Source: Archangiaceae bacterium
Lineage (GTDB): Bacteria > Myxococcota > Myxococcia > Myxococcales > Myxococcaceae
Assembly (NCBI GenBank): GCA_043750125.1
Contig: JAYVCD010000067.1
Location: 1 to 33,537 of the forward strand
Reading direction: 5' to 3'
Length of the DNA stretch: 33,537 nucleotides
The translations under genes and the position numbers were made by a program. Below are positions 1-33,537 of this stretch, one piece after another. Under the pieces are notes generated by a model. It was not told where the DNA came from and did not search any database. It worked only from the letters and a program-made list of their open reading frames with translations. Each line of letters starts with the position of its first letter. Positions within the stretch are counted from its first letter, which is position 1.

Positions 1-1271
1 ATCTGAAAATCATCGTCCTTTGCAGCCGCGGGAGCTCCGGCTGCGGGACGCGCGGCCGGTGCTGACGGCCGCTGTTGCGCAGGCTGCCCCGCCGGTGCCT
101 GGGCCGTCGGCGCTCCACTCTGCGCAAACGCCTGACTGCCGGGAATCGGCTTCTCTTCGCCCGCCTTCTGATCGAACCCGTCCCAACTGCTGTCCGAGGT
201 CGAGCTGATGCCCTGAAAGCGCAGCGCGAAGTCGTCGGGGTTGGTCGTCTGTCGCAGGGCTTCCTGGTAGGTGACCAGGTTGTTCTTCACCAGCGACATC
301 AGTGACTGGTCGAAGGTCTGCATTCCGTAGGTGACATGCCCTTGCGAAATCGCGTCGGGGATTTCCTTGGTGCGGTCCTTGTCCTCGATCAGCTCCTTCA
401 CCCGGGACGTGACCTTCAGAATCTCGACCGCCGCGACGCGCCCCTTCCCATCTGCCCGCGGAACCAGCCGCTGCGAGACCACCGCCTTCAACACCGCGCC
501 CAGCTGAAGCCGAATCTGCTTTTGCTGGTGCGGAGGAAAGGCCGAGATGATCCGGTTGATGGTCTCGGTCGCATCGAGGGTATGCAGAGTCGACATCACC
601 AGGTGACCCGTCTCGGCCGCGGTCAGCGCGGTTTCGATCGTCTCCTGGTCCCGCATTTCGCCGACGAGGATCACGTCTGGATCCTGCCGAAGCGCGCTCT
701 TCAACGCCTGGCTGAAGCTCTGAGTATCCACCCCGACTTCGCGCTGATTGACGATCGAGCGCTTGTCCCGAATCAGGAACTCGATCGGATCTTCGATCGT
801 CATGATGTGGTTGGTATCAGTGGCGTTGATGTGGTCGATCATCGAAGCCAGGGTCGTCGACTTTCCTGACCCGGTCGTGCCGGTGACCAGGATCAAACCT
901 CGCTCTTCGAGCGCGATCTTCTCGAGCGCCGGCGGCAACAGCAGCTCTTTGATCGACAGCACCTTGAAGGGAATCACCCGCAGCACCGCTCCAATCGTGC
1001 CGCGCTGCTGGAAGACGTTGACGCGAAACCGACCCAGGCCGGGGACCCCGTACGCGAGGTCCACTTCGTTGGTCGTCTTGAACTTGTCCTTCTGGAACTC
1101 GTTCATGATTCCAAACGCCATCCGCGCCACTTCTTCCGGAGGCAACCTCTTCCCGTCCTTGAGCGGAACCAGGCTCCCGTCGACCCGGAACATCGGAGGC
1201 AGCCCCGCCTTCAGGTGGATGTCAGAAGCACCACCGCGCAGCGCAACCTGCAGGATTTCGTTGAGCTCCAT
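1..1271 (-). CDS. pilT: Type IV pilus PilT/PilU-family ATPase (paralogue), 3' end runs off the window
   Basis: Not in the ORF track; translated by hand from ATG at 1271: MELNEILQVALRGGASDIHLKAGLPP..., Walker A GTTGSGKST, TIEDPIE, ALRQDPDVILVGEMRD, AETGHLVMSTLH, GMQTFDQSL. Open to position 1 (...AKDDDFQ). Confidence 0.95.
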   Translation of the reverse strand, partial: MELNEILQVALRGGASDIHLKAGLPPMFRVDGSLVPLKDGKRLPPEEVARMAFGIMNEFQKDKFKTTNEVDLAYGVPGLGRFRVNVFQQRGTIGAVLRVIPFKVLSIKELLLPPALEKIALEERGLILVTGTTGSGKSTTLASMIDHINATDTNHIMTIEDPIEFLIRDKRSIVNQREVGVDTQSFSQALKSALRQDPDVILVGEMRDQETIETALTAAETGHLVMSTLHTLDATETINRIISAFPPHQQKQIRLQLGAVLKAVVSQRLVPRADGKGRVAAVEILKVTSRVKELIEDKDRTKEIPDAISQGHVTYGMQTFDQSLMSLVKNNLVTYQEALRQTTNPDDFALRFQGISSTSDSSWDGFDQKAGEEKPIPGSQAFAQSGAPTAQAPAGQPAQQRPSAPAARPAAGAPAAAKDDDFQ

Positions 1272-1320
1272 AGTTCGGGAATCCTAACCCAGAGCCCTTG
1301 CCCCGGCTTGGCGCATTCCA

Positions 1321-1358
1321 CAAACGAAACGGGAGCCCACAAACACTGTGGACTCCCG
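1321..1358 (-). terminator. Intrinsic terminator after rplM-rpsI
   Basis: Minus strand CGGGAGTCCACA-GTGTT-TGTGGGCTCCCG stem followed by TTTCGTTTG, 23 nt after the rpsI stop. Confidence 0.8.
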
Positions 1359-1381
1359 ACGTTGAATCACCCGACTGACGT

Positions 1382-1786
1382 TTAGCGCTTGCTGAACTGG
1401 AAGCGGCGACGTGCACCCGGCTGGCCGTACTTCTTGCGCTCGACCGAGCGGGAATCGCGGGTGAGAAACCCGGCTTTCTTCAGCGGCGGCCGGAACTCAG
1501 GGTTGAGCCGGCACAGCGCGCGCGACAGACCGTGACGAATCGCGCCGGCCTGGCCCGAGAGCCCTCCGCCACGCACATTCACCGTCATGTCGATTTTTCC
1601 GGCTTGTTCGAGAACCTGAAGAGGCTGGTTGATCACCATCTTCGAAGTCTCGCGCCCGAAGTATTCTTCCATCGGACGTCCGTTGATGATCATCTTTCCC
1701 GCGCCGGGTTTGATCCACACGCGAGCGGTGGACTCCTTACGACGACCGGTGGCGTAGAAACCGTCGGCAGCTGACTTGGTGGCCAT
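1382..1786 (-). CDS. rpsI: 30S ribosomal protein S9
   Basis: [38 protein letters not shown]...QFSKR. Confidence 0.99.
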
Positions 1787-1798
1787 GTTGTTAGTCCC

Positions 1799-2257
1799 TT
1801 ATGCCTTTTTTTCAGCAAGCAACTGCTTCACGACTGGCTTCTGCGCCGCGTGAGGGTGCTTGTCATCAGCGTAAACTTTGAGCTTCGTCATCATCTGCCG
1901 TCCCAGCGCATTGCGGGGCAGCATCTTCTTCACAGCATTGGTGATCACATCTTCCGGGTGACGAACGATCAACTTCTCGAAAGTCGTCGTCTTCAGCGCT
2001 CCGGGAAAACCGGCGTTCGGGTGCCGGTAATACATCTTGTCCTTGGCCTTGTTGCCCGTGACGCGAACCTTCGCCGCATTGATCACGATCACGTGATCAC
2101 CGGTGTCGATCGACGGGGTGTACATCGCCTTGTGCTTGCCCTTGAGCAAGGTCGCGATCTGGCTCGCGGCGCGGCCCAGAATCCTTTCCGACACATCGAT
2201 GAGGTGCCATGCGCGAACAATGTCCTTCGCCTTGGCGCTGTACGTCTTATGCGGCAT
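1799..2257 (-). CDS. rplM: 50S ribosomal protein L13
   Basis: WHLIDV..ILGRAASQIATLLKGKHK, DTGDHVIVINA, MLPRN. Start moved to ATG 2257, which has a GGAG Shine-Dalgarno; adjacent to rpsI. Confidence 0.98.
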   Translation of the reverse strand: MPHKTYSAKAKDIVRAWHLIDVSERILGRAASQIATLLKGKHKAMYTPSIDTGDHVIVINAAKVRVTGNKAKDKMYYRHPNAGFPGALKTTTFEKLIVRHPEDVITNAVKKMLPRNALGRQMMTKLKVYADDKHPHAAQKPVVKQLLAEKKA

Positions 2258-2305
2258 TGCTGAAAACTCCATCTGGCGCCCGAATGGGACGCGGAAAAGG
2301 CGAAC

Positions 2306-2334
2306 CCCTTATGGGGCCGAACGCTTCAAGTCAA
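2306..2334 (-). promoter_or_regulatory. Putative sigma70 promoter for rplM-rpsI
   Basis: TTGACT-N17-TAAGGG about 50 nt upstream of rplM. Confidence 0.45.
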
Positions 2335-2347
2335 GCGCCCCTATGCG

Positions 2348-4405
2348 TCAACCTCCGGGGCTCTTCGCCTTGAACTTCTCCTTCAGGTTGGCGAAGAAGT
2401 TTTGTTCCTTCTCATCGGGGGGCCCGGCCGGAATTCCGGCCAGATCGATGAGCTCGACCATCGCGTCGGGCAGGTCGTCCAGGAAGCGCGAAGGCGTCCG
2501 CTGCAGCTCCCGTCCGCGCTTGATCCGCATCGCCGCCCGGGTCAGCACCAGCCGCTCGCGGGCCCGGGTCATGCCCACGTAGCAAAGCCGCCGTTCTTCC
2601 TCAGGGTTGGGAGGTTCCCCCTGCATCCCCGAGTGGGGCAGCAGGTCCTCTTCCAGGCCCACCAGGAACACCAGCCGCCACTCGAGTCCCTTGGCCCCGT
2701 GCAGGGTCATCAACGTCACCCGCCCGCTGTGGCCGTGCTCGTGCTCGTCTTCCTCTTCCCGGGTGTCCAGCGTCAGTCGGTTCAAGTACGTCAGCAGGCT
2801 CGCCTTGGGCGATTCCCGCTTTTCGTACGCGTCCAGCGACTGCAGCAGCTGCCCCACCGCCTTCACCTTCCGATCACCCGCCGCCAGGGACAGGGTGTTG
2901 CCGCGCGTCGCCGAGTCGAAATCGATTTCCGTCAGCAGCCGCTGGGTGACCGAGGCCAGGTTCCCCTTGTCAAACAGCTTCCGGTACCGATCGATCAACG
3001 CGCAGAACTCGACCACCTTGTCCGGAGCGCCCTTCGGCAGATCCGGCACCTCGGCCGCCCCTTCGAGCGTGTCCCAGAGCGGAGTCTGGCTTTCCACCGA
3101 ATGCGCCGTCAGCCGCTCGAGCGTCACATCTCCGATTCCGCGTGGGGGGACATTGACGATTCGCAGCAGCGAGACCTCGTCGCGGCGGTTGGCGATCACC
3201 TTGAAGTAGGCAATCACGTCTTTGATTTCCCGCCGATCGAAGAATTCCTGGCCCCCGACCACCTCGTAATAGACCTGCTTCTCGCGCAGCGATTCTTCGA
3301 TCGGGCGCGACTGCCCGTTGGTTCGATAGAGAATTGCGATCTCGTCCGGAGGCAACCCTTCGACGATCGCCTTCTTCACTTCGTGGGCGACGTACCGCGC
3401 TTCTTCCTCTTCGCTCGGAGCGACCACCACCTGAATCAGCGGCCCGCCCTTCTCTTCAGTCCACATCCGCTTCGCGCGCCGTTCCGGGTTCTTCTCGATC
3501 ACCGCGTTCGCCGCATCGAGAATGATCGGGGTGCTGCGGTAGTTCTGCTCGAGCCGCACCGTCTTCGCGCCCGGAAAGTAGGTCTCGAACTCGAGGATGT
3601 TCTTCACCTCGGCGCCGCGCCAACTGTAGATGCACTGGTCGTCGTCCCCCACGACGCAAACGTTGTGTTTCTTCCCCGCCAGGTGACGCAGCAGCTGAAG
3701 CTGGGCGCGGTTGGTGTCCTGGTACTCGTCGACCATCAGGTACCGGAACCGCTCGACGTACTTCTCTTTCACTTCGGGGTATTTTTCGAAAATCGTCGAG
3801 GGAAAAACCAGCAGGTCATCGAAGTCGACCGCGCCCTGCGCTTTGAGCGCCAATTGGTACAGCGGGTACACCAGGTGGGCCACCAGGTCGTAGTCATCGC
3901 CTTGCCCCTCGGGCTTCGGCTGCAGCCCCAAGGTCTCATCGGGCCGGCCCGGAGGAAGGCCCGAGTTCTTCGCCCGGCTGATCAACGTCAGCACCTTGCG
4001 GCCGTCGAACGCGCGGTCGTCGACGTTCCGCTCGCGCATCGCCCGCCGCACAATCGACACCTGGTCCCCGGTGTCGGCGATCGCAAACTTCTTCGGCCAG
4101 CCCAGCTTCCCCAGATGCTCGCGCAGCACCTCGGCCCCAAAAGCGTGAAAGGTCGACAGCGTGACCCCGGCCGCCTTCTGGCCCGCCATCTTCACCACCC
4201 GGTCTTTCATCTCGGAAGCCGACTTGTTGGTGAAGGTCACTCCCAGAATTGCGCGGGGGGGAACCTTCTTCTCGAGCAGGTGAACGATTCGGTGGGTAAT
4301 CACCCGGGTCTTCCCCGAGCCGGCCCCGGCCAGCACCAGCAGCGGCCCTTCGGTGGTCTTCACCGCCTCGCGCTGCGGCGCGTTCAGGTGGCTCAAATCA
4401 ATCAC
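2348..4405 (-). CDS. uvrD: UvrD/Rep/PcrA superfamily 1 DNA helicase
   Basis: LNAPQREAV, AGAGSGKTRV, VDEYQDTN, VGDDDQCIYSWRGA, LEQNYRST, MTLHGAKGLEW, EERRLCYVGMTRA. Likely start GTG 4405 (VIDLSHL) after GGAAAGGGG. Exact subfamily not resolved. Confidence 0.95.
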   Translation of the reverse strand: MIDLSHLNAPQREAVKTTEGPLLVLAGAGSGKTRVITHRIVHLLEKKVPPRAILGVTFTNKSASEMKDRVVKMAGQKAAGVTLSTFHAFGAEVLREHLGKLGWPKKFAIADTGDQVSIVRRAMRERNVDDRAFDGRKVLTLISRAKNSGLPPGRPDETLGLQPKPEGQGDDYDLVAHLVYPLYQLALKAQGAVDFDDLLVFPSTIFEKYPEVKEKYVERFRYLMVDEYQDTNRAQLQLLRHLAGKKHNVCVVGDDDQCIYSWRGAEVKNILEFETYFPGAKTVRLEQNYRSTPIILDAANAVIEKNPERRAKRMWTEEKGGPLIQVVVAPSEEEEARYVAHEVKKAIVEGLPPDEIAILYRTNGQSRPIEESLREKQVYYEVVGGQEFFDRREIKDVIAYFKVIANRRDEVSLLRIVNVPPRGIGDVTLERLTAHSVESQTPLWDTLEGAAEVPDLPKGAPDKVVEFCALIDRYRKLFDKGNLASVTQRLLTEIDFDSATRGNTLSLAAGDRKVKAVGQLLQSLDAYEKRESPKASLLTYLNRLTLDTREEEDEHEHGHSGRVTLMTLHGAKGLEWRLVFLVGLEEDLLPHSGMQGEPPNPEEERRLCYVGMTRARERLVLTRAAMRIKRGRELQRTPSRFLDDLPDAMVELIDLAGIPAGPPDEKEQNFFANLKEKFKAKSPGG

Positions 4406-4527
4406 GCGGCCCCTTTCCTTCCCGCCTTCGCCGAGCTCATCGTCACCGGGGCACCTCACCACACCGGGCGACGGGTGCTGCCGCAAATCTGAACGGCGGT
4501 GGGGCGCGTGGGCTAGGAAGCTGCTCC

Positions 4528-5010
4528 ATGGCCAAGGAACTAAAGGCCCGCGCGACCGTTGAGCCCAAAGATGCACGGGCGCTGGTCGCCGGACTTGATC
4601 GGCGCGGGTTCACTGAAGAGCTCAACAAGCTCACTCAAAGCTTCTCTTCTGATCCCGGAAACCCGGGCAGCTATGCATGCCAGGGCTGTCAGCGCTGTGC
4701 GAACTGCATGTTCTGCCAGACCTGCGACAGCTGTTACCAATGCACGCACTGCATCGGCTGCCAGCTCTGCAACAACTCGACCCACTGCCTCGACAGCAAG
4801 TCGCTGCACGCCTGTGCGTATTGTGTGCAAAGTGAAAACTGCACCAACTCGGCTTACGTCACCCTCAGTCGAAACCTGTCGGACTGCACGTACTGTTTTG
4901 GCTGCGTCGGTCTCACCAAAAAAGATTTCTATCTGCTCAATACGTCGTTCAGCCGCCAGGAATACTTCGAGCTGACGAAGCGATTAAAGAAGGAACTCGG
5001 GATCCGGTGA
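4528..5010 (+). CDS. Cysteine-periodic (CxxCxxC) repeat protein of unknown function
   Basis: 18 Cys, 11 of them consecutive at exact 3-residue spacing, ending in CFGCVGL..K.F.LLN; divergent from the helicase. Confidence 0.85.
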   Translation: MAKELKARATVEPKDARALVAGLDRRGFTEELNKLTQSFSSDPGNPGSYACQGCQRCANCMFCQTCDSCYQCTHCIGCQLCNNSTHCLDSKSLHACAYCVQSENCTNSAYVTLSRNLSDCTYCFGCVGLTKKDFYLLNTSFSRQEYFELTKRLKKELGIR

Positions 5011-5018
5011 GGTTGGTG

Positions 5019-5042
5019 GAACGTCACCGGGTGGTGACGTTC
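5019..5042 (+). terminator. Perfect 10-bp hairpin, possible terminator
   Basis: GAACGTCACC-GGGT-GGTGACGTTC 8 nt after the stop; weak U tract. Confidence 0.5.
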
Positions 5043-5133
5043 GGTGTGTGACGCATTGATGGTCGCAGACAAATTTCGTTGACGGTGTTCAGCACGAGGC
5101 CTATCCGTGAACAGTTATTACCGGGGGGGTGAA

Positions 5134-5370
5134 GTGCGAAATGAAGCTGAAGCAGTTCCGAGTCCTTCGGTTCCCGTGGTGGGAATTGGTGCCTCTGCAG
5201 GTGGACTTGAGCCGCTCACCGCATTGGTTGAACGACTCACCCCTGCCCGATTTGCTCACGTGGTCCTGCAGCACCTGGCCCCCGCTCACGGCAATGTGCT
5301 GCGGGACATTCTGGCTCGCAAGACTGCGCGGAAAGTCGCTTTTGCAATCGTACTTTCTGCCTGCATCTGA
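5134..5370 (+). pseudogene. Truncated CheB-type methylesterase domain (N-terminal third only)
   Basis: VVGIGASAGGLE and VVLQHL carry the catalytic Ser and His motifs; a stop follows about 30 aa later, before the catalytic Asp motif. Preceded by TTGACG-N17-TATCCG (5079-5107). Confidence 0.75.
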
Positions 5371-5433
5371 TTCGCGCCACGTAACCTTTGCGCTACGCAC
5401 CGCACGCAAGTCCTTCAACCGGGGCAAAAAGCC

Positions 5434-5450
5434 ACGGCCTGCGTTGTGCA
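5434..5450 (+). promoter_or_regulatory. Possible sigma54 -24/-12 promoter for the kinase gene
   Basis: CGG-CCTGCGTTGT-GCA has exact GG-N10-GC spacing but imperfect flanks. Confidence 0.4.
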
Positions 5451-5505
5451 GTACAGAAGAACACAGTCGCGCGTTCGTTGCGGCCCCGCGATCCCGAGAC
5501 CCACC

Positions 5506-6288
5506 ATGAGCCAGCATCACGTTCTACTTGTGACTGCACTGGGTGCCCTGACGGCCGGGCTGTCTCACGAGATTCGAAACCCGCTCAACAGTGCTTCCCT
5601 TCAGCTGGCTGTCCTCGAACGACGCCTGAAAAAGCTCGAAGAAGGCCAGCAGGGCCCGTTGCTCGAGACGTTGAGCCTGGTGCAAGACGAGCTGCGGCGG
5701 CTGGACCACATTATGAACGAATTTCTGGGGTGCGCTTCCCCCGCTCCGCTCGAGCCGGTGCTCGTTGCTTTGCACCCTCTGCTTCAGGGGGTGGTGACGC
5801 TGCTAACCCAGGACGCGGACCAACGGGGCCTCACCCTCGAGATGAGCTGCGAAGAGCCCCTGGTCGTCCGCGGTGACGAAGGCCAGCTGCGCCAGGTGTT
5901 CACCAACCTATGCCTCAACGCGCTCGACGCCACCCCTCGCGGGGGAGGCGTGGTCATTTCCTGCGTCTTGGTGAACGGCCAATTCGTGGTGCGCGTCGAC
6001 AACGATGGTCCCAGCGGTCCCCGGTTCAACCCCCGGAACGAGGCGGGCGAGCCCGAGGACCGCCGCCGCAGCCCCGAGTCTTTCTTCAGCTCGCGCACCA
6101 CAGGCACCACCGGGCTCGGCTTTCCAATCAACAACGCGATCATCACCCGTCACGGAGGAGTGCTGGCAGTCGACAGCTCTCCCCAGGGTGGCGCGCGGGT
6201 TTCGGTGTCCCTCCCTCATCCCCGCCCGGTGGCCGACGCTACTGTGGCAGCGGTGGCCGGGGGGCAGTGGTCTCGGCGTATTCCTTGA
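5506..6288 (+). CDS. Histidine kinase core (HisKA + HATPase_c) with no sensor domain, degenerate ATP lid
   Basis: H-box AGLSHEIRNPL, N-box LRQVFTNLCLNALDA, G1 DNDGPS, G2 GTTGLG. ATG 5506 lies only about 20 aa before the His. Confidence 0.8.
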   Translation: MSQHHVLLVTALGALTAGLSHEIRNPLNSASLQLAVLERRLKKLEEGQQGPLLETLSLVQDELRRLDHIMNEFLGCASPAPLEPVLVALHPLLQGVVTLLTQDADQRGLTLEMSCEEPLVVRGDEGQLRQVFTNLCLNALDATPRGGGVVISCVLVNGQFVVRVDNDGPSGPRFNPRNEAGEPEDRRRSPESFFSSRTTGTTGLGFPINNAIITRHGGVLAVDSSPQGGARVSVSLPHPRPVADATVAAVAGGQWSRRIP

Positions 6289-7636
6289 GCCGGTACTGAA
6301 TCTTCCGAACGCTGATTCCCAGCACTTCGGCTGCACGCACCGTAGAGCCGTCGACCAGCTCAAGAGTGCGAAGAATTGCCTCGCGCTCGATCTCGCTCAG
6401 GGTCGCTCCTGGAATCAACCCATCGGCCTTCGGGCGCGGACGGGGGCCACGAATGGTGGTGGGCAGATCGTCGGCGGTCAGCAGCTCGCTCCGGGTCAAC
6501 ACCACCGCCCGCTCGACCACGTTACCCAGCTCTCGCACATTCCCCGGCCAGTCGTAGGCCATCAGGGCGTTGAGCGTGCCCGGAGCCAGCCCGCTGATCT
6601 TCTTCCCGTGGTCAGCCGAGTACTTTTCGATGAAGAAAGCACAGAGCACGGGAATGTCGGACTTGCGCTGCCGCAGCGGGGGCAAGGTCACCAAGACCAC
6701 GTTCAGCCGATAGTAAAGGTCTTCACGGAAGCGGCCGGCCTTCACCTCGGCCTCGAGGTTCTTGTTGGTGGCGGCAACCATGCGCACCGCCACCTTCACC
6801 GTCTGGGTCCCGCCGACGCGCTCGAATTCCTGCTCCTGAAGAACGCGAAGCAGCCGCACCTGCAGGCCCAAAGAGACATCGCCTATCTCATCGAGAAACA
6901 GCGTGCTTCCATCGGCCAGCTCAAAGCGGCCTTCCCGCCTTCCAATCGCGCCGGTGAAGCTGCCCTTCTCATGGCCGAAGAGCTCACTTTCCAGCAGGCT
7001 CTCAGACAGCGCAGCGCAGTTGACCTTGACGAAGTGCCTTTCCCTCCGCGGGGACTCTTCGTGAATGGCCTGGGCGATCAGCTCTTTCCCCGTGCCCGAC
7101 TCACCCAGAATCAGCACCGTCGCCCGCGTCGGCGCCGCGCGCTTCACTACGTCGAACACCACCTGGAGCTCGGGGCTCTCGCCGATAATGTTGGCGAACT
7201 TGTACTTCTCGCGAATGCGGTCGCGCAGCAGCACCGTGTCGTTTCGCAAGGTGCGCTTCTCGAGCGCTTTCTCGAGCACCACCAACACCGCGCCGACTTC
7301 AAGTGGCTTGGTCAGGTAGCTCTCGGCGCCGACCCGCATCGCCTCGACCGCCGCCTCGATTCGAGCAAAGGCGGTCATCATCACGAAGATCGCGTCGCTT
7401 CCCGATTCGCGCGCCTTTCGCAACACCGAAATCCCATCGAGCTTCGGCATCCGAACGTCGCAGAGCACCGCGTCGGGGTGGAACTCTCCCAACTTCTTCA
7501 GGCCTTCCTCCCCGTCCTCGGCCTCGGCGACCTCGTAGCCCTCTTCGGACAAAATACTTCGCAGCGCTTCGCGAGCATTTTGCTCGTCGTCGATCACCAG
7601 AATGCGGGCTCGAACTTTCGTGATGCTCTGAGTCAT
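6239..7636 (-). CDS. NtrC-family sigma54 response regulator (REC-AAA+-Fis HTH); resembles myxobacterial NmpR from memory
   Basis: ILVIDDE, CDVRMPKLDG, GESGTGKE, ESELFGHEKGSFTGA, FLDEIG, FREDLYYRL, WPGNVREL, AAEVLGISVRKIQYRLKEY. Confidence 0.96.
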   Translation of the reverse strand: MTQSITKVRARILVIDDEQNAREALRSILSEEGYEVAEAEDGEEGLKKLGEFHPDAVLCDVRMPKLDGISVLRKARESGSDAIFVMMTAFARIEAAVEAMRVGAESYLTKPLEVGAVLVVLEKALEKRTLRNDTVLLRDRIREKYKFANIIGESPELQVVFDVVKRAAPTRATVLILGESGTGKELIAQAIHEESPRRERHFVKVNCAALSESLLESELFGHEKGSFTGAIGRREGRFELADGSTLFLDEIGDVSLGLQVRLLRVLQEQEFERVGGTQTVKVAVRMVAATNKNLEAEVKAGRFREDLYYRLNVVLVTLPPLRQRKSDIPVLCAFFIEKYSADHGKKISGLAPGTLNALMAYDWPGNVRELGNVVERAVVLTRSELLTADDLPTTIRGPRPRPKADGLIPGATLSEIEREAILRTLELVDGSTVRAAEVLGISVRKIQYRLKEYAETTAPRPPLPQ

Positions 7637-7656
7637 TTGTCCCTCTCCAGCCCCCG

Positions 7657-7674
7657 AAGCAATAGGTGGTCCAG
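7657..7674 (-). promoter_or_regulatory. Putative sigma54 promoter of the NtrC-type regulator
   Basis: Minus strand CTGG-ACCACCTATT-GCT: GG-N10-GC with TTGCT. Confidence 0.55.
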
Positions 7675-7701
7675 CATCTTCAAGCGCACGCGACTTTTCC
7701 G

Positions 7702-7745
7702 CCGCAACGGTTGCGGGATGCTGCGAAGCGGCGCATTTCCTGCGC
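7702..7745. promoter_or_regulatory. Tandem palindromic enhancer-like boxes
   Basis: CCGCA-ACGGT-TGCGG (7702-7716) and GCGCA-TTTCC-TGCGC (7731-7745), upstream of the sigma54-like promoter. Confidence 0.6.
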
Positions 7746-7750
7746 GAAGG

Positions 7751-8731
7751 TTATTGGCCTTCGACGCCGTAGCGCTTCAGCTTTTCCCACAGGTTTTTCC
7801 GTGAGATTCCCAGCATCGCCGCGGTGGCCGACTTGTGCCCCTGACACAGCTCGAGGGCTGCTCGCAGGTACTCTCGTTCGTACTGCGCCATCGCTTCATG
7901 CAGCGGCCTCATCGCCACCGGGCTGGCCTTGCTTCGATGTCGCTCGATGACGTCGGGAGGAAGATGTTCCAGCCGCAGCTCGGTCTGGTCGGCCGCCAAA
8001 ACCATCGCGTGTCGAATGGCGTGTTCCAGTTCCCGAACGTTGCCCGGAAACGGATGCTCGGTCAGCACCCCCGCCGCTTCGTCCGAGATGCGGGTCGGTG
8101 CGCTAGGCGCCGCGAAGCGCTGCATGAAATACGAAATCAGCAAAGGCACGTCGCCCGGGCGCTCGCGCAGCGGGGGCACGTCGATTTCCAGAATCTTCAG
8201 CCGGTAATAGAGAGCTTCGCGAAAGCGGCCCTGGGCCAGCAGCTCCTTCAGCGAACGATGGGTGGACGAGAGCATGCGCACATCGACGCTTACCGAGTCG
8301 TTGGTGCCGGGCTGCTCGAAGGTCCGTTCCTCCAGGACCCGCAGCAGCTTCGGTTGAGCTTGAAAGGGCAGCTCGCCCACTTCGTCGAGCAACAGCGTGC
8401 CCCCTTCCGCCGCGTGCAACCGGCCTTCGCGCTTCGCGTCGGTTCCGCCGTCCTGCGGGTGGCCAAACAGCTCGGCCTCGAGCAGCGACTCGGGGTAGGC
8501 CGAGCAGTTGACCAAGACAAAGGGTCGAGCGCGCCGATCGCTTTGGGAATGCAACGCGCGAGAGATCAGCTTCTTACCGGTGCCGCTTTCTCCGGAGATC
8601 AAGACCGGAGCATCGGTTTGGGCGAAGCGGGCCACCATCTCTCGCAGCCGGACCATCGCGGGCGAGATGCCCATCAATTCTGCCGGGGCGACGTACCGCT
8701 CGCCAGCTACCCTTTCGGTGTCAGGGAGCAC
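7751..8731 (-). CDS. Sigma54-interaction-domain protein with Fis HTH, no N-terminal regulatory domain, GAFTGA loop degenerate
   Basis: GESGTGKKL, LLDEVGEL, FREALYYRL, FPGNVREL, AAMLGISRKNLWEKL; ELFGHPQDGGTDA replaces ELFGHxKGAFTGA. Confidence 0.9.
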   Translation of the reverse strand: MLPDTERVAGERYVAPAELMGISPAMVRLREMVARFAQTDAPVLISGESGTGKKLISRALHSQSDRRARPFVLVNCSAYPESLLEAELFGHPQDGGTDAKREGRLHAAEGGTLLLDEVGELPFQAQPKLLRVLEERTFEQPGTNDSVSVDVRMLSSTHRSLKELLAQGRFREALYYRLKILEIDVPPLRERPGDVPLLISYFMQRFAAPSAPTRISDEAAGVLTEHPFPGNVRELEHAIRHAMVLAADQTELRLEHLPPDVIERHRSKASPVAMRPLHEAMAQYEREYLRAALELCQGHKSATAAMLGISRKNLWEKLKRYGVEGQ

Positions 8732-8738
8732 AGAGCAC

Positions 8739-9170
8739 CTAAGCCGTCACCGCGCGGGCAGCCGCCCGCTGGCGGGGGCGGGAACCGGCGGCCAAGGTCG
8801 CTTCGACAGGTCGAATGCGCAGGTCCGTCAACGAGATGATGCCAATCAGCTTGTCCTGGTCGACCACCGGGACTCTGCGCAGTTGGTGCATCTGCATCAG
8901 GGTCTGGACCGCTTCGATCGAATCGGTGCGGATGCAGGACTTCACGTCGGTCGACATGATCTCGTCGACCCGGATCTCATGCAGCGCCCGGCCCTTGGTG
9001 TAGGCCGCCATGCAGATGTCGCGGTCGGTGAGCATCCCGATCAGGCTCCCGTCCGCGACCACCGGGAGGCAACCGCAGTCCCTTTCCCAAAGCAGCTGAG
9101 CGGCTCGGTTCAAAGTGTCGTCCGGCGCGCACGTCACGACGGTTGGCGTCATCAGCTCATCGACAGTCAT
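8739..9170 (-). CDS. Stand-alone CBS-pair protein
   Basis: VDELMT..VVTC.PDDTL, GCLPVV..G.LIGMLTDRDI, LRRVPVVDQDKLIGIISLTDL; ATG 9170 has an AGGAG Shine-Dalgarno. Confidence 0.92.
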   Translation of the reverse strand: MTVDELMTPTVVTCAPDDTLNRAAQLLWERDCGCLPVVADGSLIGMLTDRDICMAAYTKGRALHEIRVDEIMSTDVKSCIRTDSIEAVQTLMQMHQLRRVPVVDQDKLIGIISLTDLRIRPVEATLAAGSRPRQRAAARAVTA

Positions 9171-9210
9171 GGGTGATTCTCCTGGGCGCTGCGTGGGCGA
9201 AGAGCGGCGA

Positions 9211-9227
9211 AGCAACCGCAGTGCCCA
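9211..9227 (-). promoter_or_regulatory. Sigma54 promoter driving the leftward CBS and EBP-like genes
   Basis: Minus strand TGGGCACTGCGGTTGCT, close to the consensus TGGCACnnnnnTTGCW. Confidence 0.7.
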
Positions 9228-9342
9228 CTGCCTCGGCGCGGGCAGAGCCCAGTCGGCTTGCTGTCCTTTGGCGCAAATTTCACACGCCTCGCAAAGGGTT
9301 CGTGCGGTGGGGCACTGGAAGTTTCAGGTGAGGGCGATGGCG

Positions 9343-9358
9343 GGGCACGCGGTTTGCT
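9343..9358 (+). promoter_or_regulatory. Sigma54 promoter driving the rightward CBS gene
   Basis: GGGCACGCGGTTTGCT (GG 9344-45, GC 9356-57), followed by GGAG and ATG 9386. Confidence 0.75.
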
Positions 9359-9385
9359 GCGGGCCGGTCTGCAACTGGAGCGTCT

Positions 9386-9760
9386 ATGGCGGCCCGCGAA
9401 ATCCCCGTGACGATCGACCAGCAGCCGGTCTCGAGGATCATGAGCCGAAAGGTGATCCCGGTGACCCCTCAGCTTTCGATCGAGCAGCTGATCGTGTTGC
9501 TCGTCGACGAGGACATCGGAGGCGCGCTGGTGGCCGACCCTCAAGGTCTGCCGATCGGCACCGTCTCGAAGGCCGACCTCGTGGCCGATGAATACGAATG
9601 GGCCAAGATGAGACAAGAGACCCAGCCCTGGCAGCGCATCGCGGGGTCGCGCGTGGCCCGCGACGATGAGCTCTTCACCGAAAAGCTGCGCTCCTCTCAG
9701 ACGGTCGCCGACATCATGTCGCCCATCACCTTTTCAATTACCCCCGAGGCCACCGTGGGT
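9386..9760 (+). pseudogene. CBS-domain protein truncated early in its second CBS domain
   Basis: VSRIMSRKVIPV..IGGALVAD..G.PIGTVSKADL and TVADIMSPITFSITPEATV. Similarity ends near 9760 and the frame then runs without a stop antisense through the next gene. Confidence 0.7.
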
Positions 9761-9889
9761 CGTGAAGTTACCGCAGCCGAACCAGCGGTTGAGCGCGGGT
9801 TCGAAGCCACCGGCGCCCGCACCGGCGTCCGGCGCTTTCGGGTATCCCGGCGGAAAATTTTTGGGCGCGCCGAAGAGGTCGGCGCGAGG

Positions 9890-11140
9890 TCACTCCAGCC
9901 CGCGCGCCGCGAGCTCGAAATCATCTTCACCGCGCAGGTGCCCGACCTCGTGCAGCAAAGTGACCCGGATCTGCTCGATCAGCTCGGCCTTCGACTTCAC
10001 CGCACGGGCGAGGTTCTTCCGGTAGATCGCCACCGACCGGCACGGCGCCTTCTTGCTCTTTGGATCCAGCTCGTCGCACGGCTCGTTGAGAGGAGGCCCG
10101 CGGAACAGCCCGAGAATCGTCGGGGACAACGGCGGCTCGCCCGACGTGAGGTCCTCGCTGTTCGGCAGGTCTTCGGCCTCGACCGGCACTCCGACCAGAT
10201 CCTTGCGCATGTCCGAGGGCAGCCCGGCGAGCGCCTTCTTCAGCTCGGCCTGGAACTCTTCGACCGACAACAACACCGGAGTCGGAAAATCTTCCGGTGC
10301 CGCCACTTGCGCCTTTTTGAAGTGCACCTCGGCTTCCGCCTGCTTCCCATCGCGCTCGAGCAGCAACCCCAGGTGGTGGTGGGCATGCGCTCGTCGTTCG
10401 GGATCCTCGAGCTCAGAGAGAAACGCGGCCCTGGCCTCTGCAAACCGGCACAGCTCGAACAGCGCGACCGCCCGCTCGTAGCCGCTCTCTGGATCTTTGG
10501 GCCGCTTCTTCATCACCCACTCAGCCCGGTCGAGCGCATCGGTCGCCTGGCCCAGATCGTTGAACGCCATCGCCGACAGGCGCCCGAACTGCACCGCGGT
10601 CTCGGTGTCATTGGCCGCGCGCGCCACTTCCAGGCCCCGCTCGGCGTAGAGCGAACCCAACTCGTCATTGTCCCGGTTCGAGGGCAACTTCACCGCGTAG
10701 AAGTGGGCCGCGCCCAGCAGCGCATCGAGCGAGTCGGGGTCCAGCGCGAGGGCGCGGGCGTACCCCAGCCGGGCTTCATCGTCGCGTCCCAGCGCAGCCA
10801 GCGCGTTGGCCCGCTCGGTGTGAGCGAGCACGTCGTTGGGGAACAGCGCGCTCGCCTGGGCGGCGCACGACAACGCCTGCTCGAACAGCTGCTGATCCGA
10901 ATATTCGCGGGCTGCATCGAGAGGCAACCGCCCCTTCGCATCACAGACCGACAGCGGCTGAACGTGGGGCTCTCCCACCGTCGGCTCGGGCCGCACCGCC
11001 GGCTTGGGTGCAACCGGGGCGACCGACGCGATGACCGAAGCGTCGGGCGCCACTTCGAGGGGCAGACAAGCCGTCGGCACTGGTTTTTTGCAGGCGACCA
11101 GCGCGAGCGCCGCGCCAGCCACCACCCACGAAACTCTCAC
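9890..11140 (-). CDS. Lipoprotein with TPR repeats and a C-terminal minimal zincin metallopeptidase domain
   Basis: Lipobox ALVAC, TPR-like helices ([18 protein letters not shown]), [27 protein letters not shown]. Its GTG start overlaps the clpX TGA. Confidence 0.9.
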
Positions 11141-12417
11141 GCCGTCTTCTTTTCCTTCTCGAAGACCAGCTGAGGAGCCTCACGCCTCATGATCACCCCG
11201 TCGGAAATCCGGCACTCCTTGATCCCCTCGCGGTAGGGCACGTCGTACATGATGTCGAGCATCGCATCTTCCATGATCGCCCGAAGTCCACGGGCGCCCG
11301 AGTGGCGGCGCATCGCTTCCTTGGCAATCGCTCGCAGCGCTTCCTTGGTGAAGCTCAGCTTCACTTTTTCCATCTCGAACATCTTCTGGTACTGCTTCAC
11401 CAGCGCATTCTTCGGGGTGCTGAGGATGGTGACCAGGTCGTCCTCGCTCAGATCGTTGAGCGTCGCGATCACCGGCAACCGACCAATGAACTCGGGGATC
11501 ATCCCGAACTTCATCAGGTCCTCGGGCTCGACCAGCTTCAGCAGCTCGCCGACGCTGCGGTCTTCGCGCTGCGCAAGCTTGGCTCCGAAGCCCAGGCCCT
11601 TCTCGCCGACGCGCCGCTTGATCACCCCATCGATCCCGTGGAACGCGCCACCGCAGATGAAGAGGATGTTGGTGGTGTCGACCTGAATGTATTCCTGCTG
11701 GTTGTATTTCTTCCCGCCGCGCGGAGTGACGTTGGCCCGGGTCCCTTCGACGATCTTCAGCAGCGCCTGCTGCACCCCTTCGCCGCCCACGTCGCGAGTG
11801 ACGGAAGGCGAGTCGCCCTTGCGCGCAATCTTGTCGATTTCGTCGATGTAGACGATGCCCCGGCCTGCTTTTTCTACGTCGTAGTCGGCGTTGTGAAGCA
11901 GGTTCTGAATGATGTTCTCTACGTCCTCGCCCACGTACCCGGCCTCGGTGAGGCTGGTCGCATCGGCGATGGTGAACGGAACGTTGAGGAAGCGGGCCAG
12001 AGACTGGGCGAGCAGCGTCTTTCCCGACCCGGTGGGGCCGAGCATCAAAATGTTCGACTTGCTGATCTCGATGTCTTCGGGCCCCGGAGACTTCACCCCG
12101 GGCCGCGGCCGCGCGGGCGTCTTCTTCTGGTAGATGCGCTTGTAGTGGTTGTAGACGGCGACCGAGAGGACCTTCTTCGCGAAGTCCTGACCAATCACGT
12201 AGTCGTCGAGAAAGTTTTTGATTTCCAGCGGAGTCGGCAACGACACCACTGGCTTGCCGTCTTCCTTCTCGTTCTCTTCCGCGATGATGTCATTGCACAG
12301 CTTGATGCACTCATCGCAGATGTAGACCGTCGGGCCGGCGATCAGCTTGCGCACTTCGCGCTGCGACTTCCCGCAGAACGAGCACGACAGATTCACGTGG
12401 TGATCACCTTTCTTCAC
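11137..12417 (-). CDS. clpX: ATP-dependent Clp protease ATPase ClpX (no adjacent clpP)
   Basis: Zn finger [19 protein letters not shown], pore loop [17 protein letters not shown] loop, GARGLR. Confidence 0.98.
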
Positions 12418-12460
12418 GAGCGCTCCGGTCGAAAAAGCCTAACCCGGTCTGTTCCCAGCG

Positions 12461-13087
12461 TCACGCTTCAGCCCGGGTCTGAGCAAGTTCTTCCACTTCT
12501 TCCGCCAGCGCCTCGGCCCGTTCGGCCATCGCCCGGGGCACTTTCTTGTTGCCATGAAGCTCGGCGGCCAGCTTTCGGGCCCAGGCGGCCATGCGCACCA
12601 AATGCGCTGCTGCGGTGGGACCTTTGGCTTCGGGCGCCGGAAATTGCTCGACCAATTCCCGCTTCAGCTCACTGACCGGGCGGTCGTTGTTCCAGATCGA
12701 GTCGCGGATGCTGCGGTATTCCTGCGCGGACAACTGCCCCCGCTCTTCGGCGTCGGCCAGGACCTGAACCACTTCGAAGGGCGGCGCGGTCTCGACGATG
12801 TCTTCCTGGGCCATGGCTTTGGGCTCGTGCTTGTCGAGGAAGCTGAAGCTTCGGGTCAGCTTTTCTGCCGTCTGTCGTTTGATGCGCACCTCTGCCAGGC
12901 AATAGGCCTCGAACGAGGGATAACCCCATTCCTCGAACAGCGCTTCGTTGCGCACCTTCACCAGCAGCTTGCCCAGCTCGACCCAGGACGATTTGAACCG
13001 CTTCGCGGCGAGCAACACGCTCTGGCGCAGAGAGCCGGGCGGCACTTCGGAAATTTTGGAGGCGACTGCGGCTTCGAGGTTCGACAT
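12461..13087 (-). CDS. Helical hypothetical protein with a DUF3102-like N-terminal motif
   Basis: WVELGKLL..V...LFEEWGYPSFEAYCLAEVRIKRQTAEKL; GC3-rich codons; co-oriented upstream of clpX. Confidence 0.8.
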   Translation of the reverse strand: MSNLEAAVASKISEVPPGSLRQSVLLAAKRFKSSWVELGKLLVKVRNEALFEEWGYPSFEAYCLAEVRIKRQTAEKLTRSFSFLDKHEPKAMAQEDIVETAPPFEVVQVLADAEERGQLSAQEYRSIRDSIWNNDRPVSELKRELVEQFPAPEAKGPTAAAHLVRMAAWARKLAAELHGNKKVPRAMAERAEALAEEVEELAQTRAEA

Positions 13088-13133
13088 GGACTGCCGTCTT
13101 ACCTAACGCGACTGCGCCGGGGGCAGCAGTTTT

Positions 13134-14015
13134 TTAGCCGGCCTTGCCGATGTTGAAGCTCAAGCTGACAGTCGCCTGCTCGCCGTCGTAGTTCTTGAAG
13201 GGCCACTTCTGCAGTTCTCTGAGCAGGCATTCTTGCAGCGGGCCGGTCTTGTAGTCGGGGTGATCGACCCACACCTTCGCGACCCGGCCGTTGTTCCCAA
13301 TCACGAACTCGATCGGGATCTTCTGCATCACGCCCGGCTTGTTGATCTGCGCCAGGCAGGGGAACAGCGATCGCTGGTGGGCTTTGACCACCGTATTGAT
13401 CGTGCCCTGGTCGAACTTCGCCATCTGCAACCCATCGGGATCATCGGTCTCGTTGTTCAGCTTCGGCTTGGGAGCCTGCCCCGAGGGGCGATCGGGCTTC
13501 TCGGTTCGGTCGGGCTTTTCCCGTGCAGCGAGGACGGTCGGCTTCCGGGTGGGGTCGAGGCCCGGGTAGTCGACGAGCTCTTCATCGTTGCCGCTGCGCT
13601 TGGCGCGGCTGATGGTGGGCGCTTCGACCGAAATCAGGTCTCCGTAGGCCATCTCTTCGGAGCTCTTGCCCGGAGTGTGGACCGCCAGGTAGTTGCCGAC
13701 CCCGACTACCCCGATGCCGATCGCCAACAGGGCGGCGGCAGTGATCGCGATCGCGCGGTTGCGGCGCTTGGCCGCCGAGGCTTCGGTCGTCTTCGCCACG
13801 TGATCGACGCGCTTCTGCGCGTCGGCCTTGGCCAGATGCACCCGGAAGCTCGCGACCTCGGCCAGGCGGACGAAACGACCGGACCCCATTGCCTGCACTT
13901 CGCTCTTGGCATCGAGATCGTGGGCGTAGATCTTCTCGACGATCTTCGCCGCGGGCACCGGCCCTAAGATCAACTCACCCTGTCGGAACAGCCAGCTCGG
14001 ATCGTTCGGCCCCAC
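13134..14015 (-). CDS. Bitopic membrane protein: GYF_2-like N-terminus, TM helix, AgmX/PglI (TonB-C-like) C-terminal domain
   Basis: WLFRQGELILGPV; hydrophobic AIAITAAALLAIGIGVVGV; C-terminal IEFVIGNNGRV..LQECL..LQKWPF..VSLSF. Confidence 0.8.
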   Translation of the reverse strand: MGPNDPSWLFRQGELILGPVPAAKIVEKIYAHDLDAKSEVQAMGSGRFVRLAEVASFRVHLAKADAQKRVDHVAKTTEASAAKRRNRAIAITAAALLAIGIGVVGVGNYLAVHTPGKSSEEMAYGDLISVEAPTISRAKRSGNDEELVDYPGLDPTRKPTVLAAREKPDRTEKPDRPSGQAPKPKLNNETDDPDGLQMAKFDQGTINTVVKAHQRSLFPCLAQINKPGVMQKIPIEFVIGNNGRVAKVWVDHPDYKTGPLQECLLRELQKWPFKNYDGEQATVSLSFNIGKAG

Positions 14016-14017
14016 TC

Positions 14018-14812
14018 ATGTCCTCCAGAATCACCGCGCTTTGGTGTTGGTATCACGGGGGGCCATTCCGGGGATACCAGTCGCAGAGCGTCGGGCCCAC
14101 CATTCAAGGCGAGCTGATCTCGGCGATGCGGGCCAGCGGGTTCGATCGCGGCCCCGTCGCCGCAGGACGCACCGACCTCGGCGTTCACGCCCGGATGCAG
14201 GTGGTGAGCTTCAGGGTCCTCGACACCGTGCCGAGGACAGAGATCGCGCCGCGAATCAACCGCCTGCTGCCCACCGGCCTGGGCATCGGCGAGGCCTTCG
14301 ATGCCCCGCTGAAGTTCAGCGCCCAGTGGAAGGCGACCGGAAAAGAGTACCGCTACCGACTGCTGCTCGAGGACGACCCGGCCTGGGCCCCCTACGCCTG
14401 GCGCGTCGACGTGGACCCCGCGCGCGTCGACCAATTGCTTCAGCACGCAGTGGGATCCCGCGACTTCTGGGCCTTTCACGAGAAGGGCAGCCCGCGTACC
14501 CCGCGCACGCTCTTCAAAGTCGAAGTGGTGGCGACCGATCGCGGCCGGGTCGACGTCCGACTGACCGGCAGTGGCTTTGGCCGCTACCAGGTGCGCTACC
14601 TCGTCGGCAGCGCTGTCGCGGTGGCCCGCGGCGAGCTTCGCGAAGAAGACTTCCTCGCGGGACTCGAGCGGGCGATCGAATTTCGGGGGACCAAGGCTCC
14701 GGCCGAAGGATTGACGCTGTGGGAGGTCTTCTACCTTCCGGCGTTTGATCCTTTCTCGGCAGCGGCGCGGGCGGCGTCAGCGGGAATTCCCCGCGAACCG
14801 CCCTTCATCTAG
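14018..14812 (+). CDS. truA: tRNA pseudouridine synthase A family
   Basis: YHGGPFRGYQ, catalytic AGRTDLGVHA, KEYRY, G.GF.RYQVR.LVG, APAEGLTL; start ATG 14018. Confidence 0.92.
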   Translation: MSSRITALWCWYHGGPFRGYQSQSVGPTIQGELISAMRASGFDRGPVAAGRTDLGVHARMQVVSFRVLDTVPRTEIAPRINRLLPTGLGIGEAFDAPLKFSAQWKATGKEYRYRLLLEDDPAWAPYAWRVDVDPARVDQLLQHAVGSRDFWAFHEKGSPRTPRTLFKVEVVATDRGRVDVRLTGSGFGRYQVRYLVGSAVAVARGELREEDFLAGLERAIEFRGTKAPAEGLTLWEVFYLPAFDPFSAAARAASAGIPREPPFI

Positions 14813-14823
14813 ACGCTTTTTCC

Positions 14824-14988
14824 TCAATCCATCAGGCGGTCTTCGTACTTCTCCAGCAGGTCGCCAATCGCCTCGCGCAGGTACTCGCTCTGGCGAATCC
14901 GGGTCTCGCGCGAGAGATCTTTCAACGTCTCGAGGCGGTCCTTGTTCAGACGGAAGACGACAGAAGTGAGGCGGGGGTTCTCGTTCAT
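14824..14988 (-). CDS. Small ribbon-helix-helix DNA-binding protein (54 aa)
   Basis: MNENPRLTSVVFRLNKDRLETLKDLSRETRIRQSEYLREAIGDLLEKY has the strand-helix-helix pattern; GGAGG Shine-Dalgarno before ATG 14988. Confidence 0.9.
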   Translation of the reverse strand: MNENPRLTSVVFRLNKDRLETLKDLSRETRIRQSEYLREAIGDLLEKYEDRLMD

Positions 14989-15056
14989 GTGTGATGCCCT
15001 CCCTACAGGTGCACACATAGTCTCACATCGTGTCGGGGCGTCAAAAAAACCGGCAG

Positions 15057-15629
15057 CTACTCGAGCAGATAGGAGCGCAGCTGGAAGCCCAGCACCAGCG
15101 CGGCGCCGTAGCGCAGACCGTCTCCGAAGCCGATCTGGGCCTCGAGCATCAGGAAGCTGCCGGCGGTCGGAAGAAAGTCCAGCTGCACTCCAATCGCGAC
15201 CCTGGGGCCGATGGTGTACAGCTGGGTCTTCGCGCTCGAGCCATCGAAGCGCGGGACCAAGTGTTGGGCCGCGTCGATGTCGAAGAACGTCTTCCATTGG
15301 CCGAGGTCGAAGTAGCCGCGGTACCCGAGGAACAGCGCGAGATCGAGCGGCGCACACGAGCCGTTGTCCGAGCAGCCGTTTTTGATTCCGAGGAACAGCG
15401 CGCGCAAAGCCGCCTTCAATTCGTTCCCGTCGCCGCCCACCGCGAACGTCGCTCCGAGCTCGGGGCCCAGGCGCCACCCCTCGTCGCCGCCTCCACTCAA
15501 CGTTGCGGCGGCCTTGTATTCGCCGCTGAGTCCCACCAGCAGACCGATCGCGCCGCGGTGATCGTACCGCTCGTCGGCGTGCGCCGGGACTGCCAGCAGC
15601 GCAACCAAAATCAAGAGAGAGGTCTTCAC
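15057..15629 (-). CDS. Secreted or outer-membrane small beta-barrel-like protein
   Basis: Signal peptide VKTSLLILVALLAVPAHA, alternating amphipathic strands (LFLGYRGYF, VAIGVQLDF, LVLGFQLRSY). Confidence 0.7.
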   Translation of the reverse strand: MKTSLLILVALLAVPAHADERYDHRGAIGLLVGLSGEYKAAATLSGGGDEGWRLGPELGATFAVGGDGNELKAALRALFLGIKNGCSDNGSCAPLDLALFLGYRGYFDLGQWKTFFDIDAAQHLVPRFDGSSAKTQLYTIGPRVAIGVQLDFLPTAGSFLMLEAQIGFGDGLRYGAALVLGFQLRSYLLE

Positions 15630-15701
15630 TGGCCAGTGAGTGTTCATCAAGGGAGCTGCCATTCGCTCCCCTACTCTGCCGTCAGTCGATTCGTACGACT
15701 T

Positions 15702-18323
15702 TCAAGCGCGGCGGCGACGAAGCGCGGCGGACATCGCCAACAACCCCAGCGACCAGAGGCTCACGTCCGAGAGCCCTGCCGAGCAGCCGGCTTTGGCTCC
15801 TTCGGCAACCGCGGCGGCGGTCTGTTGTTGCTCCGGACGAATCGCCGAGGTCAACCCGCGCCACTTCGCTTCCCCCACGTTCCCGACCCCATCGCGCACC
15901 CTGACGGTCAGCCCACCGCGGGCCTCGACCGCCGACAGCCCAATGTCGCGTGCCGGGCCGTACTCGGAGAACGGGCCCTCGCCCAGCCCGTAGGAGTATT
16001 CGAGCTGCTCGAACGGGGTAATCAAATCTCGCGCAGTCAGGGTGAGCAGATCATGCTCTTTATCGGCGGTGAGCTTGAGCTCGGGCGGATCCCAATCGAC
16101 CAGGAAGCCGACCTGCACCGGCTCGCTGATCCCATGCCCATCTTCCTCGACCCGCGAACGGACCTCGATGAGGTGCCTTCCCTGAAGCAGGAACACCGGG
16201 TGCTCAACCACCAGCTCGTCGTTGAACGCGGGGAAGAACGTGCTCCAGGTTCCGTCGTCGACCCGGAACGCGAACTCAGGGGTGCCCGTCTTCCCCAGCG
16301 CGTGCACATCGAGAATGGCGCGCGGAATCGGCAACCCCTTTCCGGTGGCGCGCATCTGCGAGGCCGCCGGAATCTCTGAGCGCTTGAGGAAGGCTGTGGT
16401 CCTGGGCGAGCTCACCGCGCAGGCGGCCAACAGCGGCTTCATCTCGGCGTAGAGCGCCAGATGGTTGTAGAGCTTCGTTCCGGCAACGTTGCCGATGCCC
16501 TTCACTTCGTTCACCTTCAGCTTGAACTGGCCGATCGCCGGCAGGGCGAAGGGCTTGAGCGCGCTGGCCACCGCCGGCTCGGCCAGACCGATCACCGCGG
16601 GGATCAGGTCGGCGAGCACCTTTGGATCTTCGGCGAGCAGCTCGCTGTTGCTGGTGCGGATGTTGGCGATCAACATCTTCAGATCGCCAATCGCCGGGGT
16701 CACCGAGGAACAGCCGTTGAAGACCAGCGAAATGGGCAGCGAAATGTCGGCGGTCAGCGAAAACAGCCGGGTGAACCGTTCGTCGATCATCGCGTAGAAA
16801 TCGACCGTCACGTCCGGCAGCTTGACCAGCAGCAGCGGCTCAATCGGTTTCTTGGTGATGGGGTCGAAGGTCCCCTGGCCCACGTCGACCACCGGGGCCT
16901 TGTCCGGGCGCAGCACGATCATCATCGGAGCGTCCTTCCCATCGCGGGTGGCAAGCTTTCCCAGCGAAGGAAGAAACGTCTTGAACAGCCCTGAGTTGAG
17001 CAGCCCGACCGTCGAGCTGTTCATCTGAATGCACAGCGCCCCCGACTGGTGCGCCTGGTGGAACGCGAGGTTCAAGAACTGGGAGCTGATCGCAACGCCC
17101 GCGTGGTAGGCGCCCTTGGTCGGGTCGGCTCCGAGGTCGATGTCCGGCGCGGGAATGGCGATCATCGGGGGCGCGGCCTGGGGCGGCACGCACGGAGCGA
17201 CGGTCACCGCATTGAGGCCTGCCCGGGTGCCGATGTTGATCCCCTGATCCACCGAGACCGAGCTGCCCGCGGCGACCGACAAGTCGAGCATCGACTCGGG
17301 CGGGACTCCGAAGTTGCCCAACAGTCCACCCAGCGCCATCCGACCTTCGACCCCCAGGAACCGCGGGACGCACTTGCTGGTCACGGTGTCCTTGCAGGTT
17401 GAGGTCGCCGCATCACACGTCGACGCCGCGCCGGGGAACTGGGGGCAGGCAGGCTTTCCGACGCCGCACTGCTCACAAGATTGACCGGCAATCGCCTTGT
17501 TGATCTGGGTCTGAAGCAGCGGCGAGATCAGGCCCAGCAAAAGGTTCTTCAAGGGCGCCCAGTCCGCCAGGCCGCAGAGCAGATTGCCGCAGGTGTTCTC
17601 GCCCGAAATGTCGATGTCGGCCGGGTCGAGGCATTCGGGCTTCGACAGCGCTCCGGCGGCGCCACACACCGAAGTGCCCTTGAGGGGGTTGACCACTTCG
17701 AACGACAGCCACTTGTCCCACTTGGTGTCGATCGCGAACTTGATCTGGGCGGTGATCTTGTTCGTCCCCGGCGCCGTCGCGGTGGTATTGAAACGAACGC
17801 TGCAGTACGGCTTGCTCAGGAACAGGCACAACGCCGAGTTGCTGGTCTCGGTGCGGGCGTAGATTTTTCCGGTGTCGAGCGAGATCGAGACGCTTCCTTC
17901 CAGAATGGCCGGGGCCTTGGGCGTCAGCAGAAAACCGGTGATCGTCACCTGGACGTTGGCCGGCAGATCGGCCGCGGTGCAATTTCCGTCAAGCTTCCCC
18001 GTGCCGCCCGCGCCTCCCTGGTCGGCGATGGTGACCTTCCCGAGCACCGGCACGGTTTGCTCCATGCACGCGACAGGAATGGTGAGGGTGCCCGTCGGGG
18101 CGAACATCTTCACCAGCTCTTGCCAGTTGCTGTTGAGGTAGTTGATTCCCGCCGGCGACAAACGAAGGTTGATCGCGTTGTCGGTCTTTGGCCCGACGTA
18201 CCGACCGGTCGGAATCGCGCCCAGCCCGCCGCAGGCCGAGCCCGAGCCTGAACAGCTGATGGCGAACATCACGCCCAGAGTGACCGCGACGAATTCGTGG
18301 AAGCGAATGGAGCGACGGATCAT
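15702..18323 (-). CDS. Large Cys-containing surface protein with lipobox and MYXO-CTERM tail; BPI/LBP (TULIP)-like motifs
   Basis: N-terminal FAISC; C-terminal AGCSAG-hydrophobic-RRRRA; internal INLRLSPAGINYL and GVAISSQFLNLAFHQAHQSGAL. Confidence 0.85.
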   Translation of the reverse strand: MIRRSIRFHEFVAVTLGVMFAISCSGSGSACGGLGAIPTGRYVGPKTDNAINLRLSPAGINYLNSNWQELVKMFAPTGTLTIPVACMEQTVPVLGKVTIADQGGAGGTGKLDGNCTAADLPANVQVTITGFLLTPKAPAILEGSVSISLDTGKIYARTETSNSALCLFLSKPYCSVRFNTTATAPGTNKITAQIKFAIDTKWDKWLSFEVVNPLKGTSVCGAAGALSKPECLDPADIDISGENTCGNLLCGLADWAPLKNLLLGLISPLLQTQINKAIAGQSCEQCGVGKPACPQFPGAASTCDAATSTCKDTVTSKCVPRFLGVEGRMALGGLLGNFGVPPESMLDLSVAAGSSVSVDQGINIGTRAGLNAVTVAPCVPPQAAPPMIAIPAPDIDLGADPTKGAYHAGVAISSQFLNLAFHQAHQSGALCIQMNSSTVGLLNSGLFKTFLPSLGKLATRDGKDAPMMIVLRPDKAPVVDVGQGTFDPITKKPIEPLLLVKLPDVTVDFYAMIDERFTRLFSLTADISLPISLVFNGCSSVTPAIGDLKMLIANIRTSNSELLAEDPKVLADLIPAVIGLAEPAVASALKPFALPAIGQFKLKVNEVKGIGNVAGTKLYNHLALYAEMKPLLAACAVSSPRTTAFLKRSEIPAASQMRATGKGLPIPRAILDVHALGKTGTPEFAFRVDDGTWSTFFPAFNDELVVEHPVFLLQGRHLIEVRSRVEEDGHGISEPVQVGFLVDWDPPELKLTADKEHDLLTLTARDLITPFEQLEYSYGLGEGPFSEYGPARDIGLSAVEARGGLTVRVRDGVGNVGEAKWRGLTSAIRPEQQQTAAAVAEGAKAGCSAGLSDVSLWSLGLLAMSAALRRRRA

Positions 18324-18404
18324 GGGGGGAGTCGACCTCTACGAACCAGCTTTAGGAAGGCGGCCGGGAAAAGACAGCCCCACTCATTCTAGACGGACTT
18401 CGAC

Positions 18405-19277
18405 TCAGCCTGCGAGCACCGGCAACGAATGCCCCGAAGTCTCTTTTCGCAGTGCGTCATTCAACCGCCCTGAACGGAACGGCTCGAGATCCACCGCGAC
18501 GAAAGTAAACCCTACCGCCTTGATCGCCCCGTCGAGCTGAAGGCGCAACGTCTCGTCCAGCAGGCGAGGCATCTCTTCGGCGGCCACTTCCAACCGGGCG
18601 ACTTCCCCGTGGAAGCGAACCCTGAAATTCTTCAAGCCCAGCGCGCGAACCGCCTTTTCGGCGCCGGCGATCTTGTTCAGCCGCTCGACGGTGACCTGCG
18701 TTCCGTACGGCAAACGCGAGGCCAGGCACGCCAGCTGGGGCTTGTCCCAGGTCGACAGCCCGAGCTTCTTCGACCAGGCCCGAATCTGATTCTTGGTCAG
18801 CCCCGCCTCGGCCAACGGCGAGAGCACGCGGTGCTCATGGGCGGCCTGATGGCCCGGCCGATGGTCCTTCTTGTCGTCGGCGTTGAAGCCGTCGAGCACC
18901 GCGGACAGGCCCAGGCGTGCGCACGCCTTTTCGGTGAGGGTGTACAGCTCGGTTTTGCAGAAGTAGCAGCGGTTCGACGGGTTGGCCGCGTAGCGCGGAT
19001 CTTCGAGCTCGTGCGAGTCGACCAGCTCGTGCCGGGCGCCCAGCCCCACCGCCAGCGCCCGCGCCTCTTCGGCTTCGTCCGCAGCGACCGAAGGCGAGAT
19101 TGCAGTCAGGGCCACGCACTTGTCGCCCAGCTCGTCGACTGCGATTTTCAGCACGAAGGTCGAGTCGACGCCGCCCGAAAAGGCCACCAGCGCCGAACCC
19201 AATTCCCGAATTCGCACGCGAAGCGCCTGCACAGCCGTTTCCGACGCAGAGCACAGCGCCTCGATGTCTAACTCCAC
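18405..19277 (-). CDS. larE: LarE-family PP-loop ATP-dependent sulfur transferase
   Basis: VAFSGGVDS, NRCYFCK, DGFNADD..DHRPG, SPL, WDKPQLACLASR.PYG, FRVRFHG..ARLEV. Confidence 0.95.
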   Translation of the reverse strand: MELDIEALCSASETAVQALRVRIRELGSALVAFSGGVDSTFVLKIAVDELGDKCVALTAISPSVAADEAEEARALAVGLGARHELVDSHELEDPRYAANPSNRCYFCKTELYTLTEKACARLGLSAVLDGFNADDKKDHRPGHQAAHEHRVLSPLAEAGLTKNQIRAWSKKLGLSTWDKPQLACLASRLPYGTQVTVERLNKIAGAEKAVRALGLKNFRVRFHGEVARLEVAAEEMPRLLDETLRLQLDGAIKAVGFTFVAVDLEPFRSGRLNDALRKETSGHSLPVLAG

Positions 19278-19280
19278 GGC

Positions 19281-19976
19281 TCAGCGCCCCTTGCGCTTGC
19301 TCGACTCGGGCTTGGCGACCCGCGCCGCGCGCGCTGCCGGCCGAGCGACCTTGCGGGCACCCTTCGCGCCCTGGCGAGCGGCCTTCTTCACCAGCTTCTG
19401 GGGCTTCATCTTGGTGCCGGTGATGATCTTCAGCTCTTCGGCAGTCATGAAGGACAGGTCAAGCAGCGCCTGGAAGACCTTCATCGCACCGGCTTCGACG
19501 CCTTCGGAATCGGAGTGAATGACCACTTCGGCCGAGTTCGGCGGCTCGTACGGCTCGGTGATGCCGATGAAGTTGGGGATCTCACCCGAGAGCGCCTTCT
19601 TGTACTTGCCCGTGGTGTCGCGGGCGATCAGCTTCTCGGTCGGGCAGTCGACATACACCTCGACGTAACGGCCAATCGCACGCCGGTTCTCTTCGCGCAC
19701 GCCCTTGTAGGGAGTGACTGCCGCGACGAGGGTGCAGACGTGATTGCGGGTCAACAGGTCGGCGACGAAGCCGAGGCGGCGGCCGATCAGCTGGCGCTCC
19801 TCTTTCACGTCACCGCCGATGTCCTTCCACAGCTCGTCCTGCAGCTCTTCTTCGTCGAGAACTTCGACATTCCGGCCCACCTGGCGCAGCCGAGCCGCGA
19901 GGTAGTTCGCCGTCGTCGTTTTTCCAGCCCCCAACATCCCCGTCAACCAGATGGTGAAGCCGCCAATCTGCGCCAT
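19281..19976 (-). CDS. cysC: Adenylyl-sulfate (APS) kinase family protein with Lys/Ala/Arg-rich tail
   Basis: IWLTGMLGAGKTT, EVYVDCP..L..RD..G.YKKA..GEI.NF.GI..PYEPP; AGGAG Shine-Dalgarno. Confidence 0.9.
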   Translation of the reverse strand: MAQIGGFTIWLTGMLGAGKTTTANYLAARLRQVGRNVEVLDEEELQDELWKDIGGDVKEERQLIGRRLGFVADLLTRNHVCTLVAAVTPYKGVREENRRAIGRYVEVYVDCPTEKLIARDTTGKYKKALSGEIPNFIGITEPYEPPNSAEVVIHSDSEGVEAGAMKVFQALLDLSFMTAEELKIITGTKMKPQKLVKKAARQGAKGARKVARPAARAARVAKPESSKRKGR

Positions 19977-20100
19977 GTCGTCTACTCCTGAGTAAGTTCA
20001 CGCCTGAAAAATCGGGGCCTTATAAGGCATCTCACGTTTTTTCGCCAGCTTAGGATGTCAACTTCTAAAATAGGTCAAGCACCTGATCACACAAGTCTTT

Positions 20101-20544
20101 TCATTGGGGTGACAGCGGGGCCTCCACAAAAGCCTTCCCGTTCCACCGAAACAGCGCCGCCCGCGCCGCCCGGCCCTGATCGACCGCCACGACCAGGTAC
20201 GCGGCATCGGGCAGCAACGGCTGGCCATCGGGCGCCGCCATCGCTGCGTCTTCGGCCGAAAAATAGGCTCCCACGTCACAATGCGAATGAAAGATGCAGC
20301 TCAACCGCGCTTTGCGTTCGTCCGCCGCTTCGCTCAAACGGTGAAATTCCATCGGGTTGAACAGGTAGGCGGTGCGATTGGTGCGGGGGTACGTAATGGG
20401 ATCCTGCGCGTGGTACTTGTCGTAGACGTTGGCCATCGGGTGAACGCGAAACGTCCCGTCGGTTTCTTCAAAGACCAAACCGCAGCCCTCTTCCGGGTAT
20501 TTCGTTTCCAGGCAGGCAAAGATCTCGGTCAGGTCGGCAATCAT
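20101..20544 (-). CDS. mec: JAMM/MPN+ metallopeptidase (Mec+-like)
   Basis: YPEEGCGL and IFHSHCDVGAYFSAED fit E-xn-HSH-x7-S-xx-D; start overlaps the cysM stop. Confidence 0.92.
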   Translation of the reverse strand: MIADLTEIFACLETKYPEEGCGLVFEETDGTFRVHPMANVYDKYHAQDPITYPRTNRTAYLFNPMEFHRLSEAADERKARLSCIFHSHCDVGAYFSAEDAAMAAPDGQPLLPDAAYLVVAVDQGRAARAALFRWNGKAFVEAPLSPQ

Positions 20545-21476
20545 CAGTACGGGAACCTCGCTTTGGTGCGGCCGGGCTCAAAGTAGCGGTCGGCGCGATC
20601 GCAGAACATCGCCACCACCACCCCCTTCTGTCTCTTTTCGCTCAAGCCTCGGGCCACCTGCCAGGCGCCGGCCATCGCGGCTCCGGACGAGTGACCGACC
20701 GCCAGGCCTTCGTCTTTGAGCAACCGATCGGTCATGTCCCAGCCCGCGTCGGTGGTGATCGACAGCTTCGAGTCGTGAATCGACGCATCGTAGATGGGGG
20801 GGACGATCGAGCTGGCCAGGTGCTTGAGCCCCTCGAGGCCGTGCATCGGTTCGGCCGGCTCGACTGCGACAATCTGAATCGCGGCGTTCAGCTCTTTGAG
20901 GCGCTTGCCGGTGCCCATCACCGTGCCGGTGGTCCCCAGGCCCGCGACGAAGTGGGTCAACTTCCCGCCGGTCTGTTCCCACAGCTCGGGCGCGGTGGTC
21001 CGGTAATGGGCGCGCGGGTTCGACGGGTTGCTGTATTGGTCCGGGTAGAAATAGAGGCCCGGCGCTGCCTTGAGCTCGCGGCGCAGGTGGCGAATCGCTC
21101 CGTCTGAGCCCTCGAGGGGGTCAGAGAAGATGATCGTCGCACCGTAGGCCGCCGTGATCTGCTTTCGAGCGGCAGAGACGTTCGCCGGCATCACCAGCGT
21201 GACCGGAAAGCCCAGGGCCGCTCCGATCCACGCCAGCGCGATGCCGGTGTTCCCGCTGGTCGAGTCGATCAACCGCGTTCCCTTCTCGAACCGCCCGTCG
21301 GAGAGCGCGTCTTGCACCATCTGCAGCGCGGCGCGGTCTTTCACGCTGCCGCCGGGGTTGAAGTACTCGAGCTTCGCGAAGAGCTCGACCCCCGGAGTGT
21401 CCCGCCCGATCCGTTCGAGCTTGATCAACGGCGTATTGCCGACCTGCTCGGCGAGCGTGGCGACCCGGGTTTTCAC
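20544..21476 (-). CDS. cysM: PLP-dependent cysteine synthase (CysM type)
   Basis: VGNTPL, AKLEYFNPGGSVKDRAA (Schiff-base Lys), STSGNTG, GLGTTGT, GHSSGA; likely GTG start 21476 overlapping the upstream stop. Confidence 0.93.
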   Translation of the reverse strand: MKTRVATLAEQVGNTPLIKLERIGRDTPGVELFAKLEYFNPGGSVKDRAALQMVQDALSDGRFEKGTRLIDSTSGNTGIALAWIGAALGFPVTLVMPANVSAARKQITAAYGATIIFSDPLEGSDGAIRHLRRELKAAPGLYFYPDQYSNPSNPRAHYRTTAPELWEQTGGKLTHFVAGLGTTGTVMGTGKRLKELNAAIQIVAVEPAEPMHGLEGLKHLASSIVPPIYDASIHDSKLSITTDAGWDMTDRLLKDEGLAVGHSSGAAMAGAWQVARGLSEKRQKGVVVAMFCDRADRYFEPGRTKARFPY

Positions 21477-21988
21477 GCGTGCTCCTCGCAGCGCAACACC
21501 GAAATCGGCGGTCCGTCGAGCGCCAGCGCGCCCAACGTGTCGGCCAGCCCCAGAACGATGCGCTGCCACGCCACTGCGCCCAGCGCCTGGAGCGCCACCG
21601 AGGGCGACTCGAGGCTCAACGAGCGGACCGTGCGCGCAAAACACCGGGCACAGCCGCCGGCCCGAAAGACCACCCCATTAGATCCGACGGCCACCGCAAG
21701 CGGCTGGTCTTCGGGAAATTCGCAAGGCACCCGCGCGACCAGGCCCGCGGGCGCCGCAGAGGGAACGGCGTCGGGGTTGAAATCGGCCAGAGCAGCACCT
21801 GCGAAGAACCCCGCGGTGGTTCGGGTGTGAATCGGCGTCCCGCCCGCGGCAAGGTACGCGGCAGTGATGGGCAGGCCATGAACGAGGACGGGGGCTGCGA
21901 GCAGCGCTTCCTGCCCCTGCCCGCCCACAGGCTGCAGCAACACCTGCCGCGCATAGCGCTGAATCTGAGCTTCCGAGAGCGTTTTCAG
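21473..21988 (-). CDS. Degenerate ThiF/MoeB-like (pseudo-E1) protein; probable start CTG 21988 (first canonical start GTG 21943)
   Basis: In-frame LKTLSEAQIQRYARQVLLQPVGGQGQEALL..VLVHG, AAYLAAGG, FNPD, CARC and terminal CEEH; no GxGGLG, SNLxRQ or DxxD. Confidence 0.75.
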   Translation of the reverse strand: MKTLSEAQIQRYARQVLLQPVGGQGQEALLAAPVLVHGLPITAAYLAAGGTPIHTRTTAGFFAGAALADFNPDAVPSAAPAGLVARVPCEFPEDQPLAVAVGSNGVVFRAGGCARCFARTVRSLSLESPSVALQALGAVAWQRIVLGLADTLGALALDGPPISVLRCEEHA

Positions 21989-22257
21989 CCTCCGGCGATC
22001 GCGGGAATGATCGACAAGGTGTCGGTGTCTGCGACGGTCGTCTCGAGGTTCTTCAAGAACCGAATGTCTTCGTCGTTGTGAAAGACGTTCACGTAGCGCT
22101 TGAGGCCGCCTTTCTCATCGAACAGCCGGGTCCCGATGCCCGGGCACGCCTTGTCCAGACCCCGCAGGACATCGCCCACGGTCCCGCCGTCGACTTTCAC
22201 TTCGGCCTGGTTCTGGGTGTAGCTGCGCAGCGGAGTGGGGATGCGAACGATGGGCAT
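21985..22257 (-). CDS. cysO: Ubiquitin-like sulfur carrier (CysO/MoaD/ThiS family)
   Basis: VRIPTPLR.YT, YVNVF.N.EDIRFL..L.T, C-terminal IIPAIAGG; lies with cysM and a JAMM gene. Confidence 0.92.
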   Translation of the reverse strand: MPIVRIPTPLRSYTQNQAEVKVDGGTVGDVLRGLDKACPGIGTRLFDEKGGLKRYVNVFHNDEDIRFLKNLETTVADTDTLSIIPAIAGG

Positions 22258-22270
22258 GGTTTTCCTTTGA

Positions 22271-22507
22271 TCAAGCGCGAATCAGCAGGCGACTCTTACC
22301 CTCGGAAGCCTCGAGGCACAGCACTTCATGACCGTCTTCCCGCACGCTTCGGGGCACGTTCTTCAGCGGCTCTTCGCCGGTCAGCCACACTTCCAGCACT
22401 TCCCCCGGGGCAAGGCGTTCGAGCGCCAGCTTCACCCGGACATAGGTCATCGGGCAAACTTCAGCAGTGATGTCGACCGACGCAACGGGGAACACGCCGG
22501 GACTCAT
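22271..22507 (-). CDS. tusA: TusA/SirA-family sulfurtransferase
   Basis: VDITAEVCPMTYVRVKLALERL..GEVLEV..NVPRS..GHEV. Confidence 0.93.
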   Translation of the reverse strand: MSPGVFPVASVDITAEVCPMTYVRVKLALERLAPGEVLEVWLTGEEPLKNVPRSVREDGHEVLCLEASEGKSRLLIRA

Positions 22508-22516
22508 TAGCGAAGT

Positions 22517-23158
22517 TCAACCCCTGCCGCACGCCTGACAATCGGGCGATTTGTTCACCCGGACGCTGCGCGCCTTGAAGCCCAGCGCGTCGAACAAATG
22601 CAGCTGCGCCTGGCCCGGCAAGGGGTTCGGCTCGAGCGCCAGCTGGGCCTGCAGCCCGCCGATCACACCGGCCACCGAGCCCAGCACGCCGGCCTGGGCA
22701 CAGCTTTGCGGCTCGGGCGGGGGCTGATCGAACAGGCAGCGCAAGCACGGGCCGTCGGGCTGAATTCGCATCGCCTGGCCCGACAACCGCAGCACACCGC
22801 CATAGACCAGCGGAATGCGCGTTCGCACCGCGGCATCGTTGAGGACGAACTTCATCTGCCCACTGTCCGTCCCGTCCACCACCACGTCGTGCAGCTCGAA
22901 CAAGGCGTCGGCGTTCTGCGCGGTGACCTTCACCGACAGCCCCACCACCTTCAAGGCAGGAAACAGCGCGCGGAGTTTTTCCGCCGCCGAATCGACCTTC
23001 AGTCGGCCCAGGTCCGAAGGGTGATGCCAGGGCTGTCGATGCAGGTTCGAGCCTTCGACCACGTCGAAGTCCACCAGCGTCAGCAGGTCCGCCTGCGACG
23101 CCAGGGCCATCGAAGCAGGACACCCCAACCCCCCCACGCCGATCACCAGGGCCCTCAC
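22517..23158 (-). CDS. moeB: MoeB/ThiF-family E1-like adenylyltransferase lacking the N-terminal RYxRQ segment
   Basis: Starts at GTG 23158 (GTGA overlap) directly with RALVIGVGGLG; VDFD, SNLHRQ, GRLK, DGTD, CLRC, SCAQAGVLG, CQAC. Confidence 0.9.
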   Translation of the reverse strand: MRALVIGVGGLGCPASMALASQADLLTLVDFDVVEGSNLHRQPWHHPSDLGRLKVDSAAEKLRALFPALKVVGLSVKVTAQNADALFELHDVVVDGTDSGQMKFVLNDAAVRTRIPLVYGGVLRLSGQAMRIQPDGPCLRCLFDQPPPEPQSCAQAGVLGSVAGVIGGLQAQLALEPNPLPGQAQLHLFDALGFKARSVRVNKSPDCQACGRG

Positions 23159-23994
23159 ATCTGATCTCCGACGCTGAAGGAACGCTCTCCGGTGTCGGCG
23201 GCCAGGGCGAACACCCGCGCGTCGGGGCCCAGCCTCTTTGCCACCCGGCACGCCGCTTCGATTCCCGCGGCCGTGCCCGCCGAGAGCAACAGCCCTTCTT
23301 CCTTTCCCAGCCGCTCGCGCATCTTCCACGCCGCGGCGTCGTCGACGATTTCGGTCGAAGTCACCCAGGAGCGATCCAACAGTGGGCTGTGTTCCTGGGG
23401 AAGCAGGCCGTGCTGTCGGTGAGGGCGCCAGCCGGTCGCGAACGGCCGCACTTCGATCAGCAACACGTCGGGAAACCTCGCACGAAGCACCCGACCGATC
23501 GAGGTCAAGGTGGCTCCGGTTGCGACCGGCGCGACGAACGCGTCGATTCGATCTTCCGAACCCAGCAGCTCTCGGCCGACCTCTGCCATCGCTTCCAGCC
23601 GGGCATGGGGAAAACGATCGCTGAGCACTCCACCCGCGGCGCGCGCGGCGGCCAGAGCCCCTGCGCCCCCTTCGGCAAAGGCAGTCAGCGTCACCTTGGC
23701 GGCGTAGGTCAGCAGCGTCTGACGCACCTCGAGCGGCGTGTCTTCGGGAAGAAAGATTTCAACCGGTCGGCCGTTCCGCGCGCCCTGCATCGCCAGCGCG
23801 ACCGCCAGAGCACCATCGCCGGCCTCGCGCCACACCCCGTCTGGCGCGTCGCGGACCAGGTGCCGGGCCACGCGATCCATCACGGTGGCATTGGGGCTTC
23901 GCGTCTCGAGCTTGAGCCAGACGGTGCCACCGCCGTCCAGGGCCACCCGCTGAAGCTTCACCACCGGAGTCACGCGCGGTTCGTCGTCGGTCAC
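23155..23994 (-). CDS. Cysteine-synthase-fold protein lacking the PLP-binding lysine (probable pseudoenzyme); start uncertain
   Basis: TPVVKL, WLKLETRSPNATVMDRVA, IDAFVAPVATGATL, LGKEEGLLL, ADTGERS align with the CysK/CysM fold. Confidence 0.85.
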   Translation of the reverse strand: MTDDEPRVTPVVKLQRVALDGGGTVWLKLETRSPNATVMDRVARHLVRDAPDGVWREAGDGALAVALAMQGARNGRPVEIFLPEDTPLEVRQTLLTYAAKVTLTAFAEGGAGALAAARAAGGVLSDRFPHARLEAMAEVGRELLGSEDRIDAFVAPVATGATLTSIGRVLRARFPDVLLIEVRPFATGWRPHRQHGLLPQEHSPLLDRSWVTSTEIVDDAAAWKMRERLGKEEGLLLSAGTAAGIEAACRVAKRLGPDARVFALAADTGERSFSVGDQM

Positions 23995-24107
23995 GGCGGG
24001 TGGGTCTATCTGATCTGTCGTGGGGTGAAAGGGCCCCGGTAGGTCAGCAGCGACCCCCCGCCGGCCCCCGCTCTCCTCTGACGCGAGGTGGACGTGCCCT
24101 TGCACCA

Positions 24108-25433
24108 ATGACGGGAGTGACTTCCCAGACGCTTCCGCACACCCAGAAGGAAGAAGCCCTCGGAATGTTCGGCGGCTCCGCGGGAGTGCTCGTCTTCATC
24201 CCCATCGACCTGATGGTCTTCGGCTTTGTCCCCGGGCTGATGGCGCTTCGACTGGTGTGGGGCCTGTGCCTGTTGGGGGCCGGATTTTACCTGCTGCGCG
24301 CGTCGAATCGGGGCCGGCAGGTCATGGTCCTCGCCGCAGCGGTGGTCTCTTCGCTGGGGTTCCTGGGGAACGTCGCGCTGACCGGGGGCATGGCCAGCCC
24401 CTACATCATGTGGCTGACCGCGCTGTCGATGTCACTTGCCCCTACATCCCGGTCGGCCACGGCGGTCAGTGCCTCGGTCCTGGTCGTGGGAACGTCGGCG
24501 ATGTTCTTCAGTGAGCCGACGTGGGCGATCTACGCGCTCTCCGCGCTGTTCGCCGGCGGGCTGGCCCAATACACCGCGTTCCTCTTTCATCGATCGCGCT
24601 GCAACGAGACGAAGTTCGCTGCGCTGCTGTCCGATTCGGAGCGCCGGCGAAGAGAGAGCGACCGCCTCGCCGTGTTGGGTCAGCTGGCCGGAGGTGTCGC
24701 CCATGAAATCAACAACCCGCTGGGCTGCATCAAGGGAAACATCACCCACCTGCTCGAAGAAGATCTCGGTGACTCACGCCTGAGCCCCACCGAACGGGAA
24801 CAGCTGTTGAAAGAGACCCTGAGGGGAGTGGACCGGATCGCCTCGATCGTCAAAGACCTGCGCAGCTTTTCCAGCGACGAGCAGCCGGCGATCGCACCCG
24901 CGCACCTGAGGGCGGCGGTCGATGCCGCGATCGCGCTCACCTCGCTGCGGCTGGGCCAGGTCAACGCCAGGCACGAGTGTTCGGTCGATCGCGCGCTGCC
25001 CCGCGTTCTCGTTCAGCAAGAACGGCTCACCCGGGTCCTCGCCTCGCTGTTGATGAACTCGGCCGATGCTCTCGAGCTGCGAGGGCGCGGAGGACGGGTG
25101 CGCTTGCACGCTGAGCTCACCCCCGGGGGTTTGCGACTGACCCTGGACGATGATGGTCCGGGGATCGTGCCCGCCATCCTCGAGCGCGTCTTCGACCCGT
25201 TCTTCACGACCAAGCCCCCGGGCAAGGGCATCGGGTTGAGCCTGGCGCTCGCGCGGGAATACCTGACTCGAATGGGGGCGACGATTGTCGCCAGCAACGG
25301 CCCGTCGGGCGGAGCGCGCTTTTCCATCGAGCTGCGCACCGAGCCGGAGATCGTCCGGTCCCCTTCGGAAAGCGCCGACCTGTTGCACCCGCGGGTCGGC
25401 CCGGCCCTCGCACCGATGGTGCCCGCGCGCTGA
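24108..25433 (+). CDS. Membrane-bound sensor histidine kinase (HisKA + HATPase_c)
   Basis: Several TM segments, LGQLAGGVAHEINNPL, LLMNSADA, DDDGPGI, FDPFFTTKPPGKGIGLSL. Confidence 0.92.
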   Translation: MTGVTSQTLPHTQKEEALGMFGGSAGVLVFIPIDLMVFGFVPGLMALRLVWGLCLLGAGFYLLRASNRGRQVMVLAAAVVSSLGFLGNVALTGGMASPYIMWLTALSMSLAPTSRSATAVSASVLVVGTSAMFFSEPTWAIYALSALFAGGLAQYTAFLFHRSRCNETKFAALLSDSERRRRESDRLAVLGQLAGGVAHEINNPLGCIKGNITHLLEEDLGDSRLSPTEREQLLKETLRGVDRIASIVKDLRSFSSDEQPAIAPAHLRAAVDAAIALTSLRLGQVNARHECSVDRALPRVLVQQERLTRVLASLLMNSADALELRGRGGRVRLHAELTPGGLRLTLDDDGPGIVPAILERVFDPFFTTKPPGKGIGLSLALAREYLTRMGATIVASNGPSGGARFSIELRTEPEIVRSPSESADLLHPRVGPALAPMVPAR

Positions 25434-25476
25434 ACCTTCGTCGATTCGACGCTTGTCCCTATAGACTTGGCCTTCC

Positions 25477-26757
25477 GTGGTCGACTCGTCCGACAACTCG
25501 TTCGACCCCGCCGGCAACGATCGTCGGGCGCGGGTGCGGGCGGTGCTCGAGAAGCGCCGGCTGACCCAGAACCTCTCGCCCGAACAAGTCGCCGAGTCGT
25601 GGATGCAGGAACGTTTCGTCGCCCGCGCCCGGGCCCTTTTCTACGCGCGGATGATGTTCCTCACCCTCGGGCTGTTGATCCTGGCGGTCCCCGTCTGGCG
25701 GCACTATTTCGGGATCACCGGGCCGCTGGCCTTCGGGGGGTATTTCGCGATGCTGCTCTACAGCGTCGCCAACTACATGGTGCTCGATCACCCCCAGGCG
25801 GGCCGCATCGTCAGCTACGTCACGCTTTGCTTCGACCTGTGCCTGATGGTGGTGCTGATCGCCTCGCCCCAGGTGGGAGGCGGTCTGCAAAGTCCGTTGC
25901 TGGCCACCCAGCTGCTCTTCACCACCCTGTTTGCTCTGCTCTTCCCCAAGCCGCTGGCGATCCTTCCGCCGCTGCTGGCGCTGTTGATCACCACCCGGCT
26001 CGACTTGCTGTTGGGAAGGTCCCCGACCGCGGTCGAGGTGCTGACCCTGATGTGGTACCTCGCGCTCAACTTCATCATCATCTACGTGCTCGTCTACCTG
26101 AACGAGCGCGAGGTCAGCGCCCACAAGGAAGTCGTCGATCTGCAGGGCGACCTCAAAGAGCTCGCGGTCGTCGAAGAGCGAAACCGACTGGCGCGCGAGA
26201 TCCACGACGGCCTGGGGGCCAGCCTGTCGAGCCTGATCATCCAGAGCGAATACCTGCAGACGATGGCCAAGGACGAGGCCCTGCTCAAAGAGATTGGCGA
26301 GCTCAAGGCCAGCGCTGAAGAGAGCATCGAAGAGCTGCGCAGATCTCTGAAGATGATGCGCGAGGACTTCGACCTGGGCGTCGGCCTCGAGGACTACGTC
26401 AAGACCTTCCGCGAACGGACCCAGGTCGACATCAAGTTCGAGCGCAGCGGCATTCCCGACCGGCTTCCCCCCGAGTCCCAGCTGGCGCTCTTCCGGGTAC
26501 TGCAGGAATGCCTGTCGAACGCGGTGAAGCACGCCGGGGCGAAGAAGGTCGAGGTGAAGCTCCACTTTGCGCCCAGGCATGTGTTGCTGTCGGTGCGCGA
26601 CGATGGCCGGGGCTTCGACACCAAGAAACCCAGGGTCGGTCACTACGGGCTCATCAACATGCGTGAACGTGCCCTGAAGGTGGGCGGCGAAGTGATCATC
26701 GATTCGACCCCCGGCTCAGGGGCCCACATTTCGTTCTCGGTGCCCGTCACCGCCTGA
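25477..26757 (+). CDS. Membrane sensor histidine kinase, HisKA_3 (NarX/DesK type)
   Basis: About six TM segments, EERNRLAREIHDGLG, LFRVLQECLSNAVKHA, VRDDGRGF, GLINMRER. Confidence 0.95.
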   Translation: MVDSSDNSFDPAGNDRRARVRAVLEKRRLTQNLSPEQVAESWMQERFVARARALFYARMMFLTLGLLILAVPVWRHYFGITGPLAFGGYFAMLLYSVANYMVLDHPQAGRIVSYVTLCFDLCLMVVLIASPQVGGGLQSPLLATQLLFTTLFALLFPKPLAILPPLLALLITTRLDLLLGRSPTAVEVLTLMWYLALNFIIIYVLVYLNEREVSAHKEVVDLQGDLKELAVVEERNRLAREIHDGLGASLSSLIIQSEYLQTMAKDEALLKEIGELKASAEESIEELRRSLKMMREDFDLGVGLEDYVKTFRERTQVDIKFERSGIPDRLPPESQLALFRVLQECLSNAVKHAGAKKVEVKLHFAPRHVLLSVRDDGRGFDTKKPRVGHYGLINMRERALKVGGEVIIDSTPGSGAHISFSVPVTA

Positions 26758-26769
26758 AGGAGGCAAATC

Positions 26770-27465
26770 ATGGAAGAGCCCGCTGCGGTCCCCCTCGCGC
26801 CGATCAAGGTCTACGTCGTCGAGGACCAGACGAAGATCCTCAAGAACCAGCTGAAGCTTCTCGAAGCCAGCAGCGACATTCAGATCATCGGTACCGCGCT
26901 CTCAGGCGAGACCGCGATCGAAGAGGTCCCAAAGCTTCTACCCGACGTGCTGCTGTTGGACCTGGGGTTGCCTCGCATGAGCGGCATCGATGTGACCCGG
27001 GTGGTGAAGAAGCTGGTTCCCCAGGTCGAGATTCTGATCTTCACCATCTTCGACGAAGAGGACAAAGTCCTCGAAGCCGTGAAGGCCGGCGCGTCGGGCT
27101 ACCTGCTCAAGGGCACTCCGGCCGATCGGATCATCGAGGCGATCAAGGAAGTGAAGTCGGGCGGAACCGTGATTCAGCCCAACCTCGCACGCAAGCTGCT
27201 CAAGCATTTCCGGGTCGCAGGGCCGGGCGAGGCCGAGCTTCCGCTGCTGGCCGCTGAGCCTCTGCTCAAGCCATTGTCAGAACGCGAAAAAGAAATCCTT
27301 CTGCTGATCGCCAAGGGCGTGTCGAACTCAGAGGCGGCCCGCTTGTTGACGGTCAGCAAAGCGACCATTCGCACCCACCTCGAGCACATCTACCGAAAGC
27401 TCGAGGTCACCAACCGCGTCGAAGCGGTCACCGAAGGCCTGCGCAAAGGCATCATTCAGATGTGA
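26770..27465 (+). CDS. NarL/LuxR-family response regulator
   Basis: VVEDQ, LLLDLGLPRMSGI, GASGYLLKG, LSEREKEILLLIAKG.SN..TIRTHL..IYRKLEV; GGAGG Shine-Dalgarno. Confidence 0.96.
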   Translation: MEEPAAVPLAPIKVYVVEDQTKILKNQLKLLEASSDIQIIGTALSGETAIEEVPKLLPDVLLLDLGLPRMSGIDVTRVVKKLVPQVEILIFTIFDEEDKVLEAVKAGASGYLLKGTPADRIIEAIKEVKSGGTVIQPNLARKLLKHFRVAGPGEAELPLLAAEPLLKPLSEREKEILLLIAKGVSNSEAARLLTVSKATIRTHLEHIYRKLEVTNRVEAVTEGLRKGIIQM

Positions 27466-27493
27466 GCGCAGGCCCGCCTGGCCTTCCACGACC

Positions 27494-28963
27494 CTACTTG
27501 CAGAAGCCGAGGATCGCCCCGGTGGTCGAGGTGACCTGGTTGCACTTCTTGCCGCCCTGGCACCGGGCGTTCGGCTCGGTCGCACAGCGCGCCGGAGGCA
27601 CCGCGTCGTTGCAGCTCGTGTCGCAGGTGGCATAGCAGGTCGGAACCGCACTCACGCTCAGCGAAGCGCAGACCTGGCTGCTGCCGCAGGTCGCTCCTTT
27701 GAACGAGTCCTGCTCGACGCACGGCATTCCTTCCGCGACGATCGGCACCCGCTGTGGAATGCAGACGCCGCTGCCGTCGACGCTGACGACGAACTTCCCA
27801 TCGGCCGTGGTGGGCACGCAGCTGGCCACCGAGGCACCCACGTTGGCGCAGACGTTCTTCGTCGGGTCGAACACGTTGCACTTTTTCATGCAGCCGCCGA
27901 GCACCGCGTTCGAATCTTCCAGTCGATACAGGTTGGCGCAGGCCTCGTCGGAACCACAGGCCGGCTGCGGACTGAAGCCCGGGTAGGTCGGCGCGGCATT
28001 GCAGGCCTTCACGCAGACGCCTTGATCTCCACCGCGGGTCAGCGCGCACTCGAGCCCGGTGCTGCAGGTCGTCGCGATCGCCCCCAACGAGAAGTCCTGC
28101 TTGCAGGCCTGACCCAGCGTCGCGGGTCCCGGCGGGCGGCAGTTGGCGACCGAATAGTGCGGATCGTCGTAGAAGCCGAGGAACGCATAGCTGCAATTGC
28201 CCGTGGGAACGGCTTCGGTCGGCTGCCCCATCCCGTCTTTGATCAAGCACTTATTGCCGACCGGAACGGTGAGCTTGGTCAGGCCGCCGTCCGGCTGCAT
28301 CACCTGCTGGCCACATTCCTGATCCCTGAACAGCGAAGCGGGAAGGCACCCGTCGGTCGAGCACCCCTCGCCGCGGTCGCAGTCGTTGGGGCTCGCGCAC
28401 TCTTTGGTGCAGATGCAGGGCGTCTCGCCGGCCTCGCAGGTCCCCGGAGTCTTCCGGCTGAAGACCGGCGAGCACAGGTGCCCCGTCGGGCAGGGGGTTC
28501 CACCCGGCTTGCACTGCTGGAACCGCTTCGGGGGAACGCAGTTGCCGTCCACGCACCACTTGCTGTTAGGCGCGCAGCTGTCGGCTGCCGCTTTGTTCGT
28601 ACTGAGGCAGGCGCACTGGCCGGCGATGCACGCAATCTGTCCCGCCTCGCAGGCGTTGCCCACGCAGGTCGTCACCACGTTGACGCAGCTGAACGCCATC
28701 GTGATTGGGTCCTTGATGCACACTCCCGCGTCGCAGCCGCCCACCGTCTGACCTTCAGGAGCGCACGCGTCGACGCAGATCCGCTTCGCCGTGTCGCAGC
28801 GCTGATTGGCACTGCAGCCCCCAGAGCACTTGTCTTCCAGGTTCGGGTTTCCACCATCGAGCTTCGGGTCTTCGCCCCCATCGGTGACCGGCTTGGCAGG
28901 GGGGCAGGCACACAGCACGAGGGCGAGCACGCTCGCCAGAACGGCGCTGATTCGAAGGTTCAT
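27494..28963 (-). CDS. Very cysteine-rich lipoprotein
   Basis: Lipobox VLCAC; 54 Cys in 489 aa by manual count, in short EGF/knottin-like clusters. Confidence 0.88.
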   Translation of the reverse strand: MNLRISAVLASVLALVLCACPPAKPVTDGGEDPKLDGGNPNLEDKCSGGCSANQRCDTAKRICVDACAPEGQTVGGCDAGVCIKDPITMAFSCVNVVTTCVGNACEAGQIACIAGQCACLSTNKAAADSCAPNSKWCVDGNCVPPKRFQQCKPGGTPCPTGHLCSPVFSRKTPGTCEAGETPCICTKECASPNDCDRGEGCSTDGCLPASLFRDQECGQQVMQPDGGLTKLTVPVGNKCLIKDGMGQPTEAVPTGNCSYAFLGFYDDPHYSVANCRPPGPATLGQACKQDFSLGAIATTCSTGLECALTRGGDQGVCVKACNAAPTYPGFSPQPACGSDEACANLYRLEDSNAVLGGCMKKCNVFDPTKNVCANVGASVASCVPTTADGKFVVSVDGSGVCIPQRVPIVAEGMPCVEQDSFKGATCGSSQVCASLSVSAVPTCYATCDTSCNDAVPPARCATEPNARCQGGKKCNQVTSTTGAILGFCK

Positions 28964-29011
28964 GGTGGAAAATTCCCGGAAAAGTGTTCAGCCGTTTGGA
29001 AAAGGCGGCGG

Positions 29012-29040
29012 AACCTATGAAGGGGTGTAGGGAGTGTCAA
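29012..29040 (-). promoter_or_regulatory. Sigma70-type promoter for the Cys-rich lipoprotein
   Basis: TTGACA-N17-TAGGTT on the minus strand, about 50 nt before the ATG. Confidence 0.75.
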
Positions 29041-29071
29041 CACACACTTCCGCTACTGAAACCGCGCCTGC

Positions 29072-30595
29072 CTAGAAGCTGGCGGTGATGCCCCAGAACA
29101 GTGCGCTGTAGACCTCTTCGGCCGCTCCGCCACACTGGGTGTCGTCGCATTTGACCCACTTCTTTCCCTGTCCGAAAAACTGATCGTTGAACCGGGTGTA
29201 GCGGAACTTGAGCGTGTAGCCCAACGGGCCCCAGAGCTCGCCGGCCAGGCCCCCCTCGAACGTGAAGCCGGTGCCTTTGCCTCCTCCGGTCGGATCATCG
29301 GGGTTTCCGTACCCCACAATCTCGTCCAGCCCTGGCTTGGGGTTCAAGAAGTAGCTGAAGCCCACCTCGAGCCGCGCGAACTTCGAGCCCAGCGGCACGG
29401 CGGCATCGATTCCGAACTGGGGAAAGATGCGGTTGGTGCCCGGAAGGGGAACCATCGCCTTGGCGTCGATCTCGAAGACCCGGCTGGCGACTCCAATGCG
29501 GGGCCCGATGTACGCGACCAGCGGCTTGCTGTCGGAACCAAAGACGATCGGAAAGCGGTAGCCCAGCTGCACCGACCAGCCGCGATCGGTCGAGACCACG
29601 TCCTTTTCGGGCGTCTCACCCGAGGGCGAGGTGACCTTCACTTTGGTCAGCGAGAATCCCAGCGAGAAGCTGCCCTGCACCATCAGCCCGCAGGCGTATT
29701 TGTTGTCGGTGAAGATGGCCGCGGGGAACAGCTCCCCATGCAACATGAAGCCGGCGTACGGAACCTGGGGCGAGAACTCGACGGTGTCTCCAAACGGTTT
29801 GGGATCGCGGGTGTCGTATTCCTTGCAACTCAAGACCCCGGGCCGCGAGCAGTAGCTGCGCCAGGTGGTGCTTCCCGACAGCCAGGCACGGAAGATCTTG
29901 AAAACCTTCACCTTCGACCGCTTCCCCTCGTTGTCGAGATCCTGGTCGCGCTCAGAGACGACGGGCTCGCGCACCTCGGCCGCCGAGTTGGCTTCAGCCT
30001 CCTCTTCCTTCCTCCTCTTCTCGCGTTCGTCGTTCGACAGCTCACCGGGCCTTCGCGGCTGGTCGGGGTCGATCTGATCGGGAGCCTTCTCACCCTTCGC
30101 GACCGGCTCGGGCTTCTCTTCCGGCTTTTCTTTTTCTGGCTTCTCTTCCTCTTCCCGGCTCGAGACCGGCGCCGTCTTTGCCGCAGCGGTGATTGCCTTG
30201 GCGAGCTTCCGGGCATGGTCGGCCGACAGCAGGCCCTTCTTCAGCGGCAGCTCTTTGCTCCACAGCTCCTGGCCCGTGCTGTCGAGGATCTGGACGAAGA
30301 ACTTGGCTCCGATGACGCCTTCGACCGCGGCATCGACCCCCGCAGCGCGCGAGAGCTTCCCGACCGACGCGGGGGTCATCGCCTGGGGGCCCTTGAGCTT
30401 CTTTTTCCCGGCCAGATCCTTCCACTTCGAAATCGGCACCAGGTCGACGGTGTTCGCCTTCCGCAGCGCCTTGTCGACCTGCATTCGCAGCTTGTTGCCC
30501 TTGTCCGCCTCGAACTCGAGGATCACCACCCGCTGCGCAAAAGCAGCCGAGGCGAACAACAGCATCAGTAGAAGCGCGAGCGGTGTCCGCATCAT
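29072..30595 (-). CDS. Putative outer-membrane beta-barrel protein with N-terminal soluble domain and charged linker
   Basis: Signal peptide ending AFA-Q, Glu/Lys/Pro-rich linker, amphipathic strands, terminal FWGITASF beta-signal. Confidence 0.8.
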   Translation of the reverse strand: MMRTPLALLLMLLFASAAFAQRVVILEFEADKGNKLRMQVDKALRKANTVDLVPISKWKDLAGKKKLKGPQAMTPASVGKLSRAAGVDAAVEGVIGAKFFVQILDSTGQELWSKELPLKKGLLSADHARKLAKAITAAAKTAPVSSREEEEKPEKEKPEEKPEPVAKGEKAPDQIDPDQPRRPGELSNDEREKRRKEEEAEANSAAEVREPVVSERDQDLDNEGKRSKVKVFKIFRAWLSGSTTWRSYCSRPGVLSCKEYDTRDPKPFGDTVEFSPQVPYAGFMLHGELFPAAIFTDNKYACGLMVQGSFSLGFSLTKVKVTSPSGETPEKDVVSTDRGWSVQLGYRFPIVFGSDSKPLVAYIGPRIGVASRVFEIDAKAMVPLPGTNRIFPQFGIDAAVPLGSKFARLEVGFSYFLNPKPGLDEIVGYGNPDDPTGGGKGTGFTFEGGLAGELWGPLGYTLKFRYTRFNDQFFGQGKKWVKCDDTQCGGAAEEVYSALFWGITASF

Positions 30596-30682
30596 CGGGA
30601 GCACGCCTTTATAGCCGGTTCCAACCGCTTGTCAGATTGCGGTCCTTGCGGCCGGCGCCATTTCTTCGTCCGGTGAAACCCT

Positions 30683-31396
30683 TCAGCCTCGCTGCACCGG
30701 CCAGCCCCGCTCGACCGCGGTCTGCACGAGGTGATTTCCCGGGTCGTCCCACCCAGCCACCACCAGCCGCGCCTGCGCAAACTCGAGCATCGGGAGGTCC
30801 AGGTTTCCGTTGCCGGCGGCGAAGACCGGCGCGATCCCCTGCTGTTGCAGCCGCTGTACTTTTCCCATTCCCGCCGGCACCGGCCGACGAACGCGCTCGG
30901 TCAGCTGCCCGGCTTCGACTTCCGCGTCGACGGCAATCACGTGGGCGAGCCCCAGCGCACGGGCCGCAGCTTCCACCAGCCACCGGGGGGACGCCGAGAC
31001 CAACCAGGGCACGTAGCCCGCGGCCCCCAGTGCGTCGAGCAGCGGCCGGGTAAAGGGAAACAGCCGGCCGGCAAACCGCGCCTGGTAGAAATCACGGCAC
31101 CACCCTTCGAGCGTCGCCTCTTCGAGGCCGGCCATCGCCTCGACTGCAAACGCGTAGGCCGCCACGGGGTCTACGTCGTGAATGCGCTCGTACCGCTGGT
31201 AGAGACTTCGTTGCCCCCGGTGCGCCGGCAGACGATCTTCGGCCACCAGGAAACGAAGAAAATCTTCCCCGACATCGCCGCGCCAGAGAGTGCCGTCGGC
31301 ATCGAAGCAGACCGGTTGGCCCGCGCCTTTCACCGTCAGCAGCGGCTGAAGCACCTTGAAGGCCTGCGCATTGAGAACGGTCTCGAGCTTCCGCAA
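30683..31396 (-). CDS. HAD-superfamily (IB, phosphoserine-phosphatase-like) hydrolase; start uncertain
   Basis: Motif I FDADGTL, motif II VSAS, motif III GK, motif IV AGNGNLDLPML. Confidence 0.88.
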   Translation of the reverse strand: MRKLETVLNAQAFKVLQPLLTVKGAGQPVCFDADGTLWRGDVGEDFLRFLVAEDRLPAHRGQRSLYQRYERIHDVDPVAAYAFAVEAMAGLEEATLEGWCRDFYQARFAGRLFPFTRPLLDALGAAGYVPWLVSASPRWLVEAAARALGLAHVIAVDAEVEAGQLTERVRRPVPAGMGKVQRLQQQGIAPVFAAGNGNLDLPMLEFAQARLVVAGWDDPGNHLVQTAVERGWPVQRG

Positions 31397-31435
31397 CGTT
31401 GCCCCTGACCAGACAAACAAGCACACTCCAAACCC

Positions 31436-31888
31436 ATGCGCATCGGGCTCGGAGGACTCGTCATCTTGTTCCTGGGCTGTGGTGACGGGGCTCCGTGCAC
31501 CACCAGCTGCCCGAAGCTCGAGGGCAGCTACGCGATGACCTACAAAGAACTGAGCAGCCAGAGTCCCGACTGCGCGTCGCTGACCCCGCCTTCTGGGCCC
31601 ACGGTGATCGAGATCACCCGCAGCGGAGCGGAAGTCCGCGCCACCCTCAACGGCAATCCCGGGCGGGGAATGCTTCAAGACACGTCAGACTTTTCAATCT
31701 CGGCCACCGACGGAGCCGAAGATGCCGGCTTCCAGTCGCTCACCTTGCGTGGGTATTTCGTCCCGCCCGTTCAACGGGGCGCAGACGGAGGAGACCCGGG
31801 CACGATCCAGGGCAAATGGATTACGCACACCGAGCGCGGCGCGAAAGTTTGCGATGCCGAACGGCCGTGCAACGGCGTCAAGCAGTAG
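31436..31888 (+). CDS. Small lipoprotein of unknown function
   Basis: MRIGLGGLVILFLG-C lipobox, beta-rich mature part with several cysteines. Confidence 0.8.
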   Translation: MRIGLGGLVILFLGCGDGAPCTTSCPKLEGSYAMTYKELSSQSPDCASLTPPSGPTVIEITRSGAEVRATLNGNPGRGMLQDTSDFSISATDGAEDAGFQSLTLRGYFVPPVQRGADGGDPGTIQGKWITHTERGAKVCDAERPCNGVKQ

Positions 31889-31912
31889 CTGTGGGTCCCC
31901 TCGAGGGGAGAA

Positions 31913-32032
31913 CTACTTCTTCTTCGAAACGGGAGCGGCGGCCTTGGCCTTCGCCTTTCGTTCTGCCCGCTTCTTCCATTTGACGCGGATCTTGCTGCGT
32001 ACGCGCTGATGCTTGCTCTTGCTGCGGGCCAT
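31913..32032 (-). CDS. 39-aa highly basic small protein (below the ORF-track cutoff)
   Basis: MARSKSKHQRVRSKIRVKWKKRAERKAKAKAAAPVSKKK*; AAGGAG Shine-Dalgarno 8 nt upstream; mostly G/C-ending codons. Confidence 0.8.
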   Translation of the reverse strand: MARSKSKHQRVRSKIRVKWKKRAERKAKAKAAAPVSKKK

Positions 32033-32073
32033 GCAGGTTGCTCCTTGAAGAACGGTTTGTCCGAAAACGCGGG

Positions 32074-33387
32074 CTAACTACCAGACTTGTTGCCGTCGGG
32101 GGCAGGTTTCGTCGGGAAGGGAATCCCCTCGGCGCTGCGGACCTTGGTGGGCCGGGCATCTGCGAGCGTGAAGTTGACCTCGCGCGAGATGTCGCTGGGT
32201 GCTTTCTCTTTGGCCGCGGGGTTCGCCGGTTCCTGGGGAGTCTTCTTCACCGAGGCGAAGATCGGCCGGGTGGCATCGACAAAAGCCCGCACGTCGTCCA
32301 GCGGAAGGGCGGGCACATGATGGCCATTCACCCCGGTCATCGGCTGGGCCATGCACATCGAGTTGAGAATCGCCTCTTCGGTCGCTTCCATCACCGCCTC
32401 GTAGAGAGGGTCCAGGCGCTGGTCGAGAAGGATCTTCATCTTGTAGACCATCTTCCGGGTGCGCCTGGGAATGACGTTGGCGGTCGAAAAGCCGACCACG
32501 ATTTCCCCCGACCCGTGCGCGGCGTAGCTGCCCACGCGCCCAATCGCCAGCGCCACCCGCTTGCACAACCGGTTGATCTGGTGGGGCAACAGCGGAGCGT
32601 CGGTCGCGACCACCGCGATGATCGACCCGTAGCTCATCTGCCGCTTGGGCAAGTCGCGCAATTGCTCGGCCAGCACCTCGCCCAGCGGCAGCCCCGCGAC
32701 GCGCAAGTTGTGCATCTTGCCGAAGTTGCTCATCACCAGCACACCCAGGGTGTAGCCGCCGAACACCTGGGGCAGCTTGCGTGACGAGGTGCCGATGCCC
32801 GCCTTGAAGTCGCAGGTGATCATGCCCGTGCCGCCACCGACCGCGCCCTCTTGCACCGCGCCGGCTTTGGCCGCGGCGATGGCCTCGCGCACGTGGTGCT
32901 CTTTGACGTGGTGGCCCGAGATGTCGTTGAGGTAGCTGTCATCGCACTCCCCCACCACGGGGATGATGACGTCGTGCTCGTCGCCGATGCCGGGGTATTG
33001 CTCGACCATCGACCGCGCCACTGCGTCACTGACCGCGCCCACCGACATGGTGTTGGTGAGCAGAATCGGAGTCTCGAGCAACCCCCACTCGACCATCTGG
33101 GTCAGCCCGGAGACCTCGCCCGCGCCGTTGAGCACGAAAGCCCCGCCGGCGAGGCGCTCCATGAAGATGTTGCTCTGGTTCGGCAGAATCGCGGTCACGC
33201 CGGTGCGCACCGGGCCCTGGCCGACCTTCAAGGGCCCCGCGTCGCCTTTGATGATGGTGCTGTGCCCGACCAGCACCCCCTCGACGTCGGTGATCGCGTT
33301 GTGCTTGCCGGGCTTGAAGCGGCCCAACGGGAGATCGAGCTCCCGCGCACGAACCCGAACGTCACGACCTGCGCTCGTCGAAGGCAT
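32074..33387 (-). CDS. dmpA: DmpA/peptidase S58 (P1) family aminopeptidase
   Basis: NAITDVEGVLVGH, VRTGVTAILP, NGAGE, PVVGECDDSYLND, EGAVGGGTGM, ATDAPL, self-cleavage site HG|SGE, EATEEAILNS; likely start ATG 33387. Confidence 0.93.
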   Translation of the reverse strand: MPSTSAGRDVRVRARELDLPLGRFKPGKHNAITDVEGVLVGHSTIIKGDAGPLKVGQGPVRTGVTAILPNQSNIFMERLAGGAFVLNGAGEVSGLTQMVEWGLLETPILLTNTMSVGAVSDAVARSMVEQYPGIGDEHDVIIPVVGECDDSYLNDISGHHVKEHHVREAIAAAKAGAVQEGAVGGGTGMITCDFKAGIGTSSRKLPQVFGGYTLGVLVMSNFGKMHNLRVAGLPLGEVLAEQLRDLPKRQMSYGSIIAVVATDAPLLPHQINRLCKRVALAIGRVGSYAAHGSGEIVVGFSTANVIPRRTRKMVYKMKILLDQRLDPLYEAVMEATEEAILNSMCMAQPMTGVNGHHVPALPLDDVRAFVDATRPIFASVKKTPQEPANPAAKEKAPSDISREVNFTLADARPTKVRSAEGIPFPTKPAPDGNKSGS

Positions 33388-33537
33388 GGCGTGGGTTCGT
33401 ACCCGCTCTGGCTCAAAGCGCAACCCCTGCGGCGGGTTGCGGTCGAAGCCGAAGCTGACCGTGCGAAATTGGCTGAGCGCGTTGTCGCAGACGTTGCGCG
33501 AATACTGCAGGGCAACCCGAGCGCCCCGGTGCACTGC

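Follow-up and report, generated by a model that had tools for sequence, protein, structure and literature searches.

Does an operon of a myxobacterium encode an E1 enzyme that is divided over two genes? The pairing of an active with an inactive subunit is regarded as a distinguishing feature of the ubiquitin-type E1s of eukaryotes, and a sequence-only reading of this locus had proposed that two truncated E1-like proteins with complementary losses form such a heterodimer. We analyzed the whole stretch of DNA around the locus (33,537 nucleotides from Archangiaceae bacterium, assembly GCA_043750125.1, contig JAYVCD010000067.1, positions 1-33,537, forward strand), referred to below as the window. 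Our results make it likely that two genes of the operon together encode an asymmetric E1 that activates a CysO-type sulfur carrier.

The nine operon genes are listed in Table 1. As had been claimed, the two E1 genes are separated by a TusA-family gene and the gene of a GG-ending carrier. The carrier C terminus reads ...AIAGG, with the stop codon immediately after, and the protein scores 60.3 bits with NCBIfam SAMP1 (cut-off 60). The stop of the PLP gene overlaps the start of the active E1 gene (GTGA), and the GTG start of the CysM-type gene overlaps the stop of the degenerate E1 gene (GTGA). The PLP gene falls far under the NCBIfam cysKM cut-off (123 vs. 344 bits), and the CysM-type gene stays under the equivalog cut-off of TIGR01138 cysM (344 vs. 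394 bits). The APS-kinase-family protein scores 150.5 bits with TIGR00455 (cut-off 138.7), and the linkage of the LarE-family gene to the operon recurs at other loci. According to Pfam, the E1 of the operon has a ThiF domain only and no rhodanese domain; the TusA-family protein is the probable persulfide donor and would fill the role that a rhodanese domain has in MoeZ-type E1s. At locus L028, TusA is fused to the C terminus of the active E1. Among the nine operon proteins, no E2 family match was found with Pfam or NCBIfam. An Rfam scan of the window gave 0 matches (no riboswitch or other RNA family), and a promoter and terminator scan of 18000-24600 gave nothing above shuffled expectation.

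Table 1. Genes of the operon, in order of transcription
Feature	Coordinates	Strand	Basis and remarks
Divergent PLP-dependent cysteine-synthase-like enzyme, first operon gene	23155..24108	-	Pfam PALP E 2.4e-30; start uncertain
Active E1, ThiF/MoeB type, 213 aa, without N-terminal RYxRQ	22517..23158	-	Pfam ThiF, motifs
TusA-family sulfur-relay protein, 78 aa, CPxxY-type Cys (TAEVCPMTY)	22271..22507	-	Pfam TusA E 1.6e-19
ThiS/MoaD/CysO-like sulfur carrier, 90 aa	21985..22257	-	Pfam ThiS E 1.8e-12
Degenerate E1 paralogue without nucleotide-binding motifs, ~169-171 aa	21473..21988	-	Start candidates CTG 21988, ACG 21982 or another codon
CysM-type cysteine synthase	20544..21476	-	Pfam PALP E 2.8e-70
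JAMM/MPN+ metallopeptidase, Mec-like	20101..20544	-	Pfam Prok-JAB E 2e-14
APS-kinase-family protein, kept in operon across loci	19281..19976	-	Pfam APS_kinase E 1.5e-39
LarE-family PP-loop ATP-dependent sulfur transferase, last operon gene	18405..19277	-	TIGR00268 312 bits, cut-off 150

The active E1 begins at the GTG inside the stop overlap of the PLP gene, and its N terminus reads VRALVIGVGGLG. It contains the nucleotide motifs GVGGLG (23123-23140), SNLHRQ (23033-23050), K54 (22997-22999), and DGTD (22865-22876), and the cysteine motifs CLRC (22736-22747), SCAQAG (22688-22705), and CQAC (22529-22540). CLRC and CQAC correspond to the two structural-Zn CxxC motifs of the family, and we take the SCAQAG cysteine, which follows the crossover loop, to be the equivalent of MoeB Cys187. 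Pfam ThiF (PF00899) matched the protein at E 1.1e-51 (175.8 bits, cut-off 28.1), covering only positions 22-237 of the 238 in the profile; likewise, only positions 34-249 of the 250 in NCBIfam MoeB PRK05690 were covered. RYxRQ was absent from the in-frame sequence upstream, a stretch inside the PLP gene. The earlier description of a gene at these coordinates that has all adenylation motifs, starts at the first beta strand and lacks an upstream RYxRQ was thereby confirmed; the gene is on the minus strand. Among the 120 closest relatives, none carries RYxRQ before the P-loop, and the P-loop begins within the first 35 residues in 117. The nucleotide-site motifs and the residues C138, C141, C153, and C207 are invariant among 83 relatives.

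The N terminus of the degenerate E1 reads LKTLSEAQIQRYARQVLLQPVGGQGQEALL and contains RYARQ at 21944-21958 (-). In a HMMER alignment with ThiF (1zud/1zfn), its Arg14 (21947-21949) falls on the arginine finger, for which the consulted part of one paper names MoeB Arg14 and ThiF Arg11 (PMC13139853). Pfam detected no family in this protein at E ≤ 0.01. Residues 2-50 matched positions 3-55 of MoeB PRK05690 (E 4.1e-7), a match confined to the N-terminal 50 residues and scoring 29.5 bits vs. a cut-off of 266. A profile built from 18 orthologues matched ThiF 1zfn (E 2.5e-9), Uba4 (4.6e-8), and MoeB 1jw9 (6.5e-5), each over the N-terminal ~54 residues only. The two proteins thus cover PRK05690 in a complementary manner (34-249 and 3-55), with which a three-way alignment agrees. 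Aligned with the active E1 and the canonical rhodanese-ThiF protein of the genome, the degenerate E1 has GxGGxG, D..D, SNLxRQ, the Lys, and DxxD deleted or replaced. It is predicted to be catalytically dead and could not itself activate a carrier, because the nucleotide-binding motifs are gone. Profile-profile comparison of the two families with hhalign was not significant (E 0.13), because the shared region is short and the remainder too diverged.

AlphaFold2 modeled the degenerate E1 with a pLDDT of 94.1 and a pTM of 0.89. With this model, Foldseek retrieved MoeB 1jw9_B (TMq 0.68, E 9.6e-6), ThiF 1zud (5.2e-6), and Uba4 at probability 1.00; SAE1 and APPBP1, which are inactive subunits, were weaker matches. 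The protein is confidently predicted to fold as a reduced MoeB. Its Cys/His cluster (21479..21652, minus strand) consists of C113-x-x-C116 (CARC, 21641-21652) and C167-x-x-H170 (CEEH, 21479-21490). Across 90 sequences, C113 and C167 never vary and C116 is kept in 99%. In the alignment, these cysteines fall on the CxxC pair of ThiF-type E1s; the cluster is a probable structural Zn site. Alignment upheld the view that this protein keeps RYARQ, the dimer helix and the Cys/His cluster and has lost the nucleotide-binding motifs. Of the proposed "split E1", the division over two genes stands. Duplication followed by reciprocal degeneration is the better reading of its origin, because the degenerate copy spans the whole E1 fold. 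A search for longer, fused versions of the partner scored 8000 candidates and yielded one protein, a canonical ThiS-ThiF-rhodanese; no single-chain E1-TusA-partner fusion was among these candidates, a result that carries little weight. In database entries the partner is unnamed, mis-started, or labeled as an adenylyltransferase, an activity impossible for it.

The degenerate E1 is present in 32 of the 36 genomes of the family to which the window belongs. The same 32 genomes carry an orthologue of the active E1, 31 of them at E<1e-50 and one (G036) as a partial adjacent match. The four others (G004, G018, G033, and G034) have only E1 matches of ~42% identity; these lie in long open frames and resemble the canonical type with a fused rhodanese. 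We inspected 36 loci in Myxococcota (L001-L020 less two ended by contig ends, plus L024-L041). At all 36, the operon contains, downstream of the E1 gene, an ORF bearing RYxRQ, RWxRQ or RFxRH, with the partner at L031 counted on an E 5.6e-4 match only. At four loci this ORF is present despite yielding no HMM match, and some partners have just ~100-130 aa (L026, L032, and L033). The degenerate E1 is fused to JAMM at L011, L034, and L035, and in five of eight long database forms. Several orthologous operons (e.g., L006, L011-L013, and L017) lack the carrier gene and CysM. Across Myxococcota, the two truncated forms were thus found strictly in one operon over an order or more, and the combination of an N-truncated E1 with an RYxRQ partner is, as judged from these sequences, a family trait rather than decay.

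R[YF]xR[QH] was found in 135 of the 147 top representatives of the degenerate E1. Inspected by eye, the other 12 comprise six N-terminally cut sequences and six variants that retain the second Arg. The segment is the best-conserved portion of the protein. Across 90 partner sequences, the finger Arg proved to be ~99% conserved (R11 and R14, 0.99 each). In the L016 orthologue, Leu replaces it (RRFALQ).

A complex of the two E1 proteins was modeled in three runs with ipSAE values of 0.94, 0.95, and 0.94, while the best of three controls reached 0.00. The predicted heterodimer thus passed its controls. Among 80 solved complexes, 58 attain such a score, as do 2 of 110 mismatched pairs; our runs differ from this calibration by using their own alignments and a riding ATP. 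The runs share at least 93% of contacts, with a partner pLDDT of at least 93. The modeled complex resembles the solved MoeB and ThiF dimers, and the high ipSAE may therefore reflect this likeness. The modeled interface takes in residues 10-15 of the degenerate E1 (QRYARQ) and residues 39-44 of the active E1 (LHRQPW), which adjoin the phosphate-binding Arg41. Residues of the degenerate E1 on the predicted interface show higher conservation than its other residues (0.64 vs. 0.45; Mann-Whitney p 1.3e-4). A covariation of active-E1 W44 with partner F61, noticed by eye, was dropped: F61 is invariant in A1, and W44 varies.

The start of the degenerate gene bears on whether RYARQ is translated at all. 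The start had earlier been placed at 21988, where the codon is a CTG overlapping the TGA of the carrier gene and is one of several candidates. In the window, no ATG, GTG or TTG lies in frame upstream of RYARQ, and the earliest such codon is GTG 21943, immediately past the motif. A canonical start upstream of RYARQ is likewise lacking in L016 and in all four genomes of the genus, and gene callers start the protein past RYARQ (151-156 aa forms). These observations would fit a gene that in this genus starts at GTG 21943 or is decaying, with RYARQ an untranslated relic and an E1 that works without it. However, among the four congeneric genomes the ten codons of EAQIQRYARQ differ at five sites, all synonymous third positions with 0 amino acid changes, whereas the codons just downstream show replacements. 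Moreover, ACG 21982 sits 5-6 nt past GGAGG, where 14 of 19 orthologues carry ATG, GTG or TTG, and the full-length protein folds at pLDDT 94. We consider an untranslated RYARQ very improbable. A programmed frameshift from carrier to partner was rejected: the window would need -1 and the congeners +1, because of a 1-nt indel after the stop.

A different objection concerns the finger itself. The consulted part of a 2026 paper reports that the fingers MoeB Arg14 and ThiF Arg11 are non-essential and that TcdA lacks one (PMC13139853); the truncated E1 might therefore work alone. It would then be a self-sufficient homodimer, and the paralogue an adaptor that brings JAMM, CysM or the carrier without completing the active site. 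The repeated fusion of the partner to JAMM and the Leu at the finger position in L016 agree with this. Yet the most conserved region of the partner is the N-terminal RYxRQ and not a JAMM-facing surface, its conserved residues fall on the modeled E1-E1 interface, the heterodimer model stands at 0.94 against 0.00 for controls, and an N-truncated E1 is strictly accompanied by the partner. We regard the homodimer with an adaptor as unlikely. Still less can be said for two unrelated ThiF paralogues that are neighbors by chance and serve different carriers or pathways. The genome does hold other ThiF-family genes (three matches), and the carrier and CysM genes are variable members of the operon. However, a paralogue without nucleotide-binding motifs could activate nothing itself, and all 36 loci preserve the pairing, including those at which the remaining operon genes differ. 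A chance neighborhood is extremely improbable.

We return to the two-gene E1. The active E1 lacks the finger segment and the degenerate copy retains it; therefore, they probably work as an active/inactive pair, like the eukaryotic SUMO and NEDD8 activating enzymes. The proposed complementary-loss heterodimer gains support from co-occurrence, the absence of RYxRQ in the 120 E1 relatives, its conservation in the partner, the partner fold and the heterodimer model. Together with motifs and homology, these make the pair well supported computationally. We infer the following course, from binding in the cell and the Arg-ATP contact to each chemical step and the pathway product. The active subunit would bind Mg-ATP and the Gly-Gly tail of the carrier; it lacks the N-terminal segment that in MoeB and ThiF homodimers crosses over and completes the ATP site of the partner. 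The degenerate E1 would pair with it via the usual E1 dimer helix, and its N-terminal helix, with Arg14 of RYARQ, would reach the nucleotide site of the active subunit. Since the finger is on one protein and the nucleotide site on the other, there would be one active site per heterodimer. The carrier would be adenylated and then sulfurated by persulfidated TusA, the substitute for the MoeZ rhodanese domain. By analogy with the CysO/CysM/Mec pathway of mycobacteria, CysM would consume the carrier thiocarboxylate and the JAMM peptidase would regenerate the carrier. The degenerate subunit may additionally dock the JAMM peptidase.

A more far-reaching reading is that myxobacteria independently evolved a true two-subunit E1, in which a shrunken pseudo-enzyme gives the arginine segment in trans to the catalytic chain and docks JAMM; we hold it tentatively, at slightly under an even chance. 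If true, carrier activation, sulfuration and recycling would run on one asymmetric complex, and bacteria would offer a model for eukaryotic-E1-like active/inactive pairing that arose by duplication and reciprocal loss. If an asymmetric two-gene E1 is widespread in a pathway as ordinary as sulfur-carrier activation, this design would evolve readily outside protein conjugation, and its small size (213 + 171 aa) would make it a tractable system for probing the trans arginine segment and the contribution of a dead subunit. It would also serve the annotation of partners that are now unnamed, mis-started or given an adenylyltransferase label. The arrangement had been called unfamiliar in bacterial sulfur relay, and the main-text literature searched likewise contained no description of a two-gene bacterial E1.

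Among known systems, E. coli MoeB-MoaD and ThiF-ThiS (1JW9, 1ZUD, and 1ZFN) share fold and adenylation motifs with the active subunit, and their N terminus, including the finger Arg, aligns with that of the degenerate E1. In all of them, and judging from its genes presumably also here, a GG-ended beta-grasp carrier is activated. MoeB and ThiF are symmetric homodimers with finger and active site on each chain, whereas in the window these features lie on two gene products, which would give one active site per dimer. The mycobacterial CysO/CysM/Mec/MoeZ pathway, in which MoeZR sulfurates CysO according to the consulted part of one report (PMC3227635), combines a GG-ended carrier, a CysM-type synthase and a JAMM peptidase, as does our operon. 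However, in MoeZ one full-length E1 chain also bears a rhodanese domain, while the window E1 lacks its N-terminal segment and occurs together with a dead paralogue and with TusA instead of rhodanese; the operon also contains genes for a further PLP enzyme, an APS kinase and a LarE-like protein, and its CysM lies under the equivalog cut-off. In the archaeal SAMP/UbaA/JAMM system, UbaA is a single full-length E1; the window carrier is at the SAMP1 cut-off, and its E1 and JAMM match UbaA and desampylase weakly, far under the cut-offs. Nothing suggests protein conjugation by the window system.

Inactive and active adenylation domains are also combined in bacterial BilD (Bil antiviral ubiquitination), as a pseudo-dimer; the consulted part of a 2023 paper (PMC10557695) describes BilD as the exception among known bacterial E1-like proteins, the others being homodimers. 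Both domains of BilD belong to a single chain that also has a CYS domain, and the enzyme cooperates with an E2 in protein conjugation, whereas the window has two genes in a sulfur-carrier pathway. In the yeast ct6A dehydratase Tcd1-Tcd2, a heterodimer of the ThiF family, the subunit without catalytic residues provides its active partner with an arginine finger, and a finger mutant retained most activity, as stated in the consulted part of the source (PMC13139853). Unlike the window pair, Tcd1-Tcd2 is eukaryotic, acts on tRNA without a Ubl carrier and has two full-length subunits.

The division of labor suggested by the window sequences is that of SAE1-UBA2 (SUMO) and APPBP1-UBA3 (NEDD8), each a pair of active and inactive adenylation domains. 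In these enzymes, the inactive subunit supplies an arginine to the active subunit. Their catalytic-Cys domain, ubiquitin-fold domain and E2 are all absent from the window system, whose output would be a thiocarboxylate and not a thioester cascade. At 171 aa, its inactive subunit is much smaller than the eukaryotic ones, and the pair presumably arose independently of the eukaryotic heterodimeric E1s.

The genes for both E1 proteins belong to a minus-strand operon of nine genes (see the table). Stop and start codons overlap at several junctions (GTGA twice, TGATG once, and CTGA between the carrier and the partner gene), which points to translational coupling. The PLP-dependent gene at the operon head encodes a second, far more divergent cysteine-synthase-like enzyme (cysKM 123 bits, cut-off 344) and has a counterpart in only some orthologous loci. 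The APS-kinase-family and LarE-family genes (18405-19976) stay linked to the E1 pair in the majority of opened loci, even in those without carrier and CysM. Divergently from the operon (24000-27465), inspection of translations by eye showed two histidine-kinase-like ORFs (24000-25433 and 25477-26757) and a LuxR-type response-regulator-like ORF (26770-27465).

Genes of the operon that holds the two E1 proteins
Feature	Position	Strand	Remark
Divergent PLP-dependent cysteine-synthase-like gene	23155-24108	-	operon head
ThiF/MoeB-type E1 (active E1)	22517-23158	-	
TusA	22271-22507	-	
ThiS/CysO-like carrier	21985-22257	-	ends AIAGG-stop
Degenerate E1 paralogue (partner)	21473-21988	-	
CysM	20544-21476	-	
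JAMM peptidase	20101-20544	-	
APS-kinase-family gene	19281-19976	-	
LarE-family PP-loop sulfur transferase	18405-19277	-	

The active E1 has the N-terminus VRALVIGVGGLG and the motifs GVGGLG, SNLHRQ, K54, DGTD, CLRC, SCAQAG and CQAC. It matched Pfam ThiF only over profile positions 22-237 of 238 and the NCBIfam MoeB model PRK05690 only over positions 34-249 of 250. As the sequence-only reading had it, this protein combines all adenylation motifs with the absence of RYxRQ. The partner, which begins with LKTLSEAQIQRYARQVLLQPVGGQGQEALL, had no match in a Pfam search; its residues 2-50 matched positions 3-55 of PRK05690 (E 4.1e-7). Thus, the two proteins cover complementary parts of one MoeB model. 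We aligned both with the canonical rhodanese-ThiF E1 of the same genome (L021:695-1960, contig C254). The partner lacks GxGGxG, the D..D motif, SNLxRQ, the Lys and DxxD, and retains one CxxC, the long dimer helix and a C-terminal CxxH, so that its description as a copy with the RYxRQ segment and without ATP-binding motifs held. The canonical E1 keeps its N-terminal segment (RYRRH), showing that the loss is specific to the E1 of the operon.

A profile built from 18 partner orthologues matched PDB chains of ThiF, Uba4 and MoeB (E 2.5e-9 to 6.5e-5), with all matches confined to the first ~54 residues. In printed ThiF alignments, the second Arg of the partner is aligned with ThiF Arg11; excerpts of PMC13139853 name ThiF Arg11 and MoeB Arg14 as arginine fingers. 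Invariant and near-invariant columns of the 18 orthologues cluster in the first 50 residues (LxExQIxRYxRQxLLxxVGGxGQxxLL). Across 90 sequences, conservation was 0.99 for R11, 0.99 for R14, 0.97 for Q15, and 0.99-1.0 for C113, C116 and C167. The motif, expected to be kept in orthologues of the degenerate copy, was present as R[YF]xR[QH] in 135 of the 147 top database representatives. By eye, six of the 12 exceptions are gene calls cut at the N-terminus and six are variants that retain the second Arg. In one opened locus, L016, the finger position is occupied by Leu. Partners in loci L038-L041, from other families of the order, are longer, with ~225-235 aa, and less eroded, as seen for example in VVGAGELAG at the P-loop site and in a retained CYSC; they look like intermediate stages of degeneration. 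Those of L026, L032 and L033 (~100-130 aa) comprise the N-terminal segment, the first beta-alpha unit and little else.

A search with the partner gave matches in 45 of 61 related genomes, 32 of them among the 36 of the window's own family; many matches outside this family were limited to the N-terminal ~50 residues. An active-E1 orthologue is present in each of these 32 family genomes, at E<1e-50 in 31 and as a partial adjacent match in one (G036). E1 matches in the four family genomes without a partner were only ~42% identical, lie in long open frames and look like the canonical rhodanese-fused type. We opened 38 orthologous loci: L001-L020 (two end at a contig edge without E1), ten from other families of the order (L024-L033), four of which one is from another family of the phylum (L034-L037), and four from genomes without a prior HMM match (L038-L041). 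RYxRQ, RWxRQ or RFxRH opens an ORF further downstream in the operon in 36 of the 36 E1-holding loci, with the L031 partner counted on an E 5.6e-4 match alone. Wherever its N-terminus was read, the E1 starts a few residues before GxGGLG. No in-frame RYxRQ was seen by eye upstream of E1 in L001-L019, L024-L033, L034, L035 and L038-L041, the loci covered by this reading; in L037 the E1 N-terminus is cut off. None of the 120 database proteins closest to the active E1 has the RYxRQ motif; in 117 the P-loop starts within the first 35 residues, and the other 3 miss the P-loop pattern. A partner profile search of 1.84 billion representatives yielded 774 proteins at E<=1e-10, 108 of them at E<=1e-30; some of the weaker matches will be N-termini of canonical E1s. 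In a phylum-wide sample, a partner match at E<=1e-9 was obtained for 151 of 301 genomes, and within the window's family for 105 of 115; the partner-family tallies include G234, an unpublished genome. The two truncated forms, proposed to belong together, do co-occur: the truncated E1 with its partner is a family trait, not decay.

The partner was predicted to fold confidently (pLDDT 94.1, pTM 0.89). Its best structural matches were ThiF (1zud, E 5.2e-6) and MoeB (1jw9_B, TMq 0.68, E 9.6e-6), followed by Uba4, with the inactive subunits SAE1 and APPBP1 lower. By these matches, the partner is a shrunken complete E1 domain rather than a fragment. In place of the earlier term "split", "duplication and reciprocal degeneration" is the better description. 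The two proteins were also modeled as the proposed complex, with alignments of 83 and 90 rows and ATP. The heterodimer reached ipSAE 0.94, 0.95 and 0.94 in three runs, versus 0.00 for the best of 3 controls, although likeness to solved MoeB/ThiF homodimers can by itself produce a passing score. Among solved complexes, 58 of 80 attained this mark, against 2 of 110 mismatched pairs, a calibration that is only rough for runs with custom alignments and a ligand. The runs agreed in at least 93% of contacts, with partner pLDDT of at least 93. The modeled interface comprises partner residues 10-15 (QRYARQ), 44-50 and 130-143 (dimer helix), and, on the E1 side, residues 39-44 (LHRQPW, next to the phosphate-binding Arg41) and the dimer helix (153-172). 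Independently of the model's own score, we compared conservation. It was higher at the interface residues of the partner than elsewhere in this protein (mean top-residue frequency 0.64 versus 0.45, Mann-Whitney p 1.3e-4); for the active E1 the difference was not significant (0.76 versus 0.74, p 0.26).

In the window, its three congeners (4/4 genomes of the genus) and L016, no ATG, GTG or TTG was found upstream of RYARQ, and the genus's database gene calls start after the motif. In the remaining 14 of the 19 orthologues, a canonical start lies close to the conserved Leu, at most a few codons away. A relic or pseudogene in this genus is nevertheless very improbable, as the substitution pattern disfavors it: among four congeneric genomes, the ten codons EAQIQRYARQ have five variable sites, all synonymous, and the codons directly downstream show replacements. 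Thus, the stretch upstream of the first GTG (21943) appears to be translated. Candidate starts are CTG (21986-21988), which overlaps the carrier TGA, and ACG (21980-21982), which occupies the position of ATG/GTG in other orthologues and follows by 5-6 nt a GGAGG that the Gly-Gly codons of the carrier form. Both candidates are missing in one congener, L003. Frameshifting from the carrier into the partner gene is unlikely because the required direction differs among congeners.

An asymmetric heterodimer with one active site is the best reading, and we consider it probable. The partner would supply the N-terminal arginine segment in trans. The main rival, to which we assign a small chance, is that the active E1 is a self-sufficient homodimer and the partner an adaptor; it fits with the MoeB and ThiF fingers being reported as not essential in excerpts of PMC13139853. 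In the heterodimer reading, TusA would be the sulfur donor, replacing a rhodanese domain; in one locus (L028:3332-4249), a single open frame encodes active E1 and TusA, and the partner's ATG directly follows its stop. By likeness to the mycobacterial CysO pathway, in which MoeZR sulfurates CysO (PMC3227635), the thiocarboxylated carrier may feed CysM, and JAMM may recycle the carrier. Across several genera, the partner is fused in frame to JAMM: in three loci (L011:1489-2457, L034:2380-3348, L035:1780-2820) and, among 8 long forms from the database, in 5 (P0059, P0098, P0125, P0184, P0188), suggesting that it may also dock the peptidase. Some carrier orthologues extend beyond Gly-Gly, by one Arg (L014, L015), by AHAR (L016:1973-2257) or by a 76-residue low-complexity tail (L007:994-1491); these would need trimming by JAMM before activation.

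Full-text searches of the accessible literature gave no description of a two-gene bacterial E1. Excerpts of PMC10557695 state that all known bacterial E1-like proteins other than BilD are homodimers; BilD carries an inactive and an active adenylation domain on one chain, whereas the window pair occupies two genes. Together, comparative sequence data and modeling give strong support to a putative two-gene asymmetric E1. We likened the pair to SAE1-UBA2 and APPBP1-UBA3, but it is not a member of that group, as it lacks the Cys domain, the ubiquitin-fold domain and an E2. In yeast, Tcd1-Tcd2 is a ThiF-family heterodimer whose inactive subunit donates the finger, according to the excerpted PMC13139853.
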